From the NCBI GenBank assembly GCA_963719035.1, contig CAVRAO010000012.1, forward strand, positions 160,001-224,000: a DNA stretch of 64,000 bases, read 5' to 3'. A program made the position numbers and the translations under genes. The DNA is from Methanobacteriota archaeon (GTDB lineage Archaea > Halobacteriota > Bog-38 > Methanoflorentales > Methanoflorentaceae). A model generated the notes under the pieces. The model worked only from the letters and a program-made list of their open reading frames with translations. It did no database searches and was not told the DNA's origin. Below are positions 1-64,000 of the stretch, in pieces. Position 1 is the stretch's first letter. Each line of letters begins with the position of its first letter.

Positions 1-46
1 ACTCGAAAAACAAAAAAGGTGATCAAGAGAGGCCTACCGCGTATAT

Positions 47-232
47 GTGTTGGGCTCCATCGTCGGCATTATGTCAGATCTTCTTACAGTATTCTCCATT
101 ATCGTAATCTCGCTTGTGACAATCTCCGTTGTTATATATTTGCTGCCATTAATTGTGCTTGCCGCACTTGTGCTGCTTGCATTATGGAGTGCGAGCTTGC
201 GAAACCGCCCACGAAGCTCTCTCGTCCATTAG
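47..232 (+). CDS. small hydrophobic membrane protein
   Basis: 61-aa ORF, almost entirely hydrophobic (about 2 TM helices) with a basic C-tail. Confidence 0.5.
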   Translation: MLGSIVGIMSDLLTVFSIIVISLVTISVVIYLLPLIVLAALVLLALWSASLRNRPRSSLVH

Positions 233-923
233 TCTGACACTTGTCCCTCTTTGTCGGTCGCATTCTCCGTTTATTTATATTGTTGGCGACCGTTTCTGGC
301 AAATGCTTTAGTGACTTTCCCAACTAAAGGTCGTTCAAAAAGCGTAGAAGAAGATAGGAATGTCAGGGGCACCAACAACGGAAGTGTTGGCGGTCCTCGT
401 CTGGGAGTGTTACGATATGAATTGTAGCACTTCTCAATGTGGCAGAACAGGTATAGAGACTGTGTATTCTCTATGCAGTGACTATTTTAAACATAACGCT
501 AACATAGACGCGGTCGTGTCAAAAGAACCGCTCGGAAAAGGTCGGGAGAACGGAAGCGGGTTTAAATCAAACTGTGCTCTGCCGTTCTCCTCTACAATCA
601 TGACTAATGGTGTGTTTCTGAAGCGATCGTCCACTTCCTTCATCTCCACGGTGAGCGCGTGTAGGCATATCGACTACCTCCGTCTTAGTGCCTGACCATT
701 ATTCACCGCGCTCACCACGGAAAACCGTTTTTCAATGCCGCTGCACGGCACCTTCAGTAACCGAAAAAACCATCTTTAAAATAGATAGTAATTAAATTCG
801 AATATGTAGCGCTTGCAGAAGTTAATTCTTGTTGACTGCAGCTGCGCGCTCACGTGTCCAAGCGTCGCATCAAAGGCAAAAAAAGAGAAGACGATAGGAC
901 TTAGGATATAGAAGCAGAAGCAA

Positions 924-2192
924 GTGGACTACAACAAAAGCTTTGCAGAACAAATGTCTCAAGAAACTCCTCAATCCCAACGACATAAATCGCCTAAGCC
1001 CACGGCTGCGGCAACATTGGACGATGCGGGCACAATGGCGGACGACTACAGTTACATTCCCGCTCTTAATGACGCCATTGTAGGCTATTTCAAGGATGCC
1101 GCGCGCATCACCCTAAGGGAACCAGCGAAAGCCCTCTTCTTTCTCCGCACTATCTTGTGGCAGAGGAAAGCGGCGCGCGTGCGGCGGAAATGGCAGAAAA
1201 GTGGCCTGCACGTGCCCGCCCTCCTTATCGTAAGCGTCACGAGCAAGTGCAACCTTCGCTGCAAAGGATGTTACGCCTTTGCGCATGAAAAGGGCAAATC
1301 AAAAGCACCGGAGTTGAGTGACGCTCGCCTTCGCACTCTTGTCGCTGAAGCAAATGAACTTGGCATCTCGGCAATTCTGTTCGCGGGCGGAGAACCGCTG
1401 ATCCGTAAGGATCTCTTGATCATTACCAGAGATTTCCCTTCCGTTATATTCCCAATAGTTACGAACGGAACACTCATCGATGAGGGCACGCTTGACCACT
1501 TTCAAAACCAGAGAAACGTGATCCCCGTTATTAGTGTTGAGGGCGACGAACGCGACACCGATGAGCGTCGAGGTGTCGGGATGCATAAGCGCCTGCAGAG
1601 CGCAATGGAACGGATGCGTGCTAAACGAATCTTTTTTGGCTGCTCTTTGACGATAACGCAGTCTAACTTCGCGACAATCACAGATGAACGCTTCATTAAG
1701 AGCCTCACCCAGGCAGGGGCTAAGCTTATCCTCTTCCTAGAGTATGTTTCAGTGGAGGCAGGGACTGAAGATTGGATCTTGACTGATGAGCAGCGGAGCG
1801 CGCTCGCGCACAAAACAGAGCGATTTCGGACTCAATTTCCTGCAATCTTCATTGCAATTCCCGGAGACGAGGACCTGTTTGGCGGGTGTCTTGCTGCGGG
1901 GCGAGGATTCGTTCACGTGAGCCCTGAAGGAGATCTTGAGCCGTGCCCGGTTTCGCCCTACTCCGATACAAATGTGCGACAGCTCTCTCTTAAAGAGGCG
2001 CTGCAATCTAGACTTCTGCAGGCAATTCGCCAGCGTCAAGAGACACTTAGCGAGATGGAGGGCGGCTGTGCCCTCTGGACAGAGCGCGAGTGGGTGCGTT
2101 CTTTGCTCCCCCCCGAAGAAAGTATACCTGTTCCAGTTCGTCACATCGGTTCGGAATACCAACAGGGAGCCGGCCGTGCGGAATCGTCTTGA
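924..2192 (+). CDS. radical SAM protein with C-terminal SPASM/Twitch-like region
   Basis: CNLRCKGC (CxxxCxxC), GGEP motif, C-terminal GCLAAGRG...EPCP...GGC; true start may be the ATG near 1035. Confidence 0.9.
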   Translation: MDYNKSFAEQMSQETPQSQRHKSPKPTAAATLDDAGTMADDYSYIPALNDAIVGYFKDAARITLREPAKALFFLRTILWQRKAARVRRKWQKSGLHVPALLIVSVTSKCNLRCKGCYAFAHEKGKSKAPELSDARLRTLVAEANELGISAILFAGGEPLIRKDLLIITRDFPSVIFPIVTNGTLIDEGTLDHFQNQRNVIPVISVEGDERDTDERRGVGMHKRLQSAMERMRAKRIFFGCSLTITQSNFATITDERFIKSLTQAGAKLILFLEYVSVEAGTEDWILTDEQRSALAHKTERFRTQFPAIFIAIPGDEDLFGGCLAAGRGFVHVSPEGDLEPCPVSPYSDTNVRQLSLKEALQSRLLQAIRQRQETLSEMEGGCALWTEREWVRSLLPPEESIPVPVRHIGSEYQQGAGRAESS

Positions 2193-2359
2193 ACTGAAGA
2201 AAATGCGCTTAGATAGCGGCAAAAAGTTGACTATCTTGTTTCTTCCAGTTTTTTACTAAGTCGACACCTAACTTGTTGTTTTAGCGCCAGTAGTGCGGGT
2301 GCCAGCACGTTTAAGCAGTTCCCGCACTCAGCTGGGAGTCCTCGTTGCGGCTATTGAGT

Positions 2360-2367
2360 CTATATAG
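2360..2367. promoter_or_regulatory. CTATATAG palindrome upstream of MBL hydrolase
   Basis: Same 8-mer occurs at 5803, 5813, 7425, 10158 and 10167; could be an operator or a TATA variant. Confidence 0.3.
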
Positions 2368-2404
2368 ATAACATATTAATGCTGGATACTAGAGGGTATA
2401 AAAC

Positions 2405-3145
2405 GTGACAGATCAGCGTAAAGAACCCGTAGAAGTGTGCCCCGGCGTCTTCCAGATCCCGGCGCAGCGGCCATCGTGCCACGTGTACCTCATCGTTGGG
2501 ACATATAAGACCGTCATGATCGATTCAGGAATCGATTCGAGCTTTGGTGATTTGAGGAACGCGTTGAGCGACATTGGATTCACGCCTGCCGATGTCGATT
2601 TGGTCGTTAACACGCACGAACACTTTGATCACATCGGCGGCAACAAGTACTTCTACCGCACGGCCATTATCGCGGCCGGACGACTCGCTGCCGCAAAAAT
2701 AACCGAAAAAGACGCATATGTCACTATGTACTCGTCTTTTTCGGCCGATTATCGGTATACGAAACCGCATGTGTGGTTTGAGAGCGGAGCGTTTATCGAC
2801 TTAGAAAACGCGAAACTCGAAGTAATCTATACTCCCGGTCATACATCAGGCTGCATATGCATCTATGAGGAGTATAACAAACTGCTATTCTCGGGAGATA
2901 CCGTTTTTGCACACGGGAGCCTATCGGCGATAGCACCTTCGGGAAGTGCTGGTGACTACGTGCACTCCATGGACGTGCTCAATACGAAAAAGATTCAGCG
3001 ACTCTTTCCCGGCCACGGATCGCTCTCGCAGACGCCCTCCGAAGACATAGAACTCGCATCGAAAAACGCCAGGACAAGACTGCAGGAGGTGAAAACCGAC
3101 GATACGTGGTCTGAATCCACGCCTTTAGATGAAATAGGTCAATGA
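2405..3145 (+). CDS. MBL-fold metallo-hydrolase
   Basis: THEHFDHIGG (HxHxDH), TPGHT, SGDT and PGHG motifs. Confidence 0.92.
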   Translation: MTDQRKEPVEVCPGVFQIPAQRPSCHVYLIVGTYKTVMIDSGIDSSFGDLRNALSDIGFTPADVDLVVNTHEHFDHIGGNKYFYRTAIIAAGRLAAAKITEKDAYVTMYSSFSADYRYTKPHVWFESGAFIDLENAKLEVIYTPGHTSGCICIYEEYNKLLFSGDTVFAHGSLSAIAPSGSAGDYVHSMDVLNTKKIQRLFPGHGSLSQTPSEDIELASKNARTRLQEVKTDDTWSESTPLDEIGQ

Positions 3146-3401
3146 ACAGAAGCTATTGTAGTAGGCCCGACTATCTCGGAAGCCCAGCGTTGCCGAGCAC
3201 TATTATGAGCTCATCGACTTCGACGACGTTCATAGTATTTTGAAACGGCGGAGGTATCTGGAATTACGATTGACGAAGTGTGCCGCGGAAGCAGTCTTAG
3301 GCGAGTATCCAAGCGGCCGGTAGGACAGAATCGCAGCGATTTTATTAAAGAACGCGCTATAAATTACAGCTTGTCAAACTCACATAAGCAAAGGAGGAAT
3401 T

Positions 3402-3947
3402 ATGGACGAAAAAATGAAGAAGTTCATTCCACTTTTTGTCCTGATAGGACTGGCTATAGTAGCTTTCGCAATTTACATAATAGTAAACCACGTTGGGATG
3501 CCGACCCGAGATCTTTCAGGGGCACCAGCGAACTTTTGGTGGGGTCTTTGGCAAGGTCTTATTGTTTTCTTATCATTCATAGCCAGTTGGTTTGACAACA
3601 ATATCGTGCTCTACCAGGTCAACAATAATGGATTTTGGTACAACCTCGGATACGTTATTGGCATTATTGTCCTTGGGGCTGGGGGCGGAGGCAGCGCAAG
3701 AGCTTCTAGGACAACAGAAAAACCCAAGATGCAGGGTCATGAAGCACCACCACCCCCGCTGTTGCTTTTTGCCGGCATCGCTATCGCATTTGCATGGCTG
3801 CTGTTCGTGGGACTCTGGTTGTTTTTCTATGCCAGCGATTTTAGTATCTGGGAAAACATCGGGATAGGCATCATCTCTGTTGCAGTTGTAGCGATATTAG
3901 AGACCGCAATCTGGGTTCCGTGGGGACTGAAACACAGTAGCAAGTAA
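3402..3947 (+). CDS. multi-pass membrane protein
   Basis: AGGAGG SD; several TM segments; FWWGLWQG...NNGFWYNLG and WLFFYASDFSIWENIG segments joined by a Gly/Pro linker. Confidence 0.75.
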   Translation: MDEKMKKFIPLFVLIGLAIVAFAIYIIVNHVGMPTRDLSGAPANFWWGLWQGLIVFLSFIASWFDNNIVLYQVNNNGFWYNLGYVIGIIVLGAGGGGSARASRTTEKPKMQGHEAPPPPLLLFAGIAIAFAWLLFVGLWLFFYASDFSIWENIGIGIISVAVVAILETAIWVPWGLKHSSK

Positions 3948-4285
3948 AGAGCTCGCGATGAGGGCTGCGCTTTGTCAGCCCATAAGCAGCAGATTAGATT
4001 AGATGGTATGACGTTGACGGTTTTTTCTATGTTGCTTTAGCGTATTCAACTTTTTTTGAAAACCCCCCAGTGAGACCGATCTAAAAACCATGAACAAGGA
4101 CGATTCGCAATATGTCTACAGTCAGACTAATTTGCGTATGATCGTCTCAGACGCAGAGGTTCTCATTATGCCAACTGAGCGCCATCTCCCGTTCATATGT
4201 GCGCTCGTTAAAATGCAGCGACTGCGGTTTAAAGGATAAGACTCATTTATATGAATAAGTAAGCAGTATTCCCACTAGAAGCAGC

Positions 4286-4753
4286 ATGCTCGATACACTT
4301 TCTGATGATATAGAACTAATCGCTCCGTGTGGTATGAACTGTGCGGTGTGCAGCAGATACCTTGCGCGTAAATATGACGTCAACCGGAAAGGGCTCAATA
4401 TGCCTTATTGCGCGGGATGTCGCCCTCAAGGTAAGATATGTGCGTTTCAGAAACGCTGCGATCTCCTTCGGAAGAATAAAGTTCGTTTTTGTTATGAATG
4501 CAGCAGTTTCCCGTGCGGCAACGTTGAGCCGCTTGACGCACGCTATCAACAGCATTACCACACGAGTTTCATCGAAAATCTCGCCTTTATCAAGGAGCAT
4601 TCGCTTGCGGCTTTTATGGAGCGTGAGGATGCGAAGTGGCGGTGTGAGCAGTGTGGGGCAATGCTGTGCTGCCATAATGGAATCTGTTACAATTGCAGCG
4701 CTGATCGCTTACAAACGAGAAAGAAGTTGTACAGGTGGGACGACGAACAATGA
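4286..4753 (+). CDS. DUF3795-like Cys-rich metal-binding protein
   Basis: APCGMNCAVC, CAGC, FCYECSSFPC, ENL, WRCEQCG pattern. Confidence 0.85.
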   Translation: MLDTLSDDIELIAPCGMNCAVCSRYLARKYDVNRKGLNMPYCAGCRPQGKICAFQKRCDLLRKNKVRFCYECSSFPCGNVEPLDARYQQHYHTSFIENLAFIKEHSLAAFMEREDAKWRCEQCGAMLCCHNGICYNCSADRLQTRKKLYRWDDEQ

Positions 4754-5064
4754 AGTTGACTCCAGCACAAGTTGACCGATGAAGCGAGGGAGCTGTCATA
4801 ATTTGTTATAGCGAGCCTGCCGGACGTTCGCACATTGAGATACGATTAACACAAACGAGATGTGTTAAGGGCGTGTTTTTGCTTGGCCATGGGTTTATCG
4901 TAATTAACGAAGCACAAATCATAACATTTTGTATTAGCTCTCACTTGTCAGAATATGATCTGTTGAGGCGGGGAAGCGAGTTATTTAAACCTACAAACAG
5001 ACCCGCTTCAAAAAAACGATAGCGGTGTCATATCCCCGTTCGGCACTATTAACGCACACAGAGT

Positions 5065-5457
5065 TCAGTCTCGGCTCATATAACGATCCCATTCTATCTC
5101 ATATTCGCGTGGTGCAGGCTCTTCTTTATGCTCCCGTTCAGCTTGTCGACCTAGCTCTTGATATCGCCTCAATTCCATTCCCAAAAAATATCGATTTGCG
5201 TCCTCAACTAAGCCAGCAACCGCATTCCAACAAGCACCGTACTTTCTTATTGCCGCCGCATCTTTTTGGCATTTATAGCAGGCTATTTTGCCAATAATAT
5301 TTACATTCGCCTTCGCAGGGGCTTTTTTTTCGAAGTAACTCTTCCATTCGTCGGGTGGTGTGTTAGATAAAATATAAGGGACCATGACTTCATTCTCCGA
5401 GTGCTCCTTGATGTGACCATGATCAACCTCTAGAATAGTAATCTCTTTAAATCCCAT
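5065..5457 (-). CDS. hypothetical protein
   Basis: 130-aa ORF with GAGGT SD upstream of ATG; protein-like composition. Confidence 0.65.
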   Translation of the reverse strand: MGFKEITILEVDHGHIKEHSENEVMVPYILSNTPPDEWKSYFEKKAPAKANVNIIGKIACYKCQKDAAAIRKYGACWNAVAGLVEDANRYFLGMELRRYQELGRQAEREHKEEPAPREYEIEWDRYMSRD

Positions 5458-5802
5458 CTGGCTACCTCACGCGAATCATTCAAGCGACCAAACTAATATC
5501 TTCCTCCAAGCGAGCTGCTCTAAAAAAGTGAGCAAAAGAATTCCAGGCATAGTCATTGTATGGGCACTTGCGAACAGCTTAAAAGTTGCTGTTCGTCCTC
5601 AGATCCTGTTTGTGTCCGCAACATAGGGGACTAAAGATAAAAAAACCTCACAAGGCCGGTCTTAAGTAAGATATTTTTAAAAAGTGACTAAACGGCCCGA
5701 CTACGCAAAGAGCAATTAGTTATTCGATTCAAATGTTTAGTGCGTTAGCTGATGCCCCTAGCCTATAGAATGCCAAGGCGACAAAAAGACGCTATTTCCT
5801 CT

Positions 5803-5820
5803 CTATATAGCCCTATATAG
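5803..5820. promoter_or_regulatory. tandem CTATATAG palindromes (10-nt period)
   Basis: ctatatag-cc-ctatatag ending 56 nt upstream of the 5876 ATG. Confidence 0.4.
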
Positions 5821-5875
5821 ATTAAGAAGGATGCGTTGACATCGCTGCTCAGCTTTTATTAGTTAGAGGTGAGAA

Positions 5876-6034
5876 ATGAAGATGTTAGAAGAAAAACGGG
5901 AGAAACCGCTTAGATCGTTTATCCTGCCGAATGAATCGTTCAAGTGGGATAGAGTCCTTGAGGAGTACGCCGAAGAGAACTCTCGTCAAGAACCTACTGA
6001 CGAACGGCAGGATGCTGAGCAACAACGCTTATAA
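5876..6034 (+). CDS. 52-aa acidic small protein, FILPNESxxWD family (not in ORF track)
   Basis: GAGGTGA SD; translation MKMLEEKREKPLRSFILPNESFKWDRVLEEYAEENSRQEPTDERQDAEQQRL; paralogous to 7144-7374. Confidence 0.75.
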   Translation: MKMLEEKREKPLRSFILPNESFKWDRVLEEYAEENSRQEPTDERQDAEQQRL

Positions 6035-6892
6035 GCCATCCTTTTCCGTCTTAGATTTATGAAGCGGAAACCGTAGCGCTTTATTTGATAATTGCGATTG
6101 CACTTTTAGTTTCTTTCTGATGCTTATAGCAACATAAAGCCAACACAAGGTATCTCTAAGCACAACCTAGGAGCGAGGGGCCAATTTCTGTTCCTGTTCT
6201 CTCGGAGAGCTCGGAAAGAATGCATCCATTAACAGCGGAGGCTTGCTAAGACTACAATAAAATAAGTGTAGATACTGCATATTGTATATGTAGTACAGAT
6301 TTTGAAAATATCCAAAATGTAAATTTTGTCGTGTCAGAAGAACCCACTTCTTGTCAGAAGAACGCACTGAAAGATTGAAAATATGTCGCTGGAGCGACTA
6401 TCAAATTCTCCACATGTGATGAGCGCATCGACATATCGACTTCCTGGCGACGTTTGTAAATATCTCTCTCTGCGCGATTACTGAGAAATCGTTTTTCGGT
6501 TTTTTAACACTTCTTGCTGCTCCGTGCGATTGTATGACGTTTAACTAAGGAGAGGAAATGGGGCTTAGGAGAACACAGAGAGAACTTATATCGACGAACG
6601 ATTCCGCTCGCGTCGGCGGTGATTCGTGGTGAACATAGAACAGGTGGAGAAATTTATAACTGCTTTACCACCCGGACGGGGAATGCGAAAAAGGGCGTCG
6701 GAGAGTGAAAGACAACGCGTGCATTTATTGTCTTGAACGCGCTCTGGAAGATATTCGCTTCGCTTTATGCTCTGACGCTCCTTAGCGACTTCCTTCAAAT
6801 CATTATTTTTCTGTTTGCTCACTCTGTTCAACGAATCGAAACAATGATGGAGACCAATAGACCACATTGTAACCTGAGGCGATTACGACCTG

Positions 6893-7150
6893 ATGAAGGG
6901 CTGGGTGCTTAGCTACCACGAACTGATCTGCGTTAAGTACGCGGTGAAGAAACTGTTGACAAGAGTAGCTCAAGATGTAATTCGATTGACCACATCTAAG
7001 ATTAGGTCACAACCTGTATTGCTGCTGGCGAAAAATGCAAAGAACGCTAGGCGCACTGACAAGGTTAAGAAGAGGATGCCAAGCGACGTGCTTCTCGCCT
7101 CTCGTCGTAAAAAAAGCGGCCAAAAAAGATATCGCTCTGCCGCTCAATAG
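6893..7150 (+). CDS. basic hypothetical protein
   Basis: 85-aa ATG ORF converging on the 7144-7374 gene; no recognisable motif. Confidence 0.3.
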   Translation: MKGWVLSYHELICVKYAVKKLLTRVAQDVIRLTTSKIRSQPVLLLAKNAKNARRTDKVKKRMPSDVLLASRRKKSGQKRYRSAAQ

Positions 7151-7374
7151 TAGTAGCGGTCTCGATTTTTTCGTTTCTTGTGCGTGACAATATAGTCCTT
7201 GTCAAAGCCATCGTCAGCGAGTTGTTCAGTCCCCACGTTATCGGAATTGACCTCCTGAAGAGAATCCTCAACAACGAACTTCTCGAGGATGAAGTCCCAC
7301 TGATACGATTCATTCGGCAGGATAAACCATTTGAGGAGATTCTCCTGTTTCTCTCCTGCTTTCAAAGTTCCCAT
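7144..7374 (-). CDS. 76-aa small protein, FILPNESxxWD family
   Basis: MGTLKAGEKQENLLKWFILPNESYQWDFILEKFVVEDSLQE... aligns without gaps to 5876-6034. Confidence 0.75.
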   Translation of the reverse strand: MGTLKAGEKQENLLKWFILPNESYQWDFILEKFVVEDSLQEVNSDNVGTEQLADDGFDKDYIVTHKKRKNRDRYYY

Positions 7375-7579
7375 CTCCGTAGTTAAGAATGAGAGTGGAC
7401 CTACGTTAACGCTTACCCCATACACTATATAGTGTTCCGGAGTCTCCTTAAAAAACGCTTAAGCATTCATAACTCGATACATCCTTGTCGCAACTTGGCT
7501 TGGTTGTGACTGGCGTCCAAGGCTTCGGCCTGCCTCGGTCGATGCTTGACAAAAAGACCTTGGTCCGCCATCTTGACCA

Positions 7580-7626
7580 AAAAACGGTTGGGTGCGCGAT
7601 CCGGCCGTTTTTCACCCCCTTTTTTT
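7580..7626. terminator. hairpin followed by T-tract
   Basis: aaaaacggttgg...ccggccgttttt inverted repeat followed by ccccc-ttttttt. Confidence 0.35.
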
Positions 7627-7753
7627 AGGTCATATTAGCACAGATGCAGCTGCTGTAGAAAGATCATGTGGTATGGTTAAGAGCGGGGGTTACCACATGT
7701 CGTGTTAACTCAAATTGCAGTCCGCACTCTGCATTGAAGGATGTTCTAAGAAG

Positions 7754-8173
7754 ATGAACGCGAAGAAAAAGATCTTGTTCCTTTGCACGCACAACGCAGC
7801 GCGGTCGCAGATGGCCGAAGGGTTCGTCAACGCCTTGTACGGTAATCGATATGAGGCGTACAGTGCCGGCAATGAACCGACTCAGGTGCACCGGTGTGCC
7901 ATCGAACTGATGGCAGAGGAAGGCATCGACATCGCATCACAGTGCGCAAAATCACTCAACGAGTTTGACGACATGTACTTTGACTACGTCGTGACCTTAT
8001 GCGCTGATAACCAAGAGAATTGCCCGATCTTTCCCGGTGGCGGGACATACCTCCAGCGTGCCTTCCCCGATCCTGTCCCCGCTCGCGCGGAAGAACAGAT
8101 CTGTGGACGTTTTCGGCGCGTGCGTGACCAGATCAAGATGTGGCTCAAAGAGACGTTCAGCGAAGGCGAGTAG
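7754..8173 (+). CDS. arsC: arsenate reductase (LMW-PTP fold, thioredoxin-coupled)
   Basis: P-loop CTHNAARSQMAEG, SAG, LC...CPIFPG, FPDP, FRRVRDQI. Confidence 0.92.
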   Translation: MNAKKKILFLCTHNAARSQMAEGFVNALYGNRYEAYSAGNEPTQVHRCAIELMAEEGIDIASQCAKSLNEFDDMYFDYVVTLCADNQENCPIFPGGGTYLQRAFPDPVPARAEEQICGRFRRVRDQIKMWLKETFSEGE

Positions 8174-8623
8174 GGTAATCGCACTAAGAGCGAGTTACAG
8201 AACGTCGGCACCAGCGCTGGGCATCATGGCACTTAAACGTGGTATCACGAATTGGGTTATCTGTGAGCTTGCTAACAGTCTGATCTTCGCCTGATACAGG
8301 CGAAGTAAGAATTTGATTAAAGAGTGTCCGACCTCTTAAAATTGAGAGTCGTATTTCTCTGCCATAAACTCAACGGAGAGTTATCAGCTATGAGAGAGAG
8401 GCGTGCAGCTACTGCCTCAGCATGGCTGAACGGCTTGGCGGGTCTTACCTGCGAACTTTAGTAGTCGATTTGAAGAACAGCTTGCCCAGCACCTCGCTGC
8501 GTTTGTCTCATCGATTCAGACTCAGCCGCTTAGGAGCCATAGTATGCTTCAAGGGACGACAAAATGCGCAGCAATCGGGATCATCGCTGGTCTCACGCCG
8601 GGGCACTTGCAGGAGGGGGAAAG

Positions 8624-8773
8624 ATGGGCATGATCTTGAGCGCCATCGGCTCCGCGGTGGGTACGGCGATATTCGGCACGTACTTCTTCACCTACCTCAC
8701 CTCATCGACCAGCGTCGCCGTCGGTCTCGTGGTGGGCCTGCTGATGGGACACTATCAGGTTAAAACACCGTAG
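8624..8773 (+). CDS. small membrane protein
   Basis: GGAGGGGG SD before ATG; two hydrophobic Gly-rich helices. Confidence 0.4.
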   Translation: MGMILSAIGSAVGTAIFGTYFFTYLTSSTSVAVGLVVGLLMGHYQVKTP

Positions 8774-9123
8774 CGCGTGGAAGATGGTGGGGCTAGGCAA
8801 GGCTGATCAACTGCAAGACAGCATTTTGTTGCTTCTTTGTCTTTATTGCACAGAAGCACACGGATGCGTGTAATTGCCCACCCCACTCGTGCTTAAATAA
8901 GCTGTTTTTTCGCTGGTGATCTGGTGGTACTTAAATTCCGAAGGCAGGATCAGCATCTCTTATTTTTCTTATGGTGCTGTCGTATACGGCGCCGAAATCC
9001 AATGAGTCCGGTGATAATGAGGGCAAATGCTAAAACGACTAGCCCGATCAAGTCCCATCCTCCATGTTTCTTAGAACAGTAAATATATATGCTAGGTTGT
9101 TTTTATATAATTCCTAGATTTTT

Positions 9124-10128
9124 ATGGAGATTCGAAAGGTTCAACTGACTGGCAAATCGAGTTATACAGTCTCATTGCCAAAGACTTGGGCCACACAAGT
9201 CGGTTTGAGGGAGCAATCACAAGTTGGTATATCAACGCTGCCTGACGGTTCGTTGCGCGTAACTCCAAGCGACAGTGTAAAGCCGCAAGGGCGCGGGATT
9301 TTTAACATAGAAGGCCTTTTTGACGACGCTCTTGCGCGGCAGATGATAGCCATCTACATCGCAGGTTATGATACTTTTGAGTTGCGTGCGCCTCAGATCC
9401 GATCAGAACAGCGAACGACGATACGTGACATGTCGTACCGTCTGATAGGTATGGAAATCGTTGAAGAGACTGCAAAATCGGTCGTGATACAGGATTTTAT
9501 CAGCCCTAACGAGCTTAAAATTAAGAAATCTATTCGACGAATGCACCTCATTATCGAATCGATGCTTGCTGATGCCGTTAAATCTCTCCTTAAAAACGAC
9601 AGTGACCTAGCCAATGACGTTATTTTAAGAGATCGTGATGTCGACCGACACTACTTGCTCGTGGTTAAACGTTTGCAAGCAATGGTGAAGACCCCGTTTG
9701 CGGAAGCTTCAGATATACACGCTAACCAGAGTCTGGAGTACTATCTAACCGCAGTTTCGCTTGAACGTATCGCGGACCACGCATCCAGGATAGCGCATTG
9801 TGTGCTAACACTTGCAGGAGGATCCGTGCCAACTGAAACCCTCAACTACATCAGCGAGGCAAGCAAGCTCTCTAGCGACATTATGCAGCTTGCAATGGAT
9901 GCCTTGTCTAAGTTTGATCCAAAGCTTGCTGAAAAAGCTATCGCAACAAAAAGCAGCCAAATCACTATACTTAAGAGAGCTGAGGCGATGACGTTTGACC
10001 TCAACGCGCATATAGCGCTGCCGCTTAACTGTATCGCGAATAGTATCGACCGCGTTGCAGACTATGGAATGAATATAGCTGAAGTAGCCATAAATCTCTC
10101 GGTCGCGCAATCTCAGAATCAAATGTAA
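9124..10128 (+). CDS. phoU: phosphate uptake regulator: AbrB-like N-terminal domain plus PhoU repeats
   Basis: EIRKVQLTGKSSYTVSLPKTW (archaeal AbrB-PhoU N-terminus); DRDVDR and LERIADHA PhoU motifs. Confidence 0.92.
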   Translation: MEIRKVQLTGKSSYTVSLPKTWATQVGLREQSQVGISTLPDGSLRVTPSDSVKPQGRGIFNIEGLFDDALARQMIAIYIAGYDTFELRAPQIRSEQRTTIRDMSYRLIGMEIVEETAKSVVIQDFISPNELKIKKSIRRMHLIIESMLADAVKSLLKNDSDLANDVILRDRDVDRHYLLVVKRLQAMVKTPFAEASDIHANQSLEYYLTAVSLERIADHASRIAHCVLTLAGGSVPTETLNYISEASKLSSDIMQLAMDALSKFDPKLAEKAIATKSSQITILKRAEAMTFDLNAHIALPLNCIANSIDRVADYGMNIAEVAINLSVAQSQNQM

Positions 10129-10157
10129 TCTATACGTCGTCTGATGCATAAAGTTAT

Positions 10158-10182
10158 CTATATAGTCTATATAGTTTATATA
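10158..10182 (+). promoter_or_regulatory. pstS promoter: two CTATATAG copies abutting a TTTATATA box
   Basis: ctatatag-t-ctatatag-tttatata, about 50 nt upstream of the pstS ATG. Confidence 0.6.
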
Positions 10183-10229
10183 AGATATTGATATGATCTA
10201 TATTGGCTCTATGGAGCTGTGGTGACTTA

Positions 10230-11093
10230 ATGAAGAAACTTTTACCAATAGTGTTAGTATCAATGCTCGTCGCAGTTGCGGTTTTTGGAGCAGGATGTAC
10301 ATCTAGCACGAACAACACAGCCAGCGGCGCAAAGCTGCAGCTTGCCGGATCAACGAGCGTTCAGCCTCACGCAGAACTTCTAGCAAAGGCTTTCCAAGCT
10401 AATAACTCGGGCGTACAGGTATTCGTACAAGGCGGCGGATCGTCTGCGGGCGTAACAGCCGTCGGCGAAGGTACTGCTGAGATCGGCATGTCGTCTGCAA
10501 ACTTGTCGACGAGTCAAAAAACCAAGTATCCGGACCTCAAAGCGGTGCCCATTGCCGTTGATGGAATAGCTATTATTGTCAGCCCACAAAACGGCGTCAA
10601 CAATCTGACGATGAATCAGACTCGTGACATCTTCACCGGCAACATAACCAACTGGAACCAGGTCGGCGGATCTGATGCGAAGATAAACGTCGTTAACCGT
10701 GAAGAGGGATCCGGGACCCGTGATGGGATACAAAAGATCGTGTTGAAAGGTGGCAATTTTAGCACCGGAGGAATCACGCAATCTTCAACCGGCGCCGTGA
10801 GATCGTACGTTGCTGGGGATCCAAACGCAATCGGTTATATATCGTACGCTGAGGTAGACAACTCTGTTAAAGCACTCAATATTAACGGCGTTCCTCCGAC
10901 GTATGATACCATAGCCAATGGGACTTACTCGATTCAGCGCAACTTCCTCTTTGTCACGAAGGGAGATCCGACGGGAAATGCAAAGGCCTTTATAGACTAC
11001 ACTCAAAGTCTTGGAGGGCAAGCGATATTGAAGGCGGATAAGCTAATTTCAATCAGCGACGTTTCCGTGACGACGACGACATCAGCAAAGTAA
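10230..11093 (+). CDS. pstS: phosphate ABC transporter substrate-binding lipoprotein
   Basis: Lipobox GAGC; AGSTSV, GGGSSAG, REEGSGTR, NAIGYIS motifs. Confidence 0.96.
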   Translation: MKKLLPIVLVSMLVAVAVFGAGCTSSTNNTASGAKLQLAGSTSVQPHAELLAKAFQANNSGVQVFVQGGGSSAGVTAVGEGTAEIGMSSANLSTSQKTKYPDLKAVPIAVDGIAIIVSPQNGVNNLTMNQTRDIFTGNITNWNQVGGSDAKINVVNREEGSGTRDGIQKIVLKGGNFSTGGITQSSTGAVRSYVAGDPNAIGYISYAEVDNSVKALNINGVPPTYDTIANGTYSIQRNFLFVTKGDPTGNAKAFIDYTQSLGGQAILKADKLISISDVSVTTTTSAK

Positions 11094-11144
11094 ATAAAGA
11101 CCAACCACCGCCAATCACCTCCCCCCTCCTTTTTTTAAGAGGGA

Positions 11145-12059
11145 GTGATCAGCATCAAGCCGAACATAGCAGCGCGTTCGCTTCGCAGATCTGCAACCCG
11201 TGACATTAGAGAACGCACTATAGCGCTGTTTCTGCTATTGTGTGGAATCTCCTCAGTTTTTGCCATTTTTCTCATAATCGCGTTCGTGTTCGCTGCGGGA
11301 TTGCCATTCCTCGTGCAGGCAGGTCCAAGCTTCGTAATATCGAGCGTTTGGCGTCCGACAGACAGCTTCGCTCAAGGACTATGGGGTATCTTTCCGATCA
11401 TCATCGGATCATTGATTGTCACGTTGGGTGCCGTTGCGATTGGCACGCCGCTTGGCGTTGCTTGCGCTATTTTTTTGGCTGAAATCGCTCCTGCTCCAGT
11501 CCGACGCGTGCTCGTGCCCTCAGTAAATGCGTTGGCAGCTGTCCCTTCGGTCGTTTACGGGTTCTTCGGCCTATTAGTGCTCGTGCCCTGGATACGTGAG
11601 CAGTTTGGCGGATTTGGAACTAGTGTCTTCGCTGCGTGGATCATACTCTTTATTATGATCTTGCCGACGATTATCAGTATTTCAACAGATTCTATCCGAG
11701 CGGTGCCTCGGGAGTATAAAGAGGGCAGCCTAGCCATGGGCGCGACGCACTGGCAGACTATAAGGGGTGTCTTGGTTCCCGCAGCGGGTTCAGGAATAAT
11801 AGCGAGTGTCATTCTCGGCATGGGACGAGCCATCGGTGAGACGATGGCAGTGCTTATGGTGGCGGGTAATTCTATAAGCATCCCAACCTCAATATTCGCT
11901 CCAACGAGCACGCTCACTGCACAGATTGCCCTTGAGATGGGATACGCCACCGGCGCGCATCGCGAGGCGCTCTTTGCGATGGGCATCGTGCTTTTTGCGT
12001 TTATTATGCTCCTCACGGGGCTCGCAAACCTAGCAAGCAGGAGGCGCATCAACTACTGA
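11145..12059 (+). CDS. pstC: phosphate ABC transporter permease
   Basis: AVPSVVYGFFG, GMGRAIGETMAVLMV. Confidence 0.96.
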   Translation: MISIKPNIAARSLRRSATRDIRERTIALFLLLCGISSVFAIFLIIAFVFAAGLPFLVQAGPSFVISSVWRPTDSFAQGLWGIFPIIIGSLIVTLGAVAIGTPLGVACAIFLAEIAPAPVRRVLVPSVNALAAVPSVVYGFFGLLVLVPWIREQFGGFGTSVFAAWIILFIMILPTIISISTDSIRAVPREYKEGSLAMGATHWQTIRGVLVPAAGSGIIASVILGMGRAIGETMAVLMVAGNSISIPTSIFAPTSTLTAQIALEMGYATGAHREALFAMGIVLFAFIMLLTGLANLASRRRINY

Positions 12060-12907
12060 TGGAGACGAAACGGAGTGAGCTGGTGCCCATGGCTTTGCTG
12101 TGGGGGGCTGGAATTACAACGCTTGTCATACTTATTATTATATTGGCCTATATACTAGCAAACGGCTTGCCCGTCCTTAGCTGGCACTTCTTGACGGGCG
12201 AGCCTGCGCTTTGGGGGCAAACCGGTGGGGGTATCTATTCCACAATCGTTGCGACGTTAGCGGTCACCGGAGTAAGCCTGCTCGTAGCTGCGCCGCTCAG
12301 CGTTGGAGGGGCCATATATCTTAACGAATATACCAAAGAGACCCCCTTGCGAAAGATAATCCGCCAGGCCGCAGAGATTCTGGCAGGTATACCGTCCATC
12401 ATTGTCGGCCTCTTTGGGTTCCTTTTCTTTGTTATCTACCTGGCGCCGGTTACGGGGGGCTGGTCGATGATCTCGGGTGGACTAACCTTGGCTTTCATGG
12501 TGCTGCCGATATCGCTAAGAACTTCGGAAGAGGCACTCAAAACTGTCCCTGCAGAGCTCCGCGAAGGGAGTCTCGGTCTTGGCGCGACGAAATGGCAGTC
12601 AATAACTACTGTTGTTCTGCCCATCGCGCTGCCAGGAATCGTCACAGGGCTTATCCTCGGAGCCGGACGTGCGGTCGGCGAAACCGCTGCCATTCTCCTT
12701 ACGGCGGGTGGCTCCTTGAACTTGATCCAGAGCCTCCGCGATCCTGGCCGCCCTATGACGCTTAACATCTACAACGTCCTGACTGAGTATCGCGACACTA
12801 CCACTGCCTACGGAACAGCCGCCGTACTGATTATTGCCATCCTTGCCATCACACTTATTACTGACTTTCTAATGAACAACTATACTAAGAAGCTCAAGGG
12901 GCAGTAG
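12059..12907 (+). CDS. pstA: phosphate ABC transporter permease
   Basis: [27 protein letters not shown]; TGATG coupling to pstC. Confidence 0.96.
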
Positions 12908-12912
12908 AGGAG

Positions 12913-13674
12913 ATGAATAACGCCATAGAAATCAGCGTTAAGAACCTAAACCTCTGGTTCGGCAAGTTCCAAGCGCTAAAGAACGTTAGCATCGACATCC
13001 CAAAGAATCAGGTGACAGCTCTCATTGGCCCCTCTGGGTGTGGAAAGTCGACCTTTATCAAAACGCTTGATAGAATGAACGATCTAGTAGACAATGTCAA
13101 AATTACAGGCGAGGTGCTTTACCAAGGCGCGAACATCCTCAATTCAGATACAGATGTTGTTGAGCTGCGCAAGCAGATCGGAATGGTGTTTCAGAAGCCC
13201 AATCCGTTTCCGAAGTCTGTCTTCGATAACGTCGCTTACGGCCCTAAGGTGCACGGGGTTCGAAAAAAGCATAATCTGAACGAAGTTGTGGAACGCAGTC
13301 TAAAAGCAGCTGCACTCTGGGACGAAGTAAAAGATCGATTGAGCGAATCCGCGCTGAGGCTATCAGGCGGTCAGCAGCAGCGGCTCTGTATCGCACGACT
13401 ACTCGCTGTCGAACCTGAAGTCCTCCTCATGGATGAGCCCGCTTCCGCGCTCGATCCGATTGCCACGGCGAAGATCGAGGATCTGATATATGACCTCAAA
13501 AAGGATTATACAATTATTATTGTCACTCACAACATGCAGCAAGCAGCGCGCGTCGCTTCAAATACTGCTTTTTTTTACCTAGGCGAGCTCATAGAATATG
13601 CCTCTACGATAGATTTATTTGAACGGCCTCAAGATAAGAGAACAGAGGACTACGTAACCGGAAAGTTTGGATAA
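12913..13674 (+). CDS. pstB: phosphate ABC transporter ATPase
   Basis: [46 protein letters not shown]. Confidence 0.98.
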
Positions 13675-13686
13675 GATACGATAGAT

Positions 13687-14352
13687 ATGGCTAGGAAGCG
13701 TTACGTTAGAAAGTTGAAAGAGTTGCGGCAAAACGTCATAGATATGGGTGCCGTGACGGTGCAATCAGTTGAGAATGTGGTTGCTGCACTTGAGACGAGT
13801 GATACAGCGCTTGCTGAGCGTGTAATAGCGGACGACGACGACATAGACAATTACGACAGAAAGATTGAGTCGCAGAGCATGACACTTCTCGCATTAGAAC
13901 AGCCGATGGCAAAAGACCTCAGAATAATTGCCACCTCGTTAAAGATGATCACTGATTTAGAGCGCATCGGTGATTTCGTCGTCGATATAGCCGAAGAGGT
14001 CGTCGCTATGGCAAAACCCATTCATATACCCGTTTCCGCAACGAAATTCAACGAGCTCGTCGCTGAAGTCAAGTCGATGGTCGCTGATAGCATCGAAACG
14101 TATGCGGAAGGCAACGTTCAAAGGGCACGCAGCTTTGAGGGGCGCGACGACAGAATTGACTTTCTGTACAAACACATCGTTGAAAACATGGTTAAAGCGC
14201 TGGCACAAGGCCAATGTTCGACGGAAACCGTTGCTGACGTGGCAAGCCTGTTATACATTATTCGATACCTTGAGCGCATCGCAGATCATGCGGTCAACAT
14301 TGGCAATCGTGTCTGTTACATGGAAGAAGGCGACCGACGCTACTTGAAATAG
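13687..14352 (+). CDS. phoU: phosphate signalling complex protein PhoU
   Basis: DDDID, QPMAKDLR, DLERIGD, YLERIADHAVNI. Confidence 0.96.
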   Translation: MARKRYVRKLKELRQNVIDMGAVTVQSVENVVAALETSDTALAERVIADDDDIDNYDRKIESQSMTLLALEQPMAKDLRIIATSLKMITDLERIGDFVVDIAEEVVAMAKPIHIPVSATKFNELVAEVKSMVADSIETYAEGNVQRARSFEGRDDRIDFLYKHIVENMVKALAQGQCSTETVADVASLLYIIRYLERIADHAVNIGNRVCYMEEGDRRYLK

Positions 14353-14633
14353 TAAACTTCTTGCATAACGCTAACCTCAAGGCGTTGTTTGGTCACGGGC
14401 GCGATCATACCGCTCTCGCGACCACCTCGTCTGTCCTCACGCCGACATTGTAGGACATTTTTTCAAAAATACCTCGATCGGAGTTTGATGGTGTTACTTA
14501 CAGTTGCGTCGGCGTGGAGCGCACGAATCATCACTTTAGAAGGGGCAAGATCCACGCTAAGATGGCGACAACGCAATATGTTAAGGCGTCTAGTTAGTAG
14601 AAAAGGAAGAAATTCGCAGAAAGGAGGTATCAC

Positions 14634-15587
14634 ATGGGTTTTTCATCGACCACAATAAGAGCTCCGTTAGACGTTCCCCAAGAGATGCGGACTGAATATG
14701 TAAAAAATTTGTTTAGTATTACCCGGGGAAGCGGCCGTCTGATGTTGTTTGCGGGAGATCAGAAGATAGAACACTTAAATGATGATTTCTATGGCCCTGG
14801 AATCTCGCCTGAGGACAACGATCCTGAACACCTATTTCGCATCGCGAGCAGCGCTGAAATCGGGTGTTTTGCGACCCAACTGGGCTTGCTTGCTCGCTAT
14901 GGTGAGGATTATCCGCACGTTAACTACCTCGTCAAACTTAATTCCAAGACGAATGTTATAAAGACGGAACAGGCAGAGCCTTTGAGTGGCGCGTTTTATT
15001 CATTGGCCCAAGTCGATGAGTTTCGGCAGCATTCGTCCTTAAGCATTCCTGCCGTCGGATATACGATTTACGCGGGAAGTGAACACGAAGCGCAGATGTT
15101 GCGAGAGGCGGCCCAGGTTATCTACGGGGCCCACAAACGTGGGATGATCGTGGTTGTTTGGATCTATCCCCGTGGCGCGGCCGTAAACGATGAGCACGAC
15201 CCACATCTCATTGCCGGAGCAGCTGGATTGGGCTGCACCCTCGGCGCTGATTTTGTGAAAGTAAACTATCCAAAGAAAGACGGCGTTGATTCCAAAGAGG
15301 CCCTCAAGGAGGCCGTACAGGCCGCAGGAAGGTGTAAAGTACTGTGCGCCGGGGGCTCAAGCGTTGACGTTAAGCTCTTTCTCGAGCGTCTTTGGGAGCA
15401 GATATTCGTAAGCGGCGCCGGCGGCAATGCGACAGGTAGGAACATCCACCAGAAGCGGCTTAAAGAAGCCATTCAAATGTGCAATGCAATCTCAGCCATC
15501 GTCGTAAACGGGGCAGGCGCAGAAGAAGCACTGGACATCTATACGGGAAGAAAAGAGTTTAAAGTGAAAGACTATACCATGCCGTGA
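14634..15587 (+). CDS. class I (DhnA-family) fructose-bisphosphate aldolase
   Basis: AGDQKIEH, WIYPRG, LGADFVKVNYP (Schiff-base Lys), TGRNIHQ. Confidence 0.88.
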   Translation: MGFSSTTIRAPLDVPQEMRTEYVKNLFSITRGSGRLMLFAGDQKIEHLNDDFYGPGISPEDNDPEHLFRIASSAEIGCFATQLGLLARYGEDYPHVNYLVKLNSKTNVIKTEQAEPLSGAFYSLAQVDEFRQHSSLSIPAVGYTIYAGSEHEAQMLREAAQVIYGAHKRGMIVVVWIYPRGAAVNDEHDPHLIAGAAGLGCTLGADFVKVNYPKKDGVDSKEALKEAVQAAGRCKVLCAGGSSVDVKLFLERLWEQIFVSGAGGNATGRNIHQKRLKEAIQMCNAISAIVVNGAGAEEALDIYTGRKEFKVKDYTMP

Positions 15588-15647
15588 ATCGATGTTGCGT
15601 CTTGGATGACGCCGCATGCGTTATCTTTCCACGAATAGAAGGGAGCC

Positions 15648-16574
15648 ATGATATACACGATCACGCTGAATCCTGCGCTTGACCGTATCCTCACTGTTGA
15701 GTCTATTGAGTATCATAACCCTAATCGGGTGGACGGCGATGAGCGATATGCAGGCGGCAAAGGCATCGACGTTTCCAAAGCGCTCACCCGGCTTGGCGTG
15801 GACAATAAAGCAATAGGCTTTTCTGGTGGGTTCACTGGGCAGGAGCTCGAAGGATCCCTTTTCAATCTCGGAGTAAACTGCGAGTTTGTCAGAATCTCTG
15901 CCGAAACCCGCACCAACGTGTATATTCACGAGAAAGCACGAAACCGGCAGATCTCGTTCAACCTGCGCGGGCCTTTGATCCAGTCCTTCGAGCTTATGGA
16001 ATTGATCGACGTCATCAAAGGTTTCAAGGATGCTAATTACATTATCCTCAGCGGCAGTATTCCCCCTGGGGTCAATCCGATCATTTATGAAAAAATCGTA
16101 GAGATCGCAAAGGCCAAAGGGGCGAAGGTCGTTCTCGATTCTGACGATGAGCCTTTCAAGGCAGGTTTGAGGGCGAAACCCCATATTATCAAGCCGAATG
16201 TTCGCGAGCTTGAACGACTGATGGCTAGGCAGCTCAAAGACATCGGTGCGGTCGTCGACGCCGCCGTGGAGGTGCACGAACGAGGCATCGATGTTGTCCT
16301 CGTTTCAATGGGTGCGAAAGGCGTGCTGCTCGTGACTAAAGATGAACGCTGGATGGCGCGCCCGCCACGAGTAACTGTTGTGAATACCATCGGCGCCGGA
16401 GATTCGGCCGTTGCCGGGTTTGTTCACAGCTTGGTCTTGGGCGAGAGCTGCAAGGAGGCAGTAAAGCGGGCGGCAGCGACCGGAACAGCGGCAACTCTTA
16501 TCAATGACGTTTCAATAACCCAAGAAAGCGTAGACGCGATTCTTGCGCAAGTAAAGGTCCGCCGGGCCACTTAG
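15648..16574 (+). CDS. 1-phosphofructokinase-family (PfkB) sugar kinase
   Basis: TITLNPALD, GGKGIDVS, IKPNVRE, NTIGAGDS. Confidence 0.92.
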   Translation: MIYTITLNPALDRILTVESIEYHNPNRVDGDERYAGGKGIDVSKALTRLGVDNKAIGFSGGFTGQELEGSLFNLGVNCEFVRISAETRTNVYIHEKARNRQISFNLRGPLIQSFELMELIDVIKGFKDANYIILSGSIPPGVNPIIYEKIVEIAKAKGAKVVLDSDDEPFKAGLRAKPHIIKPNVRELERLMARQLKDIGAVVDAAVEVHERGIDVVLVSMGAKGVLLVTKDERWMARPPRVTVVNTIGAGDSAVAGFVHSLVLGESCKEAVKRAAATGTAATLINDVSITQESVDAILAQVKVRRAT

Positions 16575-16592
16575 AGGGTGTGCGCTCCGCCA

Positions 16593-17366
16593 CTATCGAT
16601 TTCGATAGGCGTTGATTTCATTTCGGAAATGTGCCGCCACCTTATGAGGTGATTGCGCGAAAATTATGTCCCTCGAAATGGCGATGATGCCCATACGCCC
16701 GTCAGCGTTAGTTCCGCTTGTAACTGCAGTCTGGAGGTCACCGCCTTGTGATCCAACGCCCGGGATGAGGAGTGGGGTACCCTCACCTACAAGACCGCGT
16801 ATTGTTTTTAGCTCGCTTCCTTGGGTGGCTCCTACGACGAAGCCGAGATTGCCGTATATGTTCCATCCCAGAGCTTTCTTAGCTACGACCTGATAGAGCG
16901 GCTCTGAACATGTCAGGTCCTGTATTTCCGTCGCGCCGACGTTAGATGTCTTGCAAAGAACAAAGACGCCCTTGTTGCGCCGCTCGAGGAAGGGTTCTAT
17001 TGCGTCGAGTCCCATGTAGGGGCTGACAGTGACGGCGTCACCGCCTATGATCTCGTAGATGTATTTGGCGTAAGCCTTTGATGAGTGTGCCACGTCAGCC
17101 CGTTTTGCATCGACTATGACCGGCACTCGCACGAACTCTTTAATGTACTGCACCGTTTTAATCAGGGCTTCTATGCCGGAGGGTCCGCGTGCTTCGTAGA
17201 ACGCCGTATTCACCTTATAACAGCACACTAAATCGAGCGTGGCGCTTATGATACGTTGATTAAAATCAAACGTATCACTTACCGTGCCGTCAGGGTCTAG
17301 GCCTACGCATAGCCAGCTGTTGTTCTGACGTGCCGTTTTTTCTAAGTCTCGTAAAAAAGCCACCAT
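16593..17366 (-). CDS. pyrF: orotidine-5'-phosphate decarboxylase
   Basis: LCVGLDP, DAKRADV, VSPYMG, LIPGVGSQGG. Confidence 0.95.
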   Translation of the reverse strand: MVAFLRDLEKTARQNNSWLCVGLDPDGTVSDTFDFNQRIISATLDLVCCYKVNTAFYEARGPSGIEALIKTVQYIKEFVRVPVIVDAKRADVAHSSKAYAKYIYEIIGGDAVTVSPYMGLDAIEPFLERRNKGVFVLCKTSNVGATEIQDLTCSEPLYQVVAKKALGWNIYGNLGFVVGATQGSELKTIRGLVGEGTPLLIPGVGSQGGDLQTAVTSGTNADGRMGIIAISRDIIFAQSPHKVAAHFRNEINAYRNR

Positions 17367-17428
17367 TATTGTTCTATCCTGAGCTTAGTGAATATACACA
17401 TCCCTCTGTTTACTGCTTATGTTGCCTT

Positions 17429-18766
17429 TTAACCACTGCTCGCGACACTGACGTCAGTTACGCGAATCGTTGGCGTCGTCAATCCAAAGTACGTCTTGGC
17501 ATCTCGACTCAGCCCATCGATCTGCTTCAGCAAATCGAGGACGTTGATTCCTATGTTCGTTTGTTTCAGAGCGTGTTTGCGTTCGCCGTTTTCGATGGAA
17601 TATCCCGCGTACACCATACCGGAGAACTCCCCTGTACTCATGTTCGGGTGATCGCCTGTTGCGCGGACATAGATACCACGTCGCACGTCCTTAATAACAT
17701 CAGCCTCGTGACCATTTGCGATTATTAGATTTGTCGAAGAAATTGAAGGCGGTTGTCGATAGTCTCCCCGAGAGGCGTTTCCTGTGCTCATCTTGTCTTC
17801 TTTGTTTGCAGTATAACTGTCGTATAGATATGAACATAAGACGCCATTTTCGATGAGGGGGGTCCGCTGTGATGGCACGCCTTCCGCATCAAACGGGCTC
17901 GTCTCAAAACCGCCCTTTAGGAGCCCATCATCAACGAGCGTGAAACCGTTTATAGTGATCTGTTCGCCGATTTTTCCCGTAAGGAACGACCGATCTCGTT
18001 GTGCATCATCGGCGCTCACGGCTGTAGCAGCGGCGATAACCGGTCCCACAGCAAGTGGGTCAAAAACGACCGGCATCTTGCCCGATTGAATCGGCTGTGG
18101 ATTCATGCTACTCAGTGCCATCTCTCCTGCGGTACGCCCGACTAACTCGATGTCTAAATCGAGGCGCCGAGACGCAGCATACTCGAAGCCATTCCCACTG
18201 GCGTCTCTCTCGTGTGCAACAACGTCCACGTCGATTGCCGCTTGCGTCCCACTGTCTGTCCCTACCACCCCGAGCGTATTTGCGATGGCATCACTAAACA
18301 GTCCGACTGATGCACCAGAATTGATGATGTCGACGCGCTTATCAATGCGGGAAGCGTCGGCTACGTCAATGGCAAACTGCACTACGGTTGCGACATCGAG
18401 AGATGCGATTGTACGATCCCAAGTGTCGGACACAGTTGGGTAGCTCTCGGGGAGCGAAAGAGACTTAAAATCCTTATCAGGGCTCCCCGCGCGTGCTGCC
18501 GAGATCGCCTTTTCGACAGCGAATTCAACCCGTTCGAGAGATGCGTGCGCGTAGCCCATGCTGCCCTTCTTAAAGACCCGAACGCCAATGCCACACTCGA
18601 AGCCGCTTTGACTCGATTTGATATGTCCTTTTTCGAGCTCTGCGCTAATAGAGTTCGAATGGGTGGCGAACGCCTCTCCTTGATAGATTGATGTGTCTAT
18701 GAGCGCCAATGCCTGGATACAAGCGTCGAGGAGCGCGCTCTCTCGCTCAGCGGCTGTGGTCGTCAC
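17429..18766 (-). CDS. pmbA: TldE/PmbA family protein
   Basis: FDAEGVP, STGNASRG; lacks HExxGH; adjacent to tldD. Confidence 0.88.
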   Translation of the reverse strand: MTTTAAERESALLDACIQALALIDTSIYQGEAFATHSNSISAELEKGHIKSSQSGFECGIGVRVFKKGSMGYAHASLERVEFAVEKAISAARAGSPDKDFKSLSLPESYPTVSDTWDRTIASLDVATVVQFAIDVADASRIDKRVDIINSGASVGLFSDAIANTLGVVGTDSGTQAAIDVDVVAHERDASGNGFEYAASRRLDLDIELVGRTAGEMALSSMNPQPIQSGKMPVVFDPLAVGPVIAAATAVSADDAQRDRSFLTGKIGEQITINGFTLVDDGLLKGGFETSPFDAEGVPSQRTPLIENGVLCSYLYDSYTANKEDKMSTGNASRGDYRQPPSISSTNLIIANGHEADVIKDVRRGIYVRATGDHPNMSTGEFSGMVYAGYSIENGERKHALKQTNIGINVLDLLKQIDGLSRDAKTYFGLTTPTIRVTDVSVASSG

Positions 18767-20152
18767 CTATATCCCCCCGACGACAACATTGCTGACCCGC
18801 ATATAGGCCCCACCTGTGGTGTTCGGAGTCATTTGTCCGCCTTTTCCGCACGTTCCGGGCTCGAACGTCAAAGTTTGTCCTATGGCGCTGATATTATGAA
18901 GAACCTCGAGAGTCATCGCGCTCAGTGCGGCGTCTCTCAAATGATCCTGTAGTTCGCCGTGTTCGACGACGTACGCCTCTCTGCTTTTAAACGTTAGCAT
19001 CCCTGTTGTAGGAGTTGTGTAGCCATATTGCCAACCGACAAAGTATATCCCACTAAACCCGTCGAGTAGTTCCTCGAACGTATAGCCCCCAGGCTCAAAG
19101 AAGGTGTTACTCATCCGAACGATGGGCGGATCGTCATATCGCTGGGCACGCGCGCTACCGTTCGATCCTAAGCCAAGGCGCGACCCAGTCTCGACATCCG
19201 TGAGGTAGCTCTGTAGAATCCCGCGCTCCATAAGCATCTTCCGCCGCGTCCGTACACCCTCATCATCGTAGGCCAAGTAGCCATAGCTCTGCAAACTCGG
19301 ATCGTCAACAATCGTAACCGCATCAGAGCCAATCCTCTGCGTAAGCTTGCCGGCGAGGATGGACGTACCCGAAATGATCGCATCAGCTTCGGCAGCATGT
19401 CCGAATGCCTCGTGTGCAAAAACACCTGACAGCGACGGATCGAGCATGGCTTCGAACTGTCCAGATGGTGCCGGTTTTGCATCGAGAAGCGAAACTGCCT
19501 GTGATGCTGCAATTCGACCGATGTCCGCGTCGTTTGAAAACAGCTCAAATCCCTTTGAGTCGCCTCTCGCCTTATAGCCAGATTGCCGAAGTGCGCCTTC
19601 TTTGGCGAAGATCATGGCACGCGCGATCGATCGTACCACGGTCTCATCGATGTAAGTTCCCTCAGAATTTGCGATTACCTTCCGCAGCACAAGGTCACTG
19701 TAGCCGATCTCTGTACTGTTGACGCGGTCATCTGTTTCTTTAGCTTCTTGCTCTTGGTGGAGCACATAGTTGAGCTTGTCTGCGATCGAGACGTGGGTCG
19801 GTAGCCGCTGTACGGTTGGTGTCACAGTGTCTTCAAACACCGGCACATCGATTGAAAACTTTTCAGCGCGCGCAAATACAGCTTTAGCTAGACTAACTGC
19901 GCGTTCAGCGCAGTTTACCAGCCCTTTTCGATCCACTTGTGTGGTATACGCAAACCCCCACGCGCCGTCTAAAAAAGCTCTTATTCCAGCTCCGAGCTCA
20001 TTAGAGCTTTTTATCTTCGTAATTCCGTCTTTCGTTGAGATGGATGTGCCTTCGGAGCTTTCGAGTCTAATATCGGCAAATTGGGCCCCACGAGCACGTG
20101 CATTGCTGAGGGCGTCTTCAACGTCTGCCCGCTTTTCGCTTAGTTCTTGCAT
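18767..20152 (-). CDS. tldD: TldD metalloprotease
   Basis: HEAFGHAAEAD, YDDEG, RMSNTF, CGKGGQ. Confidence 0.93.
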   Translation of the reverse strand: MQELSEKRADVEDALSNARARGAQFADIRLESSEGTSISTKDGITKIKSSNELGAGIRAFLDGAWGFAYTTQVDRKGLVNCAERAVSLAKAVFARAEKFSIDVPVFEDTVTPTVQRLPTHVSIADKLNYVLHQEQEAKETDDRVNSTEIGYSDLVLRKVIANSEGTYIDETVVRSIARAMIFAKEGALRQSGYKARGDSKGFELFSNDADIGRIAASQAVSLLDAKPAPSGQFEAMLDPSLSGVFAHEAFGHAAEADAIISGTSILAGKLTQRIGSDAVTIVDDPSLQSYGYLAYDDEGVRTRRKMLMERGILQSYLTDVETGSRLGLGSNGSARAQRYDDPPIVRMSNTFFEPGGYTFEELLDGFSGIYFVGWQYGYTTPTTGMLTFKSREAYVVEHGELQDHLRDAALSAMTLEVLHNISAIGQTLTFEPGTCGKGGQMTPNTTGGAYMRVSNVVVGGI

Positions 20153-20369
20153 CAGCGATTACATCTCCGTACGACTAACATTGAGCTTGGATAAATGGTT
20201 TTCCACGAGACGTTAGGCCCGCCAATGTCATCTCTAAGCCTTAGCCCTCGATTCTCAGCACGCTGCTCAGATCTATTAATCAAGGCACCGTGGACGCGTA
20301 GTTTATAAAGACTAACGTCTACCTGATTACAGGAAACAAAGCTGGTCAAACGTCAAACGAGGTGTTTAT

Positions 20370-20654
20370 CTGATCCAAGAACAACCGAGTAAGGTAAGAT
20401 TGCCTAGAAAAAATAGCAACGAAATCTTTGGGACGGTCGAAAAGATGCTCGGTGGAAGCCGAATTACAGTTCGTTCTCAAGACGGAAAAACTCGCATGGG
20501 GCGAATTCCCGGGAAAATGAAAAGGAGAGTGTGGCTCCGTGTGGGCGATGTAATTATTATCAGACCGTGGAGCATCCAAGATGAAAAGGCGGACGTTGTG
20601 TGGCGGTATCTTCCCCCACAAGCTGACTGGTTGAGAAGAAAAGGATACATTTAA
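20370..20654 (+). CDS. eif1A: archaeal translation initiation factor aIF-1A (probable CTG start)
   Basis: KVRLPRK...MLGGSR...RIPGKMKRRVWLRVGD...PW...KADVVWRY...WLRRKG; GAGGTG SD 5 nt before CTG at 20370. Confidence 0.93.
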   Translation: MIQEQPSKVRLPRKNSNEIFGTVEKMLGGSRITVRSQDGKTRMGRIPGKMKRRVWLRVGDVIIIRPWSIQDEKADVVWRYLPPQADWLRRKGYI

Positions 20655-20741
20655 CCGCTCTACACGTTCCTACGCATATCTTTTTATTCTTGAATTGTTT
20701 TTCGTTGAGTTTTTGTTTGGAGCTATGACGTTAACTTAGCA

Positions 20742-21953
20742 ATGAAAACAAGATCCGATGAATATGACGTTATAGTAGTAGGGGCGGGCCCAGCAGGGTC
20801 TGTGGCTGCACAAAACGCAGCTGCCGACTGCGATGTCCTCTTAGTTGAGAAACGCCAGGAGATCGGCTCGCCTGTAAGGTGTGCAGAAGGCGTGCCCCTG
20901 ATAGAAACGCCATTCGTTTTTCACACGTCATTCGAAAAATATGTAAAACCTGACAAGAAGTGGGTCGCGAGCGAAGTGAGGGGAGTCTGCGCCAACGCCC
21001 CGGATGGAACAACAGTTGAAGTTTCGGGGGAGATGCTTGGCGTGGATGGGCCGCTTGGCTTTGTATTGGAGCGCAAGCTCTTCGATAGACAGCTTGCGAA
21101 AGACGCCGCTCGTGCTGGGGCGCAGGTTATGGTGCGCACCCGCGCAACGGGGCTCATTTTGGAGGATGGCGCAGTAAGGGGCGTTAAACTCAACCGCTTG
21201 GGGGAGGACTTTGAGGCTCGCGCTCAGGTGGTTATAGGTGCCGATGGCATTGAATCGCAGGTGGGTAGGTGGGGCGGCATAGACACGACGCTTAAGCTCA
21301 AGGACATTGAGAGCTGCGCTCAATATCATATGCAAAACGTCGAACTAAAGGAGAACACGCTCGAGTTCTACTTTGGCTCGAATGTGCCAGGCGGTTACGC
21401 TTGGGGTTTTCCCAAGGGAAACGGCGCAGGCAATATCGGACTTGGGGTGCTCGGAAGCAAGTTGAGTGGCAAGCGGCCGCTTGATTACCTCAACAACTTT
21501 GTCTCGCAGCACTTTCCAGATGGCAAACCAGTTGAACTCGTAGTGGGGGGCTGCCCGGTTAGCGATGCGCTTTCGACCATCGTAGCAGATGGACTCATGC
21601 TCATAGGTGATGCTGCACGGCACACTGAGCCGATCACCGGTGGAGGAATTATGGCGGCACTCCAAAGCGGGACGATCGCGGGGGTGGTCGCGAGTAAAGC
21701 CGTGCGCCAAAATGACGCCTCATCCAAAGTACTGCGTGAGTACGAAGATGAATGGCAATCCTCGTTTGGCAAAGAGCGTAAACTGATGTACAAAGCCAAA
21801 GAGTTCGTCGTATCTCTTTCCGATGACGAAATCAACAAGATCTTTCACGCATTTACAGGAATCGCAGCTGGAGAGTTGAACCTTAAAGGCGCTGTGAGAC
21901 GGTTGTTAGGATTGGATCCACGGCTTATGCTTAAAATGCGTCAACTGCTGTGA
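20742..21953 (+). CDS. digeranylgeranylglycerophospholipid reductase (GGR family)
   Basis: GAGPAG, PVRCAEG, GADG, PGGYAWGFPK, GDAA...GGGI. Confidence 0.9.
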   Translation: MKTRSDEYDVIVVGAGPAGSVAAQNAAADCDVLLVEKRQEIGSPVRCAEGVPLIETPFVFHTSFEKYVKPDKKWVASEVRGVCANAPDGTTVEVSGEMLGVDGPLGFVLERKLFDRQLAKDAARAGAQVMVRTRATGLILEDGAVRGVKLNRLGEDFEARAQVVIGADGIESQVGRWGGIDTTLKLKDIESCAQYHMQNVELKENTLEFYFGSNVPGGYAWGFPKGNGAGNIGLGVLGSKLSGKRPLDYLNNFVSQHFPDGKPVELVVGGCPVSDALSTIVADGLMLIGDAARHTEPITGGGIMAALQSGTIAGVVASKAVRQNDASSKVLREYEDEWQSSFGKERKLMYKAKEFVVSLSDDEINKIFHAFTGIAAGELNLKGAVRRLLGLDPRLMLKMRQLL

Positions 21954-21978
21954 CTGTTAGGGTCTCCAACAGTTTAGC

Positions 21979-22569
21979 TTAGAGTCTCTTTACCTCTTCT
22001 GTCTTAGGCTTACGTCGAAACAGGCGATCCCTCAATGATCGTTTCGGCGGTTCCTCATCGATCTCTGGCAGGGGTGCTTGCACTTCCTCAGCTTCTACCT
22101 CATCTTGGGTTGATTGCAAAGGTGAAGACACAGGCTGCGGTAGCAAGCGAGTAAGGGCTTCGCTTACGTCCGCGAGCCGGTCAATGACCTTGCTAGACTC
22201 ACTCCCATAGAATCCTGCAATGGTCTCATACCGTTTGATCTCATCCTCGCGCGCCAGTTTAAAGCTCTCGTACTGCGCTGTCAGCCTCTCTATCATATCC
22301 GTTTTCATGAAAAGGAGCTCTTCCTTATGATGCAGCTCCCTTTCCCGCTTTTCCAGTTCTGTTTCTAAGCGAATCACCGTGTCACGTGGCACCATTAGTG
22401 TTTCGAGGCGTTTGTCTGCAGTATGCCCATTGGCCCGTGTTGTGCCTAGATATGTGTCTAGTGCCGTAGTAACGATTTTACTCCGACTGCTATTTTCGGA
22501 CCGTGCCTGCTTATCAGCAGCGGCCAAGAGCTCGTCTGAAATGGCAATAGTAACCTTGTTTAATGGCAT
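21979..22569 (-). CDS. ribbon-helix-helix (CopG-like) protein with coiled coil
   Basis: N-terminal KVTIAISDELL...SRSKIVTTALDTYL; heptad region; C-terminal RSLRDRLFRRK. Confidence 0.75.
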   Translation of the reverse strand: MPLNKVTIAISDELLAAADKQARSENSSRSKIVTTALDTYLGTTRANGHTADKRLETLMVPRDTVIRLETELEKRERELHHKEELLFMKTDMIERLTAQYESFKLAREDEIKRYETIAGFYGSESSKVIDRLADVSEALTRLLPQPVSSPLQSTQDEVEAEEVQAPLPEIDEEPPKRSLRDRLFRRKPKTEEVKRL

Positions 22570-23070
22570 CTAACCCCTCACAATCACAATAAAAGGGCAT
22601 ACGCGTCGTTAGCTAATTAAGTCACACCATAGTATGACCGCTTCATACTTGAGTTTATTGTGGGTCAACGGAGTTTTCCACTAAATGATTCGCACTATTT
22701 CCGATGCAAATTCCAAAACTTATTTTTTAAAAAAAGCTATTTTAGTGGCCTAAACGCCAAAATAACGAAAAAAAAAGCTATTTGCTAAATCTAAATCGCT
22801 TGATTACCCTTTTGAACAAACGGGACGCTTAAATAGCGTCGTTGCTACCGCTCGCTGCTTCAAGCTAAAACGGCAGTCGAAATGGAGCTGGAAACTATTT
22901 ATAACGGTTTTAGTATCATCAGCGAAATGAAATTCTTTCTGTTGGGCCCAAGAAACGAGATTGAGTCGTAAATACGGCCAGAATGTGCTTTAATTGTCAA
23001 AATAAAAATCTTAGCGCAATCGAATACCCCTATTTCGAGTCCAGATTTCAAAAAGAAGGATAAAATAGAA

Positions 23071-23088
23071 ACGAAATCGTTAAATATT
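23071..23088 (+). promoter_or_regulatory. BRE/TATA of duplicated ncRNA copy 1
   Basis: cgaaatcgTTAAATAt, conserved at 48674-48689. Confidence 0.65.
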
Positions 23089-23111
23089 ATCAAAGTGAGG
23101 TTTATTGTGTC

Positions 23112-23190
23112 GATGCAGCGGGAGCCGGGCCGCGCCTAAAGGCCCTACCTCAAAACGCGCTCTTTTCGTTTGGCGGGCCCGTGCTCCACG
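23112..23190 (+). ncRNA. candidate small structured RNA, copy 1
   Basis: GGAGC-CGGGCC pairs with GGCCCG-U-GCUCC; no ORF; paralogue at 48721; T-rich downstream; ends approximate. Confidence 0.7.
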
Positions 23191-23269
23191 TTGGTCGTCG
23201 CATGTTTTCGATATTTTCTCTTCTTTCCTTTCGTTATACTTTTCGATTTGTTACAGTGAGTTCTATGTG

Positions 23270-23812
23270 CTAACGACGATTCCAAAATCGCGAAAAGGTG
23301 CTCTGCGATCGAGGTGATTCTTCAAAACTGTGCATAAAAAAAAGCTTAAAGTACGAGCCGTCTATTTTTTTTCTCATGATTACCTTGAACCCTAGCCTTT
23401 CATACATAGCTAGAGCTGCTTCATTGGTCTCCCACGTAGTGATGAGTGATGCGTCCATTCCATCTTGGAAGAGCTTTGACATCGCGAATTGTACCAATTT
23501 TATTCCAATACCGATTCGTCGAAACTCAGGGAGCACTGCGAGCGTTTCTATGAGACCGAGTTGTGGGCGTCTGTAGTTATAGATGACAGCTACGACGCCA
23601 ATGACTCTCTCGCCGTCCACTGCCTTGATCCAACCCCGCCGCCTATCGTTTAAGATCCGTGTTATTTTGACGCGCAAATTCTCACCGTCGGTAAGCGGCG
23701 GCACAAACTCGTTATTGACGACGTTGAGCAGGTTGAGGATGTCGTTAAAGTCGTTCCAGTTCGCTTCACAAATTGTGAACGTCTCGAGCGGTTCCAGCAA
23801 TCGCATTACCAT
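23270..23812 (-). CDS. GNAT family N-acetyltransferase
   Basis: LAVLPEFRRIGIG (motif A), NEAALAMYERLGF. Confidence 0.92.
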   Translation of the reverse strand: MVMRLLEPLETFTICEANWNDFNDILNLLNVVNNEFVPPLTDGENLRVKITRILNDRRRGWIKAVDGERVIGVVAVIYNYRRPQLGLIETLAVLPEFRRIGIGIKLVQFAMSKLFQDGMDASLITTWETNEAALAMYERLGFKVIMRKKIDGSYFKLFFMHSFEESPRSQSTFSRFWNRR

Positions 23813-23836
23813 CCATTATCGTTGTTATCGGTACTA

Positions 23837-24499
23837 CTAGCACAGGAGGAGGAGAGCATTCAACACGACTCGATCAGAGGCAGCCTCTTCAAAGGGTAAG
23901 CCGGCTTTGCGCGCCGTCTCGCCCACGTCGATTCCCATCGCTTCCATCGATGGTCTTGCCTTATACGGGTTGCGGCAGCGATTCCCGACACCAGCACATG
24001 TTTCACATAAAGTACATTTCCCGGCCGAAAACGCTGTGGCGTATTTGAAGCCCTTTTTAAACGCCGTAGCCTCGAGACGCTCGGCGATCGACTCGAGCGT
24101 GTTCTTAGCCACCAAATACGTCTTATCCCACCCTTTGAGGTATGTCTCATCATTGTAGAGAGCTGCAAGATCATCTGCCGCGTGGATTCGCGCGAGCATC
24201 CAGTCAGGCACGTCGTACCCAATCTGGATGAGCAGCGCCTTTTTAAATCGCGCGAGGACACTCCTAAACTCATCAAGGGGCATTACGGTAGGGGGGCACA
24301 TGAGGGAAACGCCGTAATTCCTACACACTGGTACACAGCATTTGAGTCGGACCCGTTCATCTACTACGACGTCCTTCGCGTCGAATACTCGAGCTGCAGT
24401 CGCGCCGAGTTCGCCAGCCGTTTTTAGAAACTCGCGAAATTGTGTATCGTTATCACAGATTGCATCCATCACTAACCGGTTAGCACATAGCGATCGCAA
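23837..24499 (-). CDS. DUF2284-like metal-binding protein
   Basis: RVRLKC...CPP, GKCTLCETC...CRNPYKARPSMEAMGIDV; start probably 24469. Confidence 0.88.
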   Translation of the reverse strand: MRSLCANRLVMDAICDNDTQFREFLKTAGELGATAARVFDAKDVVVDERVRLKCCVPVCRNYGVSLMCPPTVMPLDEFRSVLARFKKALLIQIGYDVPDWMLARIHAADDLAALYNDETYLKGWDKTYLVAKNTLESIAERLEATAFKKGFKYATAFSAGKCTLCETCAGVGNRCRNPYKARPSMEAMGIDVGETARKAGLPFEEAASDRVVLNALLLLC

Positions 24500-24712
24500 C
24501 TATAAGAAAGTTGTCCGGAATGAAACTCGAGTTCGTTGGCTCGCTTGCCCCCCCCTCTTGGTCTTTTTGCAGCCCAGAAAATGAACTGCAAGTGAATATG
24601 ACTTCAATGCCACCCCCGTTATGAGGCACGCACACGTCTTAAACTTTCAAGAGTAAGGAAGTTGCAGTTCGCTTTTTTACACTAATTGACGACCCGTGAA
24701 TCACATCGGTAG

Positions 24713-25846
24713 TTATACAAGTGTAAGTTCGACAGCTCGCGGGTTCTGTAACTCCTTCAGTTCTTTGACTAAGATGGCGTGAGCGTCCTGCAAGGCGTCT
24801 AAATCGGCAATGTGCGTTTTTTGTTGAACCTTCTCAAGGTGTTCCCGATTTACTAAGGTCGTGGCGCGTATCCTTTCATAGTCCCCGGAAGTCACGAGCT
24901 TCTGAATCTCCCTTAAGGAGGTAAGTAGGGTAGTCGCCGCGCCTAATTTCGACAAGAAGGCGATAATCCTAGGAATCTTGACGGCAAGTGACACGTCAGG
25001 CTCGTCGAGAGAGATTTTGAGAGCTTCACGTCGCTTGATATCAACAAGCAACTCAAGCCAGACGATGTTTGACTCCAAGACCTGCCTGAATCCCGTTGGA
25101 TCTCCAACGTAGTGCGAAAGCTTGCTATCTGAGTACTTGGCATATTCGATGAATCGGTAGAGGGGGAGCGAAGCGAATCCCTCGCTTACCACAAAAGATA
25201 GCAGCCCCTCAGCGTTTTTATAGCTCGGTGGCTGCGGGAAATTCAGTTCAGGGTGGTAGCTCGCATCAAGGCTTACCCTGAGGACGTCTGTGAGGGGGGC
25301 CTCTTTGAAGGACGTCTCCAAGAATGTGCCGACGCTGTCGTTATAAGCGGCAATTTTTTCTTTCAACGAGACAAGTTCATCAAGTGATGTGACATCAATT
25401 TTCTGCAAAGACTCATAGTACGCAGTCTTCTCTTGGATCTCCGCTTCTAGAGCTTCACAACGAGCGCGTACTTCGATATAGCTCTTCTTGTATTCGTCAA
25501 ACAGTGAACGCTGCTCTGTCAAAAGCCCTATAACAGTAATCCGGTCAAGCTCTTTCGTTGCTGTTTCAAACCTACGTTTCTTGAGAGCAGCGAGAGCTTT
25601 GTCAAATCGCTCCGTGTAGTCAAGTAAGTCGTCGTCGTGCGCTTTTCCGATGCGGCGAGCGACTCGTTCTAAGCGTTTGGTCAGGTCAAGATGCACTCGA
25701 AATGTATCAGAGGTATCCTCAAATTCTTTTATAAGCCTTCTTAGTTCTTGATTGAAACGTTCTACTAGTTCAAGTCGGTCGCGCCCAGCCTCACGTATTC
25801 GGTCATTGATCGCGCCGATTTCCACGAGAAGGTCAAGGGGTTCCAA
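24713..25846 (-). CDS. helical/coiled-coil hypothetical protein
   Basis: 377-aa ORF directly downstream of mptA; charged heptad pattern. Confidence 0.75.
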   Translation of the reverse strand: MEPLDLLVEIGAINDRIREAGRDRLELVERFNQELRRLIKEFEDTSDTFRVHLDLTKRLERVARRIGKAHDDDLLDYTERFDKALAALKKRRFETATKELDRITVIGLLTEQRSLFDEYKKSYIEVRARCEALEAEIQEKTAYYESLQKIDVTSLDELVSLKEKIAAYNDSVGTFLETSFKEAPLTDVLRVSLDASYHPELNFPQPPSYKNAEGLLSFVVSEGFASLPLYRFIEYAKYSDSKLSHYVGDPTGFRQVLESNIVWLELLVDIKRREALKISLDEPDVSLAVKIPRIIAFLSKLGAATTLLTSLREIQKLVTSGDYERIRATTLVNREHLEKVQQKTHIADLDALQDAHAILVKELKELQNPRAVELTLV

Positions 25847-25865
25847 TCAAAGTCCATCTGGCAGT

Positions 25866-26840
25866 TTAAGTCTCGCAAAATGCTTTGGCTTCAACTTCGT
25901 TTTCGAGTGCAAGCTCTTGGCGAAGCTCCTCGAGCGATGCCACACGTTCGGCAAAGGCGTTATGACGGTGAATGCTTTCTTCATTGAGCTGTTTTATAGT
26001 GATAATCGAGTCGTCAGGCAAGTAAGGAAATGCCTCGACTACTTTGTGGGCCATAACCCGAACACAGTCCTCGACGAACTTGGGGTTCTTGTGAGCAGTT
26101 TCAACGACGACAGCTTCGTCGGTTCGCTTGAGCAGTTCGTAAATCCTGGAGCTCATCGACTGTTCGACGATTTCGATAATCGTATCGAGTGGCACCTCGT
26201 AGCCCGTGCCGACCTCGATAGAGATTGTCCCCCGTCCTCGCTGGTTATGGGTTGCAAGCGGGATATCCCGCAGAAACGCTTCAATGTCAGCAGGGGGGAT
26301 GTTGAGCTCCCGTAAGCGCATCTCAACCAACTCTCGCACATGCTCTTGGGCGCAGGGACACGCGGTCATTCCAACGACCTCAGCCCCGATCATCCTTCGC
26401 GTCTTGTGTTGCTTGTCACCTGTGCGATACGTCGTTGTCTCGGCGAAGATGTTGGTAATCTCTTGGGTCGTGATACCAGTGCTTGGGGTCTCCCGTTTGA
26501 CCATATATTCGCTACGCATGCGAACTTCAGCGCGTGACGCGTACTCGTGTCGATCGAGCAGCTTCTCAGCGACGTCCCCGCAAAACTGCTCTATTTCGTA
26601 AACAGGGGCGTTCAGTGCTTCTTCCAACGCCTCGTCCATGACTTCAAAGTTCCTGCTTAAGTTGGCGCCTTTACGATCTGATGGCAGGTCGACGAATAAG
26701 TCGAACTCAGAGACTAAGATGATCGGGCGCTTATCACGTCGCGTAACCTTTATCAACTTCTTGACGTTAGTCACGCCGACTCGTGTAAGGTTTATAGAGA
26801 ATTCCGGTTTATTTGCCTGTACGTCAACTTGTGCGTCCAT
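25866..26840 (-). CDS. mptA: GTP cyclohydrolase IV (methanopterin/folate pathway)
   Basis: [43 protein letters not shown]. Confidence 0.94.
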
Positions 26841-26963
26841 TGTGCCCTCTGTTTCTTTTTACTACGAAATAATGCTTTTCATAAACCTTTAAATAGAGAC
26901 CGTCAATCAAACGGCGAACTGTCTTCACACGCGCGCACGGCGCTTCCTGTCTTTTTGCCGGAG

Positions 26964-28154
26964 CTATGAACCGGTTTTCGCAATCCCGAGCTTGATCATC
27001 GGTTTGATGAGCTTCAACAAACGAGGTGCTTTCGTGCTAAACAACAACTTGCGAAGGACGATAGAAGGATGATCCATGTCACCGTACCTCGAAATGATGT
27101 CCAACATCTGTTCATCGTCGAGGGCCCCGATAACGTAGTCTAGCTCTTCATCGCTGAGCTTGTTCAACCCATCGCGGATGCGTAACCCGGTCACGAGCTC
27201 GCGACCGACTTCAGACCGCCACTGCCTGTCGTACGCCATGAGAGTGCTCTTTGAAGTGTCGCTCTGCGTCACCGCTTGTCCGGCTACTGCACCTGCGATT
27301 TTTGCGCACAGCGTGCCAGTATAGACCCCTCCCCCGCTTGTCGGTTTGACTTGGCCTGCAGCATCTCCGACGATCAATATGCCGTCTGTGACCGTACACG
27401 CAGGCGGCCCGAGCGGTATGGCCCCCGCCGAAAACCGCACCATTGAGGCCGCAGAGCGCGGAGAAATGTGCCCTATAAGCGAATTAAGAAGCTCAATTGA
27501 TCGTTCGGACGAGCAGAGCCCGATCCTGACCGTGCCCCATCCTGTAGGGATCGCCCAAGCGAAGAAGCCAGGGGCTGCATGTTGTCCGACGTAAAGCTCA
27601 ACGAAATCCGAGTCGACGATGTCGGTATAAACTTCTGCTTGCGCGCACGTGAGCACCGATTGCACACGGTCTAATCCTGCGAGCCTCCCCACGGCGCTTT
27701 GTACACCATCGGCTCCGATGAGCACAGACGTCTCTATCTCAATCGGCTCTCCGTGGCTAATCGCTGTGACGAAAAGCTGAGTCCCTTTCCGTCGAAGACC
27801 GTTGAATCGCGTTTTGACAAGCGAGGCAACCCCTGATTTGAGAGCTTCTAACGCCAGTGCTCGATCGAGCTCTCCCCTGTCGACGACGTAGGCCATAGTT
27901 CGCTTGCCATCGACTCTCAAAACGCGGCCGCCCGGTGCGTGAATATGCGCGCCGCGGATTACATGCTTGCAGAGCGTTTCCGGCAACTCACACCCCTCGT
28001 ATGCTCGAGTGCTGATGAGGCCGGCGCACTGAACAGGCAGGCCGATAGTCGCGTGCTCTTCGATCATGAGCACGCGAGCGCCCGCTTTTGCGGCGTATTT
28101 TGCGGCCATTGAACCTGCAGGCCCTGCTCCGACGACAACGACATCGTACTCCAT
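26964..28154 (-). CDS. geranylgeranyl reductase family FAD oxidoreductase
   Basis: GAGPAG, PVQCAGL, PGFFAWAIP, GDAAGQVKPTSGGG. Confidence 0.9.
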   Translation of the reverse strand: MEYDVVVVGAGPAGSMAAKYAAKAGARVLMIEEHATIGLPVQCAGLISTRAYEGCELPETLCKHVIRGAHIHAPGGRVLRVDGKRTMAYVVDRGELDRALALEALKSGVASLVKTRFNGLRRKGTQLFVTAISHGEPIEIETSVLIGADGVQSAVGRLAGLDRVQSVLTCAQAEVYTDIVDSDFVELYVGQHAAPGFFAWAIPTGWGTVRIGLCSSERSIELLNSLIGHISPRSAASMVRFSAGAIPLGPPACTVTDGILIVGDAAGQVKPTSGGGVYTGTLCAKIAGAVAGQAVTQSDTSKSTLMAYDRQWRSEVGRELVTGLRIRDGLNKLSDEELDYVIGALDDEQMLDIISRYGDMDHPSIVLRKLLFSTKAPRLLKLIKPMIKLGIAKTGS

Positions 28155-28209
28155 GTTCGTAAGCGCTTACGAGTTTACTATTTATATACTAAACCAGTCT
28201 TAGGCTCTC

Positions 28210-28599
28210 GTGTCAGAGCTCACGGGTGAAGCCCCCGCGTGGAGGAAGGACGCATGGAGTGACAAGCAATGTCTTATTATTAGATCGGACTTGAAACTGA
28301 CGTCTGGAAAAGCGGCGGTTCAGCTCGCACACGCTGCGGTCGCTGCCTATGAGCGTTCAGACCGCATCACAAAGAGTCGGTGGTACAATGAGGGGCAAAA
28401 AAAAGTCGCGCTCAAGGTTCCGACGCTCAAGGAGTTGTATGAACTCAAGTCGATAGCAGAGGCGCGTGGTCTGGTCACGGCACTTGTTGTCGATGCCGGG
28501 CTTACTGAAGTACCGCCTGGAACCGTTACCGCTCTTGGCATAGGTCCTGAGAAAGAGGAAGAGCTCGATAAAGTAACGAGCGACCTTAAACTGCTGTAG
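28210..28599 (+). CDS. pth2: peptidyl-tRNA hydrolase Pth2
   Basis: GKAAVQLAHA, GQKKVALK, DAGLTEVPPGTVTALGIGP. Confidence 0.96.
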   Translation: MSELTGEAPAWRKDAWSDKQCLIIRSDLKLTSGKAAVQLAHAAVAAYERSDRITKSRWYNEGQKKVALKVPTLKELYELKSIAEARGLVTALVVDAGLTEVPPGTVTALGIGPEKEEELDKVTSDLKLL

Positions 28600-29906
28600 T
28601 GCCAACGACGATGACTCGTACGGAAACTGTGTCAGACATCGATTCTTTCGTGGGAATGTCCCTCTACTTGACAGTCTCGCGCGGTATCGGCGGACAGATT
28701 CGGCAGCGATCTGAGGACTTTGTAGTAAACGAGGTCTACAAAGAGCAGTACGCGTTGGACGGACGCTATCAACTAGTCAAAGTCACAAAGACCGATACAG
28801 AGACACATCACCTGGTCCGCGACCTATCGCGACGTTTGAGGATTAGCCAGAGGCGGGTTAGCTGGGCAGGAACGAAGGACAAGCGTGCCGTCACCGCGCA
28901 GCGCATGAGCCTTGATTCGATTTACCTTGAAGCACCGCTTAACCTAGGAAAAGCGATCGTTGAGCCCATTGGGAGATCCGATAGACCAATCTCGCTCGGG
29001 GACCTTGAGGGTAACGATTTCTCTATTACCATCAGAACGGTTGAAGGAGCCCAAAATAATATCGCACGTGCCGTTGTAAGCATTATCGACGAGATACGCG
29101 ACGCGCGTGGAGTTCCTAATTTCTTTGGGATTCAACGTTTTGGATCAATCCGCCCTGTAAATCACCTCGTAGGACGAGCACTCATCGAAGGCGACATTGA
29201 GCAGGCGGTCATGACGTACATCGGAAAGCCTTTTGCCGATGAACCTGAGGACGTCAAAGACGCCCGACAACGCATTTTAGACACCCATGATTTTAAGGAA
29301 GCGCTTCAGCGGATGCCCGTTCGGCTGCGCTATGAGCGCGCTATGCTGAATCACCTTGTAAAGCACCCCAATGACTTCGATGGCGCCCTAGGCGCCCTCT
29401 CAATGAACCTGCAGAAGCTTTTTGTCCACTCATTTCAGTCATATCTTTTTAACAAGATGATGAGCAACAGACTCGCGCGCGGGTTTCCGCTCACTATGGG
29501 ATTTGACGGTGATCGCGTATGGGCACCGGATAAAGGGCGCCTGAGAACGGTCGTGCCAAAAAACGTTGAAGAAGTAAACCAGAGCCTCGCAGCAGGACGT
29601 GCCTCCGTTCAAATGCCGGTTCCCGGGTATGAAACAGAGCTGTCAGACGGAGTCATCGGTCAGGTCGAGCAAGAGGTCCTTGTGTCAGAGGGGGTTGATC
29701 TAGATGCCTTTAAAATCGAAAGCTGTCCGCGACTGGCATCAAAGGGCGTTATGCGCAACATCGCATTACCTGTAGATATTGGGTTTACTGTGGCGCCTGA
29801 TGAGCTTACCAACGAGGAAGTGAGAGTTGCACTGCGCTTCTTCCTACCTAAAGGGGCCTATGCAACGTCAGTTCTACGCGAAATTATGAAAACGAGGTTG
29901 TTTTAG
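28599..29906 (+). CDS. truD: tRNA pseudouridine(13) synthase
   Basis: EDFVV, AGTKDKRAVT, GNDF, PNFFGIQRFG, FFLPKGAYAT. Confidence 0.95.
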   Translation: MPTTMTRTETVSDIDSFVGMSLYLTVSRGIGGQIRQRSEDFVVNEVYKEQYALDGRYQLVKVTKTDTETHHLVRDLSRRLRISQRRVSWAGTKDKRAVTAQRMSLDSIYLEAPLNLGKAIVEPIGRSDRPISLGDLEGNDFSITIRTVEGAQNNIARAVVSIIDEIRDARGVPNFFGIQRFGSIRPVNHLVGRALIEGDIEQAVMTYIGKPFADEPEDVKDARQRILDTHDFKEALQRMPVRLRYERAMLNHLVKHPNDFDGALGALSMNLQKLFVHSFQSYLFNKMMSNRLARGFPLTMGFDGDRVWAPDKGRLRTVVPKNVEEVNQSLAAGRASVQMPVPGYETELSDGVIGQVEQEVLVSEGVDLDAFKIESCPRLASKGVMRNIALPVDIGFTVAPDELTNEEVRVALRFFLPKGAYATSVLREIMKTRLF

Positions 29907-30457
29907 TGCGGGCACAACCACCCTTATTGGTTATGCTCGTATGTGCGATGGTCGTAGCGAGCACGCTACCCGGGTGCGTTACGAAACAAACCAGCACGCT
30001 AAACAATACGAGTACAATATCGACAACCGTGTCAGATCGCGCGGCCACGAAAAGCAGCGCGGACGATAACTCTTGGACAGCACCTACCCACTACTTGGTT
30101 ACGATTGGAAAAACGACGGTGTACGCTGAGGCAGCAAATACGCCTGCAGAGCTCGAAACGGGCCTCATGAATCGGACCTCTTTGAATGAAAATGCCGGAA
30201 TGCTGTTCGTCTTTCTAACTGAACAAAATCAGAGCTTTTGGATGAAAAACATGCGCATCTCACTCGATATCATTTTTATTACCACAGACAAGCACGTGCT
30301 TGATGTTTACCAATCTGTACCGCCGTGCATAACCGATCCATGCGTTTCGTATATGTCGCATGCGCCGATAAGGTATGCACTTGAAGTGAATGCGGGGTTT
30401 TCCGAGCAACATGGTATCGCAAGCGGTGACACCGTCTTTATAACTGCCTCGAGTTAG
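29906..30457 (+). CDS. DUF192 family lipoprotein
   Basis: LPGC lipobox; GLMNR, GMLFVF, FWMKNM..LDIIF, LEVNAG. Confidence 0.88.
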   Translation: MRAQPPLLVMLVCAMVVASTLPGCVTKQTSTLNNTSTISTTVSDRAATKSSADDNSWTAPTHYLVTIGKTTVYAEAANTPAELETGLMNRTSLNENAGMLFVFLTEQNQSFWMKNMRISLDIIFITTDKHVLDVYQSVPPCITDPCVSYMSHAPIRYALEVNAGFSEQHGIASGDTVFITASS

Positions 30458-31379
30458 GGCCCTTCGATTTATAGCGGTTATCGATCGACGGGCACTCGTA
30501 TCGAATTGGACAGGCGAAGCACTCGGGTGCGGTCGCATGACAAAACTCAAAGCCGAGCTGAATGAGCAGCAAGTGACTTCTGCCCGGCTGAGAAAGCTCT
30601 GTTTCAAGCGCGTCTTTGGCGATATCCTTTGACTTGTCGCTCCCGTGAATCTCCTTTGCATTGAGGGCAAGGCCACGCCGCGATGCGTCGCGCTCGATGA
30701 ATCCGAGTCTGCGGGCAACTCGTTCCACATGCGTGTCTATCGGGACGACTTCGTGTCCTGCAGCGTAGAGTAGGACGCAATCTGCGGTCTTTTTTCCAAC
30801 TCCGGGAAGCGAGAGGAGCAGCTCGCGTGCATGATCCGGCGTATCGTAAACCCACGACAAGTCGCCGTCCCACCGGCGTTTGATCTCGCGCGCGATGGAA
30901 ACGATGTAATCTGCCTTGCGGTGTGGGCCACACCGGTACAGGACAGGGACGATGTCGTGTGGATTTGTCACGCTTAAGGTCTCAGGGGTGATCGTTCCGA
31001 ATCGCCGGATGAGCTCAAAAAAAGCTGCACGAGCGCGCTCTGCGGTCTTGTTCTGGGTAAGCACAGTGAGTATGAGGCACCGGAAGGGATCCTGCCCGGC
31101 CATAAAATATAGTCCTGTATAGAAGTCTCTAAGCTTGCGTATGTAAGGATCACGACTACTCAGCTTGAGAAGCGCCATCCACTGCATCTCGTCAGGCTGC
31201 ACGTCCTCCATATCGAGGTGTGACGATAGCGGGGCCTGTGAGGGGTAAGGGCTGATTCGCTGCGTGATGTTATCAAGCGTTCTTAGATAACCTTCTGAGT
31301 TGGAGATCCACTCAAGAGCGGGAATCTGAATCGTCATTGTGCGTCCAAGGTCGATAGGCGGCATCATCGCGAATCGCAC
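30438..31379 (-). CDS. endonuclease III-like HhH-GPD DNA glycosylase with 4Fe-4S motif
   Basis: LPGVGKKTADC (HhH), IDTHVERVARRLG, C-x6-C-x2-C-x5-C. Confidence 0.88.
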   Translation of the reverse strand: MRFAMMPPIDLGRTMTIQIPALEWISNSEGYLRTLDNITQRISPYPSQAPLSSHLDMEDVQPDEMQWMALLKLSSRDPYIRKLRDFYTGLYFMAGQDPFRCLILTVLTQNKTAERARAAFFELIRRFGTITPETLSVTNPHDIVPVLYRCGPHRKADYIVSIAREIKRRWDGDLSWVYDTPDHARELLLSLPGVGKKTADCVLLYAAGHEVVPIDTHVERVARRLGFIERDASRRGLALNAKEIHGSDKSKDIAKDALETELSQPGRSHLLLIQLGFEFCHATAPECFACPIRYECPSIDNRYKSKGPNSRQL

Positions 31380-31603
31380 GCTTGGACACCTCGTAGGCCG
31401 CTGTGGTTAAGGGTTTGCACAAGCCTATTTATGAAAATACATGGGTATATATCATCCGCGCAGACATCTTGTATTAGAATTGAATCGTGCCGGTGACATA
31501 CAATGGATCTACAGACACTCAAGGCGTTGGTCACACACGCCGCAAGGACTAAAGACAGCATATCTTCTCGTATCGGATGCATGAAGATTCGAACGGAGGG
31601 TCA

Positions 31604-32569
31604 ATGGCACTAGCGCTCGACCCCGCCTGGCGCCTATTCGCTTATGAGTTCAACAAGTCCACGCTTCAGCTGAAGGAAGAAGATGGTAGCGGTCCTACTT
31701 ATATCATATCTCCCACCGGTGCCAAGATCAACCGCTTGTTTGTTGTTGGCGTGCTCACTGAAGTGGAAAATGTCCGCGCGAATGAAGACCTTTGGCGAGC
31801 ACGAGTCGCTGATCCGACGGGGAGCTTCACGGTATATGCGGGAAAATATCAATCCGAAGGGGCCTCATTTTTTGCTAACGCCGACGTGCCTCAATTTGTC
31901 TCTGTCCTTGGACGAGCACGCCTTTATACGCGCGAGGACACCTCATACGCATCTATCTGGTCAAATGAAATCAGCAACACGACGGAAACTGTCCGCAACA
32001 ACTGGGTCATAACTGCTGCAGAACGGACACTTGACAGGTTGGAGGTGCTCAAGATTGCGCAGGGTGCAGGATTAGAGGGAGATGCACTTCGAACCTTGCT
32101 CCTTGCTAATAACGTTAATGCGCTGCTCGTAGACGGGATTATTCGTGCATGGCCGTCGTATAACGGATCCGACGTAATGGCCGATTTGGTCCCCATCATC
32201 GCGTCAGCCATCGATACAGTTATCGAATCCCACGGGTTTAAGCCTGCAAGCGAGGAGAATCAGGTCGCGCGCAGCGCCGTGACTGAGGGTTCGACGGTGC
32301 AAGCGAACGATAACGCAGATGGACAAACGGGTGAGGTGACGAAGGAGCAGGAGGCCTCGACCACAACGGATGTGCTTGCGAGGAATAAGGAACGCGTCCT
32401 CCTCACTATGAACGAGCTTGAAAGCGGTTCAGGCGTACCGTACGACCGTCTCATAGAGACGTTGGAAACTCACGGGCTAGAAGAAGAAGACGTTGAAGAC
32501 GCGGTACAGGAACTGATGGATGAGGGGAAGTGCTACGAACCTAAGCTTGGCATCCTCAAGTTGATTTAG
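31604..32569 (+). CDS. RPA-family OB-fold protein with C-terminal winged helix
   Basis: SPTGAKINRLFVVGVLTE, RARVADPTGSFTVYAGKYQ, C-terminal LMDEGKCYEP; GGAGG SD. Confidence 0.85.
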   Translation: MALALDPAWRLFAYEFNKSTLQLKEEDGSGPTYIISPTGAKINRLFVVGVLTEVENVRANEDLWRARVADPTGSFTVYAGKYQSEGASFFANADVPQFVSVLGRARLYTREDTSYASIWSNEISNTTETVRNNWVITAAERTLDRLEVLKIAQGAGLEGDALRTLLLANNVNALLVDGIIRAWPSYNGSDVMADLVPIIASAIDTVIESHGFKPASEENQVARSAVTEGSTVQANDNADGQTGEVTKEQEASTTTDVLARNKERVLLTMNELESGSGVPYDRLIETLETHGLEEEDVEDAVQELMDEGKCYEPKLGILKLI

Positions 32570-32741
32570 CCATCAACGCACCAACGCTCTACAACGTATG
32601 TGCTTTGCCTGTCGTCCTTTTCAAAAAACAATGTGACATGCTCAACGTGGCCTGCTCTCTCGTTTTAACCCAAGCCTTAGATTGTGCTCTTTGCGACTTG
32701 TGAGATGATGCCGTCGCTTGTCGGCGGTTGTTGTGGTGTGG

Positions 32742-33104
32742 TCAGTAGCGCTGCCACTTCTCAGTGGGGCGCCTTTCTGGAATGTGCTCGGGGACTTTTT
32801 TTGTGCCCTTCGCGCACTCCTCGCTTACGTACAATCCACAGTAACACGCGCCAAATTCGGCAACATCTGGGTCGCAGTAGACGCACGGGCAGATAATGTC
32901 CTTATCTAATTCCTTGTCGTTTGATGCCATACGACACGGACAGTTGTGGTATCCATAGCGCTCCTTGTTCGTGAGTATCCCGTCAACCAAAGCGTTTACG
33001 AGGTCTTTGTCGGGGTTCAAGAAACGTCCCATGCGTGGCGCTGCCTTCGTTATCGCTGCGAGGTATTGTTCGCGATCCATGCACGTCCTTATTACTTCAC
33101 TCAT
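32742..33104 (-). CDS. ferredoxin:thioredoxin reductase catalytic-subunit-like protein
   Basis: CPCR, ICPC and CYCGLY motifs; C-terminal IPERR. Confidence 0.92.
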   Translation of the reverse strand: MSEVIRTCMDREQYLAAITKAAPRMGRFLNPDKDLVNALVDGILTNKERYGYHNCPCRMASNDKELDKDIICPCVYCDPDVAEFGACYCGLYVSEECAKGTKKVPEHIPERRPTEKWQRY

Positions 33105-33145
33105 TCTTTAAACTTGCTTAGAGCGACCGCTTAAATCTCGCTGAA

Positions 33146-34051
33146 CTAAACAAACTTCTTAAACATCATTGCTTGGAGCTGACCGACCCCAAGGTGCTTC
33201 GACAAAAGCACAATATCGTCGCGATTAACAGCGAACGCCTTAGCAGGCGGCAACGCCTTTGCGCCGCGTGCGTAGATCGTGCCCCCTCGCTTATTAGCTC
33301 CGAGGTAGCCTCGAGGCGTACCGCCAACGACGAGAACGCCCGACTTCATGTCGATTCCAGCAAACGCCTCTGCATTTCCACGTATGATCACAGTGCCCCC
33401 GTTCAGAAGAGCGCCTGAGTTCATGCCTGCATTGCCTGTTACGATGACCGTCCCGCGCTTCATGAGAATGCCGGTGCTGAGGTCAACGTCTCCAGCAACG
33501 CAGATCTGCGCGTCACATGCACAACGTGCGCCAACGGTATCGCGCACTATCGCGTCAGATAAGTGGAGTTGTGCGTTTGAAAGAACGTTAGGGGGGACAA
33601 GCGCGTCGTCACCGAGACCGTTACACACCACATCAGTGATCGATCGATATTTCTGATACCCCGTTCGATCAGACGTGACTTCAACGACGTTGCCGATCGG
33701 TGGCTTTGCGACCCCGGCCACGTACACAACTCCCGAGACCATACTTATTCCCATGCGGGTGTCAACGTTCCCGTCAACAATGACACTACCAACGGAGATT
33801 TTGCCTCCACTGCCCGAAAAAAAACGCAAATCAACGCCTAAACTAGAACAAAATCGGTGGCCAACGTCTCCAACAATAAATATGTCCTCTTTTCGTTTTA
33901 AAGCCTCAACGACGTCGCGATAAGTGTACTTACTCCCCTCTTGATGTGGAATCGGTTCGTCAGGCTCTAACTTAGCGCCCCGATGCTGCCAGTAAAAGTT
34001 GTACGTAAAGTCCGCAATACAATCAACTGGTGCACTAAACTCGAGCTGCAT
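33146..34051 (-). CDS. FwdC/GltB C-terminal (GXGXG beta-helix) family protein
   Basis: Repeated GxxMxxGxIxVxG units (GISMVSG, GILMKRG, GIDMKSG). Confidence 0.85.
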
Positions 34052-34078
34052 TGTTAACCCTAAAAAGTTCTTTACAAA

Positions 34079-34555
34079 CTATCGAAACGGCTTGCGTTCA
34101 ATTTTTAACGAGTCGCCACCGCGAAGCACAACGGCCCCTTTTGCAGCAACAATTTCAAGTCCGTTCAGTCCAGCAGGACCACAAAGGACATCCTGTTCGG
34201 GATGTGTCCCTTTCTCGATGTCGCAGCGCAAGACCGTGCGCTTTCCCACAGACGCGACTACTCGTAGCCGTGATGACGCAGGATGATCTTTCGGAAGCAC
34301 TATGAGGGGCGAACCAGCGTCGCGGATAAGAGAGAGCGTGCAGATAATTGCTTTTGTGGTGGTGCGATCGTTGCAAAAACCCGATGCAACAAAAAGATCT
34401 TCGGCGCTCACCGCCATGACGATCTCATCATCTGTCGTCTCAATGAAGAGCTGCCGAGCGCATCCTGACTTAACTACGCCGATCACGCCGTCGGCACTGC
34501 GCACGAACAAGACCTCGTCGGCGTCGAGCGGCACGTGCTGTTCCATGCTACACAC
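34079..34555 (-). CDS. conserved hypothetical protein
   Basis: 158-aa ORF co-oriented in the operon; GTHPEQDVLC motif. Confidence 0.7.
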   Translation of the reverse strand: MCSMEQHVPLDADEVLFVRSADGVIGVVKSGCARQLFIETTDDEIVMAVSAEDLFVASGFCNDRTTTKAIICTLSLIRDAGSPLIVLPKDHPASSRLRVVASVGKRTVLRCDIEKGTHPEQDVLCGPAGLNGLEIVAAKGAVVLRGGDSLKIERKPFR

Positions 34556-34618
34556 TCTTGTTGATCCAGCATCCTCGATAAGAAAAAGGGCTAACTAAGG
34601 ATCAACCCACAAGAGTTA

Positions 34619-34774
34619 CTATTCAAGCTCTGTGATATCTTCCGATTGGCAGGACGGACACATCGGGTTCTTACCGATGCCCTTGAATTTCGAACCGCAC
34701 TCGTTACAGGTGTATTGCTGTGGTTCGAGTCTTTCAATGTCCTCATTTCCAAACGGACCGCCGACGGTGCACAT
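34619..34774 (-). CDS. 51-aa zinc-ribbon protein (not in ORF track)
   Basis: GGAG SD; MCTVGGPFGNEDIERLEPQQYTCNECGSKFKGIGKNPMCPSCQSEDITELE (two CxxC). Confidence 0.8.
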   Translation of the reverse strand: MCTVGGPFGNEDIERLEPQQYTCNECGSKFKGIGKNPMCPSCQSEDITELE

Positions 34775-34984
34775 AATGAGTTCTCCTTAATAATTGCATG
34801 ACAGTGACTGTGTATAAGGGTTTGCTTAGCTGCGCAAATTAGTTTCATTACGTCTAAGATAAAGTTATATGCAGTTGACGGGAAAAACATTGTATAGCTA
34901 GCGTGCGGAATTATCTCATCGCTTAATATTGCTTCTAAATAATAATTTAATTTATATTAAATTACATCTACAGTCTGTACGACA

Positions 34985-36946
34985 ATGTCTCCTTCTAAGT
35001 TCATCCTAAGTTCATCGTTCAAGCCAACTGGAGATCAGCCTAAGGCGATTACTGAGCTTGTTAACGGCATCAACGGCGGGGCGAAGCACCAGACGCTTCT
35101 CGGGGTTACCGGCTCTGGAAAGACGTTCACCGTCGCGAACGTCATCGCACAGGTGCAGAAGCCCACACTTGTTATCGCGCACAACAAGACATTGGCCGCC
35201 CAACTCTACAAGGAGTTTCGCGAGTTTTTCCCACAGAACGCGGTCGAGTACTTCGTGAGCTATTACGATTACTATCGCCCTGAGGCTTACATACCGCACA
35301 CGGACGTTTATGTGGCAAAGGAATCGGAGATCAACGATGAGATTGACCGGCTGCGACACTCAGCTACTAAATCGCTCCTCACGCGGCGTGACACCATTGT
35401 CGTAGCCAGCGTCTCGTGCATATTCGGCATTGGCTCTCCTGAAGACTACCAAGAGTCCGTTCTCTCCCTGCAAGTGAACGAAACCGTCAAACGGAGCGAG
35501 ATCTTGCGCAAGCTCACTGCTATGCAGTATGAGCGTAATGACATCGATTTCTTCCGCGGAAAGTTTCGCGTGCGAGGTGACACCGTTGAGGTGTTTCCAG
35601 CGTATGGAAACACCGCGTATCGCATCGCGCTCTGGGACGACAAGGTAGAGGGACTGTACGAGTTTAATCCGATCAACGGAAGAAAGACGGCAGCGTTTGA
35701 TTTTCTGCCGATCTTCCCGGCGACGCACTTTGTCACCAACCGCGCGAGACACGACGAGGCGCTGCACTCGATCAAGCGTGAGCTCACTGAACGTTTGGAG
35801 TACTTGCGCGGACAGGACAAGTTGCTCGAGGCTCAGCGGTTAGAGCAGCGCACTAAATACGACCTTGAGATGATGCGCGAGATCGGCTATTGCAGCGGGA
35901 TAGAGAACTATAGCCGACACCTCAGCGGGCGCTCTGCAGGGGATGCACCTACGACCCTCATTGACTATTTTCCGGAAGACTACCTCCTTGTCATCGATGA
36001 GTCGCACGTAACCATCCCCCAGCTTGTCGGTATGCACGGTGGAGACCGGTCTCGGAAAGACAACTTGGTGGAGCACGGGTTCAGGCTCCCATCAGCTTAC
36101 GATAATCGTCCGCTTACTTTTGGCGAATTTGAAAAGCGGGTCAACCAGGCTATTTACGTGTCGGCCACCCCCGGACCTTATGAGCTGGCCAAGTGTGAGC
36201 GTGTCGTCGAGCAGATCATTCGTCCCACTGGGCTAGTCGACCCTGCAGTAGAGGTTCGCCCTGCTGAGGACCAAGTCGACGACCTGATCGCAGAACTACA
36301 AAAAAGATCAAACGAGCGAGTGCTTGTGACGACACTGACAAAAAGGATGGCCGAGGATCTTTCCGAGCACCTTAACGAGATCGGCATAAGGGTGCAGTAC
36401 CTTCACTCTGACATTAGCACGCTCGATCGCGTTGACATCCTGTACGACTTGCGACGCGGCACCTTCGACGTCCTCGTCGGCATCAACCTTTTGAGAGAGG
36501 GCATCGACTTGCCCGAGGTCACTCTGATGGCGATCCTCGATGCGGACAAAGAGGGCTTTCTACGCTCCGAACGGTCACTCATTCAGACGATCGGCCGGGT
36601 TGCACGAAACGTCAATGGTCGTGTAATCATGTACGCCGACGTCACGACCGACTCTATGAAGCGTGCGATAAGCGAGAACAACCGGCGGCGCGCGCTGCAG
36701 CTCGCACACAACGAGCGCTACGGAATTACACCCCGGACCATCGTAAAACCTATCGAGGAACTTGTCGAGCGACGTCGGCCAGAGCTCGTAACTGAAGAAG
36801 AACCGGCTCTGAACGTCGCTCCAGAGGAGCTTGAAGAGACGATCGCAGGGCTCCAGGTAGAGATGCAGCGAGCAGCGCGCGGACTTGAATTCGAGCGGGC
36901 GGCGCTGATTCGTGACATGATTCGTTCTCTTGAAGAAGGGACATAG
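34985..36946 (+). CDS. uvrB: excinuclease ABC subunit B
   Basis: [36 protein letters not shown]-terminal UVR domain. Confidence 0.98.
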
Positions 36947-36947
36947 C

Positions 36948-39761
36948 GTGACTGAATCCATTCGTATAAAGGGTGCAAAAGAGCATAATCTCAAGAACAT
37001 TGACGTTGAGATCCCGCGCGACAAGTTTGTGGTCATAACGGGAATTAGCGGTTCAGGTAAGTCCTCGCTGGCCTTTGATACGATCTATGCTGAAGGACAG
37101 CGAAAGTACGTGGAATCACTATCTGCGTACGCCCGACAGTTCCTCGGTCAGATGAAGAAGCCAGAGGTAGAGCATATCGACGGCCTTTCCCCGGCGATCT
37201 CGATCGACCAAAAAACGACGAGCAAGAATCCCCGTTCCACCGTGGGAACGGTAACAGAGATCTTTGACTATCTGAGGCTTATGTTCGCACGCGTGGGCAC
37301 CCCTCACTGTCCCCAGTGCGGCAAGGAGATCGCTCAACAGACCGTGCAAGAAATCGTCGACCAGGTTGTGCAGCTTCCGAAGGACACGAGGATCACGATC
37401 CTCGCCCCGGTGGTCAACGACAAAAAGGGGGAACACCGGAAGATCTTGGAGTTCCTGCTCAGCGACGGGTTCGCGCGCGCACGCATCGACGGTGAGGTGC
37501 GCGAACTCGACGAGGCAATCGACCTTGACAAGAACAAACGGCATTCGATTGAGGTCGTAGTTGACCGGCTCATCATCGCTCAGGAAGAACAGCAACGCCT
37601 CGCCGATTCGCTTGAGACCGCTCTCGTTCTCGGTGACGGTGTGGTCATCGTCGACGTTAACGGCGCCAAAGAGCTCCTTTTCAGCGAGCACTTCGCGTGT
37701 ATCGAGTGTGGCATTAACATGGGAGAGGTCGAGCCGCGTATGTTCTCGTTTAATAGCCCGCACGGGGCGTGTGCGACCTGCCACGGCCTCGGGTTTGAAA
37801 AAACGCTCGATGAAGACCTTATCGTGCCCGACAAATCCCTGCCCGTCAGAAGTGCTATCGCGCCGTGGGCTAAACCGACGAGCGAGTATTACCCTCAGTA
37901 CCTCTTAAGCGCGGCAAAACACTTTCAATTTGACCCTGAAACGCCGTACGAAGAGCTTGCCGACGAACAGAAACACCTCATCATGTGTGGCTCGGGGACT
38001 CAGAAGATGCGCTTTGAGTACGCCGGGCGACACGGCTATGTGCGGTTTATGAGGCCGTTTGAGGGAGTGTTAAAGAACCTATCGCGTCGTTATCGCGAAA
38101 CCGACTCTGATAACGTACGGGAAGAGATTGAGAAGTACATGCGGCTGCGTGCTTGTGACGCCTGCAACGGCCAACGGCTTCAACCGAAAGCGCTCGCTGT
38201 TACGGTCGGTGATTGCTCGATAGCGGATGTCTCAGCCTTGTCTGTCGACGCGGCTTATACCTTCTTTGACATGTTGCGCCTCTCTAACGGGAAGATGATC
38301 ATTGCTGCAGAAGTAATCAAAGAGGTTAAAAAACGTCTCAACTTTCTGCAAAACGTCGGTCTCAACTATCTGACGCTCGATCGAGCAAGCGAGACACTAT
38401 CGGGGGGTGAGGCTCAGCGCATACGGCTTGCGACGCAAATCGGCTCGGGCCTCGTCGGCGTCCTCTATATCCTTGATGAGCCGAGCATTGGACTTCACCA
38501 ACGTGACAATTTGAGGCTCATTGGGACGTTGAAGAGCCTGAGGGACCTCGGGAACACACTCATCGTGGTTGAGCACGACGAGGAGATGATTCGCACGGCA
38601 GACTACGTCATCGACATGGGGCCCGGCGCCGGAGAGCACGGAGGTGCGATCGTGGCAACGGGCACACCAAGTGACATCGTGAGCGATCCAGAGTCTATCA
38701 CCGGACAGTACCTTAGTAGGGCAAAACGAATCGAGGTGCCAAAAAGACGGCGCACCACGAACGGCAAAGCCCTGCGCATTATCGGCGCGCGCCACAACAA
38801 CCTTAAGAACATCGATGTGGAGATCCCCCTCGGGATCTTCACCTGTGTCACAGGGGTCTCTGGTTCTGGAAAAAGCACCCTTATCAACGATATTCTCCAT
38901 CGCCGACTCGCTCAAAAGCTTCATCGGGCATACGGAAAGCCCGGCGACCACGACGACGTTTTAGGCATCCAGGACATCGACAAAGTGATCACGATTGACC
39001 AGTCTCCCATCGGGAGGACTCCGCGCTCAAATCCCGCCACGTACACAGGGGTGTTCGATTTTATTCGGGCCCTCTTCGCCCAGCTTCCTGATGCTAAGGC
39101 CCGAGGCTATCGGCAGGGCCGATTTAGCTTTAACGTGAAAGGAGGACGCTGTGAGGCGTGTAGAGGTGACGGGATCATAAAGATCGAGATGCACTTTTTA
39201 CCCGACGTCTATGTACCGTGTGAGGTTTGCGAGGGGAAGCGCTACAACCGCGAAACGCTTGAAATTCGCTACAAGGGCAAGAATATCGCTGACGTGCTCG
39301 ATATGACCGTCGAAGAGGGCGTGCACTTCTTTGAGAATATCCCGCGCATCAAGCAGAAACTTCAGACGCTCTTTGACGTGGGCCTGGGCTACGTCAAACT
39401 CGGACAGCCTGCGACGACGCTCTCTGGCGGGGAGGCACAACGCGTCAAGCTGGCGACGGAACTCAGTCGGCGGAGCACGGGAAAGACATTTTACATCCTT
39501 GACGAGCCGACGACAGGCCTGCACTTTGACGACATTAAGAAACTGCTCGCAGTTCTCGGCAGGCTCACTGACGCAGGTAATTCTGTGCTCGTCATTGAAC
39601 ACAACCTTGACGTGATTAAGACGGCCGACCATATCATCGATCTGGGTCCCGAGGGAGGCGATGAGGGTGGGTACGTCGTCGCGCGGGGAACGCCTGAGAT
39701 GATCGCGCGGTCTGGCACTTACACGGGTGAGTTCCTCAAACGAGTCTTAAACGGATACTAA
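36948..39761 (+). CDS. uvrA: excinuclease ABC subunit A
   Basis: GAKEHNLKN, two ABC ATPase modules ([14 protein letters not shown]), zinc fingers. Confidence 0.98.
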
Positions 39762-39765
39762 GGCG

Positions 39766-41562
39766 ATGCCTCCACCTTCTGTACTCGAAAAAATGGACAA
39801 CTTGCCGGGCAGTCCCGGGGTCTACCTGATGAAGGATGCCGGTGGGAAAATCATCTACATTGGGAAAGCTATCTCTTTGAAGAACCGCGTTAGAACCTAT
39901 TTTCATACTACGCCGGTAGCACCGCGAACGATGGCACTCGTCGAGCGGGTCGACGACGTCGAGTGGATCGTCACTAACACCGAAAAAGAGGCGCTTATCC
40001 TTGAGTCAAACCTTATCAAGCTTCACAAGCCGCGATACAACGTTCGGCTCACCGATGACGGCAGCTTCCCGTACATCCGAATTTCGAGGGACGTATATCC
40101 GAGCATCACTGTGACGCGCGCCGTAAGAAACGACGGATCATCCTATTTCGGCCCATACACGAGCGCGCAGGCCACGCGTCAAAGCGTGAAGGTGTTGCGC
40201 AAGGCGTTCCCGTTGCGCAGCTGCAGTAGAGACCTGCAGCGCGTTCTAAGGCCCTGCCTTAACTATCAACTTAAGCTCTGTGTGGGCCCTTGTGCAGACA
40301 AAACGGAGCCTAGCGCGTACGCTCAGCTCGTAACGGGCATACGGGGGTTTCTCGAAGGGCGTCAGGACGACATTCTCAGGGAGCTGAAGCACGAAATGCG
40401 CGAAGCGGCAACAGATATGGATTTTGAACGCGCGGCGACGCTACGCGATCGCATTGCTGTGCTCGAGCGCGTCCGAGAACAGCAGTATGTAGAGCCACGA
40501 CGTGGCGACGAGGATGTCATCGCCATCGCCCGCAGAGGTCCACAGGCGTGTGCGCTCATACTCATGGTTCGCGAAGGGAAAGTCACGGGGCAACAATCAT
40601 ACGTTCTGCGCGGAACCGAAGGCGTTGATATGACTGAACTGATGACGGCGTTTATCAAACAACATTACTTCCATCTCGAGGGGCCTTACGTTCCGAAGGG
40701 CATCCTTCTCGAGCACCCAATAGAAGAAGCGGATGCCATTGAGAATCTCCTTACCGAGATCAGAGGAAGTCGCGTTCACCTGAACGTTCCCCGCGCCGGA
40801 CCGAAGAAAAAGCTCGTCGCGCTTGCTCACAAGAACGCCGAATCGATGCTTAAAAAGCCAGCTGCTGCAGATGCGTTGTATGTTCTTAAAGACGCCCTTC
40901 GACTCAGTTCTTACCCGTACAGGATCGAAGCGTTCGACGTGTCGAACCTTGCCGGGGCAGAAGCAATGGGGTCGATGGCGGTATTCATCGACGGTATGCC
41001 ACAGTTTAATGAGTACCGCTATTACAAGATCAAGAGCGTTACGACGATCGACGACTACGCAATGCTCAAGGAGATTGTCAGCCGGCGATTTCGAGACCGA
41101 AAAAGCCGCGCGGACCTCATCGTGGTTGATGGGGGAAAGGGACAGGTGCGCGCCGTCAAGGACGCCCTCACGATGCTCGGTTTAAGGACCCCTCTTGCTG
41201 GCTTGGCAAAGCGCGAAGAACTCGTTTACGTGCCAGGTCGGTCAGCGCCTGTGGCGGTGCCGCAGATTGCACTCAATGTGCTGATGCGCATTCGTGACGA
41301 GGCGCATCGAGCGGCCATCCGCAGGCATCGAAACTTACGCTCGCGCAAGCTTTTGGAAAGCACGCTCGACCAAATTCCGGGTGTCGGCAAAAGACGAAAA
41401 ATTGAACTGCTTAAACGTTTTGGGTCCGTGGCTGAGCTTAAAAAAGCAAGTGTAGTAGAGATCGAATCGGTGCCTGCCGTAAACAAGACGACCGCTCATA
41501 GCGTTTTCAGTTTTTTTAACGAGCGACCTGCGGCCGTTCGTGTGTCCACCGCACATACGTGA
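39766..41562 (+). CDS. uvrC: excinuclease ABC subunit C
   Basis: PGVYLM...IYIGKA (GIY-YIG), IEAFDVSN, DGGKGQ, RDEAHR, HhH. Confidence 0.97.
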   Translation: MPPPSVLEKMDNLPGSPGVYLMKDAGGKIIYIGKAISLKNRVRTYFHTTPVAPRTMALVERVDDVEWIVTNTEKEALILESNLIKLHKPRYNVRLTDDGSFPYIRISRDVYPSITVTRAVRNDGSSYFGPYTSAQATRQSVKVLRKAFPLRSCSRDLQRVLRPCLNYQLKLCVGPCADKTEPSAYAQLVTGIRGFLEGRQDDILRELKHEMREAATDMDFERAATLRDRIAVLERVREQQYVEPRRGDEDVIAIARRGPQACALILMVREGKVTGQQSYVLRGTEGVDMTELMTAFIKQHYFHLEGPYVPKGILLEHPIEEADAIENLLTEIRGSRVHLNVPRAGPKKKLVALAHKNAESMLKKPAAADALYVLKDALRLSSYPYRIEAFDVSNLAGAEAMGSMAVFIDGMPQFNEYRYYKIKSVTTIDDYAMLKEIVSRRFRDRKSRADLIVVDGGKGQVRAVKDALTMLGLRTPLAGLAKREELVYVPGRSAPVAVPQIALNVLMRIRDEAHRAAIRRHRNLRSRKLLESTLDQIPGVGKRRKIELLKRFGSVAELKKASVVEIESVPAVNKTTAHSVFSFFNERPAAVRVSTAHT

Positions 41563-41805
41563 CTAACGTATGCGAGAAGAACTTATGAAGGGTTGGCGTC
41601 GTAGATTGGTTTTCGATCCGTCGCCGCCCCTCGCAAGCACCTTCGTTTAACTTGGAAGATACTTTATTTGGGAAAGCTTTTTAAGTCAATATTCGGACTA
41701 AAAAAGAGCGTGTGAGGCTCGGTTGAGGGCGGCTATTCTGACTTTAAGGCTGCAACTGACTCGAATGGGTAAATCCTGTGTAGACGAATTTTCAAGGGGG
41801 ACGCG

Positions 41806-42822
41806 ACGGTAAATCCAGTAATCTTCATCGCAAGTTTGGCTGTAATCTTTATCGGCAGCAGCCTCTTTACGAACGGCGTGGAATGGGTTGGATGTAAGTT
41901 CAAGCTTTCTGAGGGGGTCGTCGGCTCGGTGTTGGCTGCCATAGGGACGGCATTGCCAGAAACCATCGTCCCACTGATCGCTATTTTCTTTGTTGCGGGA
42001 CCGACAGGACAAGGTGTCGGCATCGGGGCGATATTAGGCGCGCCTTTTATGTTGGGAACCCTCGCCCTTTTTGTTACCGGTGTCGCCATAATTATTTTTA
42101 GACGTCGTCGAGTAATGGGGGCTGAAATTGCGTTTAATAGCACAATAACACGGCGGGATTTGGGCACCTTTTTCCTCGTGTACTTAGGTGCTGTGAGCGT
42201 CGCGCTCTTTGTGCCTCAGCCAATGAAACCGTTCACGGCCCCGTTCTTCGTAGCCGTTTACGTTGCGCACGTGTGGCGCATATTCAAAGCCGACGAGGGC
42301 GCATTAAAAGCACCGCTGCAGCCATTGAAGTTTGATTTGTGGGCAGCCCGATTAAAGAACGAGACTGCCCGCCAGCATCCATCATCATGGCTTGTAATTG
42401 GACAAACCGTCTTGTCAGTACTCCTTATAATAGCAGGCGCTCGGCTCTTTGTAAATCAAATTGTCAGCATCGCCGAGCAGCTCAACGCAAGTGCGACGCT
42501 GCTTGCGCTCGTTATCGCACCGATAGCAACGGAGCTCCCTGAAAAGCTGAACAGCGTCTTTTGGGTTAGACAAGGCAAGGATACGCTTGCACTCGGGAAC
42601 ATAACAGGGGCGATGGTGTTTCAGAGCTGCATTCCAGTGGCGTCTGGGATTGCATTCACCGCATGGACGCTTGGACCCGTTGAGCTATTTAGCGCGGCGC
42701 TTGCCCTCACAGCGGGCCTCTGGGTTTACGTGCTTGCTGCTAAAGGGAAGTTGACGGCACCGGCGCTCATCTTAAATGGAGTCTTTTATCTCCTGTTCAT
42801 CGCAGTTGTGCTTCGGGGCTAG
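41806..42822 (+). CDS. sodium:calcium antiporter (CaCA) family protein
   Basis: Alpha repeats GTALPE and ATELPE, LGNITGA; start uncertain (TTG 41836 or ACG 41806). Confidence 0.9.
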   Translation, partial: TVNPVIFIASLAVIFIGSSLFTNGVEWVGCKFKLSEGVVGSVLAAIGTALPETIVPLIAIFFVAGPTGQGVGIGAILGAPFMLGTLALFVTGVAIIIFRRRRVMGAEIAFNSTITRRDLGTFFLVYLGAVSVALFVPQPMKPFTAPFFVAVYVAHVWRIFKADEGALKAPLQPLKFDLWAARLKNETARQHPSSWLVIGQTVLSVLLIIAGARLFVNQIVSIAEQLNASATLLALVIAPIATELPEKLNSVFWVRQGKDTLALGNITGAMVFQSCIPVASGIAFTAWTLGPVELFSAALALTAGLWVYVLAAKGKLTAPALILNGVFYLLFIAVVLRG

Positions 42823-42988
42823 CGGTCTCAGGTTTGACGTCTTTCTGGTTTTTCCTACGCGCTCGATCAGTAGTCAAGCGAGGTAACCCTCTCGCTGACT
42901 CGAGAACATATGTCCCAGCAAGGTGTCTCCTAACACTTCCTATCGCTAAAAATGCAATAAGTCGAGCTTACTGCTTTTGCAAGGCAGT

Positions 42989-43489
42989 TCAAGCAACATT
43001 GCTTATCGCATCTTTAATATAGGGATATGCGTCGAACGTTTGGCTAAATGGGACGTTCACGTCTGTGACCAGGGCGTGGGCGTTGACGATCCCGCTCAGG
43101 TCTATCATGACGCTTTGAGCAAAGATCGTTTGGAACGTAGCGCTGATTGCAGAGCTAAAGAATATTGTAGACGTTATCGGGATTTCGACGCTTCCACGTG
43201 CCGGGACTTGGAATCCGCTAGAAGTGCCGTTGCTTAAGACTTGGCCGCCTTTTGCTAGGAGCAGGTCGTAGGTTAGTGAGTTGACAGTGACTCCAACGAC
43301 GTTTGGATTGTACAGCTTGATTACGAACGTTATCGTGAAACCCGAGCGTGACACGTTATCGATCGAGCGCACAGACACGCCTTCGACTTGGGGGGCTTGG
43401 AGTGTTAAAAAGAAGGCGGCCCCTGCGACAGCAATGACAATAATAACGACGGCGATTATGGCGGCAATAGTTCTTGTCCGCATAGCCAA
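42989..43489 (-). CDS. LEA type 2 (LEA14/WHy) family protein
   Basis: N-terminal TM, LYNPN motif, VPARGS. Confidence 0.85.
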   Translation of the reverse strand: MAMRTRTIAAIIAVVIIVIAVAGAAFFLTLQAPQVEGVSVRSIDNVSRSGFTITFVIKLYNPNVVGVTVNSLTYDLLLAKGGQVLSNGTSSGFQVPARGSVEIPITSTIFFSSAISATFQTIFAQSVMIDLSGIVNAHALVTDVNVPFSQTFDAYPYIKDAISNVA

Positions 43490-43709
43490 GCAATAGCCTT
43501 TTGACTATTTATATGAACCGAAACGAGCGCAAGCGTGACGGGTTAAAAAGCACACCGCAATGCGCTAAATAGCTTTTCTGGTCGTGGAATCAGACAGTAA
43601 GGAAAACGTAATATCGCTGTTCGCCGCTACAATAGGTACGCTCTGCGTTGTTTCAGTCTACCAAGGTGCGCCAGAGCATGTGTTATACTAACGCACAGGT
43701 CGAGCAGAA

Positions 43710-44060
43710 ATGCAATATGAAGAAGTCACGCGCCGTGATTGGGAGAGAACCGCGCTTTACCTTGCCGGTGGAATGTTACTCATTATGACTGCCGCAATTT
43801 TCCTTTCTGCAATTAACCGCATTATTGGGGCGATCATTTGGTTCGCCCTCATCGGTGTGGTGCTTACGATCTTGGTAAGTTGGCACACCAAAATGTACGC
43901 ATATAAGTGCAAACAGTGTGGAGAACAATTTGAGATCTCACCAGTAACGAATTTCGTCAGCCCTCAAGGCTTCGGCAAAAACGGTGCGTGGAAGTACCTC
44001 AAGTGCCCACGATGCAACAAACACGAGCGCGCTGAGGTTTTAAAGAAGGTCAACAGATGA
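43710..44060 (+). CDS. membrane protein with C-terminal zinc ribbon
   Basis: Two TM helices, then YKCKQCG...KYLKCPRC. Confidence 0.8.
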   Translation: MQYEEVTRRDWERTALYLAGGMLLIMTAAIFLSAINRIIGAIIWFALIGVVLTILVSWHTKMYAYKCKQCGEQFEISPVTNFVSPQGFGKNGAWKYLKCPRCNKHERAEVLKKVNR

Positions 44061-44092
44061 TTTGAGCGGCCCCTATTGCTGTTCGCGGTGTA

Positions 44093-44938
44093 TCATACGT
44101 TCCTTTCTTTCACAACCGTCTCGCCTGGCTTGTTTAAATCAAGCGTTGCCTCCACTTCTAACCGGACCATTTTTACGTGGATGCCTCCGTTTTCATCAGG
44201 TGGCCGTCGTTCCACGTACGCGTTGGCGATCTCTCCTACAAAATCCTCGCGCAACGCGTCAGGAAGGCGTTCCGTGTAAGGAAGGAAGACCGTGCGCAAC
44301 CAGCCAGTAAGCGCGCCTCTCCCGTCGTGTAACATATCCTTTGGGACCAACTGAACGCGTTTCGCAGAAAGGCCCGCCCGCTCAACGAAACCGCGGTATT
44401 CTTCGACGCTGTAGAAGAACCACGGGTAAGTGAAGTTTTTAAAATAGCCTTTCCAGCGGCTATGCGTTGTAAGCTCATTCGCCACGTCGGAAATCATCGC
44501 AGCATTGCCCTTCCCGCCGAACTGAAGGGCCGTCCGTCCGCCCGGCTTGAGGCTTCGCTTGATTCCGCTGAGCACAGCGAGATGATCGCTTACCCAGTGG
44601 AGGCTTGCAAACGACACGACGAGGTCGAACTCGCAACGATAAGAAAGGCGGGTCGCATTACCCCAGCGAAACTGCAGATTTGGATAACGGACGGGTGGAA
44701 ATCGCCGTTGGGCAAACGCAACCATGTTCTCAGACGAGTCGATCGCGAGCACGTGTCCCCTTGGAACGAGCGCTGCAAGCTCTGCAGTCACCTTTCCATC
44801 GCCGCAGCCGATGTCCAGTATTCGCTCATCGCCTGCGAGTTTTAGGGTTCGAATGACGTCGTGGGCCCACCGTTGCTGCGAAGATGAGTGTTTTTCGTAT
44901 TCAGCTGCATCCCAATTGTGCGCCACGTTCAGTTGCAT
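44093..44938 (-). CDS. class I SAM methyltransferase (trans-aconitate methyltransferase-like)
   Basis: WDAAEY..SSSQ, LDIGCGDG, SFASLHWV, LKPGG, VRLEV. Confidence 0.9.
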   Translation of the reverse strand: MQLNVAHNWDAAEYEKHSSSQQRWAHDVIRTLKLAGDERILDIGCGDGKVTAELAALVPRGHVLAIDSSENMVAFAQRRFPPVRYPNLQFRWGNATRLSYRCEFDLVVSFASLHWVSDHLAVLSGIKRSLKPGGRTALQFGGKGNAAMISDVANELTTHSRWKGYFKNFTYPWFFYSVEEYRGFVERAGLSAKRVQLVPKDMLHDGRGALTGWLRTVFLPYTERLPDALREDFVGEIANAYVERRPPDENGGIHVKMVRLEVEATLDLNKPGETVVKERNV

Positions 44939-45011
44939 CTCCTGTGGTTCAGTTCAGCGAGCGGCTTCAACGCCTCAATGCCCAGATACGAACAATCGAG
45001 GTGGTATAGAG

Positions 45012-46092
45012 TTACATTTCAAGCACGACTCTATAGTGAGCATCATTGTTGCGGACTCGCTGTACAGCACTGTTTATGTCCGTTTGGGGGAACACCTCGG
45101 ATCGTGCGACAATGTGATGACTCGCAGCGAATGCGAGCATCTCTCGCATCACGTCTCTTCCACCTGTTAAGGCTTCCGCTTATCGATTTCTGGCCACCAA
45201 CGAGAAAAGGCGCTGGAACCGCGACGCTGCTTACCTCGCCATGTGAGCGCAGCCGATTAACGATCGTCAAGTGGCCGTTGGGCCGCAGGGCCTCCATGTA
45301 GGATGACCACGGGAGGGGTGCAGAGGCTGTCGATAGTATGAAATCTAAGGTTCGTTTAGTCTCTTGCATCTCCTTTTCGTTACGGCTATTAACGAAGTGA
45401 TCCGCGCCAAAAGCAAATGAATCGTCTTCCTTTTGAGGGTGAGTTGAAAACGCGGTTACCTCGCAGTCTAAGGCGTGCGCGAATTGAAGGGCTATGTGTC
45501 CAAGGCCGCCGATGCCAACTATGCCGACGCGATGGTGGGGGCGGAGGCCAAAGCGCCTCATTGGTGCGTAGACTGTCAAGCCTGCGCACATAAGCGGCGC
45601 TGCACTTGCTGAATCGAGAGAATCTGGAATCGTAAAGGCGAACCGACTATCGGTGCGAACGAAATCAGCGAATCCGCCGTGCCTCTTAACACATGTGAGC
45701 ACCTTGTTTCGGCACAAGTTCTCGTATCCGCTCAGGCACCACTCGCAGTGCAAGCAGCTTCCCGATTGCCATCCGACGCCGACTCGTTGACCTGCGCTGA
45801 GCCGTTTAACCTTAAAGCCAGTCGCTCTTATTATACCGACGATTTCATGTCCTGGGACGAGTGGATAATGCGAAATGTTCCAGTCGTTATCGATGAGGTG
45901 TATATCGCTATGGCAGACCCCGCAATGGCTGACCTCGATGTCAATTTCGAATGGCCCTGGCTCTCGAAGTTCGTAGTCAAACGGACGAAGGGCCGCCCCT
46001 GGCCCTCGCGCGGCGAATGCGTGGATATGCATCTTTCGGTTTACCATGTTTGCCATATGTAGCATTTTATTGTTTGCCACGGCTGAGGTCAT
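45012..46092 (-). pseudogene. zinc-dependent NAD(P) alcohol dehydrogenase (CAD/Ahr-like), frameshifted near C-terminus
   Basis: CGVCHSD, GHE, CxxCxxC, GIGGLG; one extra base near 45171; the alternative frame reads TGGRDVMREMLAFAA...YRVVLEM to TAA at 45012; may be a sequencing error. Confidence 0.85.
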
Positions 46093-46174
46093 GACGTGAG
46101 GTTTTACACCCCCCTAAACGGTTATATATCAAAAAGCATAGCTTCAGATATATTGTAATACACGAGGAATCCCA

Positions 46175-46687
46175 GTGGCGAGACGAATATGGAAAGAGTG
46201 GGCGCACGACCAGTTTCTAGGGATGGCGCAGTTCGGTCCTCTCAAAATGGAACGCGGCAACATCAAGTTTTTTGTGCTTATGACGCTCCAGAAACAACCG
46301 CTCCACGGGTACGGCATTATAAGGGCGATTGAGGACGTGAGTGGCCACGCCCCGAGCGCAGGAGTGATCTATCCGACGCTCCAGATGCTTGAGGATCAGG
46401 GGTGCGTCACCATGCATGAGGAGGATCACAAGAAGATATACGCCATCACTGACGACGGGCGATTCTTCTTGGAGAAACACTGCGAAACGGTTGAGCGATT
46501 AAGCACGCGCGTTGCTCAGCCACGATGGAGTTCACTACCAGGCGTTGGCAGGCGCGTCGGAGAAATCGCGCGGACCGTCTTTTCCAACTACTCGTATCTC
46601 GACGACGAGAAGACTCGACAGATCGAGAATATCCTCGACGAGGCGAAGAGACAGATTGGCGAAGTGATTTTTGCGAGAAAGCGTTAA
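46175..46687 (+). CDS. PadR family transcriptional regulator
   Basis: HGYGII, PSAGVIYPTLQMLED, KKIYAITDDG. Confidence 0.93.
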   Translation: MARRIWKEWAHDQFLGMAQFGPLKMERGNIKFFVLMTLQKQPLHGYGIIRAIEDVSGHAPSAGVIYPTLQMLEDQGCVTMHEEDHKKIYAITDDGRFFLEKHCETVERLSTRVAQPRWSSLPGVGRRVGEIARTVFSNYSYLDDEKTRQIENILDEAKRQIGEVIFARKR

Positions 46688-46817
46688 GATGGCGCAGCGT
46701 TACGTCTGGAAACAGGGGCTTGATCGCCGACCTTTGCGAAGCTTGCCGTGTTAAGTTTTTCCGCAAGTAGAGAGCGCTGCCTTTTTATTCATTGCGCGAT
46801 CGCCAGGAGTTCACGGT

Positions 46818-48107
46818 TTGAAAGACTCAGATGACACAAGAGCACTCGAAACTGAAGCGGCTACGTCCGCTGCGACGGTTATTCCGCAGCGGAACCTTTT
46901 TCGACCTCAGACGTTCAAAGCGCTGCATTACCGCAACTTTGCGCTGCTTTGGGGCGGTATGCTCTTATCGAACACCGGCACATGGATGCAGATTATCGCG
47001 CAATCACTCCTCGTTTTGCAGCTTACGCAAAACTCAGGCGTTGCTCTTGGGATAATCTCGTTTGCCCAAGCCTCTCCGTTCTTGGTATTTTCGCTTGTCG
47101 GCGGGGGCGTGGCCGACAGGGTGGACAAGCGACGGTTGTTGTTGGTCACGCAAAGCCTGCAAATTGGCTACGCGTTTGCCTTGGGAATCCTAACTGTAAC
47201 AGGTCTCGTGCAGTTCTGGCATATCGTTGTATTGTCGGTGCTCGTCGGAATCACGCTTAGCTTCGACCAGCCGACCCGATTTGCCCTTATCCCCTCTATA
47301 GTGCCGCGTGAGGACCTTTCAAACGCGATATCGCTTAACACGATTCTTTTTAACGGCGCGGCGATTTTCGGGCCAGCGTTAGGTGGAGCGCTCGTTATGG
47401 TCATTGGCTATGCAGGCGTCTTCTTCGTTAATGGCCTGAGCTATGTCGCAGTTCTCATAGCGCTTCTTCTCATGAGGCTATCCCCAGTCATTACTTCGAG
47501 GTCTGGGTCGTTGTTTCGCACTATAAGGGGCGGTTTAACCCACATATTCCGCGACCGCTTTCTGGCAACGCTGCTCATCAACTTCGGGTCTTTACTGTTT
47601 TTCGGATCAACATATACGATACTGCTTGCGCTCTTCGCGGTGACTGAGCTCCGGACCACACCAGCAGGACTTGGCGTCCTTTACACGGCGATCGGGGTCG
47701 GAACCATCGTCGGTTCGCTTGCGCTGGCGTCGCTGGGCGACTTCCGACGCAAGGGGGAGCTCTTGATGATCTCGTCGATTTCGATGTCATTATCGGTGAT
47801 CGCTTTTTCGTTTCTTCACCTTTATTGGCTCTCATTCAGTTTGCTGCTCGTTGCCGGGGCGTCGCAAGCCGTTGTGTCAGCCGTATCAATCACACTCATG
47901 CAGCTCAACACGCCACGCAATATGATTGGTCTCGTGATGAGCATAAACACCCTCATTGTTATGGGAATACGACCGCTGGGTGCATTCCCCATTGGTGCTT
48001 TGAGCGCGGTTATCGGCGTTTCTGCCGCAATAGCTTCTGGCGCAGCGATAGCTTGTGTGATAAGTGTTTATCTATTCGCAGCCAACAAGCGGTTGCGATC
48101 AACGTAG
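46818..48107 (+). CDS. MFS transporter (DHA3/EntS-like)
   Basis: GTWMQ, GGVADRVDKRRLL, GPALGG; about 12 TM helices. Confidence 0.92.
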   Translation: MKDSDDTRALETEAATSAATVIPQRNLFRPQTFKALHYRNFALLWGGMLLSNTGTWMQIIAQSLLVLQLTQNSGVALGIISFAQASPFLVFSLVGGGVADRVDKRRLLLVTQSLQIGYAFALGILTVTGLVQFWHIVVLSVLVGITLSFDQPTRFALIPSIVPREDLSNAISLNTILFNGAAIFGPALGGALVMVIGYAGVFFVNGLSYVAVLIALLLMRLSPVITSRSGSLFRTIRGGLTHIFRDRFLATLLINFGSLLFFGSTYTILLALFAVTELRTTPAGLGVLYTAIGVGTIVGSLALASLGDFRRKGELLMISSISMSLSVIAFSFLHLYWLSFSLLLVAGASQAVVSAVSITLMQLNTPRNMIGLVMSINTLIVMGIRPLGAFPIGALSAVIGVSAAIASGAAIACVISVYLFAANKRLRST

Positions 48108-48673
48108 CGCTCAAAAAAGAAGCTTTTCTTTCAACTTTTTGGATGTTTTCAGCAGGATAAATTACTTAATTTTCGTGACTGCGGCGTGCGGAACGCGATA
48201 CATGTGTCGCCTTACTTAATTCACACCGCAGTATGAATCAGCCACACCTCTCCATATCGAACGTTCCCCTAGTTTTTCCACTCAATAGTTTCCGCTGTTT
48301 CCTCTGCATTTTGTGTCAGAAGACTGAGGTGGATAACGTATCTGAATGCCCGGATAGCGAAATTAGAAATTATCTCTTGACGTTTTTTTGCCTGATAGCG
48401 AGTAAAGCGCTTCCTGTTTTGACGGGGCCCATTGTGGCCTTCTTTCGTACTGGTCGCCACGTCACTTGGAAAATACAGTCGCAACGGAGCTCGAAACTAC
48501 TTAAAGCGGCCCTCTGGCGTGCGAAGTAAATCGCTTCTAATGGAGCGTTAGCGAGCCAATAGTCGCCTTGTGAATATGCGCGCACCGCGCCTCGTTTAGA
48601 AAAATAAAAATCTTGGTACGTTCAGACACCTTTATTGCGAGTCCAGATTTTAAAAAAAAGCGCAAAATACGAG

Positions 48674-48689
48674 CGAAAACGTTAAATAT
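48674..48689 (+). promoter_or_regulatory. BRE/TATA of duplicated ncRNA copy 2
   Basis: cgaaaacgTTAAATAt; same offset as in copy 1. Confidence 0.65.
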
Positions 48690-48713
48690 GATCTTGTAGA
48701 GCTTAATTATGTT

Positions 48714-48794
48714 GTGATTAACGGGAGCCGGGCTCGTGAATTGGCCTGCCTCGAAACACCGTCTTCTCTTACGGCTAACGGGCCCGTGTTCCGT
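48714..48794 (+). ncRNA. candidate small structured RNA, copy 2
   Basis: GGAGC-CGGGCUCG pairs with CGGGCCCG-U-GUUCC; inner UUGGCC/GGCUAA stem; followed by TTTTT. Confidence 0.7.
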
Positions 48795-49175
48795 CTTCGT
48801 TTTTAAATGTAGAGAATCTAAGTTGTTTTTTTCGTCTACAGATCTTAGAAATTCGTTTATTTTTAAACTATCTTTTTTTAGTTGGCAGCTGCTTAAATTT
48901 CTTCCGATTTTGTCTAGATATAGTCTGTTGAGACGCTTAAAAGTAAGTTAAGAAACGCCCAAGTATTTCGGAAGATTATCTCGAGAGCACGTGAATATAT
49001 CCTGTTAAAAATGCCGTTGCTATTATGAGGACCAATTTTAAAGTCTTTGCTCGTCTATTTCGCTGAGATCACTTGAAAATGTTCTTTGATTTCAAGAAAA
49101 TGCGCATTAAATCTAAATTGGTATATAACGCTCGAGGTAATGTATGTAACGCTATCACATAACGGAGGTGATTCA

Positions 49176-49487
49176 ATGACAGAAGCGAGAACAGTTAAAA
49201 GGATTCCTGTTGGGGCTGTGGCATTGATCGTTGCGGTGATTAGTGCTGTAATATCGTTCATTTATGGTATATTTTCAGCGGTTTTTATCCTTGGAGGCGC
49301 TGCAAGCATGAACACTATCTTGCCGGAAGGAGTGGGCATCGGTTCGGGTGCAACGTTAGGGATAACCGTCATCATCGCCGCTACTATTGGCGGTTTCATA
49401 GGCGGATACATTGTAACAGCAATCGCAGCACTCCTCTACAACTGGTTGGCCCCCAGAATCGGTGGTATCAAACTTGAATTCGAGTAA
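49176..49487 (+). CDS. small membrane protein (DUF3566-like C-terminus)
   Basis: GGAGGTGA SD; C-terminal LYNWLAPRIGGIKLE. Confidence 0.8.
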   Translation: MTEARTVKRIPVGAVALIVAVISAVISFIYGIFSAVFILGGAASMNTILPEGVGIGSGATLGITVIIAATIGGFIGGYIVTAIAALLYNWLAPRIGGIKLEFE

Positions 49488-49673
49488 TCGTGATATATTT
49501 TTTAGCCTCGATTGCTACGTTCCGACAATCGCGATTAACGCAAAAAACATAACCACCATTTTTTTATTTTTTAAGACGATAGTTAGTAATCTTACCGCGC
49601 TATCGTCTACGGTTCGCCCTTAGGCGTTAGCCGTGACTCTCTGCTGCGCCAATTCGAACTCTATCTAAGCTGA

Positions 49674-50252
49674 ATGAAAGCGTACCTATCGGACACTGAC
49701 ATGAAAGATAAGATCAAGCTTGATAACGCTGCAAGTACGGTTTTTGCCCCCCAACTCGTTGGCTTGGTAACTACCATAGATCGTACAAGTCAGCCTAACG
49801 TAGCGACCTTCGCTTGGGTAATGAGCACTTCGCACGACCCAGAGCTCATAGCAGTAAGCGTTTCTAAAGCGCGCTATACCTACGAGTGTTTAACTGATGA
49901 ATTTGTCATCAATTTGCCAACGAAGGAATTGGTCGAACAGGTATGGACCGTTGGAACCCTATCGGGGCGGAACGTGAACAAGTTTCATGTCGCCGGGTTG
50001 ACGCCCATTTCTTCCGAGATAGTAAAGCCACCCCGCATAGCTGAGTGTCTAACTCACATCGAGTGTCGAATCGTCAACACGCTAGAAACGGGCGACCATA
50101 CCATCTTTATCGGTGAAGTCGTGGCAAAATCGGGCGACCTCGATGCGATAAAGGACGGCACACTCAATGAGAACGTTGAGCCTTTGTTTCATCTTGGAGG
50201 CACAAAATTCCTTACTGGCCGGGAGCGCATTGATGTGAACAAGCTTGACTAG
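49674..50252 (+). CDS. flavin reductase family protein
   Basis: NVATFAW, EFVINLP, SGRNVNKF, PRIAEC..IEC, GDHTIFIGEV. Confidence 0.92.
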   Translation: MKAYLSDTDMKDKIKLDNAASTVFAPQLVGLVTTIDRTSQPNVATFAWVMSTSHDPELIAVSVSKARYTYECLTDEFVINLPTKELVEQVWTVGTLSGRNVNKFHVAGLTPISSEIVKPPRIAECLTHIECRIVNTLETGDHTIFIGEVVAKSGDLDAIKDGTLNENVEPLFHLGGTKFLTGRERIDVNKLD

Positions 50253-50501
50253 GGCAAATAAAGTTTTTAACTGGGTGACGAGATAACATAAGCCGCTGAG
50301 TGCAATGTTTCAACTATACAATAAGCGAGAGCCATCTGGTCGCCGACTTTCAAGCGGGCGTGATTCACTCTCTCTTAGAGACTTCGACTTCTTCGCTCAT
50401 TTTGACTTTGCGGCAGCAGTCAGTGGCGCAAGCGATGCTTCCAAAATCAGGACGAGGTGCGGCCACACCGGCACTGCGTCGCGCACATGGAGGGGTCAGC
50501 C

Positions 50502-52058
50502 GTGAGCGGAGCGCGAACTGTCGTCCTGCGACGAGAGGAGTTCGACGCCGTCGTGTTCGATATGGACGGGGTAGTCACCAAGACCGCCGCCGTCCATGCC
50601 ATCGCGTGGAAACGGCTCTTCGACGACTACATGGAGGAGCGCTCGCAGAGTACTGGCGAGGACTGGCGTCCGTTCGACGTGGAGGTCGACTACCGCCAGT
50701 ACGTCGACGGTAAACCGCGCTACGACGGGGTGCGCAGCTTCCTCGCCTCGCGAGGCATCGCCCTTCCCGAGGGCACGCCCGATCATGCCGCCAACGTGGA
50801 CACGGTGTGCGGGCTCGGGAACCGGAAGAACGGCTACTTCTTGGAGGAGCTCGAGCAGCATGGGGTGAGCGTGTTCGAGAGCACCGTTAGGCTCGTGCGC
50901 ATTCTCCACGGCGTCGGCATCGGGACCGCCATTATCTCGGCGAGCAAGAACGTGGCGCTCGTCCTCGGCGCCGGGGGCGTCGGCGACCTCTTCCCGGTCT
51001 GCGTGGACGGCATCACGGCGGCCGAGATGGGACTACCCGGCAAGCCCGATCCGGCCGTTTTCGTGGAGGCCGCGTGCAGGCTCGGCGCCAGCATAGAGCG
51101 CACCGTCGTCGTCGAAGACGCCCGCGCCGGTGTGAAGGCCGGCCGCCGGGGCGGCTTCGGCCTTGTGATCGGGGTCGACCGCACAGGCGATGCCGAGGGT
51201 CTGCTCGCCGCGGGTGCCGATGTGGTGGTCTCCGACTTGGCGGACGTGGTCGTGGACCCCCCTTTCAGTCCGTCCGCTCTGGTCTGTGCGGGCGACATCG
51301 ACCGGCGGCTCTGCCAGGCTACGCCGGCGCTCTTCCTCGACTACGACGGGACACTGACTCCGATCGTGGCACACCCGGACCTGGCCGTCCTCTCCGACGA
51401 CATGAGAGCGGTGCTCGAGCGTTTGGCTGCGCACTTTCCGGTGGCAATCATCAGCGGCCGCGAGCTAGCTGACGTTCGTCGGATGGTCGGCATCGACGGT
51501 ATCGTGTACGCGGGCTCGCACGGGTGCGATGTCGACGCCCCCGAGGCGCTGGGAGGGCGCGTCCAGCACGCACCCCTCGCGGCCAGCGACGACGTGGCGG
51601 CGGCGCGCGCCGCCCTCACAAGGAAGGTGGAGGACATTCCTGGAGCTTGGGTGGAGCACAAGACCTTCGCGGTAACGGTGCACTTCCGCCAGACGCCTCC
51701 CGACCAGGTGCCGCGCGTCATGGCCGCTTTCGATGAGGTCGCTCCCGTCTTCCCCGGACTGCGCAGGACCACCGGCAAGATGGTCCTCGAGCTGCGACCG
51801 GCCATCGCCTGTTACGACAAGGGCAAGGCGCTGCTGTGGCTGCTCGAGCGGCTGGAGACGGCCGTAGGGGCGTACGTGCCGGTCTACATCGGCGATGATA
51901 CCACCGACGAAGACGCGTTCCGGGCGATCGCCGGGCGCGGTGTGGGCGTGCGCATCGGCGACCCACACGATGTGACCGCCGCCGATTACAGCCTCGCCGA
52001 TGTGGGGGAGGTCCTGAAGCTCTTCCGCGCGCTCCTCGCTTTGGAGGAGCCGTCGTGA
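50502..52058 (+). CDS. otsB: beta-phosphoglucomutase-like HAD fused to trehalose-6-phosphate phosphatase
   Basis: FDMDGVVT, GKPDP, VEDA; then FLDYDGTL, ISGR, DKGKA, IGDDTTDEDAF. Confidence 0.9.
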   Translation: MSGARTVVLRREEFDAVVFDMDGVVTKTAAVHAIAWKRLFDDYMEERSQSTGEDWRPFDVEVDYRQYVDGKPRYDGVRSFLASRGIALPEGTPDHAANVDTVCGLGNRKNGYFLEELEQHGVSVFESTVRLVRILHGVGIGTAIISASKNVALVLGAGGVGDLFPVCVDGITAAEMGLPGKPDPAVFVEAACRLGASIERTVVVEDARAGVKAGRRGGFGLVIGVDRTGDAEGLLAAGADVVVSDLADVVVDPPFSPSALVCAGDIDRRLCQATPALFLDYDGTLTPIVAHPDLAVLSDDMRAVLERLAAHFPVAIISGRELADVRRMVGIDGIVYAGSHGCDVDAPEALGGRVQHAPLAASDDVAAARAALTRKVEDIPGAWVEHKTFAVTVHFRQTPPDQVPRVMAAFDEVAPVFPGLRRTTGKMVLELRPAIACYDKGKALLWLLERLETAVGAYVPVYIGDDTTDEDAFRAIAGRGVGVRIGDPHDVTAADYSLADVGEVLKLFRALLALEEPS

Positions 52059-54482
52059 GCGGCATCGGTCCGGCTGCCTCTGGGCGAAGCGGAGACCGAT
52101 GGACGCTGACCTACGAGGGGTACTGCCCGGAGGACGAGGGGTTGCGCGAGGCTCTATGCGCCGTGGGCAACGGGTACTTCGTGACTCGCGGCGCCGGCGC
52201 GCAGAGCTGTGCGGACAGCGTGCACTACCCCGGTACGTATCTAGCTGGTGGCTTCAATCGCTTGGTTAGCGACGTGGCCGGACGAGCTATTGAGAACGAG
52301 GACCTCGTCAACCTGCCCAACTGGCTACCTCTCACGTTCCGCGTCGAAGACGGTCCGGAGTTCGATGTCGATAGCGCCGATCTGCTGCAGTACCGGCAGG
52401 AGCTCGACCTCCGCCAGGGCGTCTTGAAACGCGCGCTAGTCTTCAGGGACGATGCTGGTCGCGAGACCGAGCTGACCGAGCGCCGCTTCGTGAGCATGGC
52501 GGACAAGAACCTTGCGGCCATCGAGTTGACGCTCACTGCGCGTAATTGGTCCGGCAACGTTACCTTCGTGTCGGCCCTTGACGGGTCGGTGGTCAATACC
52601 GGCGTGTCGCGATACCTCGACCTAGCTTCGGACCACCTCGAGCCCGTCGCCGCATCGCGACCGAACCCCGACACGATCTGTCTCGTTGCGGAGACCTCGC
52701 AGTCACACATCCGCATCGCCGAGGCCGCGCGCACGCGGCTGAATGTCGGCGGCGACCCCGCGCCCGTCGCCGCCGAGCTGACCGAGCGGACTAGCTACGT
52801 CGGGCTGGTGCTGCCGGCAGTGGCTCAGTGCGGCGTCCCACTGACGGTCGAGAAGACCGTCGTCCTGTGTACGTCACGTGAGAGCGGCATCTCCGAACCC
52901 ACGTACGCCGCTCTCACGCGGCTGGAGGGCGCAGGCGACTTTGCCATCCTCCTCGAGAGCCACGTCGAGGCCTGGGACGCGATCTGGCGCCGCTGCACCG
53001 TTGAAGGAGGTAACGACGATCACGTAGGCATGCTGCTTCACCTCCACGTGTTCCACGTGCTGCAGACCGTTTCGCCGCACACCGTCGACCTAGACGCCGG
53101 TCTGCCAGCGCGTGGCCTCCACGGCGAGGCCTACCGCGGCCACATCTTCTGGGACGAGCTCTACGTGTTCCCGTTTCTCACTGGCGTCTTCCCCGAGATC
53201 ACGCGGGCGTTGCTGTTGTACCGCTACCGGAGGCTGCCGGCGGCCGTGCGGGCGGCCCGCGCGGAGGGGTTCAGGGGGGCTATGTTCCCGTGGCAGAGCG
53301 GCAGCGACGGCCGCGAAGAGACGCAGGTGGTGCACCTCAACCCGAAGTCCGGACGCTGGCTGCCAGACAACAGCTATCTCCAGCGGCACGTGAACGTGGC
53401 GATCGCCTACAACATCTGGTGCTACTACGAGATTACTGGCGATGCTGCGTTCCTGCGCTCTTACGGGGCGGAGATGCTGCTGCAGATCGCCCGTTTCTTG
53501 GCGAGCCTGACGAGCTTCGACGAGGCGCGCGGGCGGTTCGTGATACGCGGCGTCATGGGGTCCGACGAATACCATGATGCCTATCCGTGGTCCGACAAGC
53601 CCGGCATCGACAACAACGCTTACACGAACGTCATGACCTCTTGGGTCCTCCGGCGTGCTCTCGACGCGCTCGACCGGCTCCCCGTTCTCTGGCGCGACGA
53701 GCTGATTCGCAAACTCCGCATCGACGACACTGAGCTTGAGTTGTGGCGCGACATCAGCCGTCGCCTCTTCGTGCCGTTCCTCCCCGATGGCGTCATCAGT
53801 CAGTTCGAGGGGTACGAGCGGCTCGAGGAGTTCGAATGGGACGCCTATCGGGCCAAGTACGGTGATATCGCCCGCCTCGACCGCATCCTCGAAGCCGAGA
53901 GAGACACGCCGAACCGGTATCGTCTGTCCAAGCAGGCGGACACCCTCATGCTCTTCTACCTGTTCGCGGTCGACGAGGTTCAGCGGCTGCTCGTGGAGCT
54001 CGGATACGAAGTGGACGAGGTGATCCTGCAGCGCACTATCGACTTCTACGCCGCACGCACTTCTCACGGTTCCACGCTGAGCCGAGTGGTGCACGCCTGG
54101 CTGCTCGCACGAACCGACCCGGGCGTTTCGTGGTCGCTGTTCCTCGAAGCGCTCGAGAGCGACCTGTACGACATTCAGGGCGGCACGACGCGCGAGGGGG
54201 TGCACTTGGGCGTCATGGCCGGCACGATCGACCTAGTGCGCCGCGGGTTCGCCGGGGTTGAACCGGGTGCGGGGTCGGTGTCGATCGACCCGCGTCTTCC
54301 GCCCCAGCTGGCCACCCTGCGGGTCCTCGCTGCTCGTCGGGGGGTGCTGGCTAGACGTCAGCTTGGCGGACGGACTTTTGACGCTGTCGAACCGGCCAGG
54401 TAACGAGGCCGACGTGAAGGTCAAGCTCCGAGGCCTGGAGGTCGTGCTGGGTCCCGGCCGGTCGATGGAGACTGCTCTCTAG
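52055..54482 (+). CDS. glycoside hydrolase family 65 (trehalose/trehalose-6-phosphate phosphorylase-like), frameshift in last ~50 codons
   Basis: VGNGY, GLHGEAYRGHIFWDE, DEYH, NNAYTN, KQAD, HGSTLS; extra G near 54321-54323 and C-terminal domain continuing in another frame to 54482. Confidence 0.9.
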
Positions 54483-54668
54483 CCCGGCCGCTCGGCCGCG
54501 CTAGGCCCGTTTTAAGGCTTAACGCTTTGAACGAGCGCCCTTTTTTGAAGACGTTCTCGTCACATCCGGCGCCAGTCAAGTTGTGACGCAAACGCTGTGT
54601 CACGCGTTTAAACGCATTTCCTGTCTCACGCGGGATTATAGTGTGTCTGTGCTCACGCTAGATCAGAG

Positions 54669-55106
54669 GTGGACGTTATGGCTACAATTATAGCGAGCAT
54701 GCAGACTTACGAACAACTCGACGCGGGTACCTCTTCGGCCCTGCGCATAAACAGGCGCATCGAAAACGAAGAGATACCACTCTTCATACGAAGGTGCGTC
54801 ATCGACGCAACACGCTGGGAAGTCGACGGAACACGATATGATCAATGGCGCGCTGAAAACGGCAACGGAAAAATTCCCGCTACCGAATGGCGTGAACAAG
54901 TCGTCATTCCCCACCTACAGGAGCGGTTTGACGGGCTTGAACTGCGTGACGATGACCGTCTCTACGGGATTAGACACGACACCGCTGAGGAGATAAATGA
55001 ACGTTTCTACAACCCGCAACAGCTTCGGGGGGCGATGCTTGCAAAGTGCCCAGGACAACGATGGCTATTCGCTCTTGGGTGCTGTCGAAGACACAGACCG
55101 CAGTAA
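54669..55106 (+). CDS. hypothetical protein
   Basis: 145-aa ORF with GAGGTG upstream of ATG near 54678. Confidence 0.55.
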   Translation: MDVMATIIASMQTYEQLDAGTSSALRINRRIENEEIPLFIRRCVIDATRWEVDGTRYDQWRAENGNGKIPATEWREQVVIPHLQERFDGLELRDDDRLYGIRHDTAEEINERFYNPQQLRGAMLAKCPGQRWLFALGCCRRHRPQ

Positions 55107-55176
55107 AGTTCGAGTCTCTTTCAAAGCTCAACTGTAACGATAACGCACTCTGTCAATAATGCGTGCAGCTGTCCAT

Positions 55177-55482
55177 TCACGCGTCATCGTACTCTGTGTC
55201 CGGAAAGGCGTCTTCGAATTCGAGCCTCCTGTCCGTGAGCTTGTTGTACAACATCACTGCATCTGCTAGGCTGAGCGGCGTTAGTTCCGGGTCGTAATTG
55301 TCGTCGTCGCCAAAAAACGGCACCGTTATTTCGTACTTGAAGTAGAGCCCATCAGGCGTGCGGAACAGGTCGACGTTCGTGAGGCCGGTTTTCAGCGTTT
55401 CAATGCAGAACCGGTGCTCGTTTCGCGCAAGAAGAATTGCAGCATCCGTGTCGTACACCACACCGCCAAACGCTTGTCTCAT
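55177..55482 (-). CDS. hypothetical protein of a type recalled from mobile elements
   Basis: GVVYDTDAA...LFRTPDGLYF...PLSLADA pattern. Confidence 0.65.
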   Translation of the reverse strand: MRQAFGGVVYDTDAAILLARNEHRFCIETLKTGLTNVDLFRTPDGLYFKYEITVPFFGDDDNYDPELTPLSLADAVMLYNKLTDRRLEFEDAFPDTEYDDA

Positions 55483-55881
55483 AACTACAGACCTGTAGAA
55501 TGAGCACAAAGATAAGCTTTCTACGTGCGTCGAGAAAGTGACACGTGGCCCCGACGGGTGATGATGGCGCTTTTTGTTCAAAGGCGCAAGCAGGAGCGGC
55601 CTTCATCCGATTGTCTTGGCCTTACCCCCTGTACGCTCAAAAAGAGGTCATGATAACCCTTTAAACATCAGAACATCATCGAAAAGCATAACTTATTCCG
55701 TTACGCCCCTCCGTATCTCCTCGCTCATTATTTCTTTTTTTGATTTCAACCACATATAAGGCTCCGTTCACGACTTGATCTAAGGAGTCTACAGTTTACA
55801 CTCATAAAGTTCCTTGCACGTGCCTCTCAGAACAACCCTATAGGCGTGCCTGAGGTCGTGTTTATGTAATCGTAGTGTTTG

Positions 55882-56988
55882 TTATGTGTAACCGTACGCG
55901 TACTTGAGGTCTTCATTCCAAGCGTCCGAGTAGCTGATTCTGGGATAACCGTTCGCGTCGAGGACGAGGGAAGTATATTCTCCCACGTACCCCGCTGTGT
56001 GGACGCGTTCATAGTGCCAGCCTACATTGCCTGCCGAATCGCTTTTCCACGCATACTTGAGGTTGCCGTTCGGCCATCCTTCGAAATAGCTGATGCGCGG
56101 AAGGCCTCTCGCGTCGAGGGCGAGGGAAGTGTATGCTCCCACGTTACGGCCAGTGTCGACTGCCTCCGTGTGCCAGCCCATTGCATCCTTATAGGCGTAC
56201 TTGAGGTCGTCGTTCGCTCCATCAGAGTAGCTAACGTGCGGATGGCCACTTCCGTCGAGCTCGAGGGAACTGTATGCTCCCACGTTACGGCCAGTGTCGA
56301 CTGCCTCCGTGTGCCAGCCCATTGCATCCTTATAGGCGTACTTGAGGTCGCCGCTCTTATGGTAGCTAATGCACGGGGAGTTCTTCCCGTAGATTTCAAT
56401 GGAGGTATAAGAGATCCGATACCCCCCTGAACCAATGGTGTCGATGTTTCTTGTTATGTGCCAGCCCTCATCGTCCTTATAGGCATACGTTAGGGAGTTG
56501 TCGTCATAATCTACGTAGCTAATGTGTGGGCGGTCGAACGCGTCGAGGGCAAGCGAGGTGTGCCCGCCGACACTACCAGTGCTGTCGACCGTCTGTCTGT
56601 GCCAGCCCTCAGCGTCTTTCCACGCGTACTTGAGGTCTTGGTTCGAAGCGTCAAAGTAGCTAATTCTGGAATCGCCGTTAGAGGTGACGGCGAGTGAGGT
56701 GTACCAGCCACATTGCCACCCGCTGTCGACCGTCTGTCTGTGCCAGCCCTCAGCGTCTTTCCACGCATACTTGAGCTGGTTCGAGCCGTCGTAATCGTAA
56801 TAGCTGATTTTGGAATCGCCGTTGTATACGGCGAGTGAGGTGTATTTGCCCACCCACCCCCTGCTGTCGACAGTTTGAATGCCCCATTGCAGCGCTGCGT
56901 CGGCAGGCACTGTCATGACGAGCGAACAGAGAGGGAGCGCTATGAGCACTCCCAAGAACAGTGATAATGCTTTTTTGTTCGTTGACAT
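55882..56988 (-). CDS. secreted protein of ~47-aa repeats (probable beta-propeller)
   Basis: Signal peptide ending ADA; about 7 repeats of YTSLA...ISY...LKYA..D..GWH...VD. Confidence 0.85.
   Translation of the reverse strand: MSTNKKALSLFLGVLIALPLCSLVMTVPADAALQWGIQTVDSRGWVGKYTSLAVYNGDSKISYYDYDGSNQLKYAWKDAEGWHRQTVDSGWQCGWYTSLAVTSNGDSRISYFDASNQDLKYAWKDAEGWHRQTVDSTGSVGGHTSLALDAFDRPHISYVDYDDNSLTYAYKDDEGWHITRNIDTIGSGGYRISYTSIEIYGKNSPCISYHKSGDLKYAYKDAMGWHTEAVDTGRNVGAYSSLELDGSGHPHVSYSDGANDDLKYAYKDAMGWHTEAVDTGRNVGAYTSLALDARGLPRISYFEGWPNGNLKYAWKSDSAGNVGWHYERVHTAGYVGEYTSLVLDANGYPRISYSDAWNEDLKYAYGYT
56130..56775. repeat. 141-nt-period intragenic repeats
   Basis: 56130-56209 identical to 56271-56350; 56581-56634 nearly identical to 56722-56775. 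Confidence 0.92.
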
Positions 56989-57377
56989 ACGATTTCACCT
57001 TCAAGGCTACATCTGACAGCCCGCCCCCGTCATTGAGACAGTTTGTATACAAATCTCTGAGGACGCCCGTTGATGCTCACACACGTGTGAAAAGTTTATA
57101 ATAATAAAACTTCGAGAGACGATAAATACTTCGATTTGAAACTGATAGGCACTTACTTTTCGATTTTGAGCCCGCAGAAGCAAGCGGGCTATAACAGAAT
57201 GGCACTATTGTTAACTTTAGCATAACTACATTTAACTCCGTATTACTGAGAGGGAGTGCGCAGATTTCTATGACAAACCAATTCACACACATCGCCGACG
57301 TAAAAGTTGGCCGGGTAAAAGGCAACAGTTTACTACACGAATGCAAACCACCGTTGTCCAGCCTATCAGCTATAGCG

Positions 57378-57560
57378 TCACTCTCGTCGGTAGGGCCCCT
57401 CTTCTTCGTAGTCGTACTCGTCTTCGCCTTTCCGTCGCATGAGAAGCACGCCTGCGATGAGGGCAAGCAAAACAATGCCAGCAATCCCAAGCACGATAAG
57501 CAGCGCGTTCGATCCAAGGCCGGTGGCAGCTTCTGCCTGCGAGACGATGTTCCCTTCGCT
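57378..57560 (-). pseudogene. C-terminal anchor remnant of a cell-surface protein
   Basis: GLGSN-TM-MRRKGEDEYD matches the C-terminus of 61279-61797; N-terminal domain missing. Confidence 0.6.
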
Positions 57561-57731
57561 ACGTAGACTTAACATATTACAATACGTTTGTTTTAACAAA
57601 TGGTTATCACGAGATGTTTCGCGGTTTGTGCGATGGATGGCAATCTTCGCAGCGCTTATCATAATCTATGAAACGCTGACCTTGTGTTAGGTAATCCAAT
57701 TACTACACGGCCATTGAAGGACTGTAAAAAA

Positions 57732-58879
57732 ATGATGAAAGAGAGAACCGAAGTCGTCATTCTTGTCGCGGTTTCTGTCATCTCGACTCTGTTCTTGTGG
57801 CTTCCGTTGGCACTTAACGTTAACACGGTTTTAGGGGTTAACATTGCGGCCACAGGAATACAGGTGCTTGAGCGTTACTACGACGGACCGTTATACGTGA
57901 TCGTCGCTAAAACCTTCTACACGTCGACCTCGCCGCTTTATGGGGCGTCCGACTTACCCGCGACGTACTTCGCTGCGCATCTGCCCGGCTATCCTGTCGT
58001 TATCTGGCTCTTTGCGCTCGCTGTGCCACCTTTCGTAGCGATGCTTGTCGCGAATCTTGTTATCTCTGCAGCAGCGGTCGTTGTTTTTTTACTTCCTCGT
58101 AGCGCGCTTCAAGCTTGTGCACGATCCGTTCTCTTCAGCGCTCTTGTTCCTCTTCTTTCCACCCCGCTGGCTCCTCTATCGGAGCGTCGGCGCATCGGAA
58201 CCGCTCTTTATCCTACTCACCTTGTGTATGCTCTACGCCTTAAAGCGGGACGACGCGGGAAAAACCACTCTTTTCGGCGTTTTAGCTGCGCTTACGAGGA
58301 TCTGGGGGGTATTGTCCTTCGTTGTCTGTACTCGGTTCGTGGCTGTGGAATAGGACATTGACCACAAAACGGTTCGTTGTAGTCCTCGCCATCCCCGCTT
58401 CGCTGTTACTCCTCTTTTCGTTTTACGCGCACTCACTCGGCGACTTTTTCGCTTATTTTGGTGTCAACCAAGCTCGTTTGAGCGTACCGTTGCTCACTAT
58501 CCCAGTCAGTGCCGCGATGGCAGAACGCAGCAGCGCGTTTGGAGCAGAGCTCTACGTGATCCTCTTTTTTATCTACAGCCTCGGCATCGTGCAGCTCTAT
58601 CTGAAGGGGTACCGTGAGCTCTTCCTCTATGCGCTCGTTATGTTCGTGCCCCTCCTTTTCGTATTCCATGAGGATATAAGCCGGTATCTGCTGCCTATTG
58701 CGCCTTTTGCTCTCATCATTGGCTTTAACGACCTTGTGCCGAAAAAGCGCATCTATTTCCTAGTTCCTTTTGCGCTGCTATGCATTGGGGGCTATTTGTA
58801 CTGTCTTGCAGTGTTGCCAACCAACCTCTTGCCTCTTGACGCGTTTGAGCGGCTGTTACTGACGCTCGGGATGAGATAG
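57732..58879 (+). pseudogene. GT-C-like multi-TM (mannosyltransferase/PIG-V-like) protein with two frameshifts
   Basis: YDGPLY, AHLPGYP, SEPLF, ALTR motifs spread over three frames; shifts at the T-run near 58084-58090 and near 58327. Confidence 0.7.
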
Positions 58880-59121
58880 GCGTAGCTCTAACGGCAGATG
58901 AGAGCGAATGGCTTTGATTGTGAGAGTAATTCATGTCTTTTCATAGGAGTCGCGCTTCCATGAATGTCCGAGAGCAGAAGCGATTTCGTATGAATTACTT
59001 GAACGATATTCATGGCTTAATTGTTTAACCCGCGATTAAAGCTTCCAGCTTGTAGGAGCGTCTAGGTATCGCAGTCTTATCTATAGCGTCGCTCTCGCCT
59101 GCAGTCCCATTCATCATCTTT

Positions 59122-59811
59122 TCATCGTCGTCGCATCAGGAGCGCTACGGCGATCAGAGCGAGCAGAGCAACGGCGATTCCGACGCCGGGCGTGCTAGGC
59201 GTCGCCGTAGCCGCACTATGTCCGACGACTCCGGTCGTTGTGCCGTTTGTTGTCAGGGTGGAAGTGTTATTTCCCGGAGGAGTGAGAGTAGGTCCGGGCG
59301 GTTCGGGAGTTGGTTGAAGGTTCTGATCCGGGCGGTTCGGGAGTTGGTAGTGAAGGTTCTGTCCGGGCGGTTCGGGAGTTGGTTCGGCCCTTTCGTGAAC
59401 GTTGACCGTTATCTCATCTACTACGGCACCAGAAATATGGAGGGCGAGCCGAACAGTCCCAGCTCTCACGGAACGTAAACGAACTCGATGCCTGACCATT
59501 CGCGTCAGTGACGAGGTTTTGATACCCAACGGAGCTCGCCGCTTCTAATCTCAATGCCTACCGGCACCCCTTCTGATAGGATCGCACCACGTAGGGGAAT
59601 ATGCGCTACTGTCACCTTTACAATAATACACCCGTGCGGTGTACGTTAGCGTATCACCTTCAAAACCCGTTGACGGGCCGGAAAGATCCGCGGTGTTCCA
59701 CTGAATCGCCGATACGGGTTCGGCCAAATCTATAATACTGATAACGGTAACGAGTCGAGCACCGCAACCGTTACAATGCACACTAAACGCGCGTTTCGCT
59801 TGGGTATTCAT
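59122..59811 (-). pseudogene. disrupted cell-surface protein with PGF-CTERM-like anchor
   Basis: Signal peptide paralogous to 61279; Pro/Thr linker; C-terminal STPGVG-TM-RRR; broken between about 59400 and 59580. Confidence 0.7.
59293..59383. repeat. three copies of TCCGGGCGGTTCGGGAGTTGGT
   Basis: Copies start at 59293, 59327 and 59362; encode PTPEPPG on the minus strand. Confidence 0.9.
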
Positions 59812-60322
59812 ACATCTCACCTTTTTAAGTAAAGTTGTCAAAGTTTAAACGTATAAAAATGCACGCGATTGGCATAAAGCTTTCATTTATTGCGATGTTT
59901 TTTGTATTATTTTAAGAAGTGTTTGCAAATGTGCATCTCTAAATGCTTTTTTGCAGCTCTCGTGTTCGTAACATAAGTAAACGTCCTCTGTGTGCAATCA
60001 ATCACACTAAGCTTTCAACGCCTTTTATCACATCTAGTTCAAACACAGGACAGAGCGTCAGGAAGGCTTTGGCCTTTGTCTCCTCAAACTGTTGGCGGGG
60101 TGACAGGTTAAACCCGATCAGATCTGTGCAGCTTATCGAGCTGTGGAGCTTCTTTTACTCCTGTGTAAAGTCAGCGACCGTAGCGACGGTTTTTTCTAAC
60201 CTTCGTGAAACCTAATGCGCTCAGTTCGCTATCGTTATACAGGATGGACTTAAAGTCTTTTTTCTCACGCGCATACCGACGCATGCTACGCGACTAAACC
60301 ACGAAAAAGGGAGGCTAATATT

Positions 60323-60992
60323 ATGAAAAGATGTCTCGCCATATTTCTTATCGCGCTGATGGCTACTGCCATCATCAGTGCGGCGGATGTTGTAACCGCA
60401 CAGAAAGCTACGGCAGCGTCAGATCACAAGCCGTTCATCGTGCAATACAAAGAAGGGAAAACTTACACTTTTGAGGCGGGGCGGCTCACATACGCCACGG
60501 AATTCTTTAGCTTCGAAGGGGCACCGGGGCTCTCCGCATTTGCGGACAAAGATGCATTGTCCGCTTCACTAACAGTCACAGAGGCGGACCAAGGGATTTC
60601 AATGGGTCTTGCCATTATCGACTGGCAGCTCAAGCAGAACCGCGGCTTTACCGATGCGGACCTGGCAAAACCGTGCACAGTAAACGTAGAGATGAGCTAT
60701 ACTATCACGGCAAGCGGGGTCGCTAAGGCACACGGCATCGCAGCGATCGGGCTTGTCAATGAGATGTTCTGGAACGATTATGTGTATGGCACTGATCCCG
60801 CGCCCAGATAATACTAAAACCGTCTCAGATACCTTTACGTGAACCGGTACGCTCGGTGAGCTATTCTCCCTGGGTGCTGATAACCAGCTATATGGGATGG
60901 TAAGCGCCGGAGTGGTGTATGTAGCTGAATGGGAGGCAGCAGGACAAGCTTCCGCGGCTGGCTCTGTCGAAAGCATAACGCTCCAGTTCTAA
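60323..60992 (+). pseudogene. secreted hypothetical protein with frameshift and internal TGA
   Basis: GGAGG SD, signal peptide; extra C at 60803-60805, TGA at 60840, frame continues to TAA at 60990. Confidence 0.65.
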
Positions 60993-61278
60993 GAATATAC
61001 GCTTTAAACGAGGGCACGCACACCCTCACGTTCCTTTTCAAGAGCTCTGTTTCCGTGCGTAGCTGCTACCTGCCGCCGGAGTGTTTGCCGACTTTGGAAA
61101 AAAAATAGAAAGAGAGACCCCTCCCGCGTAGTTGACCAGCTTAAGCACCAGCACGCGCCTGTGCGCTCTGCATTCTCTTACTGCAGGTGACGGATCGATT
61201 TCACGCAAGCTTTAAGCCGAGCGCGAACATTCTTATTCAGTTAAAATCCGGTAGCGATAGCTACGGGGGTGGACATTT

Positions 61279-61797
61279 ATGGATACTCACGCACAACGTG
61301 CATTTTCTGTGTTCGAAGCGGTTGCGGTGGTTGCCGTTACCGTGTTTGGTATTGTTGGTCTAACGGTGGTTCCTGTGTCAGGCAACAACGGTGAGTTGCT
61401 CGTTTTCCCAACTGTAGATACCTCGTCAGACGATGGTACCTTGCTCATTTGGCCAACAATTGAGACGGGTGATGACACTGAAGCTAGCCCCTCGCCGTCA
61501 GGAGCTAGCCCCTCGCCGTCAGGAGCTAGCCCCTCGCCGTCAGGAGCTAGCCCTAATCCGACAGCCGGTGGTGGACAATCATCAGCAGCGCCTATCCTTT
61601 CCGAAGAGGGGATCGAAGACGTCACCCACAGGTTAAAGCTGCCACAGGGACTCGGGTCTAATTGGCTGCTTCTCTTGCTCGCAGTTGTTGTAATTGTGCT
61701 GCTCGCCATCATCGCAGCAGCGCTCCTTATGCGACGAAGACGCGAGGATGAGTACGATCGAGAGGGTTACCGGCGAGAGCGGCGCTATAGACGCTAA
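61279..61797 (+). CDS. low-complexity cell-surface protein with N-terminal signal and C-terminal TM anchor
   Basis: Hydrophobic N-terminus, ASPSPSG repeats, GLGSN-TM-RRRREDEYD. Confidence 0.75.
   Translation: MDTHAQRAFSVFEAVAVVAVTVFGIVGLTVVPVSGNNGELLVFPTVDTSSDDGTLLIWPTIETGDDTEASPSPSGASPSPSGASPSPSGASPNPTAGGGQSSAAPILSEEGIEDVTHRLKLPQGLGSNWLLLLLAVVVIVLLAIIAAALLMRRRREDEYDREGYRRERRYRR
61482..61553 (+). repeat. 21-nt tandem repeat x3.4 (AGCTAGCCCCTCGCCGTCAGG)
   Basis: Perfect units at 61482, 61503, 61524 and a partial unit at 61545. Confidence 0.95.
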
Positions 61798-61830
61798 GAT
61801 CGCTCTCAATGGCTAACAACAGAAGGGGAA

Positions 61831-62829
61831 ATGAAAAAGATAATTGCGGTTGTGTTGACAACCCTGTTAACTGCATCGATCGTTTTGAGTGCCGGATGCA
61901 CCTCGTCAGATAACGAAAAAGCAACAACAACGGAGCGGGACTTTGGTAATTCACCCGTCCCAGCCCCATCCACCCCCGTGCGTCTCGTATTCATCCACCA
62001 CTCCACCGGCGAGAACTGGCTTCGCGACGACAACGGACAATTGGGCACGGCGCTGCGCGATAACAACTATTTCGTGAGCGATACCAACTACGGCTGGGGG
62101 CCCGAGACGCCTGATAAAGGCCCCATCGGTGATAACACCGACATCGGTGACTGGTGGCTGTGGTTCCGCAGTCCGAACAGCTCTACCTACCTCGAATCGT
62201 TGTACGCCGAGGACGGACAAAACACAGATAACTCCCGGCTTACCGCCAACTTTGGGGGCGAGAACACCGTTGTGATTTTCAAGTCGTGCTTCCCCAATTC
62301 GGCCCTCCAAGGCAATCCTGATGACGACATGCCGCCACTTGCTGACAACCGTCTGCGTGGCCAGAGTGCCGGCTCAGAGGATCACACTGTTGCGAATGCC
62401 AAGGGCATCTACGTCGACCTGCTCGAATACTTCCGCACGAAACAGGACAAACTGTTTGTCGTGGTTACCGCGCCACCGCTCAGCGATCCAACCAACGCGA
62501 ACAACGCCCGTGTGCTCAACCAGTGGCTGGTCAACGACTGGCTCAAGGACTACCCCTACAACAACGTGTTCGTCTTTGACTTCTACAACGTGCTGACGAC
62601 GAACGGGGGCAACTCACACGTGAACGACCTCAATCAAGACGCGGGCAACCACCACCGCTGGTGGAACAACGCTGTGCAGCATCAGGCCGATACGCGCCGC
62701 AACGTGAACGCCTATCCTTCTGGCAGCGACGACGACCACCCGTCACAGGCGGGCAACGCGAAGGCAACCGCAGAGTTCTTCCCTCTTTTGAATTTGGCGT
62801 ATAATCGCTGGTCGCAAGGCGCAACGTAG
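61831..62829 (+). CDS. lipoprotein, possible SGNH-like hydrolase fold
   Basis: LSAGC lipobox; FIHHSTG, FKSCFPNS and C-terminal DDHP (DxH-like). Confidence 0.75.
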   Translation: MKKIIAVVLTTLLTASIVLSAGCTSSDNEKATTTERDFGNSPVPAPSTPVRLVFIHHSTGENWLRDDNGQLGTALRDNNYFVSDTNYGWGPETPDKGPIGDNTDIGDWWLWFRSPNSSTYLESLYAEDGQNTDNSRLTANFGGENTVVIFKSCFPNSALQGNPDDDMPPLADNRLRGQSAGSEDHTVANAKGIYVDLLEYFRTKQDKLFVVVTAPPLSDPTNANNARVLNQWLVNDWLKDYPYNNVFVFDFYNVLTTNGGNSHVNDLNQDAGNHHRWWNNAVQHQADTRRNVNAYPSGSDDDHPSQAGNAKATAEFFPLLNLAYNRWSQGAT

Positions 62830-63059
62830 ATTTTCGATGCCGGCTTACACCCTTAATCCAAGCAGGAGCGCCGCTCCCGAGCACACGCATTAAAGGATAC
62901 ATCACGTCAGGCTTTGATGTAAAACGCCAACTTAGTTTCCCTATTAAGCCAAACGAATACAGCGCCGGCGAACTGCTCTACTGTAGGAAACTCAGCAAAA
63001 CATAATTGAGCGATAAACCACCAGCAGTCGTATACAAAAATCGCTTCGCCCCCGGCTTA

Positions 63060-63903
63060 ATACGCCAAGCTTCGTCATCAGCTTTTTTCTTAGTAAAAAT
63101 AAAATTTGCGCTGCACGGTAAGCAGTTGCAAAAACGAAAAAACCTTTAAAAAAATAAGATAGAGCGCCATTAGCGGCGAGCGTTTCCCCCAGATTCTCGG
63201 ACAAAACTCGACTTTTCCGGTCAATCCGGCCTCACGCGCAAATCGTAGTAATTCCGGATACTCCAATACGTCTTCAGTTGCATAGGGCCAGTCAGCCTGC
63301 ATGTGTCTGCGCGTCAATGAACGCCAAAACGACAGACAAGCCGGCTCATAAAAAAATATATACACCGCCCACCTTTGTTCAGCACACGCGCCACCTCTTT
63401 CAACGTCTTGCGGTGCTCTTGAAAATGGTGAGCGGCGGCAAAACAAAAAACAACATCAACAGACTCATCGGGCTCTTACGTCTGATAACTACGGCAGGCA
63501 TACGTTGCATCCACCTTCACGTTGAAAATCCTCTCCCATATGCCAATAGACGCAACAGCATCGGGACTGATGTCAGTCACGGTGATGTGCGCCGTCGGAA
63601 ACATTTTTTTAATTAAACACGATGCCCACCCCTGCCCTGCGCCAAGTTCAACGACCCTGCCTGCGTTTTCAAAAATACATTTATAGTGGTTAACACACAC
63701 TCGTACAGGATCGTAATCTCGGAGAATTTATTGACTAGATTCACAACCGTCTCTCTGCCCACGCCTTCAAGCGGAGAGTTCTTCCAGAAATCCAGATCGG
63801 CCTCGTATTTTTTCTCTATGTCGTCATTAAATGTATCTTTCTCAACCGTATGAACCGCCCCGCCATCTCGTGTTTGAAGTTCTCTCTGATACACAAAATC
63901 CAA
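63060..63903 (-). pseudogene. class I SAM methyltransferase, multiply disrupted
   Basis: VELGAGQG, VTDIS, DVVFCFAAAHHF, VARVLNKGG, YEP across different frames; internal TAA at 63476; left end approximate. Confidence 0.8.
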
Positions 63904-64000
63904 CGCTCTTTAAGGATAAATAAACTTCAAAAACGTAGCAAACGCTCGACTAGAAAACTGAGAGCTCATAAATAGAAACGGCTGACGTCCTTATGCCAAG

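Follow-up and report, generated by a model that had tools for sequence, protein, structure and literature searches.

The window, the whole 64,000-nucleotide stretch of archaeal DNA analysed here, contains two related non-coding sites. Copy 1 lies between a gene with a ribbon-helix-helix (RHH) domain (21979-22569, minus strand) and a convergent GNAT gene (23270-23812, minus strand), and copy 2 is located after an MFS gene. The RHH gene encodes a CopG-like protein of 196 amino acids whose N-terminal ribbon-helix-helix is recognized by a Pfam RHH_1 match just short of the cut-off (E 6e-4). Of 17 genomes of the genus, 15 have it as a single-copy gene adjoining the site of copy 1 (unit A below), and it has a weak match in one of six sister-genus genomes.

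The 93 nucleotides beginning at 22999 and the 93 beginning at 48601 are identical at 72 positions in an ungapped alignment, exactly the value counted by hand in a first-pass annotation that had called the two sites homologous. The copy 1 93-mer was also scored against every other position of the window, on either strand: 22.9 bases are identical on average (standard deviation 4.4), and the next best 93-mer has 46. Both copies contain the box AGTCCAGATTT (23038-23048 and 48640-48650) and, further downstream, the BRE-TATA sequence CGAAA(T/A)CGTTAAATA (23072-23086 and 48674-48688), in the form in which these elements had been described. In copy 1, the upstream promoter region (22999-23071, plus strand) runs from AAAATAAAAATCT through ATTTCG-AGTCCAGATTT and a further 23 nt to the BRE, and the BRE/TATA promoter reads CGAAATCGTTAAATAT (23072-23087, plus strand), a motif found three times in the genome. 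The promoter region of copy 2 (48601-48689, plus strand) has the same box followed by the BRE/TATA sequence CGAAAACGTTAAATA.

The sequence CGAAAWCGTTAAATA has exactly three occurrences in the 2.19-Mb genome, always preceding a small RNA (sRNA) of class A (copy 1), B (copy 2) or C (described below). The upstream promoter region is kept in all three classes across species, and within the genome the arrangement of box plus promoter is unique to units A, B and C; a regulon search with the AGTCCAGATTT box returned no box-plus-TATA sites beyond these units. The upstream region at 22999-23071 is therefore a candidate site for a shared transcription factor, and classes A, B and C, through their common upstream box, are probably switched together by one such factor. 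The product of the RHH gene next to unit A may be regarded as a candidate for this shared regulator.

A hairpin begins about 20 nt 3′ of the TATA element, on the plus strand, in both copies. The predicted class A sRNA gene (23107-23203, plus strand, about 97 nt) matches R1, a covariance model built on alignment A2 (33 distinct sequences from the three classes A, B and C), at 103.8 bits, and its loop contains GGCCCUACCUCAAAAC and CGCUCUUUU. The predicted class B gene (48709-48804, plus strand) has a loop with UGGCCUGCCUCGAAAC and CGUCUUCUCUU and matches R1 at 67.9 bits over 48709-48808. The class A RNA folds into a single long imperfect hairpin in which the 5′ and 3′ ends are paired. As had been described from the two sequences, both copies carry a terminal stem, CGGGAGCCGGGC...GGGCCCG-U-G(C/U)UCC, with a bulged U, and both have the conserved pyrimidine-rich loop CCU(A/G)CCUC(A/G)AAAC.

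On the plus strand, the fold energy is -43.7 kcal/mol for copy 1 (z -3.07) and -32.2 kcal/mol for copy 2 (z -2.12), and the minus-strand folds are weaker, at -40.3 and -24.9 kcal/mol, respectively. RNAalifold applied to each class returns a common design (energy -40.6 for class A) with paired end nucleotides, a long stem with few bulges, and an apical loop of 26-35 nt. The apical loop of all classes contains an unpaired CU(A/G)CCUC, which appears at the DNA level as CTACCTC or CTGCCTC in 45 of the 49 members listed; most members have CUACCUC, and class B has CUGCCUC. A second C/U-rich stretch is usually found 3′ of the loop motif CU(A/G)CCUC(G/A)A.

Differences between homologues tend to preserve this pairing, as the first-pass annotation had observed for the two copies alone. 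Alignment A2, made with MAFFT and given a hand-set structure, has 83.5% of its cells paired, compared with 38.9-42.5% when the 3′ partner is slid. This alignment has 38 cells with double-sided change, a number reached by none of 500 shuffles, and nine pairs with such change, reached by 11 of 500. A second covariation test drew on 59 model matches representing 47 distinct sequences from all six classes of the family. Here 80.8% of cells are paired (36.3-41.6% with the partner slid), and double-sided change occurs in 20 of 27 pairs, which none of 500 shuffles reached. For four of five measures the observed values were unreached by 500 shuffles, and further pair types were reached in 20 of 500; the 47-sequence alignment was fitted to the covariance model, which favours structure. 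Because all of the sequences come from one genus, the independent covariation events are few and related. G.U pairs make up about 127 of 1203 cells in the 47-sequence set (sum of the per-pair table), and since these would be A.C mismatches on the opposite strand, the RNA would be read from the plus strand.

The distance between promoter and hairpin is nearly constant. From the start of the TATA-like hexamer to the hairpin model match it is 27 nt in 31 of 32 members of classes A, B and C and 26 nt in the other one. This spacing sets the predicted transcript start about 27 nt downstream of the first base of the TATA element, on the first paired bases (near 23107-23110 in copy 1). At the other end, a run of at least four T occurs within 20 nt of the match end in 21 of these 32 members (6 of 13 in class A, 10 of 10 in class B and 5 of 9 in class C). 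The T-rich tracts reported behind both copies are present: TTTT at 23205-23208 and again at 23214-23217 after the class A hairpin (23205-23217, plus strand), which is likely to be an archaeal oligo-T termination site, and TTTTT at 48800-48804 at the end of the class B sRNA. One class A subgroup has TTTC only, and terminator signals are weak there and in classes D and E.

The genes downstream of the sRNA differ from class to class, and since copy 1 is convergent with the GNAT gene, it is not the leader of a downstream gene. A riboswitch or other cis-acting leader was rejected on these grounds, given that in copy 1 the T-runs come before the convergent gene. The two sites had been interpreted as stand-alone transcripts rather than riboswitches, and the presence of their own promoter signals together with the lack of a controlled downstream gene agrees with that interpretation. 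The accompanying statement that the sites have no ORF needs to be qualified. ORFs are listed over both of them (23105-23317 and 48736-48951), but orthologues differ by one-base indels, which argues that these ORFs are non-coding. Judged by sequence signals only, each copy would thus form its own transcription unit, with a promoter, a discrete end and no protein-coding frame.

The two copies in the window have further relatives. BLAST of copy 1 against its own genome reveals a third copy at C12:138511-138642, 21 kb upstream of the window, and model R1 finds five members in this genome. These are the class A member (window 23107-23203, plus strand), the class B member (window 48709-48808, plus strand), the class C member (C12:138587-138683, plus strand), a fourth member with a related promoter and box (C12:296411-296507, minus strand), and a fifth with a different promoter (C2:204682-204772, minus strand). 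The homologous copies first proposed are real, but they number five in the genome and not two. Across the genus, the paralogues fall into six classes, each of which keeps its own chromosomal place in closed genomes, and the positions of the members are syntenic across species. The sixth class, D, is found in most other species 1.7 kb downstream of class B, after a flavin reductase gene (L095 2567-2664 in genome G010), and is absent at the corresponding place of the present genome (window approximately 50258-50457).

BLAST against 40 relatives yields matches in 16 of 17 same-genus genomes, several in each, and the closed genomes have them at equivalent spacings; the six sister-genus genomes and the 17 from other families have none. 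A covariance-model search of related genomes, which the first-pass annotation had proposed, gives the same split, with homologues in 16 of the 17 genomes from this genus and in none of the six from the sister genus. When R1 was run on an even sample of the phylum, all 13 genomes of the genus matched, whereas the five of the sister genus and the 132 others did not; this run used stricter filters, and absence from incomplete genomes is not conclusive. The contigs with matches come from peat bog and fen MAGs labelled as Halobacteriota, Methanomicrobia or Methanobacteriota archaeon. It is well supported by these comparisons that the two sites are members of a previously undescribed, genus-restricted sRNA family. 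Lineage-specific sRNAs are common, so the new family is no surprise in kind.

Matches to known RNA families were sought at several levels of stringency. Rfam at gathering score gives no matches in the whole window, and at E<=10 there are none in 22900-23300; in 22540-23010 only chance-level matches are obtained (E 2.6-9.3, 13-17 bits). The proposal that the family is new is upheld by this search, which included C/D box and H/ACA RNAs, Y RNAs and riboswitches. There are no tRNA or tmRNA genes in the window. Among the papers searched, none joins Methanoflorens with a small RNA; the family may have been published under another name.

Other identities were considered and rejected. The ends of MITEs or IS elements, which had been raised as a possible alternative, were looked for, and only A/T-rich inverted repeats of 14 nt are present; the five copies lie at syntenic places, and the sRNA sites have no plasmid or phage similarity. 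A replication origin is not indicated, as both Cdc6/Orc1 genes are distant (C11:25 kb and C12:308 kb), and two weak BLAST matches near Cdc6 genes are due to an A-rich word, and one of these matches falls within a coding sequence. The RNAs resemble the Y RNAs that are associated with Ro60 (Rsr) in having about 100 nt, paired ends, a long bulged stem, a pyrimidine-rich loop and an oligo-U tail. However, the loop of the new family is apical and not internal, there is no Rfam Y RNA match, and the TROVE/Ro domain (PF05731) has no matches in the present genome (91% complete), in a search whose control matched Deinococcus and Bacteroides.

The conservation around copies A, B and C extends well beyond the promoter. 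The protein genes flanking the copies are unrelated, as had been stated at the outset, but homology of the non-coding DNA around them continues for approximately 400-500 nt upstream of the promoter. This DNA contains conserved blocks in the same order in all three units, giving a module of about 600 nt. The outermost of these, block 1, is a structured element of 99 nt on the minus strand, divergent from the sRNA and about 400 nt upstream of it. In unit A, it is found at 22614-22712 (minus strand), about 45 nt upstream of the start of the RHH gene, where it matches a second covariance model, R2, at 86.8 bits. The block 1 element of copy 2 (48213-48312, minus strand, R2 match of 77.3 bits) has no gene after it and points at the 3′ end of the MFS gene, which is convergent with it, and R2 places that of class C at G000:C12:138092-138190 (minus strand).

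In hairpin H1 of block 1, one pair alternates between C-G and U-A (15:11), and the next pair occurs as four pair types. In addition, a UCAUAC strand has two possible partners, one upstream (84% of cells paired) and one downstream (89%), which gives two mutually exclusive hairpins. Many of the block 1 pairs are G.U pairs that are valid on the minus strand only, so the element reads best on that strand. Model R2 detects block 1 in 16 of the 17 genomes from this genus and in none of the six from the sister genus. Copies number exactly three per genome in the present one and in G010 and G017, the closed genomes that were checked, and each of these copies adjoins an A, B or C unit, about 400 nt from the sRNA. 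Block 1 was also considered as a small protein and rejected, because a short ORF exists in some species only, with a TAG at codon 5 here and a 1-nt indel between classes. The leader of a paralogous gene was likewise rejected; this would fit class A only, as B and C are without a downstream gene on that strand. In class C units of several species, tandem GTATGA/TCATAC inverted motifs with a CCCTAC-containing spacer occur beyond block 1 (L003 ~900-1130, corresponding to G000:C12 ~137910-138140).

Two further conserved blocks lie between the two structured elements, at 22846-22904 in copy 1 and 48476-48557 in copy 2. The first of them (ACGGCAGTCGAAATG.AGCT.GAAACTATTTA) exceeds the sRNA in conservation and has a BRE/TATA-like sequence at its end. 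The approximately 95 nt that follow it can, according to folding predictions for classes B and C, form a domain closed by GACGUC/GACGUC. Block 2 (22870-22904 in unit A), with the sequence ACGGCAGTCGAAATGGAGCTGGAAACTATTTATAA, ends in the BRE/TATA-like AGAAAC-TATTTATA. It is about 35 nt long and, at 90-94% BLAST identity from paralogue to paralogue and from species to species, the best-conserved part of the module. In copy 2, blocks 2 and 3 (48476-48557) consist of CAGTCGCAACGGAGCTCGAAACTACTTAAAG followed by GCTTCTAATGGAGCGTTAGCGAGCC. Blocks 2 and 3 may serve as promoters or as binding sites, or they may belong to another RNA. Neither the larger module nor its second structured element was part of the first-pass annotation, which also lacked the three other paralogues in the genome.

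The unpaired loop raises the question of which partner it might bind. The 16S rRNA ends in GGAUCACCUCCUAA, and the loop has ACCUC in common with the 16S 3′ end GAUCACCUCCU. With a CCUC core like that of the 16S anti-Shine-Dalgarno (anti-SD) sequence, the loop could pair with GAGG-containing sites, and translational repression by such pairing had been put forward for both copies. Potential sites are not enriched in the genome. The 11-mer target TTCGAGGTAGG, with at most one mismatch, is found 35 times, compared with about 35.5 expected, and five of the 35 are the sRNA genes themselves. Of 243 occurrences of the heptamer GAGGTAG, 18 (7.4%) are located 2-11 nt before the start of a long ORF, compared with 7.1% for GAGGTAA and 15.6% for GAGGTGA. 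The sole extended match at a start codon precedes a DEAD/Sec63 helicase gene, where GAGGUAG is kept in 5 of 17 genomes only, and at the site originally given as an example, before the gene at 5065-5457, it is kept in 0 of 6 orthologues. With sites that are not enriched and two candidates that are not conserved, the repressor mechanism is neither supported nor refuted; anti-SD pairing, which is read from the loop sequence, is plausible yet unsupported.

Some of the chance matches to the target 11-mer lie within repeated DNA. Identical contexts of 70 nt surround the matches at G000:C2:82019 and C2:83836 (minus strand), about 1.8 kb apart, and the same is true of the matches at G000:C5:28785 and C12:71241 (minus strand). 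These paired contexts represent repeated genes or elements.

The explanation that we consider reasonably probable is that of a lineage-specific family of sibling sRNAs whose loop pairs in trans with purine-rich, GAGG-containing sites in mRNAs. Each member appears to be transcribed alone from a strong archaeal BRE/TATA promoter. The RNA is predicted to fold from its first to its last nucleotide into one imperfect hairpin of about 95-100 nt, and in most members the gene would end at an oligo-T tract. The stem appears to change in a compensatory manner, while the apical loop of 26-35 nt would keep CU(A/G)CCUC(G/A)A unpaired. The loop would then be the working part, most likely pairing in trans with GAGG-containing sequences such as the ribosome-binding sites of mRNAs. 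Such pairing would alter the translation or the stability of the mRNA, and the effects of the several copies would add up, or the copies would be controlled differently.

A different role for the same RNAs, which we consider unlikely overall, is that of protein-binding decoys or scaffolds. In this case, the loop motif and the bulged GGAGC/GCUCC helix would be recognized by a protein, which the copies would titrate or deliver. One loop motif is indeed present in all six classes, and no enriched or conserved complementary target was found for it. Moreover, the core of the helix (alignment columns 21-24 with 104-107) is almost invariant, beyond what pairing needs, and classes A, C and F have all retained the 5′ GUGUCGAUGC despite a class-specific pairing partner. 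Set against these points, no candidate protein was found, the 91% complete genome has no Ro/TROVE gene, and no K-turn or box motifs are visible by eye. Known decoys have multiple sites, and by comparison an RNA with a single loop is a poor sponge. As regards function alone, a protein-binding role may stand equal to anti-SD pairing. Far less credible than either is an element that acts at the DNA level, such as a protein-binding or recombination site, an origin-related repeat, a terminator, or the remnant of a mobile element. In favour of such an element, the copies cluster on the same strand within 70 kb of one contig, and some blocks resemble by eye what we take to be archaeal origin-recognition boxes (TTCCAnTGGA-like). 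However, the G.U pairs are strand-specific, the promoter lies at a fixed distance, and the stem changes in sequence while its complementarity stays, unlike protein-binding sites. The remoteness of the Cdc6/Orc1 genes, the synteny of the positions across species, the lack of plasmid or phage matches, and the lack of terminal inverted repeats beyond the A/T-rich 14-mers also argue against a DNA element.

The larger module allows one more explanation, in which the hairpin RNA is only one output of a unit of about 600 nt that combines a sensing or switching RNA with an effector, or that serves as a regulatory region bound by the RHH protein. The ordered blocks common to A, B and C over about 500 nt upstream point in this direction, as do the three copies of block 1 per genome (the present one, G010 and G017) with the same genus limit as the sRNA. 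The covariation in H1 (15:11), the competing hairpins (84% and 89% paired) and the nearly genus-specific RHH gene also fit. Nevertheless, classes E and F carry the hairpin RNA without blocks 1-3, which means that the sRNA can exist alone. The complementarity between the sRNA loop and the block 1 RNA is no better than in shuffles (z 0.28, -0.97 and 0.81), and the shared blocks could reflect a recent segmental duplication plus promoter constraints. We regard this explanation as rather improbable. The same slim chance is given to its most explicit form, in which the A, B and C units would be self-contained non-coding regulatory modules of about 600-700 nt, held at their positions throughout the genus, each with a divergent switch or sensor RNA, an effector sRNA, and boxes read by the adjacent RHH protein. 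If true, these two-RNA modules would be an RNA-based circuit of a kind undescribed in archaea. The module around the three copies, with its competing-hairpin element, is the part most worth an experiment.

To our knowledge, few archaeal sRNAs have known families, and almost none of these come from the uncultured methanogens that drive peatland methane release. In bacteria, sibling sRNAs with a shared promoter box and a C/U-rich seed include Qrr1-5 of Vibrio, the csRNAs of streptococci and LhrC1-5 of Listeria. Like the new family, these have several paralogues per genome, a common regulator box, an identical unpaired seed and variable stems. They differ in being bacterial, with sigma-70 promoters and with Hfq or other chaperones, whereas the new family has archaeal BRE/TATA promoters. 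There is no homology between them, and the analogy is one of design only.

Closer in lineage are sRNA154 and sRNA41 of M. mazei (Prasse et al. 2017; Buddeweg et al. 2018, via PMC5867862), which are also stand-alone intergenic sRNAs of a methanogen with stable stem-loops. In the passages of PMC5867862 that describe them, loop 2 of sRNA154 and sRNA41 are said to mask ribosome-binding sites, and their anti-RBS loops are accordingly presented as proposed or shown to do so. The new family, in contrast, is found in a single genus of another lineage, as multi-copy siblings with one long hairpin each. No Rfam family of any kind matched the new family, and no relationship to the M. mazei RNAs emerged from that search.

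The present work defines a new multi-copy sRNA family by its coordinates, predicted ends, covariance-model alignment, shared promoter box and neighbouring structured element. Should the loop prove to mask ribosome-binding sites, archaea would have their first sibling-sRNA system of this type. If it does not, the invariant loop would mark an RNA-protein or RNA-RNA interaction specific to this lineage.

The region downstream of copy 2 contains a separate feature. Between the class B sRNA and the flavin reductase gene lies an ORF of 133 amino acids (window 49086-49487, plus strand). It has no Pfam match, and its counterpart in another species of the genus is approximately 65% identical at the nucleotide level.
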